This document shows positions 1-64,000 of a stretch of DNA of 64,000 bases, piece after piece. The translations under genes were made by a program, and so were the position numbers. The stretch is from an uncultured Chloroflexia bacterium (GTDB lineage Bacteria > Chloroflexota > Limnocylindria > Limnocylindrales > CSP1-4). The notes beneath the pieces are model-generated. The model made no database searches. It was not told the origin of the DNA and worked only from the letters and a program-made list of their open reading frames with translations. The stretch spans positions 224,001 to 288,000 of the forward strand of contig CAVRGP010000011.1 in the NCBI GenBank assembly GCA_963720755.1, in the 5' to 3' direction. The first letter of the stretch is position 1. The number at the start of each line of letters is the position of its first letter.

Positions 1-88
1 GTCGTTCCTCGGCCAGGTCTTCGGGTTCCGGCCAGCCGACGATCTTGAGCCGCTGGTCCTCGTCGATCTCGAGGGCTCCGCGACCTAG
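1..88 (+). CDS. 3' end of an unidentified CDS (partial)
   Basis: Frame 2 is open from the window edge (SFLGQVFGFRPADDLEPLVLVDLEGSAT*) with GC3-rich codons and stops 3 nt before the next ATG. Confidence 0.45.
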   Translation, partial: SFLGQVFGFRPADDLEPLVLVDLEGSAT

Positions 89-91
89 CCG

Positions 92-1666
92 ATGGACGTC
101 AGCCCGATCGAGCTGGTCCTCGGACTGTTCGTAGTCGCGGTCGGACTCGCCTACCTGGCTCGCTGGATCGGCGTTGCCTATCCGATCCTCCTCGTCATCG
201 GTGGCCTGGTTCTCGCGTTCGTGCCCGGCGTACCGTCGATCGAGCTCGACCCGGACCTGGTCTTCCTGCTCCTCCTGCCGCCGATCCTGTTCGGGGCGGG
301 CTTCTCGACCCCGATCCGCGATCTCAGGGCCAACCTGCGCCCGATCATCCTGCTGGCGGTCGGCCTGGTCCTGTTCACCACCCTGGTCGTGGGTCTCGTC
401 GCCCAGATGCTCATCCCGGGGATCAACGTCGGGGCTGCGTTCGCGCTCGGGGCCATCGTCGCCCCGCCGGACGCCGTTGCGGCGACCTCGATCTTCCGCC
501 GCCTCGGGGCGCCGGCCAGGGTCGTCACGATCCTCGAAGGCGAAAGCCTGATCAACGATGCCTCGGCGTTGATCGCATATCGCTTCGCCGTGGTCGCCGC
601 GCTCACCGGGTTCTTCTCGTTGCAGGAGGCCGCCGTCGCCTTCTTCGTGGTCGGACTCGGCGGTATCGCGGTCGGCATCGTCGTCGGGTTCGTCCTGACC
701 GAGGGCTGGCGGCGGACCTCGGATCCGACTCTCGAGATCATGGTCTCGCTCCTCGCCCCCTTCGCCGCCTACCTGCCGGCCGAGGCGCTCGGCGTGAGCG
801 GCGTCCTCGCCGCCGTGGTCGCCGGTCTGATCGCCGGGCGACGTGCGGCTCGGGTCGTTTCCCCGGATGCGCGTGTTCTTGGTCGAGGCACGTGGGACAT
901 CGTGATCTTCATCATCAACACGCTTGCGTTCATGTTGATCGGCCTTCAGCTACCGACGATCCTGGCCGGTCTGTCCGCCTGGTCCGGTGGGGAGTTGCTG
1001 GCCTGGGGCGTGGCCATCAGTTTGACCGTGATCGTCGCACGGTTCGTGTGGGTCTTCCCCGCGACCTACCTGCCCCGATGGCTGAGTCCCAACCTCCGGG
1101 CGAGGGACCCGTCACCGTCGAGGCGTGCGGTCTTCGTCATCTCGTGGGCCGGTATGCGCGGGTCCGTGTCGCTCGCGGCGGCCCTCGCCCTGCCCCTGAC
1201 GCCAAAGGTCTTCCCGGAACGTGATCTGGTGATCTTCCTGACCTTCTGCGTCATCATCACGACACTTGTCGGCCAGGGCCTGACGCTGCCATGGTTCATG
1301 CGGCGCCTCGGCGTGACTGCCGCAACCGCGCCGGACACGGAGGAAGCGCACGCTCGTCTGGCGGCCGTCGAGGCAGCTCTGGACCGCCTCCGTGAGCTCG
1401 AAGTCGAGTATCCGGGCCACACCGAGCTGGTCGTCCAGCTCCGGGCGCGATACGAGCACGAAGCGAGTCACGTCTGGCCGCACCCGGACGGCCCGGTTGA
1501 CGAGGCCGAGCAGGAATTGCTCGACCATCTCGAGATCCGGACGGCCGTCCTCGACGCCGAGCGGGAGGCAGTCATCCGGCTCCGCGACGACGGGATCATC
1601 GGCGATGCGGTCCTCCATCGGATCGAGCGGGATCTCGACCTCGAAGCCCTTCGTTCCGGCGTCTGA
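92..1666 (+). CDS. Na+/H+ antiporter, CPA1 (NhaP/YjcE-like) family
   Basis: Many TM helices; motifs LLPPILF, PPDAVA, ILEGESLINDA, WAGMRG; C-terminal RIERDLDLE. Confidence 0.92.
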   Translation: MDVSPIELVLGLFVVAVGLAYLARWIGVAYPILLVIGGLVLAFVPGVPSIELDPDLVFLLLLPPILFGAGFSTPIRDLRANLRPIILLAVGLVLFTTLVVGLVAQMLIPGINVGAAFALGAIVAPPDAVAATSIFRRLGAPARVVTILEGESLINDASALIAYRFAVVAALTGFFSLQEAAVAFFVVGLGGIAVGIVVGFVLTEGWRRTSDPTLEIMVSLLAPFAAYLPAEALGVSGVLAAVVAGLIAGRRAARVVSPDARVLGRGTWDIVIFIINTLAFMLIGLQLPTILAGLSAWSGGELLAWGVAISLTVIVARFVWVFPATYLPRWLSPNLRARDPSPSRRAVFVISWAGMRGSVSLAAALALPLTPKVFPERDLVIFLTFCVIITTLVGQGLTLPWFMRRLGVTAATAPDTEEAHARLAAVEAALDRLRELEVEYPGHTELVVQLRARYEHEASHVWPHPDGPVDEAEQELLDHLEIRTAVLDAEREAVIRLRDDGIIGDAVLHRIERDLDLEALRSGV

Positions 1667-1696
1667 GTTCCTCGTGGCGTGCTAGCCTTGCGACCC

Positions 1697-2926
1697 ATGA
1701 GCATCGTCGACGCGGCCGAATACCTGTTCACCTCCGAATCGGTCACGGAGGGTCATCCCGACAAGATGTGCGACCAGATCTCGGACGCCATCCTCGACTC
1801 GATCATCCGCGATGATCCGAACGCCCGGGTCGCCTGCGAGGCGGCCACCACGACCGGCCTGGTGATGGTCCTCGGCGAGATCTCGACGACGACCTATATC
1901 GACCTCCAGGCGGTCGTCCGCGATACCGTTCGCGACATCGGCTACACCCGGGCGGATTACGGGTTCGACTACCTCACCTGCGGCACGCTCGTCTCGGTCA
2001 AGGAGCAGTCGCCGGATATCGCCCAGGGAGTCGATTCTGCGCTTGAGGTCAGGGACGACGCCGCGTCCGCCTTCGAGCTGGGCGCCGGCGACCAGGGGAT
2101 GATGTTCGGGTTCGCGTGTCGGGAGACGCCCGAGCTGATGCCGCTGCCGATCGCGCTCGCCCATCGGATGGCCCGCCGCCTCGCCGAAGTCCGCAAGTCC
2201 GGACAGCTGCCGTACCTCCGGCCGGACGGCAAGACCCAGGTCACCGTCGAGTACGCGTTCGGCGTCCCGAAGCGGGTGCGGACGGTGGTCGTGTCGGCCC
2301 AGCACGACCCCGACGTTCGGGCGGAGCAACTCCGCAAGGAGATCGTCGAGACGGTCATCCTGCCGACCATCCCCCAAGACCTGCGCGAGACGGACCCGAT
2401 CATGCATGTCAACCCGACCGGCCGCTTCGTGACCGGCGGGCCGATGGGCGACGCCGGCCTGACCGGGCGCAAGATCATCGTCGACAGCTATGGCGGGATG
2501 GCCCGTCACGGTGGTGGGGCGTTCTCGGGGAAGGACCCGACCAAGGTCGATCGATCGGCGGCGTATGCCGCCCGCTGGGTGGCCAAGAATGTGGTCGCGG
2601 CAGGGCTTGCCGATCGTTTCGAGGTCGAAGTCGCCTACGGGATCGGGATCGCCCGACCGATCAGCTTCACGGTCGATTCGTTCGGGACCGGACGGATCGA
2701 CGATGGCGCGATCCGAAAGATCATCGATCGCCACTTCGACCTGCGACCAGCATCGATCATCGCCGCGCTCGACCTGCGCCGGCCCATCTATCGCCAGACG
2801 GCCGCGTATGGCCACTTCGGGCGTCCCGACCTGGACTTGCCCTGGGAGCGAACCGACAAGGCGGCCCAGATGGCCGCTGAGGCCGGGCTCCCCGCGCCGA
2901 CCGTCGTGCACGCCTCCGCCGGCTAG
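1697..2926 (+). CDS. metK: S-adenosylmethionine synthetase
   Basis: [45 protein letters not shown]. Start placed at ATG 1697, after the -10-like TAGCCT. Confidence 0.98.
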
Positions 2927-2992
2927 GCGGACGGAGCCGGGCCGGCCGATCGACGTTTTCTGCGAGCCGTCGGCCCGTAGACTAGATATCGC

Positions 2993-4057
2993 ATGTACGC
3001 CGTGATCATGGCCGGGGGCGGCGGGACCCGGTTGCATCCGCTCAGCCGTCCCGAGCGCCCCAAGCCCTTCCTGCCCCTGCTCGGCGACCGGTCGCTCCTG
3101 CAGGACACGGTCGCCCGCGTCCTCGACCTGACGGACGACGTGACGGTCGTCACCGACCGGCGCTATGAGCAGCTCGTTCGGGATCAGGTCCCGGTCGCCG
3201 GTGTCGTGCTCGAACCGCAAGGACGGAACACGGCCGCCGCGATCACCCTGGCGACCCTGGCCATCGACCGGCCCGAGGATGACGTGATGGTCGTCCTTCC
3301 GGCCGATCAGACGATCGAGCGGGCGGATGTCTATCGAGCCATCATCCGCAGCGCCGCCGATCACCTGGCGACGGGGGCGTTCGGCATCGAGGCGCCCCTC
3401 GTGACCCTTGGCATCACCGTGGATCGCGCGGCCACGGAATACGGCTATCTGGTCCCGGACCTCGCCCGCGGCGCGGATATCGATGGGTGCCGTGCGTATC
3501 CGCTGACCCGCTTCGAGGAGAAGCCCAAGCCGTCTCGCGCGGATGCGCTGGCCGGCCAGGAGGGTGTGGCCTGGAATGCCGGGATCTTCCTGTGGCGCCG
3601 GTCGACGATCCGGGCCGCTCTGGGCCGGTACACCGGGCTGCTCCAGTCGCTCGGACCGATGATCGGGTCGCCGACATCGTTGCAGCACGCGTATGAGGCC
3701 ATCCAGCGGCCCGTGTCGATCGACTACGCGGTGATGGAGGGCGCCGCCCAGAGCGGGCAGGTCGTGATGGCCGCGATGGATGTCGGATGGTCGGATCTTG
3801 GCTCCTGGTCGTCCCTCATGGCTGCCCTGGGGGTATCGGGGACGGGGTCTGTGGTCCAGCCCGGTGAGACCGTTTCGGTCGACGATGACGATCTGATCGT
3901 GCGCCGCGTCGGGGGCCGGCTCGGCGTGATCGCGCCGATCGAGCCCGGTAGCATGACCGCGACCCAGCCACTCGCCCATCTCCGTGGTGCGGGGCCCGAC
4001 CGCCAGATCATCGAACGACTCCTGGAGCGTTGCAGCGCAGCGGAGGGAACGACGTGA
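2993..4057 (+). CDS. manC: Mannose-1-phosphate guanylyltransferase (no C-terminal cupin domain)
   Basis: IMAGGGGTRLHPLSRPERPKPF, EPQGRNTA, EYGY, FEEKP, WNAGIF, SIDYAVME, WSDLGSW. Confidence 0.9.
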   Translation: MYAVIMAGGGGTRLHPLSRPERPKPFLPLLGDRSLLQDTVARVLDLTDDVTVVTDRRYEQLVRDQVPVAGVVLEPQGRNTAAAITLATLAIDRPEDDVMVVLPADQTIERADVYRAIIRSAADHLATGAFGIEAPLVTLGITVDRAATEYGYLVPDLARGADIDGCRAYPLTRFEEKPKPSRADALAGQEGVAWNAGIFLWRRSTIRAALGRYTGLLQSLGPMIGSPTSLQHAYEAIQRPVSIDYAVMEGAAQSGQVVMAAMDVGWSDLGSWSSLMAALGVSGTGSVVQPGETVSVDDDDLIVRRVGGRLGVIAPIEPGSMTATQPLAHLRGAGPDRQIIERLLERCSAAEGTT

Positions 4058-5532
4058 CGCTCACCGGCCGACCGCCCACCCCGACGACGATCACGTTCGG
4101 GACGGACGGCTGGCGCGCCCGGATCGCCGACGAATTCACCTACGAGAATGTTCGGCGCTGCGCCGAAGGGGTTGCGGCCTACGTGGTCGGGCGCGGAGAG
4201 ATGGCCAAGGGGGTCGTCATCGCGTACGACCGACGTTTCTCGTCCGAGTATTTCGCGATGGCAGCGGCCGAGGTCCTGCTCGCCCACGACATCCCGGTCG
4301 CCTTCGGGATCCATGCTGTCCCGACCCAGATGTGCTCGTACGAGGTCGTCCAGCGTGGGGCCGCCGCCGGGATCGTCATCACCGCCAGCCACAACCCCTG
4401 GGTCGACAACGGGTTCAAGGTCAAGGCCCCGACCGGAGCCGCCGCCGGCGCGGACATCCTGGGAGCCATCGAAACCCGGCTGGCGGTCAATGGGGGCATC
4501 GGGATCGACCGCCGGCCGTTCGCGGACGCTGAAGCGGCCGGCCTGGTCGAACGCTTCGACCCGTTCGAAGGCTACGAGCGGTTCGTTCGCCGGACACTCG
4601 ACGTGGATGCGCTCAGGGCGGCCGACGTTTCGATCCTGGTCGATCCGATGTGGGGAGCCGGAGCCGGTTGGATCTCGCGCCTCCTGGCCGGTGGCCGGAT
4701 CCGGGTCGACGAGATCCACCAGGAGCGCAACCCGTACTTCGGCGGGGTCAACCCGGAACCGATCCGACCGAACATCGACGAAGCGCTCGGCCGGCTGGCG
4801 GGTGGGGGATACGACCTCGGTCTGTTCCTCGACGGCGACGCCGACCGGGCCGGCGCCGGCGACGAACGCGGGACGTTCATCCACCAGCTCCAGGTGACCG
4901 GTCTGCTGATGTACTACCTCGCCGAACATCGGGGCTTGCGGGACCCGGTCGTGATCAGCGTCAACAACACGTCGATGGCCGCCCGTCTCGGCGAGCGATA
5001 TGGGATCACCACCCACGAGACCCCGGTCGGATTCAAGTTCATCGGCCCGAAGATGATCGAGACCGAGGCGATGATGGGGGCCGAGGAGTCGGGCGGGTTC
5101 GGGTTCGGGATGCATCTCCCGGAGCGCGATGGCGTCTATGCCGACCTGATGCTGCTCGATCTCTTCCTGCGTGAGCGGGCCGCCGGGCGGTGGCCGGTGT
5201 CCAGCGCCATCGAGGCGTTCCACGCGATCGCCGGCCCGTCGTTCTACCTTCGGATCGACGTGCATGTCGAGCGCGCCGAGTACGCGGAGACCAAGCGGCG
5301 ATTGCTGGTCGATCTGGCGGCCGAGTCACCGGTCGATCTGGCCGGCGATGCCGTCGTCCGGACGGTGGCCCTCGAAACGGGCGATGGGTTCAAGTTCTTC
5401 CTGGCTGATGGATCGTGGCTGCTCATCCGCGCATCCGGGACCGAACCGCTCGTTCGCGTCTACACCGAAGCGACGTCGGCTGGACTCCGGGACGCGTTGC
5501 TCGCGGCCGGCGAACGTCTGGTGCGCGGCTGA
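4054..5532 (+). CDS. Phosphoglucomutase/phosphomannomutase
   Basis: FGTDGWR, TASHNP (phosphoserine), DGDADR, EESGG, RASGTEP; GTGA overlap with manC. Confidence 0.93.
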   Translation: MTLTGRPPTPTTITFGTDGWRARIADEFTYENVRRCAEGVAAYVVGRGEMAKGVVIAYDRRFSSEYFAMAAAEVLLAHDIPVAFGIHAVPTQMCSYEVVQRGAAAGIVITASHNPWVDNGFKVKAPTGAAAGADILGAIETRLAVNGGIGIDRRPFADAEAAGLVERFDPFEGYERFVRRTLDVDALRAADVSILVDPMWGAGAGWISRLLAGGRIRVDEIHQERNPYFGGVNPEPIRPNIDEALGRLAGGGYDLGLFLDGDADRAGAGDERGTFIHQLQVTGLLMYYLAEHRGLRDPVVISVNNTSMAARLGERYGITTHETPVGFKFIGPKMIETEAMMGAEESGGFGFGMHLPERDGVYADLMLLDLFLRERAAGRWPVSSAIEAFHAIAGPSFYLRIDVHVERAEYAETKRRLLVDLAAESPVDLAGDAVVRTVALETGDGFKFFLADGSWLLIRASGTEPLVRVYTEATSAGLRDALLAAGERLVRG

Positions 5533-5909
5533 TGGGTGATCCGCTGCACGGATCCCGGCGGGTCGACAAGCCCTGGGGCCACGAGCTCATCTGGGCCCAC
5601 ACGGATCGCTACGTCGGCAAGATCCTGGTCATCGAGGCCGGACGTCGCCTGTCGCTCCAGCGCCATGTGGTCAAGGACGAGTCGATCCTCGTCAACGCGG
5701 GACGCCTGCGGCTGTACCTCGAGGACGAGTTCGGCGCGATCCAGGTCGAGGAGCTCGGCGTCGGTGAGCACCGTCACGTGCCGACCGGTCGGATCCACCG
5801 ATATGAGGCGATCGAACGGACCGAGCTGATCGAAGTATCGACGCCGGAACTCGACGACGTGGTCCGACTCGAGGACGACTTCGGACGCGAAGGTACCAGC
5901 GCTCCATGA
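5532..5909 (+). CDS. Cupin protein resembling the type II mannose-6-phosphate isomerase domain
   Basis: VDKPWGHE, LSLQRH..KDES, IHR, EVSTPELDDVVRLEDDFGR; TGATG overlap with the mutase gene. Confidence 0.8.
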   Translation: MGDPLHGSRRVDKPWGHELIWAHTDRYVGKILVIEAGRRLSLQRHVVKDESILVNAGRLRLYLEDEFGAIQVEELGVGEHRHVPTGRIHRYEAIERTELIEVSTPELDDVVRLEDDFGREGTSAP

Positions 5910-6052
5910 CCGCCCGATAGGCCGATTTCGCCCGGTCCGAGTCGTACCGGCGGGTGTACCCTTGGGAGGACGCGACCGTCCTCACCGGTCGAGGTGCTGA
6001 CCGGACGGCGGCCCCGCGAGCGCCCGATACGGGCGATGGAGGTAGCGCTGCG

Positions 6053-6328
6053 ATGCACAGCTCTCTGATCGGCAAGGTCGAGAAGGCGAATCGCTACGCC
6101 CGCGAGCTCGATCGGATCACGATCGACCGAGTCTCACTCACGTTCCGTGGCGACAACGACACCCATCACATCGGGCTCGACGCCGGTCAGTGGCGATGCA
6201 CCTGCCACTACTTCGAGAGCTGGGGATCGTGCGTCCACCTCCTGACCCTCCAGAAGGTCTTCGGGGTGATGCTGCCCGAGGATGCCCAGGTGTCGATCTT
6301 CGCGGCTGCGGAGCCGATCGCGACCTAG
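6053..6328 (+). CDS. Small SWIM zinc-finger protein
   Basis: CTC-x7-CVH (CxC...CxH) motif; SD GGAGGT at 6038-6043. Confidence 0.75.
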   Translation: MHSSLIGKVEKANRYARELDRITIDRVSLTFRGDNDTHHIGLDAGQWRCTCHYFESWGSCVHLLTLQKVFGVMLPEDAQVSIFAAAEPIAT

Positions 6329-6335
6329 ATCCGGC

Positions 6336-7322
6336 TTATCGGCCGCGACGCCACGCGACCACCGCCCCGCGGGCGGGGCCGATCTCGGGTGTCGCGATGC
6401 GGCGCCACCCGGACGCCGCGTCGTGGACCGCCAGCGAGACTGACCCGTCCGTGGACGACCAGGCGATGGCGACTCGCTGGCCGTCGTCGTCGAGCGCGAG
6501 CGCGATCGCGGTCGAGCCCTTGTCCGGTGGGTCGATCGAGGCGAGCGACGAACCGTCGCTATCGAGCCAGCCGGTCGTGTCGTGGATGACGACCGGGGCT
6601 CCGCGACCGGCCATCGTCGCGACACGCTGACCGTTCGCCGATGCCGCCAGCAGACGTGACCCGTCGGGGCCGTCCGTCAGCCCACCGCCGGTGGTGGCCA
6701 GGATCACCGACGAGGGAGCCGAGCTATCGCCCGTCACGACGACGATGCGCTCGCTTCCGATCCAGGTCGGCGGCGCCGCCAGCACCGACCGGTCGATGGC
6801 GATCTCCAACGCCGTCCGCGAAGTCGGGTCGGTCACGGTGACGTGAACCCCGTTGCCGCTCGCCAGGTCGCCATCGAGCGTCGCGTACCGGCCCCCACCC
6901 GGGTCCCAGGTCGCGAAGTAGGCCGTCGTCGGGACGGGCACCCCGTCCGGGCCGACCGCCTGGACCGTTCGCCAGTCGAGGGTCGCACCGAGGCGTACGG
7001 GGTCGCTGGTCGCGACAGACCCATCGGCCAGCGTCGCGGCGAGGACATCCGCCCGCCCCGTCGCGATCCACGTCGTGTCGCCGTCGGGCAGGGCGATCGG
7101 GGTCGGACTGCCGGGATCGGTCGCCCAGCCGAGAAGGTGGACCCCGTCAGGCCCCGCGACCAGGGCGACCAGCCCGTTCGGCGTGGCCGCGGCGGCCGGC
7201 CCCGATCCAGCGCAGGCCGCGAGCAGCCCCACCAGCCCGATGAACGCGGCCAGCCGGGCGGCGGTCGGCGGGACGCCTCGCATTCGAGTCGCGGAACGGT
7301 GTCGCTCGGCAGGGCGTGGCAT
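6336..7322 (-). CDS. Putative lipoprotein, possibly beta-propeller (TolB/WD40-like)
   Basis: Hydrophobic stretch followed by lipobox LAAC; repeated W-D/S-x-x-G and ANGQRVA/DDGQRVA blade-like segments. Start uncertain (7322 or 7283). Confidence 0.6.
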   Translation of the reverse strand: MPRPAERHRSATRMRGVPPTAARLAAFIGLVGLLAACAGSGPAAAATPNGLVALVAGPDGVHLLGWATDPGSPTPIALPDGDTTWIATGRADVLAATLADGSVATSDPVRLGATLDWRTVQAVGPDGVPVPTTAYFATWDPGGGRYATLDGDLASGNGVHVTVTDPTSRTALEIAIDRSVLAAPPTWIGSERIVVVTGDSSAPSSVILATTGGGLTDGPDGSRLLAASANGQRVATMAGRGAPVVIHDTTGWLDSDGSSLASIDPPDKGSTAIALALDDDGQRVAIAWSSTDGSVSLAVHDAASGWRRIATPEIGPARGAVVAWRRGR

Positions 7323-7356
7323 CGGCGAGCCAAGTGTGCCATGCGAAACCGCGTCG

Positions 7357-7896
7357 TCACGGGACGGTGAGCCCCCAGTAGTAGGCGGCCGAGCCGAGGT
7401 CGTCGGTGAATCGGACGGCCACCTGGACGGACCAGGAGCCGGACTCGGGGGCCGGGAACGAGACGACGTCCGTGCCGCTCCCGAGTCCGATGGCCCCGGT
7501 TCCATCCGAGGTTCCCGCCACGACTCGGCTGACCGTCCACGTGTCGACCGTCACACCCGCGCCGATGGTCACGGTCATCGGTTCGCCGACCGCCGCCTTG
7601 ATCGGGGTCCCGGGCAGCCAGGGGCTGTCCGAGCCGCCGCCCTGCCAGGTGTACGAGCCCAGCTGGCCGACCACCGGATCACCACCCTCGACCGCCAGCG
7701 ACGCTTCGGGCGGGACGCCAGGGACCGAGACCGACGGCGGGGGAGCCGTCGGCCGGCCGGTCGATGTCGGGGAAGCCGCCAGGTTCACGGCAGGCGTCGC
7801 CGCCGCCGGCGTTGCCGGCTGCCCGGCACAGGCACCCCCCGACAGGGCAAGCACGAGGATCGCCGGCCACGCGCGACGAACGAACGGGATGTGCAC
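7357..7896 (-). CDS. Putative lipoprotein with Pro/Thr/Ala-rich linker and a small beta-rich domain
   Basis: Signal peptide ending GGAC; SD GAGGAG; host-like codon usage. Confidence 0.65.
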   Translation of the reverse strand: MHIPFVRRAWPAILVLALSGGACAGQPATPAAATPAVNLAASPTSTGRPTAPPPSVSVPGVPPEASLAVEGGDPVVGQLGSYTWQGGGSDSPWLPGTPIKAAVGEPMTVTIGAGVTVDTWTVSRVVAGTSDGTGAIGLGSGTDVVSFPAPESGSWSVQVAVRFTDDLGSAAYYWGLTVP

Positions 7897-7913
7897 GGGT
7901 AGGACTCCTCAGC

Positions 7914-8984
7914 TCAGATGCAGACGACATCGATGCCGCCAGTCGGGGCAAGCGCCCGACAGGCGTTCACGGAGACCCGGATCACGGGTGACGTGGATCC
8001 GGTCAGGCCCTCGCTGGCGGGCGTCTTGAACGTGACCCGATATTCCATGTCCGAGTTCAGCTTCTGGGTCGCGGTGTACGTCCCCGCGGCCGTCCCGGCG
8101 ACCATCGCGCCGACCGTCGTCCACGCCCCGGTCCCCGGGGTCCGGCGCTGCAGGATGACGGTTCGCCCGCTGACCGGGTTACCTCCCAGGCGACCGTAGC
8201 CATCGAGGTCCACGACCCGGAGGGTCCCGGTGATGGTCGCCGATCCGCCCATCAGAACGACGGTCGGTGACGCGGCGACGGACAGGACGGTCGACAGCGC
8301 CTGGCACGTCGAGTAGGCGGCCGTCCAGCTCACCATGTCGTATTGCCGCTGCAGCGTCGCCACGTCGCAGGCACCGAATCGATGGGCGTTCCAGCCGGCG
8401 GACGGCTTCGTCCGGGAGAAGGTCTGCACCACCGCATCCTCGTAGTCCGAGCCAGAGGCGAAGTTGACGTGGTGGTCGAGGCCCTCCACGTGTCCGAATT
8501 CATCGAGCGCGATCGTCTCGACGTCGTAGCAGCCGTTCGGCGCGGTCGCAGACGCCTGGCACCAGCGAAGCGTCCCCCAATCGAAGACGTGACCCTGTTC
8601 GCGCAGCCACATGGTGAACCCGCCGGGGGCGCTTCGCGTGAAACAGGCGAGACCGTTGACCCCGCAAGTCGCGCCGGCCCCGTACCCGATCGGATTGGAT
8701 CCCGCTGAGTCGTAGGTGAAGGTCGCGGCCCTGGAGCCTCGCGTGGCGTTGACGTCGGCCGCCGCGGCCTTGATCGCCGTCTTGATCGCGCCGGTCGGTT
8801 CCGAACCGCTCCGCCAGGAGAACCGGAGATCCTGGTACTGACCGAACGACGCACCGCCGAGGTTCGGGTCGGGTCCGTGGGCGCTCGCCGAGCCTGTCAT
8901 GAGCGCGACGATCATGGCTATCGTCGCGATGCGGATGGACGACCGGGCGCGATGACCGGGCCGTCCGGATCGGGCGGTTCTCAT
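7914..8984 (-). CDS. Secreted metzincin/matrixin-like protein with variant DExxHxxGxxH motif and C-terminal Ig-like region
   Basis: Signal peptide ending ASA-H; ETIALDEFGHVEGLDH; several Cys; ATGA overlap with the upstream gene. Confidence 0.65.
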   Translation of the reverse strand: MRTARSGRPGHRARSSIRIATIAMIVALMTGSASAHGPDPNLGGASFGQYQDLRFSWRSGSEPTGAIKTAIKAAAADVNATRGSRAATFTYDSAGSNPIGYGAGATCGVNGLACFTRSAPGGFTMWLREQGHVFDWGTLRWCQASATAPNGCYDVETIALDEFGHVEGLDHHVNFASGSDYEDAVVQTFSRTKPSAGWNAHRFGACDVATLQRQYDMVSWTAAYSTCQALSTVLSVAASPTVVLMGGSATITGTLRVVDLDGYGRLGGNPVSGRTVILQRRTPGTGAWTTVGAMVAGTAAGTYTATQKLNSDMEYRVTFKTPASEGLTGSTSPVIRVSVNACRALAPTGGIDVVCI

Positions 8985-10009
8985 CGCTGCACCTCTTCGA
9001 GTGGAGCCCCGATACCGGGACCTTCGGGCAGCGGGCCGAGATCGTGCGTCTGGCCGCCGGACAGGTCGACCGAGCGGAGCCTGCGCCCGGCGGCCGACTC
9101 CAGCGCGTAAACGAGATGTCGGTCATCGGCCGGGCCGCTCAGGATCGCGCTGCCGGCCGCGGTGGCCAGGATCGCTCGACCACCCGACCGGATGTCCGTG
9201 GCGATGATCGGACAGGGCAGGCCGCGACAAGCGGCATACGTCACGATCCGCTCCCGATCGAGTCCGACGAGGGGGCCGAGATCGGGCCGGTCGACCATCG
9301 CGACGGTCCCGTTCCCCGGGGACAGGATCCGAGTGCGGCAGGCGGATTCACCGCACGACTGGATGGCGAGGCGATCACCCGAGGCGTCCCACATGAATTC
9401 TGTCGACCATGTCCGGCCGAAGCGTTCATCCGGTTCCACCGGGTCGAGGATGCGCCGTGCCGGACCGGACCGGCCGATCGGACGGAACCAGATCCCGAGG
9501 TCCTCCCGCGACGCGCGATCCACCAGCATCTCGATGACCCCGGACCGGGACCGATCGAGCGTGGCGCGTCGGACGACCGCCGTCGAGCCGTCGATGGACC
9601 AGCGGCAGGCCATGTCGACGTCCACGAGGTCGATCGTCGAGGTGGAGCCGTCGTCCGTGCCGATGAGGACGGTCGAGCCGAACGGACCCGCGGCGAACAA
9701 TTCGGCCGGCAGCTCGATGGTCTGGATCGTCGACGAGGTGACGGATCGAAGGTCGAGGCGCTGACCGCGGAGCGAGCCGCCCTCGTCGAGGACCGGCTCG
9801 AGTCGGAACCACGGGCCGATGCCAGGCGGGGCGGGGCGAGGATCTGTCGCTTCTGCCGCGATCTCGGATACGGGCGGGGTCCCGGCGCACGGCGCGGCCG
9901 CCCACGTTCGTGTGGCCGCGGCGCCGGCGGTCGTCGCAGCGACAATTCCGAAGCCGCCGAGGGCGATCAGGCCAGGCCCGATCCATCGCAACCATCGAAT
10001 CTCCACCAT
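8981..10009 (-). CDS. Secreted or membrane-anchored hypothetical protein with Cys pairs, possibly beta-propeller
   Basis: N-terminal hydrophobic segment; WDASGDRLAIQSCGESAC and ACRGLPC; SD GGAGGAGG 9 nt before ATG 10009. Confidence 0.6.
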   Translation of the reverse strand: MVEIRWLRWIGPGLIALGGFGIVAATTAGAAATRTWAAAPCAGTPPVSEIAAEATDPRPAPPGIGPWFRLEPVLDEGGSLRGQRLDLRSVTSSTIQTIELPAELFAAGPFGSTVLIGTDDGSTSTIDLVDVDMACRWSIDGSTAVVRRATLDRSRSGVIEMLVDRASREDLGIWFRPIGRSGPARRILDPVEPDERFGRTWSTEFMWDASGDRLAIQSCGESACRTRILSPGNGTVAMVDRPDLGPLVGLDRERIVTYAACRGLPCPIIATDIRSGGRAILATAAGSAILSGPADDRHLVYALESAAGRRLRSVDLSGGQTHDLGPLPEGPGIGAPLEEVQR

Positions 10010-10154
10010 CTGGGACAACCTCCTCCGACGGGTGGGACTGGTGGCGGGAGGAGGGCGAGAACGTCATCTTGTCCGGCGCCACGTATCGCCCGCTTATCTG
10101 GCCGGTCCAGCTGGTCGAAGGCGGCGCTGTGCTAGGCTCGTCATCGACAGTCTT

Positions 10155-10285
10155 GTCACGCCGCGTGGTCGCGAAGCCGGTGAGATCCCGGCACAGTCCC
10201 GCTACGGTGAGCGCTCCTTCCGGGAGAGCGCGAGTCCGGTCGCCGACCCCACGGTGCATGCTCGAACCTTCGAGAGAAAGGTAGG
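10155..10285 (+). ncRNA. Cobalamin riboswitch (compact form)
   Basis: GCGAAGCCGGTGAGATCCCGGCACAGTCCCGCTACGGTGA...GAGTCCG matches the B12-element core. It lies upstream of a btuFCD-like operon, with an extended -10 (TGC-TAGGCT) at 10130-10138. Confidence 0.85.
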
Positions 10286-10396
10286 CAGGGACCGTGCACC
10301 GCACCGGTTAGACCTTCGTTCGGATCTGATCCGAGCCCGGGGTCGAGGAGTTCGTACCTCGACCCTTCTGAGCCATCGTCCGTCGGAGGTCCGTCC

Positions 10397-11422
10397 GTGT
10401 CCCGTTCCAGGCCCGCGGCCGTCCTGGCCGCACTCGTCTTCGCCGTTGCCGCGTGTTCCGCGGCGGTGAGTCCATCGCCTCTCCCCAGCGCGCCGATCGC
10501 TGCGGCGAGCCCAACGGCGGTCGCGCCTCCCTCCGCGAGCCCAACCGCCATCGCCACGCCCGCGTTCCCGGCTGCCCTGACCGATGACGAGGGCACGGCT
10601 GTCGCGATCCCGTCCGAGCCGCAGCGGATCGTGTCGCTGACGCCCGCCTCCACGGAGATCCTGTTCGCGCTCGGAGCTGGCCCGCGGGTCGTCGCGACGA
10701 CCGACTTCGACGACTACCCCCCGGCTGCCCTGGGCCTCCCGCATGTCGCCAGCTACACGGCCGTCGACGTCGAGGCCATCGTTGGCCTCCAGGCGGACCT
10801 GGTGATCGCCGGCGGCAACTTCTTCAACCCGCCCGACGATGTCGCCCGGCTGCGGGACCTCGGCATCCCGGTCGTCGTCGTCTATGCCCCGGACGTGGCA
10901 GGCGTGCTGGCCGACATCCAGCTCATCGGCGCGGCCGTCGGTCTTTCTGGTGCCGCGACCGAGATGACGACGACGATGCAGGCCGGGTTCGATTCGGTCA
11001 CGGCAGCGACGGCCGGTCTTGACCGGCCACGGACGTTCTACGAGCTCGACACATCGACCGGGACCATCTACACGGTCGCCGACGATTCGTTCAGTGCGGA
11101 GATGGTCAGCCTGGCCGGCGGCGAGCCGATCACGACGGGCAGCGCGACCGATTACGCCATCCCGCTCGAAAACCTGATCGCGGCCGATCCACAGCTGATC
11201 CTGCTCGGTGACGCGGCGTACGGGGTGACCGTCGATCAGGTGGGGCAGCGCGCCGGGTGGGGCGTCATGACCGCGGTCAAGACCGGGGCGATCCGGCCCG
11301 TCGACGACCTCATCATCACGCGACCTGGACCTCGCCTGGTCGAGGGTCTGCGGTCGCTGGCCCTGGCCATCCATCCGGACATCGATCTGCCGCCGGCAAA
11401 GCCCATCCCGGCGACCCCATGA
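10397..11422 (+). CDS. btuF: Cobalamin ABC transporter substrate-binding lipoprotein
   Basis: Lipobox VAAC; PQRIVSLTPASTEILFALG; TRPGPRLVEG; downstream of the B12 riboswitch. Confidence 0.85.
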   Translation: MSRSRPAAVLAALVFAVAACSAAVSPSPLPSAPIAAASPTAVAPPSASPTAIATPAFPAALTDDEGTAVAIPSEPQRIVSLTPASTEILFALGAGPRVVATTDFDDYPPAALGLPHVASYTAVDVEAIVGLQADLVIAGGNFFNPPDDVARLRDLGIPVVVVYAPDVAGVLADIQLIGAAVGLSGAATEMTTTMQAGFDSVTAATAGLDRPRTFYELDTSTGTIYTVADDSFSAEMVSLAGGEPITTGSATDYAIPLENLIAADPQLILLGDAAYGVTVDQVGQRAGWGVMTAVKTGAIRPVDDLIITRPGPRLVEGLRSLALAIHPDIDLPPAKPIPATP

Positions 11423-11431
11423 CATGACGAC

Positions 11432-12514
11432 GTGACGACGCGCGATGAGACCATCGCCATGACCGTGAGCCGGACCCATCGAGTGAGCGGGTTGCGGGAT
11501 CGTCCGCTTCTCCTGCTCGGGCTTGGGCTTCTGGCGCTCGTCGTCGCCCTGATCCTGGGCGTCGGCGTCGGCACGGTCGGCATCGCGCCCGGCGACACGG
11601 TCGCGATCCTGGCCCATCGATTCCTCGGCCTGGACCTGTCGCGGACATGGTCGGATGCGAGCGAGACGATCGTGATCGAGCTCCGCCTGCCCCGGATCCT
11701 GACCGCGATGCTCGTCGGCAGCGGGCTGGCGGTCGCCGGGGCGACGTTCCAGGGGCTCCTGCGCAACCCCTTGGCCGACCCGTATGTCCTCGGGACCGCT
11801 TCGGGCGCAGCTCTCGGTGCGGCCATCGCCGTCCTCATCCCGGTGCGCTTCGTGTTCCTCGAGTTCGGCCTCATCCAGGGCTTCGCGTTCATCGGCGCGC
11901 TCGCGGCGATCTACGCCGTGTACAAGCTGTCGAGGATCGGCGGCCTCTCCCCGATGACCAGCCTGCTGTTGACCGGCTATGCCGTCGGATCGCTCCTGGC
12001 AGCCGGGCTGGCGATGGCGATGTACCTATCGGGGGCGGCGCTTCGCCAGATCTTCACCTATCTGCTCGGCAGTTTCGATGCAGCGACATGGCCCCGCTTC
12101 CTCGCCACGCTGCCGATCATCGTCGTCGCCAGCATCGCGATCATGCTCCGCGCGCGATCGCTGAATGCGCTGCTCCTTGGCGAGCAGACCGCCGCGCACC
12201 TCGGGATCGACGTGCCGCGCGAGCGGCGGATTCTGCTCGCCCTCGCCTCGCTGATCACGGCCGCGGCGGTCGCGATCAGCGGTCTCATCGGCTTCGTCGG
12301 GCTCGTGGTCCCGCACGTCGTGCGGCTGCTCGTCGGGCCGTCGGCCCGGCTCGTCCTGCCGCTGTCGGCGGTCGGTGGCGCGGCCCTGCTGGCCTACGCG
12401 GACATCGTGGCCAGGCTCGCCGGGGGGATCCCGGTGGGCGTCGTCACCGCGATCATCGGCGCCCCCTTCTTCCTGCTCATCCTCCGCCGAGCCCGAACCG
12501 GGTACGAGGTATGA
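11432..12514 (+). CDS. btuC: Cobalamin/FecCD-family ABC permease
   Basis: LRLPRI, QGLLRNPLADPYVLG, IGFVGLVVPH, IPVGVVTAIIGAPFF. Confidence 0.85.
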   Translation: MTTRDETIAMTVSRTHRVSGLRDRPLLLLGLGLLALVVALILGVGVGTVGIAPGDTVAILAHRFLGLDLSRTWSDASETIVIELRLPRILTAMLVGSGLAVAGATFQGLLRNPLADPYVLGTASGAALGAAIAVLIPVRFVFLEFGLIQGFAFIGALAAIYAVYKLSRIGGLSPMTSLLLTGYAVGSLLAAGLAMAMYLSGAALRQIFTYLLGSFDAATWPRFLATLPIIVVASIAIMLRARSLNALLLGEQTAAHLGIDVPRERRILLALASLITAAAVAISGLIGFVGLVVPHVVRLLVGPSARLVLPLSAVGGAALLAYADIVARLAGGIPVGVVTAIIGAPFFLLILRRARTGYEV

Positions 12515-13281
12515 GCGTCGTCGCCCTCGAACTGGACGCGGTGACCATCGCCTATCGGGAGCGTAGGGCGCTCATCGACGTCTCGGTGGCCATCCGGGCC
12601 GGCGAGCGGGTCGCCCTCATCGGCCCGAATGGTGCCGGCAAGTCCACCTTCCTTGCGGCGGCAACCGGCCTCCTCCGACCGATGGCCGGAGAGGTCCGGC
12701 TCGGTGGCGATCGCGTGGGTGACCTCGACCGGCTGGAGATCGCGCGGCGGCTGGCGGTCGTGCCGGGAGCCGCGAACCTGCCCTTCGCCACCCGCGTCGA
12801 GGATGTCGTGGCACTCGGCCGCCTGCCTCATGAGGACCCCTTCCGTGGACCCCGTCCGGCCGACCGCGTGGCGATCGCGGCCGCCATCGAACGGGTCGGG
12901 GTCGGCCACCTGCTGGGCCGTGACGCCCGCGAGTTGTCGCTCGGCGAGCGGCAGCTCGTGCTCCTGGCCCTGGCCGTGGCCCAGGCGGCGCCCGTGCTCA
13001 TCCTCGATGAACCGACGGTTCACCTGGACCTGCATCACCAGGTCGGGGCGATGGAACTGCTGGTGGATCTCAACGAGCGTGACGGGACGACCGTCGTCGC
13101 CGTGCTGCACGACCTTGCGCTGGCCGCCCACTTCTTTCCGCGGCTCATCCTGCTCGATGCCGGCCGCGTCGTCGCGGACGGGGCGCCTGCCGACGTGCTG
13201 GGGCCGGAACGCGTGCGCGACGTCTTTCGGGTGGATCCGTCCTTCGTTCGATTGCCCGTCGCGGCCGTCCCAGGACGGTGA
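12511..13281 (+). CDS. btuD: Cobalamin ABC transporter ATP-binding protein
   Basis: GPNGAGKST, LSLGERQ, LDEPTVHLD, VLHDL; ATGA overlap with the permease. Confidence 0.85.
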   Translation: MSVVALELDAVTIAYRERRALIDVSVAIRAGERVALIGPNGAGKSTFLAAATGLLRPMAGEVRLGGDRVGDLDRLEIARRLAVVPGAANLPFATRVEDVVALGRLPHEDPFRGPRPADRVAIAAAIERVGVGHLLGRDARELSLGERQLVLLALAVAQAAPVLILDEPTVHLDLHHQVGAMELLVDLNERDGTTVVAVLHDLALAAHFFPRLILLDAGRVVADGAPADVLGPERVRDVFRVDPSFVRLPVAAVPGR

Positions 13282-13348
13282 CCGGGCTCGGGGCGCGAAC
13301 GCGCCAGGTCGGGGAGCGCCCGGGCCGATCCCGAGCCGGGATACTCCG

Positions 13349-14158
13349 CTAGGCGGCGGGATCGTGGCGGCCCAGGTAGGGCAGGGGGCGAGTGGCGATG
13401 TCGGCGACATCCCCTTGGCCGATCGGCACGATACCGGCCCACTTGTGGGTCTCGCTTGCCAGCGTTTCGACGAAGAAGCCGTCCGTGCCGTCAAGAAGGT
13501 GCTGATAGTGGTTCGCCTGCCACCCGTCGGCCCGTCGGGTGACGGCGCGGGTATGCGCCTGGTCGGGGTTGCGGTAGTTGTACTGCTTCACCGCCAGCTC
13601 GGTGTGCCAAACGCGCATGCCGACCGGGATCACCCGCGAATGGCGAGGGATCTCGTAGTCGTATCGGCCGGTGTCGAAGAACAGCCGGTGTTCGGGGATG
13701 CCAGGCAGCATGTAGTGGCTGGCGCAGGCCTCGATCGAGGTCACGAACGGCACGTAGTCCCAGGTCGTGCGTTCCGAGACGTGCGGGAAGAAGTGATAGA
13801 GCAGCACCGAACAGGCGTCCGCATCGTCCGGGCGATCCAGCACGGTGACGCGCGGGTCGGCACTCCAGATCTCGTCGCCATGCAGCACGGCATACCAGCG
13901 GCCGATGCCGTGGGCACGTCGCGCCTCGTGGAGCAGGAAGCCGCGCGCGCCATCCCTGAGCGGGCGGGGAATGCGGGTTTCGGCATCGCGCCAATAGCCC
14001 GCCACCCGCGCGAACGAGCGGCAGATCGCCTCGGATCGGGGCTGCATCGGACCCTCGGTGCCATCCAGCACATAGATCTCGTCACAGAAGATGCTGTGGT
14101 TGCGCAGGGCCTCCTCCAGCATGTCGGTCTCGTCCTTGATCATCATCAAACCGATCAT
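13349..14158 (-). CDS. Glycosyltransferase family 2-like protein
   Basis: N-terminal MMIKDETDMLEEAL...DEIYVLDG; the DxD position reads HGDE. Confidence 0.65.
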   Translation of the reverse strand: MIGLMMIKDETDMLEEALRNHSIFCDEIYVLDGTEGPMQPRSEAICRSFARVAGYWRDAETRIPRPLRDGARGFLLHEARRAHGIGRWYAVLHGDEIWSADPRVTVLDRPDDADACSVLLYHFFPHVSERTTWDYVPFVTSIEACASHYMLPGIPEHRLFFDTGRYDYEIPRHSRVIPVGMRVWHTELAVKQYNYRNPDQAHTRAVTRRADGWQANHYQHLLDGTDGFFVETLASETHKWAGIVPIGQGDVADIATRPLPYLGRHDPAA

Positions 14159-14308
14159 GGGTCACCGTTGGAGGCGTTGTCGGCGATGGTGAGCTGGCCA
14201 GCGCGCAACCGATAGCGTACGCCCTGGCAGGCCGGGCCCCGCGTTCGACCGCCTCGTCGTCGTCGCTGTCCCCGGACCGTGACCCGCCCGGTGGCGCATC
14301 ATGGGCGG

Positions 14309-15433
14309 ATGCGGATCGCCGACTTCGCCCTCGAACGCTATTTCGCTCGCTGGGAGTTCGCAGCCCGGCATCTCCTGTGCGCGTCCGATGTGGAAGGCTA
14401 TCCGATGGCCGAGTTGCTCGACCTGGCCGACGACGAGATGCGGGGTGCGTGGGATGGGTTGCGCCTCGGCTACACCGAATCGTCCGGCCACCCGTTGCTC
14501 CGCCAGGAGATCGCCGGGCTGTACGAACGCCTCGAACCCGATGACATCCTGACCTTCGCCGGTGCCGAGGAGGCCATCTTCTGCCTCCTGAACGTCCTGG
14601 TCGGGGAGGGCGACCACGTCGTCGTGACCTGGCCCGGGTACCAGAGCCTGTACGAAATCGCCAGGGCTGCCGGTGCCGAGGTGACCCTGCACGAATTGCA
14701 GGAGCAGGATGGTTGGGCCATCGACCTCGACCGGCTGCGCGACGAGGTGGGGCCGACGACCCGGTTGATCGTCGTGAATGCGCCGCACAACCCGACCGGC
14801 ATGCTGCCCGATCGCGCCACCTTCGATGGTCTCGTGGGGATCGCCGCCGAGGCCGGCGCCCATCTCCTGGTCGACGAGGTCTACCGTGGCCTCGAGTTCG
14901 ACGAAGGCGATCGATTGCCCACCGGGGCCGACGCCCTCGAAGCGGGTATCTCGTTGGGCGTGATGTCCAAGGCCTATGCGATGGCCGGGGTACGGATCGG
15001 CTGGCTGGCAACGCGTGATCGGGACCTGCTGGCAAAGGTCGCTGCGTTCAAGGACTACACGACGATCTGCTCATCGGCCCCATCCGAGATCCTGTCGATC
15101 ATCGCGTTGCGAGCGAGCGACCGGGTGCTGGATCGCTCACGCGGGATCATCGCTGCGAACCTCGATCGGCTCGACGGCTTCTTCGACGACTGGGCCGACC
15201 GCTTCCAGTGGGTCCGTCCGCATGCCGGCTCAGTGGGGTTCCCGCGCCTGACCGTGCCGGGCGTCCGGATCGATGACTGGGCCGCCGGCCTGGTCGAGGC
15301 CGAAGGCGTCCTGCTTCTTCCCGGATCGCAGTTCGACTTCCCCGGGAACCACTTTCGGATCGGGTTCGGCCGAACGGACCTGCCGGAGGCACTGGCCCGT
15401 CTCGACGCCTACGCGCGGGCGACCCTGCGCTGA
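14309..15433 (+). CDS. PLP-dependent aminotransferase class I/II
   Basis: NAPHNPTG, VDEVY, MSKAYAMAGVRIGW, FRIGFG. Confidence 0.9.
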   Translation: MRIADFALERYFARWEFAARHLLCASDVEGYPMAELLDLADDEMRGAWDGLRLGYTESSGHPLLRQEIAGLYERLEPDDILTFAGAEEAIFCLLNVLVGEGDHVVVTWPGYQSLYEIARAAGAEVTLHELQEQDGWAIDLDRLRDEVGPTTRLIVVNAPHNPTGMLPDRATFDGLVGIAAEAGAHLLVDEVYRGLEFDEGDRLPTGADALEAGISLGVMSKAYAMAGVRIGWLATRDRDLLAKVAAFKDYTTICSSAPSEILSIIALRASDRVLDRSRGIIAANLDRLDGFFDDWADRFQWVRPHAGSVGFPRLTVPGVRIDDWAAGLVEAEGVLLLPGSQFDFPGNHFRIGFGRTDLPEALARLDAYARATLR

Positions 15434-15463
15434 TCGATCGCGGAGTGGCGATCGGGCCTGCGC

Positions 15464-16654
15464 TCAGGCTCGCTTGCGGGGGAGGTCCAGGAAGGGCAGG
15501 CCGACCACGGTCGCCTCGACCCGGCCCCGGCGCCCTTCGACAGTCCACTCGACCGCCAGCTTCGTCCCGATCGGTTCGTACTGTGGCGGCACCGAGGCGA
15601 GCGCGATCGCCTGCTTGAGGATGGGGCTCCATCCGTGGCTCGTCGCTCGACCGACCTGCCGGCCACCACCGAAGACCGGGACCGGTTCGCGGTCGACGAC
15701 CGGGCTGATCGCCGGCGGCAGACCCTGGCTGTCGTAGAGCGCCTCGATGTCGTACCAATCCAGCTGCAGGCCCACCAGTCGGCGGGCCGGACCACCGGCC
15801 TTTGCTTCGCGCTCGAGCGCGAGGCGACCGACGAAATCGCCCTTGTCGAAACTGACCAGCCGTCCCAGGCCGATCTCCGCCGGCGAATAGTGCTGCTCCG
15901 GGTTCATCGCGTGTCGGGCAGAGGTGTAGTCGACCTCCAGGAGGATGAGCCCGGCCTCAAGGCGGACGACGTCGAGCGCGAGCATGCCGGCCGGTCGGAT
16001 GGCATATGCCGTCCCGGCGGCCATCAGCGCATCCCACACGGCCACCGCGTGTTCGGTCGGGATCCAGATCTCGTATCCGAGGTCCCCGGTGTAGCCGGTC
16101 CTCGACACATCGACGGCGACGCCGGCGATGATCGACGGCCGCCGGTGGAAATAGCGCAGGTCGGCGAACGACTCGCCGCTGGCGTCCTCCAGGACAGCGC
16201 GTGACAGAGGTCCCTGGAGCGCGAGCGCGGCGGTCGCCTCGGTCTCCTCGGCGATCGCAACGTCGAGGCCGGCGCTGTTCTGGCGCAACCAGCGCAGTTG
16301 GGGGTCTGCCGCGGTCCAGCGGAACCGGTGCTCGTCGAGGCGGTGGACCGTGCCGTCGTCGACGACCTTGCCGTGCTCGTCGCACCAGGGGGTGTACATG
16401 ACGCCGCCGACGGCCAGCTTCGTCGCATCCCGGGTGATCACCCGATCGACGAGCCGGAGGGCGTCCGGCCCTGACACGATGTACTTGTAGAGCGGAGAAA
16501 CGTCGATCAGCGCCGCCGCCTCACGGATGGCGTTGTATTCGATGTCGTGGGCGTCGGCGTACACGCTTGAGGCGAAATAGCCGGACCACTCGCGCCATTG
16601 CATCTTGCGGTTGAGGGGCGAGGTGCGCGAGTGGAATGGCGTGCCGACGCTCAC
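15464..16654 (-). CDS. Aminomethyltransferase (GcvT-like) family protein
   Basis: TPFH, EYNAIREAAALIDVSPL, ALQGP, SRTGYTGDLGYEIW, RLEAG; GTG start with SD AGGAG. No gcvH or gcvP nearby. Confidence 0.88.
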   Translation of the reverse strand: MSVGTPFHSRTSPLNRKMQWREWSGYFASSVYADAHDIEYNAIREAAALIDVSPLYKYIVSGPDALRLVDRVITRDATKLAVGGVMYTPWCDEHGKVVDDGTVHRLDEHRFRWTAADPQLRWLRQNSAGLDVAIAEETEATAALALQGPLSRAVLEDASGESFADLRYFHRRPSIIAGVAVDVSRTGYTGDLGYEIWIPTEHAVAVWDALMAAGTAYAIRPAGMLALDVVRLEAGLILLEVDYTSARHAMNPEQHYSPAEIGLGRLVSFDKGDFVGRLALEREAKAGGPARRLVGLQLDWYDIEALYDSQGLPPAISPVVDREPVPVFGGGRQVGRATSHGWSPILKQAIALASVPPQYEPIGTKLAVEWTVEGRRGRVEATVVGLPFLDLPRKRA

Positions 16655-16685
16655 GGGTTGGAGCTCCTGCTGCGGTCGCCTCACA

Positions 16686-16718
16686 GTATGCAGGAATTGT
16701 ATGCAGACTGGATGGTGG
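16686..16718. promoter_or_regulatory. GTATGCAG tandem boxes, candidate operator in the divergent promoter
   Basis: GTATGCAG at 16686 and 16699. A TACAAT -10 on the minus strand overlaps them; a TATACT -10 for the ABC operon lies at 16731-16736. Confidence 0.55.
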
Positions 16719-16760
16719 GCGATGGGCCGGTATACTCCTCGCCCCTGAGGAGATCCCACG

Positions 16761-19700
16761 TTGGTTTCTGCGTTCGGCGCCTTGTCGGGCATCAGCCTCA
16801 GGCGCTCCCGGGCGGACTGGCCGATCGTCGCGTCGGCCGGACTCATCTGCCTCCTGGCCGCAACGCTCCTGGCGGCCGGGTCGATCTACGGCTCGGCTGT
16901 CGCCCAGGCCGGCCTGCAGCGGGCGCTGACCGACGCGTCAGTCGAGGATGGCGGCGTCACGGTCGTCACGCGAACCCAGCCCGGCCGGTCGGACGAGCTC
17001 GATGCGACCATCGCATCTGCGATCACGGAGGTCCTCGGGCCGGGTGCCGGCGCAGTCTGGCGGTTCGGGGAGTCGGAGACGTTCGCCTTGCCCGACCAGC
17101 CGACCGACGCCGTCCGCGATCTGGCCGTGCTCGGGTCCGCGGAAGCCCTCGCCGACCATGCGACGTTGCTCGGCGGGACGTGGTCAGACACTCCAGTGGG
17201 CGTCGCGACCCCGATCCAGGTCGCCGTCACCGACGTGGTGGCCGGCGAGCTGGGCCTGTCGGTCGGAGATCGCCTCGACATCGAGAGTCGCCTCGACCCG
17301 GGCACGGTCGTGCCCATCGAGATCGGCGGCATCTTCCGGATCGACGACTCGACGGACCCCTACTGGTGGGGTGATCCTCAGGTCCTCGACGGGCGGGTGA
17401 CCAGCCAGCGGTTCGACACCTATGGTCCGTTCTTCACGACGGACGCCGGTCTCGCCGCGGCCGCCGGTGGGAGATCCGTTCGAACGACGTGGCGAGCCGT
17501 CCCGGACGCGGCCGCGATCGACGCCGGCGATGTCGGCGCGATCCGGACCGGGCTGACCGAGCTTCCGGCGCGATTGGCGGCGGCCACCCCCAACGCGATC
17601 GATGTCCAGACGGGCCTGCCGAGCCTGTTGACCCGGACCGAACGGTCACTCCTGGTCAGCCGGACCGGTGTCCTGCTGCTGTCCCTGCAACTCGTGGTGC
17701 TGGCGGCCTACGCGGTCCTGCTGAGCGCTTCGTTGCTCGTCGAGCACCGGCGGATCGACAGCGCGACCCTCCGCTCCCGTGGCGCGGGGACGACGAACAT
17801 CGCGGTCCTGGCCGCGATCGAAGGACTCATGCTGGTGGTGCCAGCCGTGGCGATCGCCCCGATCCTGGCCGCGGCGCTGCTCCAGCTGTTCAACCTGATC
17901 GGGCCGCTTGCGGATATCGGCCTGACGCTTGAGCCGGCGATCACCCCCGACGCCTATGTCGCCGCTGCTGTGGCCGGGATCATCTGCCTTGCGGCGCTCC
18001 TCGTCCCGGCGGTGCGGGGCGCGCGCGCCGCAGCGTCCATCCACGGCGTCTTCGCCCGCGGCGAGACGCGGGGGATCGCCCAGCGCCTCGGGCTGGATAT
18101 CGCCCTGCTGGCCGTGGCGGCCATCGGACTCTGGCAACTCCGACACTACGGTGCTCCACTGACCCGGTCCGTCCACGGCGCGCTCGGGATCGATCCGCTC
18201 CTCGTCGCGGTGCCGGCACTCGGGCTCCTCGCGGGCGCCATTCTCGCCATCCGGCTCGTACCGCTCCTGGCGGTCGTCATCGAGCGGGCCTCGATCCGTC
18301 GCCGCAGTCTCGTCCCGTCTCTTGGCGCACGCCAGGTGGCCCGTCGGCCGCTGCGCTATTCGCGGGCCGCGCTCCTGCTGATGCTGGCCATGGCGATCGG
18401 CGTGTTCGCCGTTTCGTACGGCGCGACGTGGGTCGCGTCGCAGCGCGACCAGGCTGCCTTCCAGGTCGGCTCGGCGCTGCGGGTCCAACCCGGGATCGCC
18501 AGTGGTTCGATCCCTCGCTGGGCGCTGGATCGGGCCTATGCGGCGATCCCGGGTGTGGTGGCCAGCCTTCCGGTCGACCGTGAGACGATCCCGAGCGGTG
18601 GGACGCGCCAGACACAGCGACTCGTCGCGCTCGACGCGTCGACGGCTCCCTCGGTCGTCGAGCTCCGGCCCGACCTCGCGGACGCTTCCCTGGCGGATCT
18701 CATGGCGCCACTCGTGGCCGGTCGCCCGACGGTCGAGGCCGTCCGCCTCCCCGGCGAACCGCGAAGACTCCGCCTCACGATCGACTCGGATGTCCGCGCT
18801 CTCGAGGGCCCCGTGGTCGACGAGGCGACCAGGACGACTGAGATCGGACCGGTCGGACTCGACACGATCAAGGACTCGCCGGTCATCGGTCTCGCGGTGG
18901 TCGTCCGCGACGCGCGCGGCCTGCTCCACCGGTTCAGTGGTGGCTCGGCGCCGCTCGACGGCGACCCCCACGAGACGACCGTCCTCCTTGGGGACCCGGT
19001 CGATGCCGGACCGGCATCCTTCACGTACCCACTCGACCTCCTTGCCATCGAACTCTCGGTCAGCCTGCCGCCCGGGTATGAGGCACCCGACGCCTCGATC
19101 GACGTCGGCACACTGACGACGGCCGGGACCGACGGGACCTGGACATCGACGTCGCTCGAGCTGCCGAGCGGATGGCGGAGTACCGCAGCTCTTAACGGCG
19201 CTCCGCACGACCCGGTCGAGTCCGGGCTGCGCGGCCCGAGCCTGGATGTGACGACCGGCGGTCCCGGACTGCCGGTCCTTCCCGGAGCCACGGGCGAGGG
19301 TCCAGCCGTCGTCCTGACCTTTGCCCCGTCGGCGCTCGACGATCTCCGCCGCCCGGGGGCGGTCACCCCGGTCGTGGTCAGCGATCGGTTCCTCGAGGCG
19401 AACGGCCTCAAGGAAGGCGACCGACTCGGTCTGATCATCGCCGGCGAGCGGTATCCGGTCGTGGTCACCGCCGCGATCCGGGCCTTCCCGGGCACCGAAC
19501 CGACCGAGCCGGTGGTCCTGATCGACCTCGCCAGCTTGTCGTTGCTGCGCTTTGAGCGCAGCGGGATCGTCGCCCCGGCTGAAGAGTGGTGGCTCTCGAT
19601 CGGTGACGGCAGCACGGCGGCGGTGAGCGAGGCGCTCGCGGCCCCGCCCATCGCCAGTCGCAGCGTGGTCAGCGAGGCGGACCTGGGGAAGGCACTGTCG

Positions 19701-20144
19701 AGCGATCCGGTCGCGCTCGGGATCATCGGTGCGCTGGCGATCGGCTTCGTCGCGGCGGCGCTGTTCGCCCTCGTCGGGTTCATCGTCAGCGCGGCCGTCT
19801 CCGCCCGTGAGCGGGTGACCGAGTTCGCGCTGCTGCGGGCCCTCGGCCTGTCGTCCGGACAACTGTCGTTGTGGCTGTCGCTCGAGAACGCGGTCCTCGC
19901 CTCGGCCAGCCTGCTGGCCGGGACCGCCCTCGGGATCGCCATCGCCTGGGTCGTCCTGCCGTTCATCACGGTCACCCAGGGGGCCGCCACGCCATATCCG
20001 GCTGTGGAGATCGTCGTGCCCTGGAACGTGGTCGCGGTGCTCCTTGGCGCCGGGGCTGTCGGTCTGGCCGTGGCCATCGCCGGCCTGGCCTGGATGCTGC
20101 CGCGGATCGGTCTGGGCTCGGTCATGCGGATGAGCGAGGACTGA
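16761..20144 (+). CDS. FtsX/MacB-like ABC transporter permease (large)
   Basis: Two FtsX-type TM clusters (LRSRGAG; EFALLRALG) separated by large extracellular domains; TTG start with SD GAGGAG. Confidence 0.85.
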   Translation: MVSAFGALSGISLRRSRADWPIVASAGLICLLAATLLAAGSIYGSAVAQAGLQRALTDASVEDGGVTVVTRTQPGRSDELDATIASAITEVLGPGAGAVWRFGESETFALPDQPTDAVRDLAVLGSAEALADHATLLGGTWSDTPVGVATPIQVAVTDVVAGELGLSVGDRLDIESRLDPGTVVPIEIGGIFRIDDSTDPYWWGDPQVLDGRVTSQRFDTYGPFFTTDAGLAAAAGGRSVRTTWRAVPDAAAIDAGDVGAIRTGLTELPARLAAATPNAIDVQTGLPSLLTRTERSLLVSRTGVLLLSLQLVVLAAYAVLLSASLLVEHRRIDSATLRSRGAGTTNIAVLAAIEGLMLVVPAVAIAPILAAALLQLFNLIGPLADIGLTLEPAITPDAYVAAAVAGIICLAALLVPAVRGARAAASIHGVFARGETRGIAQRLGLDIALLAVAAIGLWQLRHYGAPLTRSVHGALGIDPLLVAVPALGLLAGAILAIRLVPLLAVVIERASIRRRSLVPSLGARQVARRPLRYSRAALLLMLAMAIGVFAVSYGATWVASQRDQAAFQVGSALRVQPGIASGSIPRWALDRAYAAIPGVVASLPVDRETIPSGGTRQTQRLVALDASTAPSVVELRPDLADASLADLMAPLVAGRPTVEAVRLPGEPRRLRLTIDSDVRALEGPVVDEATRTTEIGPVGLDTIKDSPVIGLAVVVRDARGLLHRFSGGSAPLDGDPHETTVLLGDPVDAGPASFTYPLDLLAIELSVSLPPGYEAPDASIDVGTLTTAGTDGTWTSTSLELPSGWRSTAALNGAPHDPVESGLRGPSLDVTTGGPGLPVLPGATGEGPAVVLTFAPSALDDLRRPGAVTPVVVSDRFLEANGLKEGDRLGLIIAGERYPVVVTAAIRAFPGTEPTEPVVLIDLASLSLLRFERSGIVAPAEEWWLSIGDGSTAAVSEALAAPPIASRSVVSEADLGKALSSDPVALGIIGALAIGFVAAALFALVGFIVSAAVSARERVTEFALLRALGLSSGQLSLWLSLENAVLASASLLAGTALGIAIAWVVLPFITVTQGAATPYPAVEIVVPWNVVAVLLGAGAVGLAVAIAGLAWMLPRIGLGSVMRMSED

Positions 20145-20147
20145 GCG

Positions 20148-22934
20148 GTGCGCCTCGTTGCTGCAGTCGCGGCGCTCCTGCGCCGGCTCCGAGCGGAGCG
20201 CGGGGTGATCTTCTTCGTCTTCGTCGTCGTCGCGCTCACATCCTTCGTCGTCGCTGCCGCTCCGCGACTCTACTCGCGGGTCGCCGACGACGGGCTGCGC
20301 TACGAGGTCGGTCGAGGCACGGCCATCCAGCGGAACCTGCAGTTCACGACGGTCGGGCATATCCGGGCGCAGACGGACGACCCACTGGGGGGCGTCGCCG
20401 CCCGCGGCGAGGCATTCCGCGCGGACCTGCCGGCATCGGTCGAGCGACTCGTCGGTGGAGAGAGCTTCGTCATCGAGACGAGCCGACTCGGTCTGGCCGA
20501 CCCGCCACGGTACACGACGTTCGTGACGCTCCGCCAGCAGTCGGGCCTCGACGGCCTGCTCGACCTCGCCAGCGGGCATTGGCCGGAGCGTGCCGTTCCG
20601 GCCCCCGGGGATCCCGCCGATGCGCCGCGGGTGCTCGAGGTCGCCATGTCGGCGGCGTCGGCCGCCGAGATCGGAGTCGTCCCGGGCGACCGCCTGGCGG
20701 CGAGCGTGGACCGGACCGACCCAGTCGGCAGACTGTCCGTTGTTCGAGACTCCACGCCGACGATCGAGATCGTGATCAGCGGGCTCTTCACGGTCCGCGA
20801 CCCGACCGACCCACAGTGGTTCGACGACCACAGCCTGTTCGAGGCCGCGATCGGCGGTTCAGCGGAATCCCCGATCGCGTATACGACGGCCATCTTCGCT
20901 CCGGCCGCATACGCCGACGTCCTGGGCCTCGGTCCCGCCACGCGCCTCACCTGGGATCTGTCGCTCGACGCCGATCGCCTCGATGCCCGCGACCTCGACG
21001 GGCTGACGCGCGACCTTCGACAGCTCAGCTCATCGTATGCCACGACCGGCTCGTCCCGCCCTGATGCCATCTTGCTGCATACGGGCCTTGGCGACGCGAT
21101 CGGGCGGTTTGAGGCGCAGCGAACGACCGTGGAGACGGCGCTTGCGTTGGCCGTCCTCGGTCCGGCGGCCGTGGCCGCGGGCGCGGTCGCCCTGCTCGGG
21201 ATCCTGGTCGTCCGCCGCCGCCGGCACATGCTGGCCCTGGCCCGCGGGCGTGGAGCATCGAGCGGGCAGCTGCTCGCCGCGCAGCTGGGGGAAGGACTGC
21301 TCGTGACCGTTCCCGCCGCCCTCACCGGGTTGGCGGTCGCCATCGTCCTCGTGCCCGCACCCGATACCGCCCTGTCCTCCACGGGCTCGATCCTGGTGGC
21401 GCTCGGCGCGACCGCCTTGTTGCTCCTGGCGACGTGGCCGGCGGCCAGGCGTGCCCGACGCGATCTCGAGCGCGACGACCCTCCGGTCTTCCGACTGTCC
21501 CCGCGGCGGCTGGTCTTCGAGACCCTCATCGTGGGGCTGTCGTTGAGTGCCGTCTGGCTGCTCCGCGAGCGTGGTCTGACCACGAGCGGCACCACCGGTC
21601 ACCCGCTCGGGTTCGATCCGTTCGTGGCGGCCGCGCCGCTGCTCGTCGGGTTGGCCGTCGGACTCGTCGTCATCCGATTGCTGCCCATCCCGGTGCGAGC
21701 CCTCGGCTGGGTGGCCGCGCGGCGGCGAAATCTCGTCCCGGTGCTCGGGCTTCGCAGCCTCGGCCGCCACTCGAGCGCCGGCTATCTGCCACTCCTGATC
21801 CTGAGTCTGACCGTTGCCATCGGGACGGTGTCGGTGGTGATGGCGGCGACCCTCGTGCGCGGGATGGTCCTCGTTTCGTGGCAGGACGTCGGCGCCGATC
21901 TGCGGCTCGAGGCGCCGCCCGGTCGGTCGTTCGATCCGGCCATCGACGTGCGAGCCGTGGATGGCGTCGAGGCGGCGGCCCCGGCCCTCCAGATCCCCGA
22001 CGCCGGGTTGTCGACCGGGCCGACGCAGCGATCGTCCGCGCTCCTCGTCGCCGTCGACCCGGCGGCACTCGACGACGTGGTCGCAGGCTCGCCCATGCCG
22101 CTGGCCACGGCCGCCGTGCTCGCGTGGGCACCGACCGGACCCGAGGCGGGGACGGTCGACCAGCCCATCCCTTCCATCGTGTCCGATCGGCCCGGACCCA
22201 CCGGGGCCGTGCTCGACATCGGGGATCGGTTCACCCTGATGTTCCGCGGCCAGACGATGGCGTTCACCGTCGTCGACCGTCGGTCGTCGTTCCCGGGGAT
22301 CGCCCTCGGCACCTCGTTCGTCGTGGCTCCCATGCGATCGGTCGTCGACGGCTGGAACGGGACGTCGCCGGGACCGTCGACGTGGTTCGTCCGGGGGCCC
22401 GCGGATGTCGCCGATGCGCTCCAGCAAGCGGCCGCCGGGACATCGCAGGCGACCGTCGTCTCACGCTACGAGCGACTCGCCGCCATGCGTGACGCCCCCC
22501 TCGTTGCCGCCGTCGTCGGTGGCTTTGCGCTCGCGGTCGGGATCGCCGTCCTCTACGCCTCGCTGGCGGTCGTCACGGTACTGGCGCTCGAGGCGCAGCG
22601 GCGATCCCGGGAGATGGCGTTCCTGCGGACGCTCGGTCTGACCGACCTGCAGCTCGGGCAGCTCACGATCGTCGAACAGGGTGTTCCGCTCATGTTCGCG
22701 CTGCTGATCGGGATCGCCGTCGGCCTGGGCGTGGCCTGGCTGATCGCGCCGGGGATCGACCTGACCGTCTTCAGCCACGCACAGGCCGCCATCGGCATCC
22801 AGATCGATTGGCCGACGATCGGCGAGGTGACGTTGTCGATCGTCGCGGTGGTGGTGGTGGCTGTGGCCGCCACGTCGTGGGTCGCTCGTCGGTCGGACGT
22901 CAGCCACGCACTGCGGATGGGAGAGGACGCATGA
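20148..22934 (+). CDS. FtsX/MacB-like ABC transporter permease
   Basis: LARGRGASSGQL and EMAFLRTLG FtsX motifs; paralogous architecture to the upstream permease. Confidence 0.85.
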   Translation: MRLVAAVAALLRRLRAERGVIFFVFVVVALTSFVVAAAPRLYSRVADDGLRYEVGRGTAIQRNLQFTTVGHIRAQTDDPLGGVAARGEAFRADLPASVERLVGGESFVIETSRLGLADPPRYTTFVTLRQQSGLDGLLDLASGHWPERAVPAPGDPADAPRVLEVAMSAASAAEIGVVPGDRLAASVDRTDPVGRLSVVRDSTPTIEIVISGLFTVRDPTDPQWFDDHSLFEAAIGGSAESPIAYTTAIFAPAAYADVLGLGPATRLTWDLSLDADRLDARDLDGLTRDLRQLSSSYATTGSSRPDAILLHTGLGDAIGRFEAQRTTVETALALAVLGPAAVAAGAVALLGILVVRRRRHMLALARGRGASSGQLLAAQLGEGLLVTVPAALTGLAVAIVLVPAPDTALSSTGSILVALGATALLLLATWPAARRARRDLERDDPPVFRLSPRRLVFETLIVGLSLSAVWLLRERGLTTSGTTGHPLGFDPFVAAAPLLVGLAVGLVVIRLLPIPVRALGWVAARRRNLVPVLGLRSLGRHSSAGYLPLLILSLTVAIGTVSVVMAATLVRGMVLVSWQDVGADLRLEAPPGRSFDPAIDVRAVDGVEAAAPALQIPDAGLSTGPTQRSSALLVAVDPAALDDVVAGSPMPLATAAVLAWAPTGPEAGTVDQPIPSIVSDRPGPTGAVLDIGDRFTLMFRGQTMAFTVVDRRSSFPGIALGTSFVVAPMRSVVDGWNGTSPGPSTWFVRGPADVADALQQAAAGTSQATVVSRYERLAAMRDAPLVAAVVGGFALAVGIAVLYASLAVVTVLALEAQRRSREMAFLRTLGLTDLQLGQLTIVEQGVPLMFALLIGIAVGLGVAWLIAPGIDLTVFSHAQAAIGIQIDWPTIGEVTLSIVAVVVVAVAATSWVARRSDVSHALRMGEDA

Positions 22935-22956
22935 TGTCGTCGAACATGAGGTCCCG

Positions 22957-23916
22957 ATGAACGAGCCGCTTCCCGAGATCATCGACCTCCCGACCGCCGA
23001 ACGTCGGGCCAGGACGCCTCGCCCACGATTCGGCGGGCGCGCCATCATCGTGTGCGACAACCTGGTCAAGATCTACAAGGTCGCCGATCTCGAGGTGGTC
23101 GCCCTCCAGGGTCTCGACCTCCTCGTCGAACCGGGTGAATTCATCGCCCTCAACGGTGCGTCCGGTTCGGGTAAGAGCACGCTCCTGAACATCCTCGGGG
23201 GTCTCGATGTGCCGACCGCCGGCCGCGCCGTGGTGGCCGGCCATGAGCTCACCGACATCGGCTCGCGCGAACAGACGCGCTACCTCCGACACGTCATCGG
23301 GTTCGTGTGGCAGCAGACGTCACGAAACCTCATGCCCTACCTGACGGCGCTCGAGAACGTCGCACTGCCGATGGTCCTCGATGGGGTCTCGTCGCGCGAC
23401 CGGGCCGCCTTCGCCCGTGAGCTGCTCGAGCGAGTCGGTCTCGCGGATCGCGCGGATCACCGACCTGACGCGATGTCGGGCGGCCAACAACAGCGTGTTT
23501 CGATCGCGGTCGCCCTCGCCAATCGCCCCGAGGTGCTCCTTGCCGACGAGCCGACCGGCGAGCTGGATACGACGACGGCGCACGAGATCTTCGACCTGTT
23601 CCGGAGTCTGAACCGAGAGCTCGGGATCACGATCGTCGTGGCGACCCACGATGCGCTCATCAGTGACCAGGTGAACCGCACCGTCGCCATCCGCGATGGT
23701 CGGGTCTCGAGTGAGGTGCTGCGGGAGCAGCGCATCTCGGATATCGGCGACCACCACCTGGTGTCGACCGAATATGCCGTCCTCGACCGGGCCGGCCGGC
23801 TCCAGCTGCCCAGGAGCCAGGTCGACGCTCTCCGGCTCGAACAGCGAGTCCGGCTCGAACTGCTCGACGACCACATCGAGATCTGGCCCGACCGCGACGA
23901 TCGGGGCGACCGATGA
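22957..23916 (+). CDS. ABC ATP-binding protein (LolD/MacB type) with C-terminal AbrB-like extension
   Basis: GASGSGKST, MSGGQQQRV, LADEPTG; tail VLDRAGRLQLP. Confidence 0.9.
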   Translation: MNEPLPEIIDLPTAERRARTPRPRFGGRAIIVCDNLVKIYKVADLEVVALQGLDLLVEPGEFIALNGASGSGKSTLLNILGGLDVPTAGRAVVAGHELTDIGSREQTRYLRHVIGFVWQQTSRNLMPYLTALENVALPMVLDGVSSRDRAAFARELLERVGLADRADHRPDAMSGGQQQRVSIAVALANRPEVLLADEPTGELDTTTAHEIFDLFRSLNRELGITIVVATHDALISDQVNRTVAIRDGRVSSEVLREQRISDIGDHHLVSTEYAVLDRAGRLQLPRSQVDALRLEQRVRLELLDDHIEIWPDRDDRGDR

Positions 23917-24647
23917 GCGGGACCTCTCGCCTGGCTCTCGGGCGGACGGATCCGTCGGCTCCGACCGGCCCGATCATCGAGACGCGCGGGTTGACCCGCG
24001 ACTTCCAGGTGGGTTCGAGCGTCGTCCACGCCCTGGTCGACGTCGATCTGCGTGCCGAGCGCGGGGAGCTCCTCGCCGTGCGCGGGCGGTCGGGATCGGG
24101 CAAGACGACCCTCCTGTCGGTCCTGGGCGGCCTGGACCGGCCGACGGCGGGGCAGGTGCTGGTCGACGGACGCTCGGTCGGGGAGATGGGTCAGGGGGAG
24201 CTGGTCGAATTGCGACGGCGCAAGATCGGCTTCATCTTCCAGGCGTTCGGCCTGCTCTCGATCCTGTCGGCCGCCGAGAACGTCGAAGTGCCCCTCCGAC
24301 TCGTCGCGGCGGATCCGGGCGAGCGCGACGAGCGCGTCGTGGTCCTCCTCGGCCTCGTCGGGTTGAGCGACCGCGCCAGGCACCGGCCCCATGAGCTTTC
24401 GGGCGGGGAGCAACAGCGGGTCGCGATCGCTCGCGCTCTGGCCAATCGGCCGGACCTCCTGCTCGCCGACGAGCCGACGGGCCAACTCGATTCGGCCACC
24501 GGCCGGTCGATCATGAGCCTGCTCCGAGCCGTCGTTCGGAGCGAGGGGTTGACCGCGATCATCGCCACGCACGATCCCCTGCTCATTGACCTCGCCGACA
24601 GGGTGATCGAACTGCGTGATGGGCGGCTGGTCGGTGACACCGCCTGA
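23913..24647 (+). CDS. ABC ATP-binding protein (LolD/MacB type)
   Basis: GRSGSGKTT, LSGGEQQRV, LADEPTG, ATHD. Confidence 0.92.
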   Translation: MSGTSRLALGRTDPSAPTGPIIETRGLTRDFQVGSSVVHALVDVDLRAERGELLAVRGRSGSGKTTLLSVLGGLDRPTAGQVLVDGRSVGEMGQGELVELRRRKIGFIFQAFGLLSILSAAENVEVPLRLVAADPGERDERVVVLLGLVGLSDRARHRPHELSGGEQQRVAIARALANRPDLLLADEPTGQLDSATGRSIMSLLRAVVRSEGLTAIIATHDPLLIDLADRVIELRDGRLVGDTA

Positions 24648-24686
24648 CCCGGGCATTCGTGCCCATCTGTGTCGGGGTACGTCGAG

Positions 24687-24722
24687 TAGACTTGCATCAA
24701 ACGTATGCAGTCTGGATAGTGG
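24687..24722 (+). promoter_or_regulatory. -10 TAGACT plus TGCAT-N7-ATGCA inverted repeat, candidate operator
   Basis: TAGACTTGCATCAAACGTATGCAGTCT upstream of the oxidoreductase pair; shares a 20-mer with 16699-16718. Confidence 0.55.
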
Positions 24723-24737
24723 CGGAGGACGCTCGCC

Positions 24738-26360
24738 TTGGCCCAGTCGTACGACGCGATCATCATCGGCGGAGGCCACAACGGCCTGATCAGTGCCGCC
24801 TATCTCGCACGGGGCGGGATGAAGACGCTCGTGCTGGAGCAGCGCCACGTCCTCGGCGGGGCGGCGGTCACCGAGGAGATCTTCCCGGGCTTCAGGTTCT
24901 CCGTCTTCAGCTACGTCGTCAGCCTGCTGCGCCCGGAGATCATCCGGGACCTCGAGCTCCCGAAGCATGGCCTGGACATCCTGCCGCTGGATGGGACGTT
25001 CACGCCGCTCCGCCCGGGCGAGGGGCCGGCCGCGGGTGGGGGCGACTACCTGTGGCGGGTCAACGACCATGGCCGGACGATCCGGGAGCTTCGACGTTGG
25101 TCGGCGGCTGACGCCGAGGCGTACGAGGAATATGGCCAGCTCATGGTCGAGATGGCTCGCTTCATCAAGCCGATCCTGGCGATCACCCCGCCGGACCTGA
25201 ACAGCCTCGACCTTCGCCCGATGATGCCGCTCGCCGGTCTCGCCCGCCGCTTCCAGCAGCTGCCGGAACGCCAGCGGGCCGTGTTCATCCAACTGATGAC
25301 GATGAGCGCGTCCGACTTCCTCGACCAATGGTTCGAGACCGACCCGCTCAAGGCGACGATGGCCGCGTCGGGGATCATCGGGACCTACCAGGGCGTCAAG
25401 AGCCCGGGGACGGCCTACGTCCTGCTCCATCACTACATGGGCGAGATCGATGGGGCCTTCCGCGCCTGGGGCATCCCGAAAGGCGGGACCGGCGGGGTGA
25501 GCGCGGCGATCGCCAACGCGGCCCGTGCGCTCGGGGCAGAGATCCGGATGGAGTCGCCGGTCGTCGAGATCATGGTCAAGGGCGGTCGGGCGATCGGGGT
25601 CGTTCTCGACTCGGGCGAGGAGATCTACGCGAGTTCCGTTCTGTCATCGCTCGATCCGAACCGGACCTTCCTCGGGTTGCTCCAACCGGGGGTTCTCGAA
25701 CCATCGTTCGAGGACGATGTTCGCCGGTTCAAGTTCCGCGGCTCGTCCGGCAAGGTCAACCTCGCCGTCGACCGGCTGCCCGATTTCACGAGTCTGCCCG
25801 GCGTCGGTGAGCACCTCCGTGGAGCGATCAGCTTCAGCCCGTCGATCGATGACATGGAGACGGCCTACGACGACGCCAAGTACGGGCGGTTCAGTCGCAA
25901 GCCGTACATCGACATGATCATCCCGACCCTTGTCGATCCGACGATGGCGCCGCCGGGCAAGCACGTGATCAGCTGCTTCGTCCAATACGCGCCGTACAAG
26001 CTGGCACCCGAACTCGGGACATGGGACGACCAGCGTGAGGCGTTCGGCGACGCGGTCATCGACCGGATCGCCGAATTCGCGCCGAATATCCGCGAGATCA
26101 TCCTGCACCGCAACGTCCAGACACCGCTCGACATCGAGCGGACGACCGGCCTGACCGAGGGCAACATCTTCCAGGGGGAGCTGTCATTGGAGCAGCTCTT
26201 CTTCAATCGACCCGTCCCCGGGTACGCGCGCTTCCGAACGCCGATCCGCGACCTGTGGCTGTGCGGTTCGGCGACCCATCCTGGCGGCGGGATCATGGGC
26301 GCCAACGGCCGGATCGCCGCGCTGGAGGTCCTCCGGGCCCGCGGTCGCAAGGTGGCCTGA
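24738..26360 (+). CDS. Phytoene desaturase-like (PYROXD2-type) FAD oxidoreductase
   Basis: IGGGHNGL, LGGAAVTEE, FVQYAPY, GNIFQGEL, CGSATHPGGGIMGANG; TTG start with SD GGAGGA. Confidence 0.88.
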   Translation: MAQSYDAIIIGGGHNGLISAAYLARGGMKTLVLEQRHVLGGAAVTEEIFPGFRFSVFSYVVSLLRPEIIRDLELPKHGLDILPLDGTFTPLRPGEGPAAGGGDYLWRVNDHGRTIRELRRWSAADAEAYEEYGQLMVEMARFIKPILAITPPDLNSLDLRPMMPLAGLARRFQQLPERQRAVFIQLMTMSASDFLDQWFETDPLKATMAASGIIGTYQGVKSPGTAYVLLHHYMGEIDGAFRAWGIPKGGTGGVSAAIANAARALGAEIRMESPVVEIMVKGGRAIGVVLDSGEEIYASSVLSSLDPNRTFLGLLQPGVLEPSFEDDVRRFKFRGSSGKVNLAVDRLPDFTSLPGVGEHLRGAISFSPSIDDMETAYDDAKYGRFSRKPYIDMIIPTLVDPTMAPPGKHVISCFVQYAPYKLAPELGTWDDQREAFGDAVIDRIAEFAPNIREIILHRNVQTPLDIERTTGLTEGNIFQGELSLEQLFFNRPVPGYARFRTPIRDLWLCGSATHPGGGIMGANGRIAALEVLRARGRKVA

Positions 26361-26362
26361 CG

Positions 26363-27970
26363 ATGACGACCAGCGACTACGACGCCATCGTCATCGGTGG
26401 CGGCCACAACGGCCTTGTCACCGCCGCCTATCTCGGCCGAGCCGGCCTGCGCACGGTCGTCCTCGAGCGTCGCCCGACCGTCGGAGGCGCGGCGGCGACA
26501 TCCGAACTGGCGCCGGGCGCCTTCGTCCCGACCCTCGCGCACACCGTGGGTCGGCTCCGCCCGTCGGTCGTGCGCGACCTCGATCTCAAGCGCCATGGCC
26601 TGTCGCTCATCGGGCCGGACGTCCGGGCCTTCGCCCCGGACCTCGACGGGGGAGCGGTCGTCCTGTGGGGCGATGCGGGACGCACGGCGGAGGGGCTTCG
26701 ACCCAGATCGGCCGCTGACGCCGACGCGTACGAAGGGTACGACCGCCTCGTTCGTACCCTCGCCGGGTTCCTTGGCGGGCTTGCCGGCCGTACGCCGCCG
26801 GATATCGACAAGCCGGGCATGGGTGACGCGATCGCGGGCCTCCAGCTCGGCCGGACGTATCGGGGTCTCGGGCGAGATGCCGGCCGGACGATCACCCGCG
26901 TCCTGCCGATGGCGATCGCCGATTTCCTCGCCGAATCGTTCGAGTCGGACGCGGTCCAGGCCGCGCTCGCGTGGCGCGCCGTGCAGTACACGGCCATGGG
27001 TCCATGGTCGGCCGGCACGACCGCGGTCCTGCTTATCGACGCCGCCGGGAATGACGGCGGCGCGGCCGGCCAGACGGTCTACGCGCGGGGCGGTCCCGGA
27101 GCCTTGAGCCTGGCCCTGGCGGCATCCGCGACGGCGGCCGGTGTCGAGATCCGGACAGGCGCGGACGTCATCGCCATCAGCTCGCGCGACGGCAGGGCCA
27201 CGGGTGTCGTGCTGGCCGGCGGCGAGGAGCTGACCGCCCGGGCCGTCGTGGCCGGGATCGATCCGAAGACGACCCTGACTCGCCTTGCCGATCCCGTCGC
27301 CATCGGGCCGACCCTGCTCTGGCGGGCCGGCAACCTCCGGATGCCGGGCACCGTCGCGAAGGTCAACCTCGTCCTGTCCGAGACGCCGCGGTTCACCGCG
27401 GCCGGCGATGATCCGAGCCTGATCCGTGGCCGGATCCTGATCGCTCCCGGGATCGATGCCCTCGAGCGGGCGCACGACGACGCCAAGTTCGGCCGTCCGT
27501 CCGCGGCCCCGGTGATGGAGGCGACGATCCCGTCGCTTGCCGACCCCACCCTCGTCGAAGGCGCGGAACCCGGGACGCAGGTCATGAGCGTCATCGTCCA
27601 GTACGCGCCGTACGCCCTCCGCGACGGGACCTGGGACGAACGGCGTGCGGCCTTCGGTGATCAGGTCGTGGCCGCGCTCGACGTGTATGCGCCCGGACTG
27701 GCTGGCCTCGTGACCGCTCGGCAGGTCGTGACGCCGCTCGATCTGGAACGGGATCACGGGCTTTCGGGTGGCCATCCGATGCACGGAGAACACGGCCTGG
27801 ACCAGTTCTTCCTGTGGCGCCCGCTGCTCGGGCATGCCCGCTACCGGCTGGCCATCGACGGGCTGTACCTTTCGGGCGCGGGATCGCATCCGGGTGGCGG
27901 GATCACCGGCCAGAACGGCCAGAACGCGGCCAGGGAGATCGTGTCCGACCTCAAGAAGCGTCGCCGCTGA
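26363..27970 (+). CDS. Second phytoene desaturase-like FAD oxidoreductase (divergent paralogue)
   Basis: IGGGHNGL, VQYAPY, TPLDLE, GAGSHPGGGITGQNG. Confidence 0.88.
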   Translation: MTTSDYDAIVIGGGHNGLVTAAYLGRAGLRTVVLERRPTVGGAAATSELAPGAFVPTLAHTVGRLRPSVVRDLDLKRHGLSLIGPDVRAFAPDLDGGAVVLWGDAGRTAEGLRPRSAADADAYEGYDRLVRTLAGFLGGLAGRTPPDIDKPGMGDAIAGLQLGRTYRGLGRDAGRTITRVLPMAIADFLAESFESDAVQAALAWRAVQYTAMGPWSAGTTAVLLIDAAGNDGGAAGQTVYARGGPGALSLALAASATAAGVEIRTGADVIAISSRDGRATGVVLAGGEELTARAVVAGIDPKTTLTRLADPVAIGPTLLWRAGNLRMPGTVAKVNLVLSETPRFTAAGDDPSLIRGRILIAPGIDALERAHDDAKFGRPSAAPVMEATIPSLADPTLVEGAEPGTQVMSVIVQYAPYALRDGTWDERRAAFGDQVVAALDVYAPGLAGLVTARQVVTPLDLERDHGLSGGHPMHGEHGLDQFFLWRPLLGHARYRLAIDGLYLSGAGSHPGGGITGQNGQNAAREIVSDLKKRRR

Positions 27971-28045
27971 TCAGCCGCCTTCGAGGTGTCGTGGTGGACC
28001 GCAGGCGTCCCATTCGGGTCCCCGTCTCGCTACCATCGTAGGGTC

Positions 28046-28768
28046 ATGACCTCGTCGCCGACGTCGCCCTCATCGGGATCCCAGGTGGCCCGCGCGGCCG
28101 CCGATCCCGTCTCGGACGAGCACCGGGTATTCACGTTCACCCTGGAACGGATCGTCTTCTTCTCGGACGCCGTGTTCGCGATCGCGATCACCCTGCTGTC
28201 CATCGACCTGCGCCTGCCCGACCTCCCGCCGGGTCAGTCCGACGCCTCGTTCCTCGCCGCTCTCGGCGGTCTTGTGCCGTCCTTCGGCGCGTTCATCCTG
28301 AGTTTCATCGTCATCGCCGCCTATTGGATCGGCCACTATCGGACGATGCGCTACGTGACCGATCCGGACGGCCGCTTCGTCGCCATCAACTTCGCCTTCC
28401 TGTTCTGCATCGTGCTCATGCCGTTCGCGACATCGATCATCGCCACCGAGGGCGACCTCGCGAGTGGTGCGATCGTGTACGCAAGCCTTGGCGTGGCGAC
28501 CGGGCTGACGTCGACCCTGCTGTGGGTCTACCCGGCCCGGATCGCCCACCTCGTTGTCCCGGCGGTCACCCCGTCGATCGCCCGGTACGTCACCGATCGG
28601 TTGGCGGTGGTCCCGATCGTGTTCGCGCTGTCGATCCCGGCTGCATTGATCAACCCGCGCCTCGCCTGGCTCCTGTGGTTCGCCGCCGCCCCGATCCAGG
28701 CGATCGTGACTCGACGCCATCGGACGGGCGGCCGGCTCGGGCTCGGTCGTCTGCGGCCGAGCCCATGA
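28046..28768 (+). CDS. TMEM175-family potassium channel
   Basis: RIVFFSDAVFAIAITLL (FSD motif), SFIVIAAYWIGH, about 6 TM helices. Confidence 0.88.
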   Translation: MTSSPTSPSSGSQVARAAADPVSDEHRVFTFTLERIVFFSDAVFAIAITLLSIDLRLPDLPPGQSDASFLAALGGLVPSFGAFILSFIVIAAYWIGHYRTMRYVTDPDGRFVAINFAFLFCIVLMPFATSIIATEGDLASGAIVYASLGVATGLTSTLLWVYPARIAHLVVPAVTPSIARYVTDRLAVVPIVFALSIPAALINPRLAWLLWFAAAPIQAIVTRRHRTGGRLGLGRLRPSP

Positions 28769-28807
28769 GCTGGGAACCCCGCGCTGCGGGTCGCTCGCGC
28801 GGCCGGG

Positions 28808-29776
28808 TCAGTCGTCCGGTGGCACGTCGGGGAGACGGAACTCCCAGGTGCGGAGCCGCTTGAGCAGGCTCCGGCCGGTCAGGTCAAGGTGGATCGGCGT
28901 GATCGCGATGCGTCGATTGATGACCGCGTGGAAATCCGTCCCGGGGACGGCCAGACCTGACGGTGGCGGTCCGCCGATCCAGAAGTAGGGGATGCCCCGC
29001 GGGTCCTGGCGTTCGATGAGTTGGTCCTGATAGACGCGTTTGCCGAGTCTCGTCACCTCGAACGCCGCGTCCGTCCCCGGTTCGACCGCCGGAACGTTGA
29101 CGTTGATGAGTTCGCCCGGCGACAGTCCGTGCTCCAGGATGTTGAGCGCGACCGCCGCGGCGGCCCGGCCGGCCAGCGAGAAGTCGGGATGCTCGTAGTA
29201 CTCCTGCGAGATCGCGAAGGCCGGGCAGCTGTTGATGACGGCCTCCATGGCCGCGCTGACCGTCCCCGAATAGGTGATGTCGTCGCCGAGGTTCGCCCCG
29301 TAGTTGATCCCGGATGCGACGAGGTCGAAGCCGTGGTCGAAGTAGCCAAGGAAGGCGAGGCTGACCGCGTCCGTGGGCGAACCATCCACGGAGTAGGCGA
29401 GCGATCCATCACCGAGCGTCCGTTCGCGGACCCGCAGCGGTCGCATGAGTGTCTTCTGGTGGCCGACCGCGCTCTGGTTGGTGTCCGGGGCGACGACCGT
29501 CACCTCGCCCAGCGGCTCGAGCGCCTGCTTGAGTGCGAGCAGGCCGCGCGACTCGACGCCGTCGTCGTTGGTGATCAGGATCCTGGGCCGGCTCGTCCAC
29601 TCCCCGAGGGGTCGAGCATGCGCTCGCAGGGCGCGTGGGCCACCGCGCGCCGCACCTCCCGCGACCGGTTCCCCACGCTCCTTGTCGACGTCGCGGCGTT
29701 CCGATCGCGCGCGTTCGCGAGTCATGTCCGGCACCTCAGCCGAACGCTCCTTGTCCGTTGCCTCGTCTTCGGTCAC
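28808..29776 (-). CDS. surE: 5'/3'-nucleotidase SurE with N-terminal extension
   Basis: ILITNDDG, GSPTDAV, SGINYGANLG, YSGTVSAA; GTGA overlap with the AI-2E gene. Confidence 0.93.
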   Translation of the reverse strand: MTEDEATDKERSAEVPDMTRERARSERRDVDKERGEPVAGGAARGGPRALRAHARPLGEWTSRPRILITNDDGVESRGLLALKQALEPLGEVTVVAPDTNQSAVGHQKTLMRPLRVRERTLGDGSLAYSVDGSPTDAVSLAFLGYFDHGFDLVASGINYGANLGDDITYSGTVSAAMEAVINSCPAFAISQEYYEHPDFSLAGRAAAAVALNILEHGLSPGELINVNVPAVEPGTDAAFEVTRLGKRVYQDQLIERQDPRGIPYFWIGGPPPSGLAVPGTDFHAVINRRIAITPIHLDLTGRSLLKRLRTWEFRLPDVPPDD

Positions 29777-30996
29777 GACGATGGAGCGGGCGGATCGGTC
29801 TCGTCGGTCGGATCCACATCGACATCGGCCGCACTGCCCGGTGCCGGCTCTCGCGGGACGCGCACCGGGCGCCCGTCGCGTTCCTCCAGTCGACGGGCCG
29901 CCCGGCCGGCGACCGTCCGGTCGGCGGAGGTCCGCTCCAGGAACTCCATGGCGAACGCGGAAACGACGGCCGCGAACGGGATCCCGAAGATCGCGCCGGG
30001 GATGCCGGCGATCCGGCCGCCGATGAGGACCGAACCGAGCACGACGATCGGGTGGATGCCGACGGCCCCCTGCATGATCCGCGGCTGGAGGACGTTCATC
30101 ACGACGACCCAGCCCGCCCCCATCAGCAGGATCGTCGGGAGGACCAGGTCGGGTCGGAGCACGAGCGCGACGATCACCGGCGGGGTCCACGAGACGAACG
30201 GACCGAAGAACGGGATCATCTGGAGGAAGCCTGCCGAAACGGACGTCAGGGCGGCGAGCGGGAGGCCGAGCAGCAGGTTGGTGGCGAGGGCGATCAGGAA
30301 GTAGACGACGCCCATCAGGGCCTGTCCGCGGAGGAACCCGCCAAACGACCGCGAGACCGAGATCTCGAGGAGCCGCGACTCCACCGAGTACGACGGCGGC
30401 ACGATCCGGAACAGGAAGGCCAGGACGGCGTCCCGGTCGAGGACCATGTAGATCGACAGGAAGAAGACGATGAGCATCGTCCCGACGGCGCTCAGGCTGG
30501 CGACCGCGATCGCCTGGAGTGGCTGGACGAGACTGGCCGCGAGCACGTCGAGGTTGGCCAGGGCCGCCTCCGCCTGCGCGACCAGGTCGATCTGACCGAG
30601 GCCGATCGAGTCAAGGCGTTCCTGCCATGGGGCGACGATCGACGGCAGGTTCGCCCGGATGTCAGGGATCGAAGCCGCGAACTGGGAGATCGACGTGGCC
30701 AGCGCGCCGGCCGCGATCACCACCAGGACCACCAGGACCGCGACCACGGCGGTGTAGACGAGGATCGTCGCGGCTGCTCTCGGGAGATGGGGGATGGCAT
30801 TGACCATCCGGGTGACGACCGGGCTGATGATGAAGGCCAGCAGCCAGGCCAGGAAGAACGTCAGCAGGATGTCGCCGAAGTAGAAGAACAGGTCGGTCAG
30901 CAGGCTGACGATGTAGAAGACGAGGGCGACGACCCCGAGGATGAGCAGCGCGCTCAGGAGGCGTCGATCCCGCGGACCCGGCTGGACGTTCAGCAT
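29773..30996 (-). CDS. AI-2E (PerM) family transporter
   Basis: GGFLRGQ, IPFFGP, NVLQPRIMQGAVGIHP, GIPGAIFGIP. Confidence 0.88.
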   Translation of the reverse strand: MLNVQPGPRDRRLLSALLILGVVALVFYIVSLLTDLFFYFGDILLTFFLAWLLAFIISPVVTRMVNAIPHLPRAAATILVYTAVVAVLVVLVVIAAGALATSISQFAASIPDIRANLPSIVAPWQERLDSIGLGQIDLVAQAEAALANLDVLAASLVQPLQAIAVASLSAVGTMLIVFFLSIYMVLDRDAVLAFLFRIVPPSYSVESRLLEISVSRSFGGFLRGQALMGVVYFLIALATNLLLGLPLAALTSVSAGFLQMIPFFGPFVSWTPPVIVALVLRPDLVLPTILLMGAGWVVVMNVLQPRIMQGAVGIHPIVVLGSVLIGGRIAGIPGAIFGIPFAAVVSAFAMEFLERTSADRTVAGRAARRLEERDGRPVRVPREPAPGSAADVDVDPTDETDPPAPSS

Positions 30997-31000
30997 GGCA

Positions 31001-32020
31001 TCAGCGCAAGCCCATCTTCTCCCGCACCTCGTCCATCGTCGCCTCCGCGATCGGGCGGATGCGTTCGGCTCCAGCCGCCAGGATCTCGTCGACCCGACGC
31101 GGGTCGGCCATCAACTCGGTGAACCGGTCACGAGCCTCAGCGTAGCGCGAGATGATCCGCTCGGCGAGGATCCGCTTCATGTCGACGCAGCCGGTTCGTG
31201 CCGTCCGTTCGCCATCCCACAGCGATTCGTAGTCGTCGCCGAAGGCCCGCTGCAACTGGCACACGTTGCAGACTTCCGGCCGGCCCGGGTCGGTCCGCAG
31301 GATCCGCTGGGTATCGGTGACCATGGACATGATCTGCTTGCGGATGACCTCCGGCGGGCCGAGCACGTCGATCGTGTTGCCGACCGACTTGGACATCTTG
31401 CGCACGCCGTCGGTGCCGAGCACGGTCGGTGCGTCCGTGTAGACGGCCTTCGGCTCGGGGAAGGTCTCCCCGTAGCGGGCATTGAAGGCTCGCACGATCT
31501 CGCGCGACAGCTCCAGGTGGGCGGCCTGGTCCTTGCCCACCGGCACGAGGGAGGCCTTGTAGATGATGATGTCGGCGGCCTGCAGCACCGGGTAGGCGAG
31601 CAGGCCGTGGTTGACGTCCTCGGGCTGGTGCTCGCGCTTCTCCTTGTAGGTCGGGGTGCGTTCCAGCCAGCTGACCGGGGTGACGGTCGACAGCAGCCAG
31701 GCCAGCTCCGTGACCTCGGGCCGATGACTCTGGACGAACAACGTGCAGCGGTCGGGGTCGAGCCCGAGGGCCAGCAGCGAGGCCGCCATCTCCCGGGTCC
31801 GACTACGGAGGACGTGCGCATCGTGGGTGCTCGTCAGGGCGTGGTAGTCGACGATGCAGTAGATCGCCTCGTACTCGTCCTGGAGTCGCACATAATTCCG
31901 GACCGCGCCGAGATCGTTGCCCAGATGGACGATCCCGGACGGCTGGATGCCTGAGAAGATCCGAGGTGCCTTGTCGGGCGACGCGAGTGGAGCGGGGGCG
32001 GGCGCGAGCTCGGTGGTCAT
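31001..32020 (-). CDS. trpS: Tryptophan--tRNA ligase
   Basis: FSGIQPSG-HLGN, YPVLQAADI, VPVGKDQ, KMSKS. Confidence 0.96.
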   Translation of the reverse strand: MTTELAPAPAPLASPDKAPRIFSGIQPSGIVHLGNDLGAVRNYVRLQDEYEAIYCIVDYHALTSTHDAHVLRSRTREMAASLLALGLDPDRCTLFVQSHRPEVTELAWLLSTVTPVSWLERTPTYKEKREHQPEDVNHGLLAYPVLQAADIIIYKASLVPVGKDQAAHLELSREIVRAFNARYGETFPEPKAVYTDAPTVLGTDGVRKMSKSVGNTIDVLGPPEVIRKQIMSMVTDTQRILRTDPGRPEVCNVCQLQRAFGDDYESLWDGERTARTGCVDMKRILAERIISRYAEARDRFTELMADPRRVDEILAAGAERIRPIAEATMDEVREKMGLR

Positions 32021-32140
32021 GGCTCGCGAGTGTAGCGGACGGCACGGGCCGGCCGATCGCCCGCCAGCCTCCGGCCGCGTCGGCCACCCGCGCCCGTCGG
32101 CTACCATTCGGCGGATGTCCCGACCGATCGCCCGCAGACC

Positions 32141-33259
32141 ATGACCGCAGCCCCACTGCGCGTCGGTGTCCTCGGCGCCGGCACCGTCGGACGCGAGGTC
32201 ATCGCGGCGCTGTCGAGCGGAGTCGGCGAGCTCCGGTCGTCCGACGGTCTCCCGATCCAGCTGCGCGCCATCGCGGTCCGTGACATCGGGCGGGCTGCCG
32301 CATCCGGTCTGCCGACCGACATCCTCACCGACGCCCCGGCCCATGTCGTCGGCGACGATGCGATCGATGTGATCGTCGAGCTGATGGGCGGGGACGAGCC
32401 GGCCCGCACCCTCATCGCCGCCGCGCTGTCGATGGGCAAGGGCGTGGTCACGGCCAACAAGCACGTCATCGCCCACCACGGCCCGGAACTTGAGGCCATC
32501 GCCCGACGGACCGGCGCGGCGTTGCGGTTCGAGGCGTCGGTCGGCGGCGGGATCCCGGTCCTCGGTCCGCTGGCCGGCGACCTCGCCGCGAACCGGATCG
32601 AACGTGTCCGCGGGATCGTCAACGGCACCACGAACCACATCATCACAGCGATGACCGACCCGTCCCACCCGCTCGACTATGGGTCCGCGCTGGCCGAGGC
32701 GCAGCGGCTGGGGTACGCCGAAGCCGATCCGAGCGGCGATGTCGAGGGGCACGATGCCGTCAACAAGCTCGTCATCCTGGCCCGCCTCGCCTTCGACCGG
32801 TGGCTCGACCCGGAGGCCATCCAGGTCCGCCCCGACGGCGTGGATGGTCCGGCCGGTGCCGGGATCACGACCGTGACGACCGCCGATCAGGCAGATGCTC
32901 GCCGGATCGACCGGATCATCCGTCTGATCGCCACCGCCTCAGTCGGCGCGGATGGGACGATAAGGGCCGCCGTCCTGCCCACGGCTATACCGGTCGACTC
33001 ACCGCTCGGCCGCACCGGCGGGGTCCAGAACCGGATCGAGATCGATGCCGCGCCGGTCGGGCGGCTGGGGTTCGACGGGCTTGGCGCCGGGGGCGCAGCA
33101 ACGTCGTCGGCCGTGCTCGGGGACCTGCTGGCGATCGCCCGGCTCGGTGGCTCGACCTGGGCCGGACACCTGACGGCGGAACCGGCCGGTCCTGTCGCGC
33201 CGCCGCGGTTCGAGACGTTCGAGGCACGGAGTGGCATCCGGTATCCGATCGATGACTGA
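32141..33259 (+). CDS. hom: Homoserine dehydrogenase (no ACT domain)
   Basis: [39 protein letters not shown]. Confidence 0.93.
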
Positions 33260-34337
33260 TGCGACCTCCGCTCCCGGTCCGGTCCGGCCCCGCCTCCTCG
33301 AGCGGTATCGCGGATTCCTGCCGATCACGGAGGCGACGCCCGCGCTGACCCTCGGGGAGGGGTTCACCCCGCTGGTCAAGGCGGACCGGCTCGGGGCGGC
33401 CCTCGGCCTGACCGAGCTCTACCTCAAGGTCGAGGGCCAGAACCCGACGGGATCGTTCAAGGATCGAGGGATGGTCCTCGCGGTCGCCAAGGCCATGGAG
33501 GCCGGTGCCGAGGCGATCGTCTGTGCGTCGACCGGCAACACGTCGGCGTCCGCGGCGGCGTACGGCGCGGCCGCCGGGCTGGAGGTCATCATCGTCCTGC
33601 CGAAGGGCCAGATCGCGGTCGGCAAGCTGCTCCAGACGATGATGGCCGGCGCCCGGGTCGTGGCCATCGACGGGAACTTCGATCAGGCCCTGACCATCGT
33701 CCGGGCCCTCGCGGAACAGGACGATCATCCGGTCACCCTGGTCAACTCCGTCAATCCGCACCGGCTGCAGGGCCAGAAGACGGCCGCGTTCGAGGTGTGC
33801 GACGTGCTCGGGCGGGCCCCGGATGTCCTGGCCATCCCGGTCGGCAACGCCGGCAACATCAGTGCCTACTGGGACGGATTCCTCGACTATTCGGCCGCCG
33901 GTCTCATCGCGGCGCGGCCGCGGATGTGGGGGTTCCAGGCGGCCGGTGCAGCGCCTCTCGTGGTCGGGCACCGGATCGACCGGCCGGACACGATCGCGAC
34001 CGCCATCCGGATCGGCGATCCGGCATCGGCCGCCAAGGCGATCGCCGCACGAGACGCGTCATCGGGCCGGATCAGCGCGGTGACGGACGAGGAGATCCTG
34101 TCGGCCTACCGGGCGCTCGCCCGGTATGAAGGGGTCTTCTGCGAACCGGCTTCCGCCGCGAGTGTCGCCGGCGTGACCAAGGCGGTCGGCGCCGGAGAAC
34201 TCGGCCCCGACGACACCGTCGTCTGCGTCCTGACCGGCCACGGACTCAAGGATCCGACGACCGCCGAACGATCAGTAGGGCCGTTCCTCGAGGCCGACGC
34301 GACGACCGGGGCGGTCGCCGTGGCCCTCGGCTGGTAG
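33252..34337 (+). CDS. thrC: Threonine synthase
   Basis: [39 protein letters not shown]. Confidence 0.95.
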
Positions 34338-34342
34338 GGAGG

Positions 34343-35308
34343 ATGACGATGGGCCAATGGCTGGCAGAACTCGATGGCAACAAGATCACGGTCGAGGTGC
34401 CGGCATCGTCGGCCAACCTCGGAGCCGGATACGACTGCATCGGGATGGCCCTGGCGATCACCGACCGGATCGAGCTGGAGGTGCGTGCCTGGAGCCGCGG
34501 TGAGATCGAGATCACGGTCGAGGGTGAAGGTGCCGGCGAACTTCCGGGCGATCGGGACAACCGGTTCGTCCGCGGACTGGAAGGCGCCCTGCGAGCGGCT
34601 CGAGGCCCGCTTCCGGACGGCCTCGGGTGGCGCATCTCGATGCACAACGAGATCCCCCTCGCTCGGGGCCTCGGATCGTCGGCGGCCGCGACCGTCGGTG
34701 GCGTGCTGGTCGGCAACAGCCTGGCTGGCGACGCGCTGTCGATGCCGGAGATGCTCAAGATCGCCACCGACATCGAGGGACACCCGGACAACGCGGCGGC
34801 CGCGCTTCTCGGCGGGTTCGTCGTGTCCACGACGGCGCGGACCACGGTCGAGGCGATCCGGTTCGAGGCGCCCCGCGACCTTCGGGCAGTGCTGTTCATC
34901 CCGGACCTGCGCCTGCCGACCGACGCGATGCGGGCGGCCCTGCCGAGCGTCGTCCCGCTCGAGGATGCGGTGGCCAACCTCGGAGCCGTCGCGGTCGGCG
35001 TGGCCGGTCTGGCGACCGGGCATTTCGGCCTGCTATCGCTTCTCACCACGGACCGATTGCACGAGCGATATCGGGCGGCGGTCTACCCGCAGCTGCCGGC
35101 GATGGTCGAGGCCGCCCGCGAGGCCGGTGCCCTGGGCGCCTGCCTGTCCGGAGCGGGTTCGACCATCCTTGCGTTCGTCGACTCGATGACCGGGATCGCC
35201 CGGGTGGAGGCGGCCTTCGCCGCGGCCGCTGCCGATACCGACCTGGTCGGCCGGATGGTGGTCGTCGAGCCGCGCAACGTCGGGGCCAGGGTGGTCAGCC
35301 GGACCTGA
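34343..35308 (+). CDS. thrB: Homoserine kinase
   Basis: PASSANLGAGYD, PLARGLGSSAA, GHPDNA, LSGAGST. Confidence 0.95.
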   Translation: MTMGQWLAELDGNKITVEVPASSANLGAGYDCIGMALAITDRIELEVRAWSRGEIEITVEGEGAGELPGDRDNRFVRGLEGALRAARGPLPDGLGWRISMHNEIPLARGLGSSAAATVGGVLVGNSLAGDALSMPEMLKIATDIEGHPDNAAAALLGGFVVSTTARTTVEAIRFEAPRDLRAVLFIPDLRLPTDAMRAALPSVVPLEDAVANLGAVAVGVAGLATGHFGLLSLLTTDRLHERYRAAVYPQLPAMVEAAREAGALGACLSGAGSTILAFVDSMTGIARVEAAFAAAAADTDLVGRMVVVEPRNVGARVVSRT

Positions 35309-35324
35309 TGGTGCCGTTCGCGAC

Positions 35325-36098
35325 CTAGCCGTCGCTGACGGTGTGGGCGCGCACGAAGCCGAGCACCTCGTCCCATGCCGCCGCGCTCTCCGCAGCGAAG
35401 TCGGCGGCCTTCCGATCGAAGAAGCTGTGTGGGGCGCCGGGGTAGGCGACGAGGCGGTGTTCGATGCCGGCCCCTGACAGGGCGACATCGAAGGCATCGA
35501 TGTCCTGCTGCGGGATGCTCCCGTCCGCGCCGCCGAACAGACCGAGGACCGGGCACTCCATCTCATCGACCACCTCGACCGGGATCGGCGTACCGTTCGC
35601 CCGCGCTCCGACCGGTGAGCCGTAGAATCCGATCGCGCCGGAAAGCCCCAGCCTGAGCGTCGGCGTCGCGAGTGCCAGTCGGCCTCCGAAGCAGAACCCG
35701 ACCGTGAACAGCTGGCCACCGCCGGCGTGGCCGCGCAGTTCGGTCGCGGCGGCGCGGATGTCGGCGGTCAGACCCGCGATCGTCGTCCTCTCGACATGGG
35801 GCATGTAGTCGAACGTGTCGTCTCGAGCGGTTTCGATCCCTGCCGTGCGCCCGAAGTAGTCGATCGCCAGGGCGTCGACCCCCGCCTCCGCGAACCGCAG
35901 GGCCAGTTCCTCGTAGTACGGATGCAGGCCGCGAACGTCCGGCAGGATGACGATGGCGGCTCCGCTGGGCCGGGCCGGTCGGGCGCGGAACGCGAGGAAC
36001 CGATTGCCGTCACCGGCGTCGAGCACCAACGAGGCATGGTCCAGCGAGCCACCCGCGATCGGGGCGATGGGCGGACGGCTGTCGAGATCGAAACACAT
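35325..36098 (-). CDS. Dienelactone hydrolase family protein
   Basis: GFCFGG nucleophile motif, FGGAD, YPGAPHSF. Confidence 0.9.
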   Translation of the reverse strand: MCFDLDSRPPIAPIAGGSLDHASLVLDAGDGNRFLAFRARPARPSGAAIVILPDVRGLHPYYEELALRFAEAGVDALAIDYFGRTAGIETARDDTFDYMPHVERTTIAGLTADIRAAATELRGHAGGGQLFTVGFCFGGRLALATPTLRLGLSGAIGFYGSPVGARANGTPIPVEVVDEMECPVLGLFGGADGSIPQQDIDAFDVALSGAGIEHRLVAYPGAPHSFFDRKAADFAAESAAAWDEVLGFVRAHTVSDG

Positions 36099-36187
36099 CA
36101 GGCGAACCTCCGGCGGCGGGACGCGACCATGGTCGCAGACCGGCCCCGTCCGGATCCAGGACGTCCAGCGGGTAGAATGCCCCGGCC

Positions 36188-37459
36188 ATGCCTGCCCCGC
36201 TCGTCGTCCAGAAATACGGTGGCTCGTCGGTGGCCGACGCCGACCGCATCAGGCAGGTCGCCGGCCGGATCGCCCGCGACCACGCCGCAGGACTCGACCT
36301 CGTCGTCGTCGTCTCGGCGATGGGCGACACGACCGATGAGTTACTCGGCCTGGCTGCGGCGATCACCGACGAGCCCGACCCGCGCGAGCTCGATGTCCTG
36401 CTGGCTACGGGAGAGCACCAGAGCGCGACCCTCCTGTCGATGGCGTTGCAGGGCCTGGGCGTCGATGCGATCAGCCTGACCGGGCCGCAGGCCGGGATCA
36501 CCACGGACGGTCGCTATGGCCGGGCTCGGATCGCCGGGATCGACCCGAGGCGGGTGCGCGCCGAGCTCAGCGTGGGCAAGGTCGTCATCGTGGCGGGGTT
36601 CCAGGGCCAGAGCGCGCGGGCCGTGGAGGATGACGAGATCACGACACTGGGTCGCGGCGGCAGCGATACCACCGCCGTGGCGCTCGCCGCCAGCATGGGT
36701 GCGGAACGTTGCCAGATCTTCACGGATGTCAACGGCGTGTACACGGCTGACCCGCGGCTGGTCGGGAAGGCACGCCAGTTGCACCTGATCGGTTACGAGG
36801 AGATGCTCGAACTCGCCCACCAGGGCGCCCAGGTCCTGCAGGTCCGCGCCGTCGAACTGGGATGGATCAACGACCTCGTCATCGAGGTCCTGAGCTCGTT
36901 CGAGGATGCACCGGGTACGCTCATCACGGAGGACCCACTCGTGGAGCAGCGCAACAAGGTCCGTGGCCTGGCCCACGACCGGAACGTCGCCAAGGTCACC
37001 GTCGTGGCCGTGCCGGACCGACCGGGCGTGGCGCGATCGATCTTCGAGCCATTGGCGGCGGCGTCGATCAACATCGACATGATCGTCCAGAACGTGGGTC
37101 ATGGCGGTGAGACCGACCTCTCGTTCACCGTCCCCCGGGTCGAACTGGCGGCGGCCAAGAAGGCCCTCGAACCACTCGTGCGCACGCTCGGCGCTCGGGA
37201 GCTCACGACCGATACGTCCGTCGCCAAGGTATCGATCGTCGGCGCCGGCCTGCACAACGCGCCCGGGTATGCCGCCCGGATGTTCGGGACGCTCGCCGAC
37301 GCTGGCGTCAACATCGAGATGATCTCGACATCCGAAGTGCGGATCACGTGCATGATCGCCGAGGCCGATCTCGAGACCGCGCTGCGGGCGCTCCACGATG
37401 CCTTCGAGCTCGAGCGGCCGGAACCCGTCGACGCGGTCGACCCGGCGGTGGCGACGTGA
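36188..37459 (+). CDS. lysC: Aspartate kinase
   Basis: QKYGGSSV, VSAMGDTTD, TLGRGGSDTTA, two ACT domains. Confidence 0.96.
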   Translation: MPAPLVVQKYGGSSVADADRIRQVAGRIARDHAAGLDLVVVVSAMGDTTDELLGLAAAITDEPDPRELDVLLATGEHQSATLLSMALQGLGVDAISLTGPQAGITTDGRYGRARIAGIDPRRVRAELSVGKVVIVAGFQGQSARAVEDDEITTLGRGGSDTTAVALAASMGAERCQIFTDVNGVYTADPRLVGKARQLHLIGYEEMLELAHQGAQVLQVRAVELGWINDLVIEVLSSFEDAPGTLITEDPLVEQRNKVRGLAHDRNVAKVTVVAVPDRPGVARSIFEPLAAASINIDMIVQNVGHGGETDLSFTVPRVELAAAKKALEPLVRTLGARELTTDTSVAKVSIVGAGLHNAPGYAARMFGTLADAGVNIEMISTSEVRITCMIAEADLETALRALHDAFELERPEPVDAVDPAVAT

Positions 37460-37487
37460 CCGTCTGTCGTCGGTTCCGGCCCCGCCG

Positions 37488-38312
37488 ATGACTGCCGTCC
37501 TCGCTCGGCTCGAGCGCTTCGACCGGGTCGGTTCGACCAATGACGTCGTTCGCGACTGGCTGGCCGAAGGCACACCCGAAGTGTGCCTGGCCGTGGCCTC
37601 CGAGCAGACCGACGGCCGTGGTCGCCAGGGCCGGGCATGGGTGGGACCACCCGGCCAGGCCCTGCTGCTGTCGGTCGGGTTCCGCCCGACGTGGGTGGAT
37701 CCCGCCGGCGTGTGGCGACTCGCGGCGACGGTGTCCATGGCGATGGCCGAAGCCGCCGAGGCGATGGCCGGTCTGCCGGCCGGTTCGATCCGCCTGAAGT
37801 GGCCGAACGACCTCGTCGTCGAGGTGGCGGGTCGGCCAGATGCGCCGGGCGCGGTCCGCAAGCTCGCCGGCGTCCTTGGCGAGACCGCCGGGCTCGGGAC
37901 GCTGGACCCGTCCGCCGTCGTCGGGATCGGGATCAACACCGACTGGTCGGCGTCGGACTTCCCGGCCGACCTGAAGTCATCGATGACGTCACTCCGCGAG
38001 GTCGGCGGTCGGCCGGTCGATGGTGCTGCGCTACTCGATCGCTTCATCGAGCGACTCGGGGCGCGGATCGACGACCTGCGCGAGTCCGGTCGGTTCGACG
38101 CGGTGGCATGGGCGGACCGGCAGGTCACGACCGGACGGATGATCCGGCTCGAGCGTCCCGATGGCGCCCTGTCGGCGCTCGCGGTCGGCGTCGACCCGAC
38201 GACGGGCGCCCTCATCATCCGCGAACCCGGGCCGTCCGGGCTGGACCGGTCGGTGGTTGTCGGCGAAGTCAGCCACCTCCGGTTCGTGGACCCAGTCGCG
38301 GCCGGGGTGTAA
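37488..38312 (+). CDS. birA: Biotin--acetyl-CoA-carboxylase ligase (group I, no HTH)
   Basis: GSTND, EQTDGRGRQGRAW, LKWPND, RKLAGVL, GIGIN. Confidence 0.92.
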   Translation: MTAVLARLERFDRVGSTNDVVRDWLAEGTPEVCLAVASEQTDGRGRQGRAWVGPPGQALLLSVGFRPTWVDPAGVWRLAATVSMAMAEAAEAMAGLPAGSIRLKWPNDLVVEVAGRPDAPGAVRKLAGVLGETAGLGTLDPSAVVGIGINTDWSASDFPADLKSSMTSLREVGGRPVDGAALLDRFIERLGARIDDLRESGRFDAVAWADRQVTTGRMIRLERPDGALSALAVGVDPTTGALIIREPGPSGLDRSVVVGEVSHLRFVDPVAAGV

Positions 38313-38333
38313 CACGATGACCCGATCTGCGTT
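38308..38333 (+). promoter_or_regulatory. Candidate ECF-type promoter TGTAAC-N16-CGTT
   Basis: AAC/CGT motifs with typical spacing at the start of the ECF sigma gene. Confidence 0.5.
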
Positions 38334-38943
38334 CTGGAAGGTAGGCCATCCGGAGGAGGACGGCCCGCGCCATGGCGATCTCGACCACGATCGACGTCTG
38401 GTCGAGGCGGCCAAGGCGGATCCGGCCCGCTTCGAGGCCCTCTATCGGAAGTACCTGGCCCAGGTGTACAGCTACGCGTTCTACGAGCTGCGCGACCCCC
38501 ACGATGCGGAAGATGCCACCGCACGAACCTTTCTCGCTGCCCTGGCCAACCTCGGTCGGTTCGAGGAGCGCGCTCGCCCGGCCGATGGCGACGGAGCCTC
38601 GACCTTCCGGGTGTGGCTATTCCAGATCGCCCGGAACGCCGTGGCCGAACGCCGGCGCCGTCAGCAGCGACGCCCCGAGGCGCCTCTCGAAGCCGCTGGA
38701 GCGATCGCATCGCCGATCGATGTCGAAGGTGACGCCGCCCGTCATGACGAGGCGTTTGCCGCCTGGAGCGCCGTGGGTCGTCTGCCGGACGACCGGCGCC
38801 GGGCGCTCGTCCTGCGCTTCGTGGATGAGATGACGACCAGGGAGATCGCGGGCGTCCTGGGCCGATCCGAAGGGGCCGTCCGGGTCCTCATCCACCGCGC
38901 ATTGCGCAGCCTCGCTCGCGACCTCGACGACCCGGCCGGATGA
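38317..38943 (+). CDS. ECF RNA polymerase sigma factor
   Basis: FEALYRKY, DAEDAT, FRVWLFQIARN, REIAGVLGRSEGAVRVLIHRA. Start uncertain. Confidence 0.9.
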   Translation: MTRSAFWKVGHPEEDGPRHGDLDHDRRLVEAAKADPARFEALYRKYLAQVYSYAFYELRDPHDAEDATARTFLAALANLGRFEERARPADGDGASTFRVWLFQIARNAVAERRRRQQRRPEAPLEAAGAIASPIDVEGDAARHDEAFAAWSAVGRLPDDRRRALVLRFVDEMTTREIAGVLGRSEGAVRVLIHRALRSLARDLDDPAG

Positions 38944-39371
38944 CGGGCCTCAGCGGGCGGGACGCGATCGAGATCGAAGCCCTGGTCACCGACCGATACC
39001 TCGATTCGTTGCTGGACGCCCACGCCCGAGGGGCCGATCGCGCTCCCGCGGCCACGCTTCCGTCGCTCCCGATCCGTACGGTCGCCGACCGATTGGCACG
39101 GGACCTTCCCCGCTACCACCCCTCATTTCGGTTCGAGGAGGCGCTGGCCGGCCGCCTGGCCGCGGTGGCCGAGACGATGCGTGCCCACGGTGGCCCAGGC
39201 CCGCAGGTCGTGGCCTTCCCCGGCGGACCGATCGGATCCGATGTCCGGCCGGCCCGTGGTCGTCCGCTTCTCGTTGGCGGCGCGGTCACGTCCGCGGCCC
39301 TGTCGCTCGCCGGTGCTGGCTATCTCGTCTGGCGCCGGGTTCGCCCCTCGGCTGGGTCGAGGGCGATCTGA
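38940..39371 (+). CDS. Putative anti-sigma or membrane-anchored partner of the ECF factor
   Basis: ATGA overlap with the sigma gene, PSFRFEEAL motif, C-terminal TM helix, TGATG overlap with accDA. Confidence 0.6.
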   Translation: MTGLSGRDAIEIEALVTDRYLDSLLDAHARGADRAPAATLPSLPIRTVADRLARDLPRYHPSFRFEEALAGRLAAVAETMRAHGGPGPQVVAFPGGPIGSDVRPARGRPLLVGGAVTSAALSLAGAGYLVWRRVRPSAGSRAI

Positions 39372-41293
39372 TGCCGATCAAGCTGCCGTCGTTCCGGGCG
39401 CATCGCGATGTCTATCCGGCCGATCTGTGGACCAACTGTCCGACCTGCGAGACGATGGTCTTCAACAAGCAACTCGAGAAGGCCCTTCGAGTCTGCCCGA
39501 CCTGCGGCCACCACTTTCGGTTGTCGGCGGCAGCGCGTCTCGAGCAGTTGCTCGATCCCGGGACCTGGTCGGAACGCGACGCCGGCCTCCAGTCGGTCGA
39601 CCGCCTCGGCTTCGTCGACCAGAAGCCATACCCGGACCGCCTGGCGGCGGCTCAGGCCGCGACCGGGATGCGCGATGCCGCCGTGTGGGGCACGGCCACC
39701 ATGTCAGGCCATCCCGTCGTGATCTGCGTGATGGACTTCGGGTTCATGGGCGGGTCGATGGGCGCGGTGGTCGGTGAGAAGGTCACCCGGGCGGCGGAAT
39801 TCGCCCTCGACTCGCGGACCCCGTTGGTCGTGGTCAGCGCCTCCGGTGGAGCGCGGATGCAGGAGGGGACGCTGGCCCTGATGCAACTGGCCAAGACCAT
39901 GGGCGCCATCGAGCGGCTACGGGCGGGTGGCGTGCCGTTCATCAGCGTCCTGGCCGACCCGACCACCGGTGGCGTGTTCGCGTCGTTCGCTGCGGTCGGG
40001 GATGTCAACATCGCCGAGCCCGACGCCCTGATCGGATTCGCCGGATCACGCGTCTCCGCCGGGACGATCGCCCAGGAGCTGCCCGAAGGGTTCCAGCGGT
40101 CCGAGTTCCTGTTCGAACACGGGTTCATCGACCGGGTCGTTGCCAGACCGGACCTGCGCGATGAACTCATCGGACTGCTCCGCCTCCTGCCCGCACGCTC
40201 CCTCGACGGGAGCGATCTGCCCCCGATCGACGGCGAACCGGCGGGTTTCCGACCGCTTTCGTTCCTCACCTCGCTGGCCGAGCGAGTGGCGGATCGGCCC
40301 TCCGGCGAACCGGCTGGCGGGCACGGGGAGGTCGCGACCTCGAGCGAGGATCCCCAGGAGGCGATGTGGGCCCGCGTCCAGCTCGCTCGCAACCTGCATC
40401 GCCCCAGGACCCTGGAGTTCGTGGCCTCGATGACCGACGAGTTCATCGAACTCCACGGTGATCGGTTGTTCGGGGACGATGCCGCGATCGTCGTCGGCCT
40501 GGCTCGCCTCGACGGACGCCGGGTGGCGATCGTCGGCCAGCAGAAGGGTGCTGACACCGAGGAGAACATCCGTCGGAATTTCGGGATGCCCCACCCGGAG
40601 GGCTATCGCAAGGCGATGCGGGTCATGGACCTGGCCGAGCGGTTCGGCCTGCCGGTGATCACCTTCGTCGACGTCCCCGGCGCCCATCCCGGACCGGAAT
40701 CGGAGGAGCGCGGCATCGCCGAGGCGATCGCTCGGTCGACCGGCCTGATGACCCGTCTGCGCACCCCGATCGTCACCGTCATCACCGGCGAAGGTGGGTC
40801 CGGTGGCGCGATCGCGATCGCGGTCGGCGACGTGGTCATCGCGCTGGAGAACGCCGTCTACTCGGTCATCTCACCGGAAGGTTGCGCCTCGATCCTGTGG
40901 CGGACGGCCGACGCTGCACCGGCGGCGGCCCTGGCGATGAAGATGGGGGCCGCCGACCAGGAAGCGATCGGCGTCGTCGACGTGGTGGTGGCGGAGCCCC
41001 CCGGTGGGGCGCACACGGACCCTGCTGACATGGGCCGGCGGCTCAAGGCGATCATCGTCGACCGGTTGGATGCACTCGACCAACTGCCTCTCGATGCGCT
41101 GCTCGAAGCGCGCTATCGGCGGTATCGGGCGCTCGGGTCCTACACTGAGCTCGTGCAGCCAGAACTTGCCCCGCCAGCTCCCCGGGGCCTTGGCGATCGA
41201 CTCCGTGACCTGCTCGATCCGGGTCGGCGCGTGGTCGGCGCCAGCGTGCCGTCCTGGTCGCGCGACGACCCGCCAGCGCATGAGGAGGTCTAG
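39371..41293 (+). CDS. accDA: Acetyl-CoA carboxylase carboxyltransferase beta-alpha fusion (AccD-AccA)
   Basis: N-terminal Zn finger CPTC..CPTC, GGSMG, SGGARMQEG, PTTGG (beta part); NFGMPHPEGYRKA, GEGGSGGA, YSVISPEG (alpha part). Confidence 0.95.
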   Translation: MPIKLPSFRAHRDVYPADLWTNCPTCETMVFNKQLEKALRVCPTCGHHFRLSAAARLEQLLDPGTWSERDAGLQSVDRLGFVDQKPYPDRLAAAQAATGMRDAAVWGTATMSGHPVVICVMDFGFMGGSMGAVVGEKVTRAAEFALDSRTPLVVVSASGGARMQEGTLALMQLAKTMGAIERLRAGGVPFISVLADPTTGGVFASFAAVGDVNIAEPDALIGFAGSRVSAGTIAQELPEGFQRSEFLFEHGFIDRVVARPDLRDELIGLLRLLPARSLDGSDLPPIDGEPAGFRPLSFLTSLAERVADRPSGEPAGGHGEVATSSEDPQEAMWARVQLARNLHRPRTLEFVASMTDEFIELHGDRLFGDDAAIVVGLARLDGRRVAIVGQQKGADTEENIRRNFGMPHPEGYRKAMRVMDLAERFGLPVITFVDVPGAHPGPESEERGIAEAIARSTGLMTRLRTPIVTVITGEGGSGGAIAIAVGDVVIALENAVYSVISPEGCASILWRTADAAPAAALAMKMGAADQEAIGVVDVVVAEPPGGAHTDPADMGRRLKAIIVDRLDALDQLPLDALLEARYRRYRALGSYTELVQPELAPPAPRGLGDRLRDLLDPGRRVVGASVPSWSRDDPPAHEEV

Positions 41294-41296
41294 CCA

Positions 41297-41896
41297 GTGC
41301 CCCGTCCCGCCAAGCGGCTCGGTGACGACCACTCCGAACGGTCCGACGCCGACCGAACGGCCGATCACACGGCGATCGATCGCCTGAGCGAAGGATTGCT
41401 GCCGGCCCTCATCGCCAAGCTCGGCGCGACCGGCCTCGGCGAACTCGAAGTCCGTGAGGGCGGCTGGCGAGTGCGCCTGCGTCGCCCGGCCGGAGGCGTG
41501 CCGATCGGCTCACGTGATCGACGTCCCGGTGATCGCGACCGAACCCCGTGGGTCGCTGGATCGACCGGCGCCGCCAGCGTGGGACTCACACCTGTGGGAC
41601 CCGGCCGCGACGACCGACACGATCGGGACGACACCGGTTCACGCGAACTCGGACGGATCGTCGCGACCGCGCCGGCGGTGGGCATCTTCCGGCCTCGCCC
41701 GGAGGCGCGCGCCGGCACCAAGATCCGGGCCGGCGACCGCCTTGGCTCGATCGACATGCTGGGCGTTCCGCAAGAGGTCATCGCTCCCTCCGACGGGGTC
41801 GTCGGGGCCAGCCTGGTCGAGCCCGGCGACGCCGTCGAATACGGGCAGGAACTCATCCTGATCGAGTTCGCGTCCGGCCCCGGTTCGGAGTCCTGA
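41297..41896 (+). CDS. BCCP-like biotinyl-domain protein lacking the biotinylated lysine
   Basis: GLGELEVREG N-terminus, TAPAVGIF and VEYGQEL are BCCP-like, but the EAMK site reads DMLG. Confidence 0.82.
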   Translation: MPRPAKRLGDDHSERSDADRTADHTAIDRLSEGLLPALIAKLGATGLGELEVREGGWRVRLRRPAGGVPIGSRDRRPGDRDRTPWVAGSTGAASVGLTPVGPGRDDRHDRDDTGSRELGRIVATAPAVGIFRPRPEARAGTKIRAGDRLGSIDMLGVPQEVIAPSDGVVGASLVEPGDAVEYGQELILIEFASGPGSES

Positions 41897-41898
41897 TC

Positions 41899-43269
41899 GT
41901 GTTCCGCAAGGTCCTCATCGCGAACCGCGGAGAGATCGCCATCCGGATCCTGCGCGCGTGCCGAGAGTTGGGCACGGAGACGGTGGTGGCGTACAGCGAG
42001 GCCGACCGCGACTCGCTGGCGGTCCAGCTCGCGGACGAAGCGATCTGCATCGGTCCGGCCGATGCCCGGCGGTCCTACCTTTCCGCGCCGGCGGTCATCT
42101 CGGCGGCCCTGGTGACCGGCTGTGACGCCATCCACCCGGGGTACGGCTTCCTGTCAGAGGACGAAGGGTTCGCCGAGGCGGTGGCTGCCCACGACATCAC
42201 CTTCATCGGGCCGCCGGCAGCGGTCCTGGAGCGGTTCGCGAGCAAGGCCGGCACCCGCCAGCTGTTCGCGGCCCACGGTCTGCCCACGATCCCGGGATCC
42301 GAGGGGATGTTGCGGGACGAGATGCATGCCCTCGACGAAGCGGACCGGATCGGTTACCCGGTCCTGATCAAGCCATCGGCCGGCGGTGGCGGCAAGGGGA
42401 TGCGGATGGTCCGGACGGGTCGCGAGCTCGAGTCGGTCCTCCGGGTCTGCCGCTCAGAAGCCAAGGCCGCATTCGGAGACGACTCCCTCTACCTCGAGAA
42501 GTGGCTGGACGAGAACCGGCACGTCGAGATCCAGGTCGTCATCGATCGGTACGGCCACGGGGTCCACCTCGGCGAGCGCGATTGCTCCGTCCAGCGTCGT
42601 CACCAGAAGATCCTGGAGGAGGCTCCGACCCCTGCCCTGTCGGAGGCGGCCCGGGCGGATCTGGCCGAGCGCGCCGTCAAGGCGGCGATGGCCGCAGGCT
42701 ATGAGAACGTCGGGACGCTCGAGTTCCTCGTCGACGCCGACGGCGCCTTCTATTTCATCGAGATCAACTGCCGCATCCAGGTCGAGCACCCGGTGACCGA
42801 GATGCTGACCGGCATCGATATGGTCGCGACCCAGATCCGGATCGCCGCAGGGGAGCCGCTGGGTTTCAGCCAGGCGGATGTGGCCCTCCGCGGTCACGCC
42901 ATCGAATTCCGGATCAATGCCGAGGATCCGGCCAACGGTTTCCAGCCCGGCTCCGGGGTCGTCGAGCGATACCACGCCCCGGGCGGTCCGGGCGTCCGGG
43001 TCGATTCCCACCTCTACTCCGGATACGATGTGCCGCCGTATTACGACTCCCTTCTCGGGAAGCTCATCGTCTGGGGGCCGGATCGCACCAGCGCCATCGC
43101 GCGCTCGCGAGTGGCGCTCGACGAACTGGTCGTCGAAGGACTCGTCACCAACGTCGCCATCCACCAGGCGTTGCTGGCCAACGAGGCCTTCCTGGCCGGC
43201 AAGATGACCACGAACCTGCTCGACCGGGTCGGGAGTGAAGCGATCCTCGCGGCGGCCGCCCGACCGTGA
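41899..43269 (+). CDS. accC: Acetyl-CoA carboxylase biotin carboxylase
   Basis: KVLIANRGEIA, HPGYGFLSE, GGGGKGMR, ERDCSVQRRHQK, RIQVEHPVTE. Confidence 0.97.
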   Translation: MFRKVLIANRGEIAIRILRACRELGTETVVAYSEADRDSLAVQLADEAICIGPADARRSYLSAPAVISAALVTGCDAIHPGYGFLSEDEGFAEAVAAHDITFIGPPAAVLERFASKAGTRQLFAAHGLPTIPGSEGMLRDEMHALDEADRIGYPVLIKPSAGGGGKGMRMVRTGRELESVLRVCRSEAKAAFGDDSLYLEKWLDENRHVEIQVVIDRYGHGVHLGERDCSVQRRHQKILEEAPTPALSEAARADLAERAVKAAMAAGYENVGTLEFLVDADGAFYFIEINCRIQVEHPVTEMLTGIDMVATQIRIAAGEPLGFSQADVALRGHAIEFRINAEDPANGFQPGSGVVERYHAPGGPGVRVDSHLYSGYDVPPYYDSLLGKLIVWGPDRTSAIARSRVALDELVVEGLVTNVAIHQALLANEAFLAGKMTTNLLDRVGSEAILAAAARP

Positions 43270-43344
43270 TGCATACCTGCACAGACTGCCTCGCGTGTCT
43301 GGGCCCGAACCCATCAGACTGAGACACACGACGAGGAGTCGCCC

Positions 43345-43800
43345 ATGACCGAAACCATCCATACGACCCGTGAGATCGAGGCGCTCATCCCGCACCGTTG
43401 GCCATTCCTGCTCGTCGATCGCATCGTCGAATACGACGCCGCGGCGCAACGGATCGTCGGGGTCAAGGGAGTGACTGCGACGGAGTGGTTCTTCCAGGGC
43501 CACTTTCCCGGAATGCCGGTGATGCCCGGAGTCCTCCAGGTCGAGGCGCTCGCCCAGACGATGGCGGTCTACGTCGCAAAGCAGCCGGGGTTCGGGGACA
43601 AGATCGGCCTGTTCGCCGGTGTCGATGGTTGTCGTTTCAGGCGCGTGGTCAGTCCCGGCGACACCCTGCATCTCGAGGTCACCATGGAGAAGCTCGGGAC
43701 GCGCTTCGGGCGCGGGCACGCGGTCGCAAGCGTTGACGGCGAGACCGCCTGTGAGGCGACGCTGAGTTTCGTCATCCCCGGCGAAGGCGTCCTTCGATGA
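43345..43800 (+). CDS. fabZ: 3-hydroxyacyl-ACP dehydratase
   Basis: PHRWPFLLVD, FFQGHFPGMPVMPGVLQVEALAQ. Confidence 0.96.
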   Translation: MTETIHTTREIEALIPHRWPFLLVDRIVEYDAAAQRIVGVKGVTATEWFFQGHFPGMPVMPGVLQVEALAQTMAVYVAKQPGFGDKIGLFAGVDGCRFRRVVSPGDTLHLEVTMEKLGTRFGRGHAVASVDGETACEATLSFVIPGEGVLR

Positions 43801-44543
43801 CCCGGATCGTGGCTCTTTCCGATGTCCACGGCAACGCGGTCGCGCTGACCGCGGTCCGCAAGGCGATCCGTGCCGAGAAACCGGACTTCGTCGCGATCGC
43901 CGGCGACCACGTCATGAACGGGCCTGATCCGGCCGGTGTCGTCGATCTTCTGCGAGAGATGGAAGCCGACGGGGCCGCGATCATCAGCGGCAATACGGAT
44001 GTCGCCGTCGCCGACTTCGACTACGCCGCCGCGTTCCCGTGGATGCGCGACGGCGTCCCGGACATCTACCGGGCAGCGGCCGAATGGGCGCACGACGCGC
44101 TTGGCGACGAGCGCGTGTCATGGCTCCGGCGCCTCCCGACCGAGCGGCGCCTGCACGCCGAGGACGGGACGATGGTGCTCATCTGCCATGCGTCTCCCGG
44201 CTCGCAGACCGCCGGCTTCGACGAGGAGCTCGACCCCAGTGTCGTCATCGAGCGGGCGAGCGCGACAGATGCTCGAGTCATCGTCTGCGGTCATACCCAC
44301 ACGCCTGCGGTCCGCGATCTGGGCTGGAAGCTGATCGTGAACGACGGTTCGGCCGGGTACGTCTTCGATGGCGATGCCACCGCGTCCTACGCCCGGATCG
44401 ACCTTGACGACGGGGAGATCGTCGCCGAGATCCGGCGAACTTCGTTCGACGCGCTCGCGGTCGCCGATGCCATCTCCGCCAGGGGATTGCCGGGCGACGT
44501 CTATCGGGCGGCCACGGTTCGAACCGGCAAGTTGGTCCGATGA
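43797..44543 (+). CDS. Calcineurin-like metallophosphoesterase
   Basis: SDVHGN, GD, GNTD, CHASPG, GHTH, NDGSAG; ATGA overlaps at both ends. Confidence 0.88.
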   Translation: MTRIVALSDVHGNAVALTAVRKAIRAEKPDFVAIAGDHVMNGPDPAGVVDLLREMEADGAAIISGNTDVAVADFDYAAAFPWMRDGVPDIYRAAAEWAHDALGDERVSWLRRLPTERRLHAEDGTMVLICHASPGSQTAGFDEELDPSVVIERASATDARVIVCGHTHTPAVRDLGWKLIVNDGSAGYVFDGDATASYARIDLDDGEIVAEIRRTSFDALAVADAISARGLPGDVYRAATVRTGKLVR

Positions 44544-45796
44544 CCGATCGTCGTCGAGTGGTCGTCACCGGGATGGGGATGCTCACCGCCCTCGGGACGG
44601 ACGTCGCGTCGACCTGGGAGGGCCTCATCCGTGGCACGAGCGGGGTGCGACCGATCGAATCGTTCGATCCGAGCCGGCTGTCGTCCCGGATCGGGGCCGA
44701 GGTCCAGGGCTTCGATGCGAGCCACGTCCTCGACCGCAAGGAAGTGCGCCGGACGGATCGATACATCCAGTTCGGGCTCGTCGCGGCGCGCGAGGCGCTC
44801 GACCAGGCGGGGTTGCCCGAACAATTCGAGGGCGACCTGGCCGAACGCACCGGGGTCATCCTCGGGACGGGTCTCGGCGGCGTCGGAACGCTCGTGGACG
44901 GCTTCTCGGTCAACGTGTTGCGCGGACCCGACCGGATCAGCCCGTTCCTCATCCCGATGGGCATCCCCAACGTCGGATCGGGGCAGATCGCCATCCAGTT
45001 CGGGATGACCGGACCGAACTTCACGACCGTATCCGCCTGCGCGACCGGAGGACACGCCCTCGGCGAGGCGAGCGAGATCATCCGTCGCGACGACGCCGAC
45101 GTCATGGTCGCGGGTGGCGCCGAGGCCGGGATCTTCGAGCCCATGGTCGGCGGGTTCGCTGCGATGCGCGCGCTGTCGACCCGGAATGACGACCCGGCAG
45201 CGGCATCTCGGCCGTTCAATTCCGGGCGCGATGGGTTCGTGGTCGGAGAGGGGGCTGGCGTGGTCATCCTCGAGAGCCTTGAACACGCCGAACGACGCGG
45301 GGCCGAGATCCTGGCCGAATTGGTCGGCTACGGCGCGACCGCCGATGCCTCCCACATCACCCTCCCGGCTCCTGGCGGGATCGGCGCGGTCCGGGCGGCC
45401 CGGCGTGCCCTGGCCAAGGCCGCGATGACGCCGGCCTCGATCGACCACGTCAACGCCCATGCCACGTCGACCCCGGAAGGGGACAGAGCCGAGCTGCAGG
45501 CGATCCGGACGATCTTCGGTCTGGCCGCGGAACGGATCTCGGTCACGGCCAACAAGTCGATGCTCGGTCATACCCTCGGTGCCGCCGGGGCGATCGAGGC
45601 GATCGTGTCCATCCAGACGATCCGTGAGGGGTGTATCCCGCCGACGATCAATCTGACCGACCCGGATCCGGAGGCCGCGGGACTCGACCTGACCCCGAAC
45701 GTGGCAGCGACCCGCCAAACGGACGTCGTCCTGAGCAACTCGTTCGGCTTCGGCGGGCAGAACACCGCGCTCATCTTCGCCAGGTACGGGCGATGA
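44540..45796 (+). CDS. fabF: 3-oxoacyl-ACP synthase II
   Basis: RRVVVTG, SACATG, NAHATST, KSMLGHTLGAAG, SNSFGFGG. Confidence 0.96.
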   Translation: MTDRRRVVVTGMGMLTALGTDVASTWEGLIRGTSGVRPIESFDPSRLSSRIGAEVQGFDASHVLDRKEVRRTDRYIQFGLVAAREALDQAGLPEQFEGDLAERTGVILGTGLGGVGTLVDGFSVNVLRGPDRISPFLIPMGIPNVGSGQIAIQFGMTGPNFTTVSACATGGHALGEASEIIRRDDADVMVAGGAEAGIFEPMVGGFAAMRALSTRNDDPAAASRPFNSGRDGFVVGEGAGVVILESLEHAERRGAEILAELVGYGATADASHITLPAPGGIGAVRAARRALAKAAMTPASIDHVNAHATSTPEGDRAELQAIRTIFGLAAERISVTANKSMLGHTLGAAGAIEAIVSIQTIREGCIPPTINLTDPDPEAAGLDLTPNVAATRQTDVVLSNSFGFGGQNTALIFARYGR

Positions 45797-46311
45797 CCGA
45801 CGAGCCCGTGGAGATGGCGACCCCCGAGCCGGGTGAAGCCGGTGACGTGGAGTTGCTCGGGCTGATCGATCGCTTGGCGGAATTGCTGGAGCGCTCCGAT
45901 CTGTCCGAGATCGAGGTCGAGTCCGGAGGCACCGGGATCGTCCTCCGGAAGCCACTGGCCGACGCACGGCCGGCCTTGGCTCCGATCGCCGGCGATCCTG
46001 CCCCGGGCGCGGACGCCACCACTGGCAGCGGCGAACCGTCGACCGCGGGACGCGATCCAGCGATGACGGCGCGTCCGTCGATCAAGGCGCCGCTGACCGG
46101 GATCTTCTATGCCTCACCGGCGCCCGGGACCGCGCCGTATGTCCAGGTGGGAGGTGAAGTCGCCGTCGGCCAGGTCATCGGTCTGATCGAGGCGATGAAG
46201 CTGTTCAATGAGATCAAGTCGGATCTCGCCGGCCGCGTCGTCCGGGTCGTCCCCGACAGTGGCGCCCTGGTGAAGGCGAAGCAGCCTCTCATCGAGGTGG
46301 AGCCCCTATGA
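45793..46311 (+). CDS. accB: Biotin carboxyl carrier protein with canonical lysine
   Basis: APLTGIFYASPAPG, IEAMKLFNEI (Lys codon at 46198-46200). Confidence 0.92.
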   Translation: MTDEPVEMATPEPGEAGDVELLGLIDRLAELLERSDLSEIEVESGGTGIVLRKPLADARPALAPIAGDPAPGADATTGSGEPSTAGRDPAMTARPSIKAPLTGIFYASPAPGTAPYVQVGGEVAVGQVIGLIEAMKLFNEIKSDLAGRVVRVVPDSGALVKAKQPLIEVEPL

Positions 46312-47513
46312 GCACGCCCGAGCGACGAGCACACGTGACCGGATGGGGTCGATACGCTCCGTCACAGGTCCTGACGAACCACGATCTCGAACAGATGGTG
46401 GACACGTCCGACGAGTGGATCACGACCAGGACGGGGATCCGCGAGCGGCGAGTCGCGGCGGCCGATGAGACCACCGCGTCGATGGCGGCCGTGGCGGCGA
46501 TGCGGGCTATCCGTACCGCGGGGATCGATCCCGACGAGATCGATCTGATCCTGCTGGCCACGCTCACGCCCGACTACTGGATGCCCTCGACCGCGGCCCT
46601 GGTCAAGGAGGCGATCGGCAATACTCGCGCGGCCGCCATGGACGTGGCGGCGGCGTGCTCGGGGTTCGTCTACGCGTATGCGACGGCCCAGGCCTACATC
46701 ACGAGTGGCATGGCCAGGCACGTCCTGGTCATCGGGGCCGAACTCCTGACCCGGTTCCTCGACTACACCGACCGCAACACGTGCATCCTGTTCGGGGACG
46801 GTGCCGGGGCCGTCGTCCTGTCGGCGTCCGACGCACCCGGCGGCGGTCTCGGCATCGAGATGACGACCGAACCCCAGGGTGCCTACATGATCTGGCTGCC
46901 CGCGGGCGGGGCCAAGAGTCCGCCGTCCGCGGAGACCATCGCCCGCGGCGAGCACTACATCCGGATGGAAGGCAAGGAGACTTACCGCTTCGCGACGCGG
47001 ACGCTGGCCTCGACCGCGCTGGCCTCGATCCGCCGATCCGGTCTCGAACCGGCCGACATCGCCCTGTTCATCCCGCATCAGGCGAACATCCGGATCATCG
47101 AGGCCGTCGCCAAGGGTCTGGATCTGCCGATGGACCGGATGTTCGTCAACCTCGACCGGTACGGGAACACGTCGGCCGCCTCCGTGCCGATGGCCCTCGC
47201 CGAAGCGGTCAACAGCGGCCGGGTCAAGGTCGGCGATCGGATCGTCATCGTCGCCTTCGGGGCGGGCTTCACCTCCGGGGCCGTGACCATCGAGTGGACG
47301 GCCGATCCGGCCCGTGGCATCGCCGGCGACGCTGCCGTGCGACCCGAGGACGTCCACGTCCGGTTGCCGGTCGACTGGGACTCGGTCGACCCGATCCCCG
47401 AGGCCCTTGCCGAGGTCATGCGCCGGCCGGGTGTCGTCGACGTCCCGCTGGACGACGTCGTGCCGGGTGAGCCGGAACCGGCGCGCCAGCACGAGGCAGC
47501 CGGTCGCCGGTGA
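46308..47513 (+). CDS. fabH: 3-oxoacyl-ACP synthase III with C-terminal extension
   Basis: TRTGIRERR, AACSGF, FGDGAGA, PHQANIRI, YGNTSAAS, GAGFT. Confidence 0.95.
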   Translation: MSTPERRAHVTGWGRYAPSQVLTNHDLEQMVDTSDEWITTRTGIRERRVAAADETTASMAAVAAMRAIRTAGIDPDEIDLILLATLTPDYWMPSTAALVKEAIGNTRAAAMDVAAACSGFVYAYATAQAYITSGMARHVLVIGAELLTRFLDYTDRNTCILFGDGAGAVVLSASDAPGGGLGIEMTTEPQGAYMIWLPAGGAKSPPSAETIARGEHYIRMEGKETYRFATRTLASTALASIRRSGLEPADIALFIPHQANIRIIEAVAKGLDLPMDRMFVNLDRYGNTSAASVPMALAEAVNSGRVKVGDRIVIVAFGAGFTSGAVTIEWTADPARGIAGDAAVRPEDVHVRLPVDWDSVDPIPEALAEVMRRPGVVDVPLDDVVPGEPEPARQHEAAGRR

Positions 47514-47752
47514 GGGACCTCGGTGGGCTGTTCTCCGTCCTGCGCATCTTCGAGTACGTTTGGTGGTATGGGATCAGGCCCGTAGTCGGCTGGCGCCGTT
47601 GGAGGACCGATCGTAAAGATCGTCTCGATCTCGAGGTTGCCGCAGCGAACGAGCGGATCCGGGCGATGTTTCCGGCGCCTGAGCGCCGCCCGAGCCAAGA
47701 CGTCCGGAGTGCGACACCGGTCGACCCCTTGATGACGGAGGACCTGACATGA
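47510..47752 (+). CDS. Small hypothetical protein (80 aa)
   Basis: Fills the fabH-fabG gap with GTGA and ATGA overlaps; aromatic, amphipathic N-terminus. Confidence 0.55.
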   Translation: MRDLGGLFSVLRIFEYVWWYGIRPVVGWRRWRTDRKDRLDLEVAAANERIRAMFPAPERRPSQDVRSATPVDPLMTEDLT

Positions 47753-48498
47753 TCGACCTGACCGGCAAGGTGGCCCTGGTGACCGGCGGTTCGCGCGGGA
47801 TCGGTCGGGCGATCGTCACTCGACTGGCGACCCAGGGCGCCGACGTGGCGTTCACGTACAAAGGCAATGTCGCCGCGGCCGCGGAGACCACCTCGGTCGT
47901 GGAGGGCTTTGGCCGGCGCGCGCTGGCCGTCCAGGGGGATGCGGCACAGGTCGAGACCGCGGAGGCGGTCGTGAAGGGCATGCTGGAGGCGTTCGGCAAG
48001 GTCGACATCCTGGTCAACAACGCCGGGATCACCCGCGACGATCTGATCATGCGGATGACCGAGAGCACCTGGCGCGAGGTCCTGGAGACCAACCTGTTCG
48101 GTGCCTTCTACATGACCAAGGCCGTGACCCGCCCGATGCTCAAGGCTCGCGGCGGCCGGATCATCAACATCACGTCCGTGTCCGGGCAGGCGGGTCAGAC
48201 CGGGCAGGCGAACTACTCGGCCGCCAAGGCCGGCCTGATCGGGCTGACCAAGGCCACGGCCCGCGAGCTCGCGAGTCGGTCCATTACGGTCAACGCGGTC
48301 GCGCCAGGGTTCGTGCTCACCGAGCTGACGCAGGACCTTCCGGACGCGCTCAAGGACGAGATCACGGCCAGGACACCACTCGGACGGTTCGGCGAGACGA
48401 GCGAGATCGCCAACGCGGTCGCCTTCCTGGCGTCGGACGAAGCGGGCTACATCACCGGCCAGGTGCTGGCGGTCGATGGCGGCCTGGTGATGATGTAG
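47749..48498 (+). CDS. fabG: 3-oxoacyl-ACP reductase
   Basis: TGGSRGIG, NNAGITRD, YSAAKAG, VAPGF. Confidence 0.96.
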   Translation: MIDLTGKVALVTGGSRGIGRAIVTRLATQGADVAFTYKGNVAAAAETTSVVEGFGRRALAVQGDAAQVETAEAVVKGMLEAFGKVDILVNNAGITRDDLIMRMTESTWREVLETNLFGAFYMTKAVTRPMLKARGGRIINITSVSGQAGQTGQANYSAAKAGLIGLTKATARELASRSITVNAVAPGFVLTELTQDLPDALKDEITARTPLGRFGETSEIANAVAFLASDEAGYITGQVLAVDGGLVMM

Positions 48499-48541
48499 CG
48501 AGGGGCCAGTCCGGGGTCGGGCGGATGGGTCGCGGGACGGG

Positions 48542-49870
48542 TCAGGCGACCGTGGCGACGCGCGGCGTCGGCTGGGACCGGCCGTCGCCCAACTGGACGA
48601 CCGTGTAGCCGGCGGCCCGGAGACGCTCGGCGTCGAGCAGCCGACGCCCATCGATGATCAGCGGCCGGGTACCGGCGGCCGCCCACTCCAACCAGGGCAG
48701 ATCCCGGAATTCGGGCCATTCGGTCGCGATGATCACGGCGTCGGCTCCATCGACCGCGGCCGGCGCGTCCTTGGCGATCTCGAGCGCCGGCAGGCGAGCC
48801 GACGCGTTCGAGCTGGCGGCGGGATCGAACGCCCGCACCCGCGCGCCCATCGACAGGAGCCGATCGGCCAGTCGGACCGCCGGCGAGTCGCGGATGTCAT
48901 CGGTGCCGGCCTTGAAGGCCAGCCCGAGCAGGCCGATGGTCCGTCCGGATACGCCATCCATGAGAACGGCGACCCGATCGGCGAAGCGATCCTGGGCCGC
49001 CAGGTTCGCGGCCGACGCGGCCGTGGTCACGTGCATCGGCAACCCGAGGGTCTGGCCGGCGACCGCCAGTGTGATCAATTCCTTCGGCAGACAGCTGCCG
49101 CCGAACCCGAAACTGGGTTGCATGTAGCCCTTGCCGAGCCGGGGATCGGCCCCGATCCCGGCGAGGACTTCGTCCACGTCGGCCCCGGCTTCCTCGCACA
49201 GCGAGGCGATCTCGTTCGTGAATGACAGCTTCAGGGCGAGCATCGCATTCGCGCCGTTCTTGATGATCTCGGCGGCTTCGACGTCCACCACGAGTCGCGG
49301 CGCCTCGATCGGCGCATAGAGGGCGAGGACGGCGGCCAGGGCGATCGGGTCGGCATCGCTGAACCGCCCGATCACGATCCGGCTCGGCTGCGCGAAATCC
49401 TCGACGGCCGTCCCCTGACGGAGGAATTCCGGGTTGGTGAAGATCCTCGACGTCGGCAGACCGGTCGCCTTGACCGCCCGCCGCGTCCCGCCGACGGGCA
49501 GCGTGCTGCGGATCACCAGGATGTCATCGGCAGCGAGCCGAGGACGCAGGGCGTCGAGGGCGGAATCGAGTTGCCGCAGGTCGCTCTTGCCGTCGTCGCC
49601 GATCGGCGTCCCGACGCACAGCAACGTGATCCCGGGGTCGTCCTGGGGAGCGTCGCTGACGGTCAGCCGACCCGCTGCGGTCGCCTCGTCGAAGGCCTCC
49701 TGCAGGCCCGTCTCGTGGATCGGGATGCGCCCTGCACGGAGCGACGCGAGTCGGGTGGCTCCAGTCTCGACGAGGCGGACCTCGTGACCGAGGCGGGCCA
49801 GCCCGACGGCCGTCACGAGGCCGACGTAGCCGGCGCCGACGACCGTGATCACGCGCTCGCTCGATCCCAT
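48542..49870 (-). CDS. ugd: UDP-glucose/GDP-mannose dehydrogenase family protein
   Basis: GAGYVG, CVGTP, NPEFLRQG, FGGSCLPK, LAFKAGTDDIRDSP. Confidence 0.9.
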   Translation of the reverse strand: MGSSERVITVVGAGYVGLVTAVGLARLGHEVRLVETGATRLASLRAGRIPIHETGLQEAFDEATAAGRLTVSDAPQDDPGITLLCVGTPIGDDGKSDLRQLDSALDALRPRLAADDILVIRSTLPVGGTRRAVKATGLPTSRIFTNPEFLRQGTAVEDFAQPSRIVIGRFSDADPIALAAVLALYAPIEAPRLVVDVEAAEIIKNGANAMLALKLSFTNEIASLCEEAGADVDEVLAGIGADPRLGKGYMQPSFGFGGSCLPKELITLAVAGQTLGLPMHVTTAASAANLAAQDRFADRVAVLMDGVSGRTIGLLGLAFKAGTDDIRDSPAVRLADRLLSMGARVRAFDPAASSNASARLPALEIAKDAPAAVDGADAVIIATEWPEFRDLPWLEWAAAGTRPLIIDGRRLLDAERLRAAGYTVVQLGDGRSQPTPRVATVA

Positions 49871-49919
49871 CAGCGGACAGGGTAGCAGGACCACCCGAGA
49901 CGCGATGTAGCATGCACGC

Positions 49920-51326
49920 GTGCGCCTGACCCAGTACCGGATCGATGGTCTCGGTCACCTGTCGACGATCGTCGCCGACGATGCCGCCGGGGTCGCGGCC
50001 GTGGTCGATCCCAGACGTGACGTGGACATCTATCTCGATGCGGCTCGCGAAGCGGGTCTGGCCATCACCCACGTCATCGAGACCCACCTCCACAATGACT
50101 ACGTCTCCGGTGGCCGGGAGCTGGCCGCGCTGACCGGCGCGACCCACGTCATCGGGGCCGGCGCGAACCTCGGCCACGAGCACCGACCCGTGGTCGACGG
50201 CGAGGCGTTCAGCCTCGGAGCGATCCGTTTCACGACCCTTGACACGCCCGGCCATACACCCGAACACGTGTCGTACGCCGTGGCGGATACGGACCGCGCC
50301 GCGGAGCCGTTCCTCGTGCTCACCGGCGGGTCCCTGCTCGTCGGGGCCGTCGGCCGGACGGATCTGCTGGGCGACGAGCATGCGCGGCCGTACGCCGCCG
50401 CGATGTACAGGTCGCTCCACGAGGTCCTTCTGCCCCACCAGGATTCGGTCATGGTCTATCCGACCCATGGGGCCGGCTCCCTGTGCTCGACGGGGATCGC
50501 CTCGACCCCGTGGTCCACGATCGGGTACGAACGCCGTCACGACCCGCTGCTTGGGCCGATGGAGATCGACGCATTCGCCCAGGCGCTGCTGTCCGGCCAG
50601 CCGACCATCCCTCGCTATTTCGCCAGGATGCGTCCGATCAACCAGGCGGGTCCCCGGCTGCTCGGCGGCGTCGTACCCGACATCCCACCGATGTCCGGCG
50701 CTGCCGTGCGGTCGGCGGTCGACGGCGGCGCGCTCATCGTCGACGCGCGGCAGCCGGCGATGCACGCCCTCGAGCGGATCCCGGGCTCGCAGTCGATCCC
50801 GGCTGGTTCCTCATTCGGGACCTGGCTCGGCTGGGTCGTCGACCCCGGACGGCCGATCATCCTGCTGCTCGATCGCATCGACGACCTGGACGATCTCGTC
50901 CGCCAGTCGCTCCGGATCGGCTTTGATCCCGTGCTCGGATACCTGGACGGAGGCCTCGGAGCCTGGCGGGCGGCCGGCGGCGAGGTCGAGATCGATCGAC
51001 CCCTCGGGATCGATGCGCTGGCCGATCGGCTGACCGGCGATCCGGCCGACCGACCGCTCGTGATCGACGTTCGCCAGGCATCCGAGTACGAGTCCGGTCA
51101 TCTGCCTGGTTCGGTCCACATCGGGGCCGGCGAACTCACCGAACGACTCGGTTCGCTGCCTTCGGACCGACCGATCGCGACGATCTGTGCCAGCGGCTAC
51201 CGGTCGTCCGTGGCCACATCGTTGCTGCGTGCGGCCGGGTTCACGAGGGTTGCCTCGGTCGCGGCCGGGGTGCCCGGATGGGAGGCCAGCGGCCGGACCC
51301 TCGCCTACGGCGCTGCAGATCGCTGA
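49920..51326 (+). CDS. MBL-fold hydrolase with tandem rhodanese domains (CstB/persulfide dioxygenase-like)
   Basis: THLHNDY, TPGHT, YPTHGAGSLC; C-terminal rhodanese active site CASGYR. Confidence 0.85.
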   Translation: MRLTQYRIDGLGHLSTIVADDAAGVAAVVDPRRDVDIYLDAAREAGLAITHVIETHLHNDYVSGGRELAALTGATHVIGAGANLGHEHRPVVDGEAFSLGAIRFTTLDTPGHTPEHVSYAVADTDRAAEPFLVLTGGSLLVGAVGRTDLLGDEHARPYAAAMYRSLHEVLLPHQDSVMVYPTHGAGSLCSTGIASTPWSTIGYERRHDPLLGPMEIDAFAQALLSGQPTIPRYFARMRPINQAGPRLLGGVVPDIPPMSGAAVRSAVDGGALIVDARQPAMHALERIPGSQSIPAGSSFGTWLGWVVDPGRPIILLLDRIDDLDDLVRQSLRIGFDPVLGYLDGGLGAWRAAGGEVEIDRPLGIDALADRLTGDPADRPLVIDVRQASEYESGHLPGSVHIGAGELTERLGSLPSDRPIATICASGYRSSVATSLLRAAGFTRVASVAAGVPGWEASGRTLAYGAADR

Positions 51327-51563
51327 TCGATCGACGGGTCTGACGCCCCGGACCGGGACGATGGTCCTGCTGTGACCCAGGACTGTTGGCGCCTCCGACC
51401 GCGGGCAGGCTCGTGCCACCATCGATCCGTGCGCGCGCGTCCTGTCGTCCCGCTTGATCCGCTGGCCCGCGAGGGGACGTTGCCGGCCGTCCTCGACACC
51501 CCCCCGACCGGTCCCGCGTCGAGGTCGCGCAAGCTCGCCCGGACAACCCGAAGTGATCGACCG

Positions 51564-53660
51564 ATGAACACGGGCGTCACCCGGGAACGGACCGTCTCGA
51601 TCGACCCCGAGCAACCTGGGCGCGATGGTGATCTCGCCGGCAGGCTGGACGCCGTCCTGGAGATCGTCGGCCGTCTGGCCGCATCCCACGATCGGGCCGA
51701 ACTCTTCCAGATGATCGTCGACGCCGCCGACCATGCCCTGCGGGCCGACGTGACCATGTTGCGGTCGCTCGGTGACGATCGCCTGGCCATGGTCGCATCG
51801 GTCGGGCTCTCCGACGAGGAGGCGACCACGCTATCCAGCTTCGGACCGGACGATGGGTTGATCGGTGACGTGCTGCGCACCCGTCGCGCGCTTGCGATCC
51901 CCGACGGTCGCCGGATCGACCCGGACCGATCGGGCGGCGACCCGGGGATCCCGGGCATCGTCGGGTACCTCGCCGCGCCGCTCATCCATGAGGATCGGGT
52001 CTTCGGTGTGCTGTCCGTGATGACTCGCGAGCCACGCTCGTGGACGAGTGGCGACGTCGGTTTCATGACGACCCTCGCTGCGCACGCGGCGATCGCGCTC
52101 AGCAACGCCCGACTGTTCGAGGAGACCGTCGCCCGAGCCGCCCAGCTCGAGGTGCTCCAGGCCGCCTCCGCCCGGATGAGCAGGGCGACCACGATCGAGG
52201 AAGTCGGGCGGACCGTCGTCGAGGAGACCCACGGGATCATCGATTACCACAACGCCCGCGTCTACCTGCTGGAACCTTCCGGCGACCTGGTCCCGATCGC
52301 CTTCGAGGGTCGGCTCGGGGCGTATCAGCAGGTCGACATGGAGCTGCTTCGCTGTCGACTCGGCGAAGGTCTGACGGGCTGGGTCGGCTTGCATGGCGAA
52401 CCCATCCTGGCCAACGACGCGAACCGCGATCCCAGGGGCGCGACGATCGTCGGGACCGACGACATCGACGAATCCATGCTGGTCGTGCCGATGCGCTCGG
52501 ACGGGCAGATGATCGGCGTCGCCACGCTCAGCAAACTCGGACTCGACGGGTTCGGGTCAGACGACCTCCGGTTGCTTGGGATCCTGGCCGACCAGGCCGG
52601 GACTGCGATCGGGTCTGCCCGTCTGCTCAACCGAACGCAGGATCTGGCCCGCGAATTGCGACGGCTCCTGGACATGAGCGCTGAGTTGTCGGGCAGTCTG
52701 GACCCCCGCCAGGTGGCGGAATTGATGGCCGAACACCTGGCCATCGCCATGGGCGTGCCCGACTGCGTGATCTCCTACTGGGACCGTGCCGCGGGTCGTC
52801 TGGAATCGCTCGGCTACTACCCCAGCCACCGCTTGCACGAGATCGAACCGTACTTCGAGGTCGACGGCTTCCCGGAGACTCAGCGCGTCCTGCAGCAGCA
52901 GGCGACCGTGATCATCGATGTGGACGATCCGACCGCGGACCAGGCAGAAGTGACGCTGATGCGGCGCGACGGGAACAAGGTCCTGGCGATGCTGCCGCTC
53001 GTCGCCAAGGGTCAATCGATCGGTCTGGTCGAGCTCGCATCGGGAGATCGGGTCACCTTCAGCTCCGAGCACCTGGAACTCGCGCGGACGATGGCCAACG
53101 AGGCCGCCATGGCACTGGAGAACGCCCGACTCTACGAAGAGGCTCGCAACCTGGCTGACCGGGATCCCCTGACCGGCTTCTACAACCACCGGTTCCTGCA
53201 CGAGCGACTTGGCGAGGAGGTCGTCCGGGCCCAGCGGGCGCGGCGGCCGGTCAGTGTCCTGATGCTCGACCTCGACGACTTCAAGCTCGTCAACGACACG
53301 TTCGGCCACCTGTTCGGCGATCGGGTCTTGACCTGGACGGCTGAGCTCATCCGATCGACCCTGCGAGGCTCCGACATCCCGGCCCGATATGGCGGCGACG
53401 AATTCGCGATCATCCTGCCGGAGACCGACGCCGACGAGGCGCGCACGGCCGCCGATCGGATCCGGGCGGCGTTCCGGGAACGCGCCTTCGTCGGCGAGCA
53501 GCGCGGTCCGGTACCCATCGGCGCATCGATCGGCGCGGCCACCTTCCCGGGAGACGGCCGGACCGGAACGGATCTGATCGCGGCGGCAGATTCGGCGCTC
53601 TATCGAGTGAAGCGGGAAGGCGGGCATGACGCCGAGCCACCGGACGGTCCAGCCGTCTGA
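51564..53660 (+). CDS. Diguanylate cyclase with three GAF domains
   Basis: Three GAF-like repeats; DPLTG, DLDDFK, RGSD I-site, RYGGDEF. Alternative start GTG 51429. Confidence 0.9.
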   Translation: MNTGVTRERTVSIDPEQPGRDGDLAGRLDAVLEIVGRLAASHDRAELFQMIVDAADHALRADVTMLRSLGDDRLAMVASVGLSDEEATTLSSFGPDDGLIGDVLRTRRALAIPDGRRIDPDRSGGDPGIPGIVGYLAAPLIHEDRVFGVLSVMTREPRSWTSGDVGFMTTLAAHAAIALSNARLFEETVARAAQLEVLQAASARMSRATTIEEVGRTVVEETHGIIDYHNARVYLLEPSGDLVPIAFEGRLGAYQQVDMELLRCRLGEGLTGWVGLHGEPILANDANRDPRGATIVGTDDIDESMLVVPMRSDGQMIGVATLSKLGLDGFGSDDLRLLGILADQAGTAIGSARLLNRTQDLARELRRLLDMSAELSGSLDPRQVAELMAEHLAIAMGVPDCVISYWDRAAGRLESLGYYPSHRLHEIEPYFEVDGFPETQRVLQQQATVIIDVDDPTADQAEVTLMRRDGNKVLAMLPLVAKGQSIGLVELASGDRVTFSSEHLELARTMANEAAMALENARLYEEARNLADRDPLTGFYNHRFLHERLGEEVVRAQRARRPVSVLMLDLDDFKLVNDTFGHLFGDRVLTWTAELIRSTLRGSDIPARYGGDEFAIILPETDADEARTAADRIRAAFRERAFVGEQRGPVPIGASIGAATFPGDGRTGTDLIAAADSALYRVKREGGHDAEPPDGPAV

Positions 53661-53769
53661 GTGCGGGCGATCCGGACGGATCGAGACCAACGGATCCTGA
53701 CCGGCAGCCACCAGTACCACGACCCGGGATGGACGCCGGGCACACGGACCGCCATCCTCTATCCCTGAC

Positions 53770-55158
53770 GTGAGCGACCGCCTCGACCCGCATGCCTCGC
53801 CACCCGAGACACCCGAGCGCCAGATCCGGCGGCGGTGGTGGGTGTTCGCCACCTCGTACGCGGTCCTCGGTCTGCTGACGGTCGCCCGGCTGGGCTCCGG
53901 AGCGGTCGGGCCTGCCGACATCCTGATCGTGGCCCTGGTCGTCGTCGTCGGGGTCGCCGCGGTGCGCCACCGCGAGGCCGTCGCCGCGCTCGAGGTGGGG
54001 CGCCGCGAGGAGGCCGAGTCGTTCACCCGGATCCTGTCCAGTCTGTCGCGGTCGGTGTCTCCCGATGCGATCCTGAGTGCCATCGTCACCGAGCTTGCCG
54101 CGGCGACCGGCGCCGACCACATCGTCGTCGCCCGGCGACGGCCGGACGCACGGATCCTGGACGCGACGCTGGTCAGCGCCCGCCCGGGCGTCCCGGACTC
54201 GACGACGCGGCTGCCGATCGGCGACCTCGACGACCCGATCGGGCCCATCGACCGAGCCGCCGATCGAGAGGCCGTAGGTATCCCGATCGTTGCCGACGCC
54301 CACGAACCGGTCGCTGCCGGTCGCCTGCGCAGCACGATCGATGGATTGACCAGCTGGTTGGTCGCGGGAGCGCCACGGCCAACGTTCGCATCGCCAGCCG
54401 GGGCGTCCTCGACCCCGCCACCGATCCAGCGTCTGCCCGCCGAGCGCCAGCAGGTCGCCGACCGGATCGCCTCCCGGACCCGCCCGGTCTACGGGCTGAT
54501 GAACACGCTGGCGGCGCCGCTCACCTCAGATGGTGTCGTCATCGGTGCGATCGTCCTGTCGCGCCGAACGACCGGGGTCTGGCCGGCGACCACCCGGCGC
54601 CTCCTCGCGGGGGCTGCGACCGAGGCGTCGTCTGCTCTGTCGCGCGCCTACTCACTGCGGGCGGCCGAGGCCCACGCCACGACTGACGCACTGACCGGCC
54701 TTCCCAATCGCCGCTACTTCGATGAATTCTGCGGACTGCTGGCCAGGCGTCGACGGACCGGCGATGCGGTCGGGGTCCTGATGATCGATATCGATCGGTT
54801 CAAGGTCCTCAACGACACCTACGGTCACGCGACCGGCGACGAAGTCCTTCGGTCGGTCGGAGGGGCGATCGTGTCAGCTGTCCGGGAGGACGACGTCCCG
54901 GCCCGTTACGGTGGCGAGGAGTTCGTGGTCATCCTGCGGCGCCCATCACCCGAGGTGGCGCTCGAGGTCGGGGAGCGGGTGCGCGCCGCGGTTGCCGCTC
55001 TGGACCTGGCGAGGGTCGGCGTTCCCGGCGTCAGCGTCTCGGTCGGCGTCGCGGTCGATCGCGGGGTCGGTCGCTCGATCGGCGAGTTGACGGCGGAGGC
55101 GGATGCCGCCCTGTATCGGGCCAAGCGCGCCGGCCGGGATCGAGTCGTGGCGGCCTGA
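53770..55158 (+). CDS. Membrane-anchored GAF-like/GGDEF diguanylate cyclase
   Basis: Two N-terminal TM helices; DALTGLPNRR, DIDRFK, REDD I-site, RYGGEEF. Confidence 0.88.
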   Translation: MSDRLDPHASPPETPERQIRRRWWVFATSYAVLGLLTVARLGSGAVGPADILIVALVVVVGVAAVRHREAVAALEVGRREEAESFTRILSSLSRSVSPDAILSAIVTELAAATGADHIVVARRRPDARILDATLVSARPGVPDSTTRLPIGDLDDPIGPIDRAADREAVGIPIVADAHEPVAAGRLRSTIDGLTSWLVAGAPRPTFASPAGASSTPPPIQRLPAERQQVADRIASRTRPVYGLMNTLAAPLTSDGVVIGAIVLSRRTTGVWPATTRRLLAGAATEASSALSRAYSLRAAEAHATTDALTGLPNRRYFDEFCGLLARRRRTGDAVGVLMIDIDRFKVLNDTYGHATGDEVLRSVGGAIVSAVREDDVPARYGGEEFVVILRRPSPEVALEVGERVRAAVAALDLARVGVPGVSVSVGVAVDRGVGRSIGELTAEADAALYRAKRAGRDRVVAA

Positions 55159-55200
55159 GGCTGCGTCCGGGCGGCGCGGCCCAGGGCGTACCATCCGGGC

Positions 55201-57024
55201 GTGTCCGATCCACCCCCGACGTTGTCCAACGGCGACCTGGCGCGCATCTTCCACGAGATCGGCGACATGCTCGAGATCCAGGGCGAGCTCGTCTTCAAGA
55301 CCGTCGCCTACCATCGGGCCGCCGACACGATCGGCCGCAGTCCGGTCGACATCGCGTCCGCCTATCGATCCGGGTCACCGCCCCAGATCCCGGGCGTCGG
55401 CAAGGCCATCAGCGACAAGCTGGCCGAGCTGGCGACGACCGGTCACCTCGCGTTCTACGACCGGCTCCGCGAGGCGGTCCCTCCTGGGCTGCTGGAGATC
55501 CTGGAGATCCAGGGCCTGGGGCCGAAGACCGTCCGGCAATTGCACGAGGAGCTTGGGATCGAGTCGGTCGACGACCTCCGTCGAGCCGCCGAGACCGGGC
55601 AGCTGCGCACGCTGCGCGGGATGTCCTCCCGAACGGAGACACTCGTCCTCGACGGGATCGCGCGACTCGGGGACCGCTCCAGGCGGATGCGTCTCGATCG
55701 CGCGAAGGAGCTTGTCGACGCGCTGATCGACGGCCTGGCGGGGATGCCCGGCGTCCGGTCACTGGAGCCGGCCGGATCGTTCCGTCGCCGGAAGGAGTCG
55801 ATCGGCGATCTCGATCTCCTCGTGGAGACCGACGAGCCGTCGCTGCTGATCGACGCATTCACCGGGATCCGGTCGGTCGCTGCGGTGATCGACCACGGGA
55901 CGGCCAAGGCCTCGGTCGCCATGGACGCGGGGCCACGGGTCGACCTGATGGTCATGCCGCCAGGCGAGGCCGGGACCTACCGGATCCACTTCACGGGGTC
56001 GAAGGAACACAACGTCCGGCTCCGGGCCATGGCGCGCGACCAGGGCTGGAGCCTGTCCGAGAAGGGGTTCCTTCGGATCGACGACGACGGTCGGCCGCAG
56101 GCCGGGGCGGCCGCCGAGCTGCGGACGTTCGCGACTGAGCTCGAGGCCTACGCCTTCCTCGGATTGCCGTTCATCGAACCCGAGCTGCGCGAGGATATGG
56201 GAGAGATCGCCGCCGCCCTCGCCGGACGGCTGCCCGCCCTCATCGAACTCAGCGACCTTCGCGGCGACCTCCACAGTCACTCCGACTGGTCGGACGGTCA
56301 CCAGCCGATCGAGGTCATGGCCGAGGCGGCGCGCAAGCGCGGGTACGCGTATCAGGTCCTGACCGACCATTCCCGGTCGCTGGCGATCGCCCGTGGCCTG
56401 ACCCCGGAGCGAGTCGAGCGTCAGCGAGAGGTCATCGCCGGCCTCAACGCCGGGTATGCCGCCGAGGAAGCCGCCGGAACGGTCCCGCCGGGTGCCTCGA
56501 CGGAGGGTTTTCGCCTCCTCCACGGCTGCGAGCTCGAGATCCGGGCCGATGGCCAACTCGACTTCGACGATGCCCTGCTGGCGCGGTTCGACGTCGTCGT
56601 GGCATCCGTCCATGTCGCCCGGCGGCAGTCCAGGGAAGAGTTGACGCGGCGGACGCTCAATGCGATCCGCAGCCCCCACGTCGACGTCATCGCCCATCCG
56701 TCGGGCCGCAAGATCGGCGAGCGGGACGACCTCGACCTGGATTGGGATCCGATCTACGCCGAGGCCGCCCGAACGGGCACGGTGCTCGAGATGAATGGCT
56801 CGCCGGCACGCCTGGATCTGGCGGTCGAGCGTGCCCGGCGGGCCGTCGAACTCGGTTGTCTGGTGGCGATCGATTCGGATGCCCACGACCTCGATGAACT
56901 CGACTACGTCCGGTGGGGGATCAGCCAGGCGCGCCGAGCCTGGGTCACGGCCGAGGCGGTGCTCAACACCCGATCACGAGCGGATCTGCTGGCGTGGACA
57001 GCCGGGAAGGACGGACGTCTGTGA
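55201..57024 (+). CDS. polX: DNA polymerase X with PHP exonuclease domain
   Basis: HhH motifs; GSFRR..IGDLD, RVDL, FTGSKEHN; PHP motifs DLHSHSDWSDG, TDHS, AHP, DSDAH. Catalytic Asp triad looks intact. Confidence 0.93.
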   Translation: MSDPPPTLSNGDLARIFHEIGDMLEIQGELVFKTVAYHRAADTIGRSPVDIASAYRSGSPPQIPGVGKAISDKLAELATTGHLAFYDRLREAVPPGLLEILEIQGLGPKTVRQLHEELGIESVDDLRRAAETGQLRTLRGMSSRTETLVLDGIARLGDRSRRMRLDRAKELVDALIDGLAGMPGVRSLEPAGSFRRRKESIGDLDLLVETDEPSLLIDAFTGIRSVAAVIDHGTAKASVAMDAGPRVDLMVMPPGEAGTYRIHFTGSKEHNVRLRAMARDQGWSLSEKGFLRIDDDGRPQAGAAAELRTFATELEAYAFLGLPFIEPELREDMGEIAAALAGRLPALIELSDLRGDLHSHSDWSDGHQPIEVMAEAARKRGYAYQVLTDHSRSLAIARGLTPERVERQREVIAGLNAGYAAEEAAGTVPPGASTEGFRLLHGCELEIRADGQLDFDDALLARFDVVVASVHVARRQSREELTRRTLNAIRSPHVDVIAHPSGRKIGERDDLDLDWDPIYAEAARTGTVLEMNGSPARLDLAVERARRAVELGCLVAIDSDAHDLDELDYVRWGISQARRAWVTAEAVLNTRSRADLLAWTAGKDGRL

Positions 57025-57851
57025 TCGGCCCGCGCTCATCGGCCGAGATCGAAGACCGCGCGGCACGTCGCGACCTGGCCCTCCTTGCGGTCACGATCGT
57101 CGGGTTGTCCCGGCTGGTCGAACCTCCGATCATCTGGTTGGTGGCCGCCGCCCTGCTCGCCGCGATGATGCTCGGGACGCTCCAGGTGCTCCACGACGAA
57201 GCGGCTCCGGCCCAGGTCTGGTTCGGGGTCCCGATCGAGTCGGTGATCGTGCCCTCGGTGGCCGCGGTCGCCTGCCTTGGGGCCATCCGCCTCGTCCCAT
57301 TCGGGCTCTGGCTCGCCCCCGCCCTCCTGATGACCTGGTTGATCGTCGGTCGCACGCTGGCGCTCGAGAGTCGGATCCACCGGTCCGGGACCGGCCTGTC
57401 CGAGGACGAACGGACGGCCCTGCTGGTCACGATCCTTCTGGTCGCCTTCCTTGCCTTCACCGGGATCGCCGCGATGGTGCCCGGCGGCCTCGTCCAGGCC
57501 GGAGGCGCGCTGCCCGAGAACGACCTGATCATCCTCGCCGCCGGCGACGCACTGGTGGCGGGGCTGCTCGGCTATCGGGTCGCTGCGTTGCGAACCACGA
57601 CCGCGCGCGAAGCGTTGTGGGCGGCGGCCACGTACGCCCTGGCCATCGCGGTCGGCGCGTCGGCACTGCGGGCGATGGAGATCCCGCGGCTGGTCGGACC
57701 GGCGCTGCTCACCCTGGCCTTCTACCTGTGGGATGCGTTCATCGGCACCGCGCCATCACACCGGCGTCGGATCGGCTGGATCGCGCGTTTCGGACTCCTG
57801 GCCGCGCTCGGCGTCCTCGTGGCCGTCTGGAACCTGTTGCTGCGCTCCTGA
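57021..57851 (+). CDS. Multi-pass membrane protein of unknown function
   Basis: About 8-9 hydrophobic helices; GTGA overlap with polX. Confidence 0.7.
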   Translation: MIGPRSSAEIEDRAARRDLALLAVTIVGLSRLVEPPIIWLVAAALLAAMMLGTLQVLHDEAAPAQVWFGVPIESVIVPSVAAVACLGAIRLVPFGLWLAPALLMTWLIVGRTLALESRIHRSGTGLSEDERTALLVTILLVAFLAFTGIAAMVPGGLVQAGGALPENDLIILAAGDALVAGLLGYRVAALRTTTAREALWAAATYALAIAVGASALRAMEIPRLVGPALLTLAFYLWDAFIGTAPSHRRRIGWIARFGLLAALGVLVAVWNLLLRS

Positions 57852-57860
57852 GCGCTTCGT

Positions 57861-57889
57861 TTGACGCGCCGCCCGGACGGTGCTAGAAA
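57861..57889 (+). promoter_or_regulatory. Sigma70-type promoter TTGACG-N17-TAGAAA
   Basis: Near-consensus -35, 17-nt spacer and TG extension upstream of the TPR gene. Confidence 0.55.
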
Positions 57890-57982
57890 GCATGCTGGCT
57901 CCAGCGCAGCCGATACGCGCGCGCCCATCGCGCCCCGACCCGCCTTCCCGATCCCGCCGCGCCCCGAAAGGACGACCCCCTC

Positions 57983-58840
57983 GTGACCTTCCCCGATGTC
58001 GAGACCAGCGCCCAGAGCCCGGTCAATCTGAACCGCCAGAAGCGGCAACTGGCCGATCAGGCGATCGCTCAGGCAACGGCCGCGCAGTGGGCAGAATCGG
58101 CGGCGACGAACCGGCGCCTCCTCGAGCTCGGCCCCGACGCGGAGGCCGAGAACAGGCTGGCCAAGTCCCTGTGGGAACTCGGCGAGCTCGGAGCTGCGCG
58201 AGAGCACTACCAGACGGCCCTCGCTCTCGATCCGACCAACCGGATCGCCGAGCGCAACATCGACCGGCTCAAGGTGTTGCTCGTGGCGGCCGGGGAGAAG
58301 ACCGTTCCGGCCCAGGAGGGCAGCAAGGCCCCGGTCGGCATCTTCGTCGAGGAGACCGGCAAGACCGGCTTCGCGTTCCTGACCGACCTCGCCAGTCCGC
58401 GCGAACTCGCCCAGGTCAACCCGGGTGACTCGGTCGAACTCACGCCCGAAGGCAACAGGCTGATCGCCCACAGCAATGGTGTGCGGATCGGGGTCGTGGA
58501 ACCGCGCGTCGCGGCCCGGCTGCTCAAGCTCATCGCCGACGGGAACAAGTACGCCGCCGGCGTGACCTCGCTCGGCGACAAGGACGTCCGGATCATCCTG
58601 CGAGAGACCTTCCAGGACCCCGCCAACTACGGCAAGGTCAGCTTCCCGACCGCGGCGAAGTCGACCGACCTGCGACCGTATACCAAGGGCACCCTCGTTC
58701 GTGAGGAGATCGAACTCGAGGAGGATCTGGAGGACGACGAGGAGGACGACGAGATCGAGGATCTCGATCGCGTCCTGCCCCCGGACTCCACGACGGACGA
58801 GGCCTTCGAGGACGAACCGGACGAGTCGGACGAAGCGTAG
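57983..58840 (+). CDS. TPR protein with HIRAN-like central domain and acidic tail
   Basis: TPR helices (AENRLAKSLWELGELGAAREHYQTALALDPTN); FVEETGKT...GVVEPRVAARL; about 45-aa D/E-rich tail. Confidence 0.75.
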   Translation: MTFPDVETSAQSPVNLNRQKRQLADQAIAQATAAQWAESAATNRRLLELGPDAEAENRLAKSLWELGELGAAREHYQTALALDPTNRIAERNIDRLKVLLVAAGEKTVPAQEGSKAPVGIFVEETGKTGFAFLTDLASPRELAQVNPGDSVELTPEGNRLIAHSNGVRIGVVEPRVAARLLKLIADGNKYAAGVTSLGDKDVRIILRETFQDPANYGKVSFPTAAKSTDLRPYTKGTLVREEIELEEDLEDDEEDDEIEDLDRVLPPDSTTDEAFEDEPDESDEA

Positions 58841-58904
58841 CTCTCCGGCCCGGTGACGGGTCGCTCAGGTTCGACGCTCCCCAGCGTCCGCTAGCATCTG
58901 TCCG

Positions 58905-61556
58905 ATGAGCGGTCGCGGATCCTCCGGCGCCCAGGCGGGCGAATCCCTGCCCTTGTTCGATCGGCTTGCGCCTGCTCCGCCGCCATCCATCGTGGCCGCC
59001 CGGATCGATGCGCACTCGGGCCCGGGAGATGTCGTCGCGGATCTGTTCGGTCGCGGGGGATGGGTCGCTCGAGCGGCCGTCGATCGTCAGCGCCGGGCCG
59101 TCTCGCTGGAATCGGACCCGCTGACGCGAATGCTCGCAGAAGTGGTCCTTCGGCCGCCGGACGTCCGCCATCTCGATGCAGCCTTCCAGGGTCTGGCCGC
59201 CTCGCCGCGGGGGGATTCGGGTCTCAAGACCTCGATCGGCGACATGTTCGCCACGCGCTGTGCGACGTGTCAACGCATGCTGGTCGCCGACGAGATCAGC
59301 TGGGCGGTCGATGATGACGCCTCGATCGCCGGTCGGGTTCGACCGGTTGAACGGCACTACCGGTGCACGGTCTGTCGCGATCAGCGCGGCGGGTCGGAGC
59401 ATCGCCAGGAGCCCATGGATCGAGACGATCTCCGGCGGGCAACCGCCGACGTCGGCGCCGACGAGATGCGGGCCACCTTGCTTGCCCGATTCCCCGTGGT
59501 CGATGGTGCGGAGTCGCTGCCTCGCGAACTGCTCGACCTGCACACCGACCGCCAGCTCGTCGGTCTCGGCGCGATCCTCGATCGGATCGAGACCGACCTC
59601 CGGGCGGCCCCGGTGATGGCGGCCCTTCGCCTGGCCCTCTCGAGTGCCGTCCTGCCGGCCAGTCGTCTCGGGACCGGAACGGGCCGCCACGCCGCGCTGC
59701 GGATCTCGTCCGCCCACGTTCGGGCGCAGACGGGGACACGGATGCGGGAGCGGAATCCGTGGCTGGCCTTCGAAGATGGTTTCCGGCTTGTGCGCGGGTT
59801 CGTCCAGCATCTGGACAGCGGACCGTACGGCCCGATCCAGGCACGCCTCGGCGAGGACCTGCGCAGCCTCGGCGAGGGCGCGGCGACGGCGTTCATCGGT
59901 CTGGCGACGCAGGATGGCTCGGTCGCCCTGCGGGCCGAACCCGACACGTCCGGCCGCTCGAGCCCGGCAGCGCGCATCCGCCTGACCCTTGGACAGCCGC
60001 CGATGCGCCCCAGCCTCGACCGTCTCGCGGTCGCGTATCACGCCACGTCGTGGGCACTCGGACGCGACGCGGCGGCGTTGCTTCCGATCGGGTCCCTGGC
60101 GAGTCCGTCGGTCCGACGGTCCTGGGGGCAGCAGGCGACGATGATCGGCGACGCCCTGGCGCAGTTGGCGCCGGCCATGGCCAAGGACGGACGCATCGTC
60201 CAGCTCGTTGACGGCGGGCCGGAAGCGGTCGTGGCCACCGTGATCGCTGGTGCCCGGGCGGGTTGCCGGCTGCTCGCCGTGCACCTGGCTGACCTGGATG
60301 GGGTCGGCACATCGATCGTCGAGTTGCTGCCACCGGGTGGCCGCCTGCCCCCAGGTGCTCGGACTCGTGCCAATGTCCACCTGGATGCCGTGACGGGCGG
60401 AGCCGGCGATGCCGCCATCGTGTCGTCTTCCCGATTGTTTGCGCCACCGGAGCGGTTCGATGACCGGACGTTCTCGGCCAGCGAGGCCGCGAAGGTCGTC
60501 ACGGTCGCGGCCGTCGAGACCCTGTGTACCCGGGGGGAGCCCGCGCGGTACGAGCACCTGCTCGGCGAGATCCTCATCGGTCTCGATCGCTCCGGCCAGC
60601 TCCACCGCCTGGTCGCCGAGGATCGCGCGACCGATGCGTCCGGTGTCGATATCGGATCCGGGCCGGACCCGGTCGACCGCTTGATGGCGCTCATCCGCGA
60701 TGAGCTCGAACGGCCCACCCAGGGCCGGGTCAGCGAGATCGAACCGGGCCGCTGGTGGTTGGCCGACCCGGGCGATCTGGCCGACACGGCCGTCCCGTTG
60801 TCCGATCGGGTCGAATGGGCGGCCTTCAGTCTCCTGTCGACGGCCGGCCCCATGTCGGAGACCGCATTCTTTGATCGCATGGGGACCATGTTCAGCGGGC
60901 CTGACCTGGCCGATGACGATCTGGTCCGAGCATGCCTGGAGAGCTATCGCAGTGCTTCCAGCGACCCGGAGCGGGTCTCCACCGACGACGACCTGCTGGC
61001 GCGAAGCCAGGAGCATACCGAGTTGCTCGGCGCGATCGCCGGAGCCGGTCATCGGCTGGGGATGCGCGTCTGGATCAGTCGGCGGGAGCAGACCCGACGC
61101 CTCGGCGGTCGAGCGCTCGGCGACATCCTGGAGGGCATCGAGCAGCGGCCCTACCTGGGGACGATCGGGCCCGCCGTTGAACAGATCGCGGACGTCGACG
61201 CCATCTGGTACGTTCGCGGCAAGCTGGCGTTCCTGTTCGAGGTCGAGTGGACCGCGATGCTCGGCGAGCCACTGCTTCGGCGGCACGCATCGATCCCCGG
61301 CAACGATTCGATCGTTCGGTTCCTGGTGATCGCGCCGGAGCGGGTCGAACTCGTCCGCTACAAGCTGGCAGCGTCGCCGCTCCTCCGAGCCGCCATCGAC
61401 GTCGGGCCGTGGCACATCATCCGGTCCGACCACCTCCGTGCCTTCCTCGCCCGGGATCCGCTCCAGATCGGCGATCTCGAGCCGTTCCTGGGCCTCGATC
61501 CGGCCGTCGGCCGGTCGGCCGAGCAGATGCCGCTCTTCAACGAGGACTCGGCCTGA
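58905..61556 (+). CDS. Degenerate DNA methylase-like protein with Zn ribbon and C-terminal restriction-endonuclease-like domain
   Basis: PGDVVADLFGRGG (motif I-like), CATC/CTVC, GQPPM at the DPPY position, DVDAIW...FEVEWT. Confidence 0.6.
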   Translation: MSGRGSSGAQAGESLPLFDRLAPAPPPSIVAARIDAHSGPGDVVADLFGRGGWVARAAVDRQRRAVSLESDPLTRMLAEVVLRPPDVRHLDAAFQGLAASPRGDSGLKTSIGDMFATRCATCQRMLVADEISWAVDDDASIAGRVRPVERHYRCTVCRDQRGGSEHRQEPMDRDDLRRATADVGADEMRATLLARFPVVDGAESLPRELLDLHTDRQLVGLGAILDRIETDLRAAPVMAALRLALSSAVLPASRLGTGTGRHAALRISSAHVRAQTGTRMRERNPWLAFEDGFRLVRGFVQHLDSGPYGPIQARLGEDLRSLGEGAATAFIGLATQDGSVALRAEPDTSGRSSPAARIRLTLGQPPMRPSLDRLAVAYHATSWALGRDAAALLPIGSLASPSVRRSWGQQATMIGDALAQLAPAMAKDGRIVQLVDGGPEAVVATVIAGARAGCRLLAVHLADLDGVGTSIVELLPPGGRLPPGARTRANVHLDAVTGGAGDAAIVSSSRLFAPPERFDDRTFSASEAAKVVTVAAVETLCTRGEPARYEHLLGEILIGLDRSGQLHRLVAEDRATDASGVDIGSGPDPVDRLMALIRDELERPTQGRVSEIEPGRWWLADPGDLADTAVPLSDRVEWAAFSLLSTAGPMSETAFFDRMGTMFSGPDLADDDLVRACLESYRSASSDPERVSTDDDLLARSQEHTELLGAIAGAGHRLGMRVWISRREQTRRLGGRALGDILEGIEQRPYLGTIGPAVEQIADVDAIWYVRGKLAFLFEVEWTAMLGEPLLRRHASIPGNDSIVRFLVIAPERVELVRYKLAASPLLRAAIDVGPWHIIRSDHLRAFLARDPLQIGDLEPFLGLDPAVGRSAEQMPLFNEDSA

Positions 61557-61655
61557 TCCGCCCGGGAGGTCCATCCACCCGGTCGCGGCGGTACTCTTGG
61601 TCCGATCCGCGGTCCGACGCCCGGCGCCCGGTCGCACAGCACGTGGAGGCCCCGT

Positions 61656-63341
61656 TTGAGTACCCCCGATCCATCGACGGACCAGGTCGAGGCGCTGGCT
61701 GACCGGTTCTGGGAATCGATCCTCGAACTCGACCCGACGACCGCGACGGTCTACGGCGACACTCGCTATGACGACCGGCTGGACGACCCCGGTCCCGATG
61801 GCCGGGCCCGGGTACGAGCGCTCATGGAGCGGACGGCCGCCGAGGCCGAGTCGATCGATCCGGCTGGCCTTCCGACCGAATCGCGGATCACCCTGGATAT
61901 CCTCAAGGTCATCGCCGGTCTGCGCATCGAGGCAGACGACAAGGCGACCCACCAGCTGCGGGTGGTCGATCAGATGGGTGGCCCGCAGCAGGTGCTGCCC
62001 CAGCTCACCCAATTCCAGCCGGCCGACACGCCGGAGCGACTCGACGCGTTCATCGCCAGACTTCACGCGTATCCGGCATACATCGCGGCGAACATCGGCA
62101 TCCTGGAGGATGGGATGGCGTCGGGCCTGACGGCCCCGCGCATCGTCGCCCAGCGCACGATCGCCCAGATCGAGCGGATGCTGGCCTTGCCGCCGGACCA
62201 GGCGGTCGTGCCGTCGATGGTCGCGGTCGCCTCGGAACAGGATCGTGATCGGATCCGCGCGATCGTTCGCGACATCGTCCGGCCCGCCGATGTCGCGTTC
62301 CTGGACGCCCTGAAGGGTCCGTACCTTCAAGCGACCCGTGAGGAGCCGGGGTTGTGGTCAGCACCGGGCGGCGAGGCCCTGTATCGGACGGCGATCCGCA
62401 CCTGGACGACGCTCGACCTTGACCCGGTCGCGGTCCACCAGATCGGTCTCGACGAGCTTGCCTCGATCGAGGCGGAGCGACGCGAGATCAGCCGGGCCGC
62501 GGGCTTCGGTGACGACACCGCCGGGTATCGGGCGTCGATCGACGCGTCCATGGCGAACACGCCGCAGTCGAAGGACCAACTCGTGGCGCGCGCCGCGGAG
62601 GACATCGAGCGGGCGATGGCGGTCGCTCCGCGCTACTTCGGCGTGCTCCCTCGAGCCGGCTGCGAGGTCCGTCCGGTCGAGGAATACAAGGAGAAGGACA
62701 CGCCCTTCGCCTACTACTTCCCGCCGACCATCGACGGCTCTCGACCGGGCATCTACTACGCCAACGGGTACGACCTTGCGACTCGAAAGTATTCGAAGCT
62801 TGCGACGACGACGTATCACGAGGCCGTCCCCGGTCATCACTTCCAGATCGCGCTCGAGATGGAGAACCCACACCTCGATGCCTTCCGTCGACTCGGCGCC
62901 CGGATGGCCGGCGGCGCCTATGTCGAGGGATGGGGGCTGTATGCCGAGCGGTTGGCCGACGAGATGGGTTTGTTCCGCGACGAGACGGAGCGGTTCGGGA
63001 TGCTCGACGCGCAGGCCTGGCGAGCCTGCCGACTCGTGGTCGACACCGGCCTCCATGCCCTGCGATGGCCGCGCCAGCGGTCGATCGACTTCCTGATCGC
63101 GGGTGGCCTGTCCGAGACCGACGCCACGATCGAGACCGATCGGTACATCGGCTGGCCGGGCCAGGCCCTGACCTACAAGATCGGCCAGCGGGAGATCGAG
63201 CGGTTGCGCGCGGAGCTCACAGCCCGCGACGGCAGTGGGTTCGACCTCCGGGCCTTCCACGACGAGGTGCTCGGCCACGGCTCCCTGCCGCTGGCGACAC
63301 TCAGCCGTGAACTTCCGACCTGGCTGGCCGCGCCGGCCTGA
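61656..63341 (+). CDS. DUF885 family protein (HExxxxH metallopeptidase-like)
   Basis: YHEAVPGHHFQ, YVEGWGLYAE, RLVVDTGLH, PGQALTYKIG; TTG start with SD GGAGG. Confidence 0.9.
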   Translation: MSTPDPSTDQVEALADRFWESILELDPTTATVYGDTRYDDRLDDPGPDGRARVRALMERTAAEAESIDPAGLPTESRITLDILKVIAGLRIEADDKATHQLRVVDQMGGPQQVLPQLTQFQPADTPERLDAFIARLHAYPAYIAANIGILEDGMASGLTAPRIVAQRTIAQIERMLALPPDQAVVPSMVAVASEQDRDRIRAIVRDIVRPADVAFLDALKGPYLQATREEPGLWSAPGGEALYRTAIRTWTTLDLDPVAVHQIGLDELASIEAERREISRAAGFGDDTAGYRASIDASMANTPQSKDQLVARAAEDIERAMAVAPRYFGVLPRAGCEVRPVEEYKEKDTPFAYYFPPTIDGSRPGIYYANGYDLATRKYSKLATTTYHEAVPGHHFQIALEMENPHLDAFRRLGARMAGGAYVEGWGLYAERLADEMGLFRDETERFGMLDAQAWRACRLVVDTGLHALRWPRQRSIDFLIAGGLSETDATIETDRYIGWPGQALTYKIGQREIERLRAELTARDGSGFDLRAFHDEVLGHGSLPLATLSRELPTWLAAPA

Positions 63342-63344
63342 CGG

Positions 63345-64000
63345 CTACGAGTCGAACCCGATCCCGAGCGCGTCGAGCGTCCGCAGCAGGATCGATCGCC
63401 GGCCGGCCTCCCGGTCCGCCCGATCGAGTTCGTGGCGGACGATGTCCACGGCAAGCGACCGGACCGGTTCGGGCGGGAATGGGACGGGCGGGCTCGAAAC
63501 CAGGCGCAGTCGCAGCCGATCCTCGTCGGGCCGCAGGATGAAGTCCCGCACGACGCCCCCGGCCCACCGGCTCGCACCCACGCCCAGGCCGGTATACCCC
63601 AGCGCATAGGTGACTCGACCGCCCATCGTCTGGCCGAACGTGACGGTGAACCGCGTCGTCGTGTCGATGGCGCCTCCCCAGCGATACGGGAAGGCCAGAT
63701 CCGGGAGCTGGGGGAAGGCGCGCCGGAACTGGGCCTCCAGCTTGGCGAACGTGGTGGGGCGATGGTCGAGTTCCGGGGCGACCCGACTGCCGCGGTAGTG
63801 GATTGCGTCGTAGCCGCCCCACAGGATCCGATCGTCCCGGGTCAGACGGAAGTAGTGGAACTGGTTGTTCGAATCGGACAGGCCCTGCCGACGGGCCCAT
63901 CCGACCATCACGCGTTGGTCGGGGGTCAGCGGCTCGGAGACCAGGACGTAGTCGTAGACGGGGACGAAGACCGACCGCAGCCGGGCGAGCCACCCGGAAT
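63345..64000 (-). CDS. FAD-dependent oxidoreductase, DAO/PuuB-like (C-terminal part, runs off the window)
   Basis: HYFRLTRDDRILWGG, WGGAID, GYTGLGVGASR. Confidence 0.85.
   Translation of the reverse strand, partial: SGWLARLRSVFVPVYDYVLVSEPLTPDQRVMVGWARRQGLSDSNNQFHYFRLTRDDRILWGGYDAIHYRGSRVAPELDHRPTTFAKLEAQFRRAFPQLPDLAFPYRWGGAIDTTTRFTVTFGQTMGGRVTYALGYTGLGVGASRWAGGVVRDFILRPDEDRLRLRLVSSPPVPFPPEPVRSLAVDIVRHELDRADREAGRRSILLRTLDALGIGFDS

Follow-up and report, generated by a model that had tools for sequence, protein, structure and literature searches.

ACC carries out the committed step of fatty-acid synthesis and is a target both of antibiotics and of oil-crop engineering. Noncatalytic look-alikes of its biotin carboxyl carrier protein (AccB, or BCCP), the BADC subunits, have been described as a plant peculiarity, "unique to the plant htACCase," and their role as brake or glue is still disputed: they have been proposed as inhibitors or as "glue" of the BC-BCCP subcomplex, and in vivo studies have been interpreted in terms of inhibition (Salie 2016; Keereetaweep 2018; both cited in PMC11926652). 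According to the same source, the epsilon (AccE) subunits of actinobacterial acyl-CoA carboxylases serve as noncatalytic "glue" that aids complex assembly (PMC11926652). For the ACC filament of E. coli, another report places the C-terminal domain of BCCP at a noncatalytic BC site, parked as in 4HR7 and beside the N terminus of AccD, and attributes central density to oligomerized N termini of BCCP, which are probably an oligomer (10.1101/2024.05.28.596234). In that report, removal of the first 58 residues of E. coli AccB nearly abolished ACC activity, docked BCCPs were proposed to hold translocating BCCPs in place, and the BCCP N terminus was also discussed as a regulator of expression (10.1101/2024.05.28.596234). 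Full-text literature searches, with most subscription papers outside their coverage, found no description of a bacterial BCCP that lacks the acceptor lysine, in line with an earlier note on the DNA studied here, which had taken BADC-like proteins to be known from plants and algae and not as a bacterial system.

Our analysis of the window, that is, the whole stretch of 64,000 nucleotides under study, centers on a gene that we call X, which lies inside an acc/fab operon between a fused accD-accA gene and accC and encodes a Lys-less BCCP paralogue. The features of the operon and its upstream neighbor are the following.

37398..38312, + strand: biotin protein ligase, BirA-like, just upstream of the operon; the start codon is provisional and the sole Pfam match is BPL_LplA_LipB
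38317..38943, + strand: ECF-type sigma factor
38940..39371, + strand: ORF of 143 aa with no Pfam match
39371..41293, + strand: fused accD-accA (carboxyltransferase beta plus alpha), 640 aa; Pfam Zn_ribbon_ACC, Carboxyl_trans, and ACCA
41282..41288, + strand: GAGGAGG, Shine-Dalgarno-like by reading of the sequence, 8 nt upstream of the GTG of X
41297..41896, + strand: X, Lys-less BCCP paralogue, 199 aa, GTG start (ORF, BLASTP, and profile)
41899..43269, + strand: accC (biotin carboxylase), GTG start; TIGR00514, 640.7 bits
43345..43800, + strand: fabZ
43797..44543, + strand: metallophosphoesterase
44540..45796, + strand: fabF
45793..46311, + strand: canonical AccB/BCCP with the hairpin I-E-A-M-K-L, between fabF and fabH
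46308..47513, + strand: fabH
47749..48498, + strand: fabG

X starts 3 nt past the stop codon of accD-accA and stops 2 nt before the GTG of accC, and such compactness is the rule in this operon: from the sigma factor (38317) to fabH, most junctions are 4-nt overlaps or gaps of 2 to 3 nt. Spacing differs at three places: accDA overlaps the preceding ORF by 1 nt, accC and fabZ are 75 nt apart, and 235 nt separate fabG from fabH. The canonical AccB is located 4 kb downstream of X in the same window. Outside the X locus, the genome holds four further Biotin_lipoyl matches, some of them within long ORFs. A look-up of public sequencing runs for the interval 39371-43269 listed no RNA data set.

The three-part layout of a BCCP, namely, an N-terminal domain, a flexible linker, and a barrel-sandwich biotinyl fold, is present in X according to its AlphaFold2 (AF2) model (mean pLDDT, 79), Foldseek, and profile comparison. 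The parts of the protein are arranged as follows.

41345..41482, + strand: N-terminal BCCP-type domain, residues 17-62, two helices and a beta hairpin, with E49, E51, and R60 invariant (AF2 pLDDT of about 90; profile; rough dN/dS of 0.11)
41483..41653, + strand: disordered linker, residues 63-119, rich in Gly, Ala, Arg, Pro, and Asp, with a V-G-P-G motif (AF2; rough dN/dS of 0.58)
41654..41866, + strand: C-terminal biotinyl-type barrel, residues 120-190, with a thumb region 6 residues shorter than that of E. coli BCCP (AF2 pLDDT of 97; profile; rough dN/dS of 0.22)
41750..41767, + strand: hairpin I-D-M-L-G-V, residues 152-157, with Gly156 at the biotinyl-Lys position by alignment; 39 diverse members all have L155 and G156
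41834..41848, + strand: V-E-Y-G-Q motif, residues 180-184, predicted to contact AccC (complex model; motif count)

The earlier note had described the protein as BCCP-like from end to end, and three kinds of comparison agree with that description. By BLASTP, residues 27 to 190 of X match the AccB of the window with 27% identity over 168 columns (E, 1e-5); a 39-member profile of the X family matches full-length E. coli BCCP (4hr7_B) at an E value of 2.1e-18 over profile positions 34 to 186, spanning both the N-terminal and the biotinyl domain with a 6-residue gap in the thumb region; and the AF2 barrel superposes on E. coli BCCP 1bdo with a target-normalized TM score of 0.83 and an rmsd of 1.3 Å in Foldseek, where the best PDB matches of the model are BCCP biotinyl domains, 1bdo and 4hr7_G included. 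X scores under the curated cutoffs (18.7 versus 22.1 bits for Pfam Biotin_lipoyl and 32.6 versus 115.2 bits for TIGR00531), and its names in the source records are therefore inconsistent, being either "hypothetical protein" or "biotin carboxyl carrier protein"; the true AccB of the window also falls under the TIGR00531 cutoff (100.7 versus 115.2 bits). In the ESM Atlas, the matches of X are clusters from Chloroflexota only. A precomputed PF25917 (BSH_RND) label and a weak RND_mfp match had raised a transporter reading, which we rejected, both being explained by the shared barrel-sandwich fold.

A functional AccB carries its acceptor lysine in an (A/V)-M-K-(M/L) hairpin, and this is what X lacks. 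The note had set I-D-M-L-G-V at 41750-41767 against I-E-A-M-K-L in the AccB at 45793-46311 and had read a Gly in place of the acceptor Lys; the coordinates are exact, and the Lys of E. coli BCCP (4hr7_B) aligns with Gly156 of X. The Gly in the hairpin is not a lesion, and X is conserved and under selection. A word-indexed protein search with X gave 3304 proteins at an E value of ≤0.001 among 5149 candidates; in the best 120 of these 3304 (62 to 100% identical), the acceptor column is Gly without exception, the triplet being M-L-G in 119 and V-L-G in 1, and the M-K that close relatives might have shown, had the Gly been a strain-specific lesion or a sequence error, does not appear. An exhaustive search of 50%-identity cluster representatives gave 1017 matches at an E value of ≤0.001, 285 of them at ≤1e-10, and among the best 150 of the 1017 the column is Gly in 147 (V-L-G in 94, M-L-G in 25, L-L-G in 16, C-L-G in 10, and V-I-G and I-L-G in 1 each), the remaining 3 being gaps or fragments. 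Eight residues (E49, E51, R60, G140, L155, G156, E181, and G183) never vary across 39 diverse members of the X family, whereas no Lys in this set is invariant or nearly so. A conserved alternative Lys, which the note had named as a possible other acceptor, was sought among the X homologues and none was found; the top columns are K41 in the N-terminal domain (62%) and K142 (43%), and because no Lys column exceeds 62%, a relocated acceptor is unlikely. With a Gly for the acceptor Lys and no conserved Lys elsewhere, X is predicted from its sequence to be a protein that cannot be biotinylated.

Selection on X was estimated by the method of Nei and Gojobori (NG86) from 36 within-genus pairs. The dN/dS ratio is 0.11 for the N-terminal domain, 0.22 for the C-terminal domain, and 0.58 for the poorly alignable linker, compared with 0.12 for accC in the same genomes; all these values are rough because dS, at 0.6 to 0.9, is near saturation. 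The ratios of the folded domains thus lie below 1, as the note had expected of a maintained gene, and the X ORF is intact in all 40 loci inspected. These data bear on the possibility that a duplication of accB left X behind as a relic, either decaying or neutral. Its scores below the curated BCCP and Biotin_lipoyl thresholds and its tree branches, which are longer than those of AccB, would suit such a relic, but the intact ORF in 40 of 40 loci, the invariant residues (the L-G of the hairpin among them), the dN/dS values of 0.11 to 0.22, and the retention of X across the class make decay highly improbable, and the note's view that this is no decaying pseudogene stands.

The class to which the genome belongs consists of uncultured soil and freshwater bacteria, and related public records bear the names Candidatus Limnocylindria or Limnocylindrales, Chloroflexota. 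A match to X was present in 149 of 151 sampled class genomes (142 of 144 when 7 unpublished genomes, which enter into none of our other claims, are left aside) and in every one of the 111 with a completeness of 90% or more; the two genomes with no match are 76% and 84% complete. By family, the counts are 44/44 (f1), 6/6 (f2), 47/49 (f3), 50/50 (f4), and 1/1 (f5). The f2 genomes measure 1.0 to 1.4 Mb, and the three f2 loci that were read carry AccB in addition to X. The hairpin varies among families within narrow bounds: D-[MV]-L-G in f1, [DE]-V-L-G in f2, [DE]-[MV]-L-G in f4, and [KRQ]-S-L-G in f3 and f5.

Gene order around X is conserved on one side. In 40 of 40 loci (L001 to L040, from four to five families), the Lys-less gene directly follows accA, and this is the adjacency common to all of them, because accC follows X at a variable distance. 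Among 91 class loci, which include a few duplicates between two locus sets, accC starts less than 150 nt after X in 54, as it does in this genome; it lies at least 150 nt downstream in 35, mostly at about 970 nt, and its start falls outside the locus in 2. In the two loci checked, this stretch of about 970 nt contains a fabD-like gene (Acyl_transf_1; E, 1.7e-44 and 1.7e-38). The note had placed X directly before accC and had looked for a conserved accDA-X-accC order: the position before accC is right for this genome and for the 54 loci but not for the 35, and of the order it is the accA-X half that is general, X-accC adjacency being limited to 54 of 91.

A true AccB accompanies X. Of the 40 loci, 14 extend far enough to show the fabF-fabH region, all from f2 and f4, and each of them encodes the canonical protein (I-E-A-M-K-L-F-N-E-I) between these two genes; it occupies the same place in named Chloroflexota records, mostly from f1-like loci; in f3, it was found 5 to 15 kb from X on the same contig in each of 5 genomes searched. 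X thus has the features by which a BADC-type protein is recognized, being BCCP-like, lacking the biotinylation motif, and coexisting with a true BCCP. No clean fusion of X to AccA or to another gene was found among the candidates examined: the apparent AccA-X ORF in L037 is the product of a masked run of N, and frame-shifted gene calling seems to account for two long database proteins (P0242 and P0189).

A complex model of AccC with X scored 0.78, compared with 0.00 for the best of three controls. Of 80 solved complexes, 58 reached the mark applied, as did 2 of 110 mismatched pairs, counts that hold only roughly because custom alignments were used. The runs for AccC and X share at least 43% of contacts, and the partner pLDDT is at least 55. 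On the AccC side, the predicted interface (residues 34, 49-53, 59, 64-65, 67-69, 71-73, and 98) lies wholly inside Biotin_carb_N (residues 1-110), away from the ATP-grasp (119-321); on the X side, it comprises residues 127-130, 154-155, 157, 179, and 181-184, which hold 9 of the 12 invariant or near-invariant positions of the C-terminal domain, including A127, V128, G129, L155, and E181-G183. The model thereby places the most conserved residues of X (PAVG, the hairpin, and VEYGQ) on the N-terminal domain of AccC. It supports binding of X to AccC, along the lines of the multimer model that the note had proposed, and suggests that X has retained a docking face; the high score may also reflect likeness to the E. 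coli BC-BCCP complex (4HR7), the structure of which is solved.

The VEYGQ motif separates the two carrier-like proteins of the class. All 96 class X proteins have it, and none of 61 class AccB proteins does; the latter read V-K-A-K-Q, V-K-R-Q-Q, V-K-R-K-Q, or V-R-A-H-Q at the site, and E. coli BCCP has VEFDE there. Two Armatimonadota genomes repeat the split: VEYGQ is present in the product of the Lys-less gene by accC and absent from the canonical AccB encoded elsewhere. VEYGQ was also seen in AccBs of other phyla, in a sample that had been picked by VEYGQ itself.

Conservation of this face also speaks to whether X could work outside the enzyme, as a transcriptional autoregulator that took over the repressor role of the E. 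coli AccB N terminus on the accBC operon. The N-terminal domain is indeed the most constrained part of X (rough dN/dS, 0.11), and the BCCP N terminus has been discussed as a regulator of expression, as mentioned above. The barrel is under purifying selection too (rough dN/dS, 0.22), though, and its conserved residues form the BC-docking face, which would be superfluous for binding DNA or RNA; moreover, Pfam and curated family models detected no nucleic-acid-binding domain in X. We consider autoregulation by X quite improbable.

With moderate confidence, we propose that X is a fifth, noncatalytic subunit of heteromeric ACC, a docked anchor or assembly partner; this function is predicted. The broader claim of the earlier note, that X is a nonbiotinylated structural or regulatory ACC subunit, is supported computationally by the loss of Lys, the synteny, the dN/dS ratios, the coexistence with AccB, and the AccC model. 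X appears to keep two parts of BCCP: the N-terminal domain, a requirement for activity in E. coli and the proposed site of oligomerization, and the face of the barrel that docks on BC. The C-terminal domain of X would stay permanently docked on the N-terminal domain of AccC, at the noncatalytic site for BCCP, while its N-terminal domain would co-oligomerize with the N-terminal domains of true AccB. X would thereby act as a fixed anchor or assembly element, produced in step with accDA and accC, and the part of a mobile carrier that shuttles between BC and CT would fall to the Lys-bearing AccB, in which VKAKQ has replaced the docking motif VEYGQ in this class. We assign the roles in this way because an intact N-terminal domain and an intact docking face fit the anchoring role proposed for docked BCCPs in the E. 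coli filament.

The same anatomy would suit a competitive dummy. With a BC-docking face, an N-terminal domain, and no Lys, X could be a negative regulator that competes with holo-AccB for places on BC or in the BCCP oligomer and lowers ACC activity, the role that was put forward first for plant BADCs, and a docked dummy could equally block a site that AccB needs. Inhibition is the main rival to our proposal because the plant literature describes BADCs as both inhibitors and "glue," and the in vivo studies of BADC cited above were read in the former sense. Three features of X and its locus point the other way. Only 2 to 3 nt separate its gene from accDA on one side and from accC on the other, and X is therefore probably made in fixed proportion to them, not on a signal; all 6 genomes of 1.0 to 1.4 Mb retain it, which would fit a structural need better than fine tuning; and since the AccB of the class has lost VEYGQ, X and AccB may not compete for one docking site. 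Coupling within the operon and persistence in the smallest genomes thus lean towards a structural role, and a primarily inhibitory X seems to us less likely than an anchoring one.

Lys-less BCCP forms also occur outside the class. They were retrieved in part by an out-of-class locus search that used an 8-member alignment and patterns favoring VEYGQ and VDVL, and the sample is biased accordingly. In two Armatimonadota metagenome-assembled genomes (MAGs), the gene for a Lys-less BCCP (hairpins A-L-G and V-F-G) immediately precedes accC, and canonical AccBs are encoded elsewhere in the genome. A Dictyobacter MAG (L118) has a Lys-less BCCP with the hairpin Q-S-L-N, flanked by EF-P-like and XseA-like ORFs (assigned by reading the ORFs), and the Chloroflexota MAG isolate HOG27 (L098) has an E-V-L-R form in a different gene context, together with two canonical AccBs. 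A search with the Armatimonadota protein as query gave 20 matches; among the 15 fetched, 11 read A-L-G-I-[AS]-N, 1 reads A-L-G-M, and 3 have Lys. Because A-L-G forms prevail among these fetched homologues, L-G in place of M-K is a recurring replacement.

Such relatives in other contexts, the one beside an EF-P-like gene in Dictyobacter and the one in HOG27, would be compatible with X serving another biotin-dependent or BC-containing enzyme or partner, its place in the operon being historical; the four additional Biotin_lipoyl matches elsewhere in this genome would be so too. Against this stand the position of X after accA in 40 of 40 loci and the AccC interface predicted at a high score, and we judge service to another partner improbable.

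A quick tree of 71 rows recovers three clades, one of class AccBs (support, 99), one that joins the X proteins from f1, f2, and f4 (97), and one of f3 X proteins (99), with X branches longer than AccB branches. A more careful tree (75 rows, 151 columns) unites all Lys-less proteins in one clade (UFBoot, 99; SH-aLRT, 92), and canonical AccBs from the same phyla make up its sister group (98/83). When the hairpin and VEYGQ columns are left out (139 columns), support for the single Lys-less clade is 62/69; the X proteins of f1, f2, and f4 then group with the HOG27 form (98/89) and the f3 X proteins with the Armatimonadota forms (96/86). For the X proteins of the class itself, an AU test does not reject monophyly (p, 0.30). 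One ancient origin of all Lys-less forms is possible from these sequence trees, and only possible, because support falls from 99/92 to 62/69 without those columns.

On a more general level, we tentatively suggest that heteromeric ACC may be a five-subunit enzyme in many bacteria, at least in Chloroflexota and Armatimonadota. An old duplication of accB might have given rise to a fixed anchor, which lost the Lys, gained the L-G hairpin, and kept VEYGQ, and to a mobile carrier, which lost the docking face; plants could have converged on the same solution, or inherited it, as BADC. If this were true, the function of BADC-type subunits could be decided in a simple bacterial setting, and a five-gene bacterial set would allow mechanism tests by expression in E. 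coli. A conserved, operon-encoded bacterial counterpart would make dummy carriers a recurrent solution in heteromeric ACCs, and X frames a testable question of anchor versus brake. Our proposal for X also ties in with the recent suggestion, in the filament report, that docked BCCPs tether translocating ones (10.1101/2024.05.28.596234). In practical terms, many X-type proteins are labeled "biotin carboxyl carrier protein" in databases, and functional carriers are consequently miscounted.

Compared with the AccB/BCCP of heteromeric ACC (TIGR00531; E. coli 1BDO and 4HR7), X shares the three-part layout, the fold, and the operon neighborhood but has Gly for the acceptor Lys, a thumb region shorter by 6 residues, and a charged, Gly/Arg-rich linker in place of the Ala/Pro-rich linker of BCCP. 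The AccE subunits are small proteins that are not known to be related to BCCP or to have its fold; what X as proposed here would have in common with them is, by analogy, the part of a noncatalytic helper of a bacterial biotin carboxylase complex. The Armatimonadota ([ILVN]-A-L-G), Dictyobacter, and HOG27 forms are like X in their BCCP layout, the absence of an acceptor Lys, and VEYGQ (VEFGQ in one homologue), whereas their other hairpin residues and their gene contexts differ. In anatomy, X is also like the BADC proteins of plants and green algae (Arabidopsis BADC1-3), which, as X appears to be, are derived from BCCP, lack the biotinyl-Lys motif, exist beside a true BCCP, and are tied to heteromeric ACC. 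X differs from them in being bacterial, in being encoded inside the ACC operon, and in its D-[MVL]-L-G hairpin; the likeness is one of anatomy and does not imply common descent, and in this anatomical sense X resembles BADC and may be seen as a bacterial variant of the BADC idea.

The lysine-less BCCP paralogue X and the canonical AccB of the Limnocylindria are told apart near the C-terminus as well as at the biotin-attachment hairpin: VEYGQ is kept by X in all 96 class sequences, and in class AccB (window copy, 45793-46311) it is replaced by the basic variants VKAKQ, VKRQQ, VKRKQ or VRAHQ (61/61 sequences). The linker of X (window 41483-41653) carries a short [AVLI]-G-P-G motif in 156 of 235 full-length family members, set in an otherwise variable, Gly/Ala/Arg-rich stretch, and could serve as a short linear motif for binding.

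Lysine-less BCCP relatives were also found beyond the X of this class. Two Armatimonadota MAGs encode such a paralogue directly 5' of accC (L096 4851-5255, L109 4812-5225), with the hairpins A-L-G and V-F-G, and both have a canonical AccB elsewhere; A-L-G-I-[AS]-N is common to 11 of the 15 examined database relatives of the Armatimonadota paralogue. The Chloroflexota isolate HOG27 has a relative with the hairpin E-V-L-R (L098 3666-5198) besides two canonical AccBs, and that of a Dictyobacter MAG (L118 4281-4808; hairpin Q-S-L-N) is flanked by ORFs that, by reading, resemble EF-P and XseA.

Gene order varies within the class. In families f4 and f3, a fabD-like gene (Acyl_transf_1) lies between X and accC (L028 5489-6454 and L035 3763-4689), and at L035 X is adjoined by a 94-aa ORF for which a Pfam search gave no match. 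In the window and in close relatives, accD and accA are fused in a single 640-aa ORF (39371-41293), the halves of which match separate ORFs in class families more distant from the window genome.

Three further features lie in or near the acc/fab operon:

37398-38312, biotin ligase gene near the operon
38317-39371, ECF-type sigma factor gene (Sigma70_r2 and Sigma70_r4) and a 143-aa ORF, directly upstream of accDA
43797-44543, plus strand, calcineurin-like metallophosphoesterase gene between fabZ and fabF

The metallophosphoesterase gene overlaps each of its neighbors by 4 nt. The 143-aa ORF had no Pfam match; because neighboring genes share 4 nt and then 1 nt at the two junctions of this stretch, up to accDA, the operon may be cotranscribed with its own sigma/anti-sigma pair. 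The biotin ligase ORF overlaps the end of an aspartokinase gene, and its start codon is provisional. Since the family search matched only the catalytic BPL_LplA_LipB domain and no DNA-binding domain was detected, the ligase is probably not a repressor of the BirA type.
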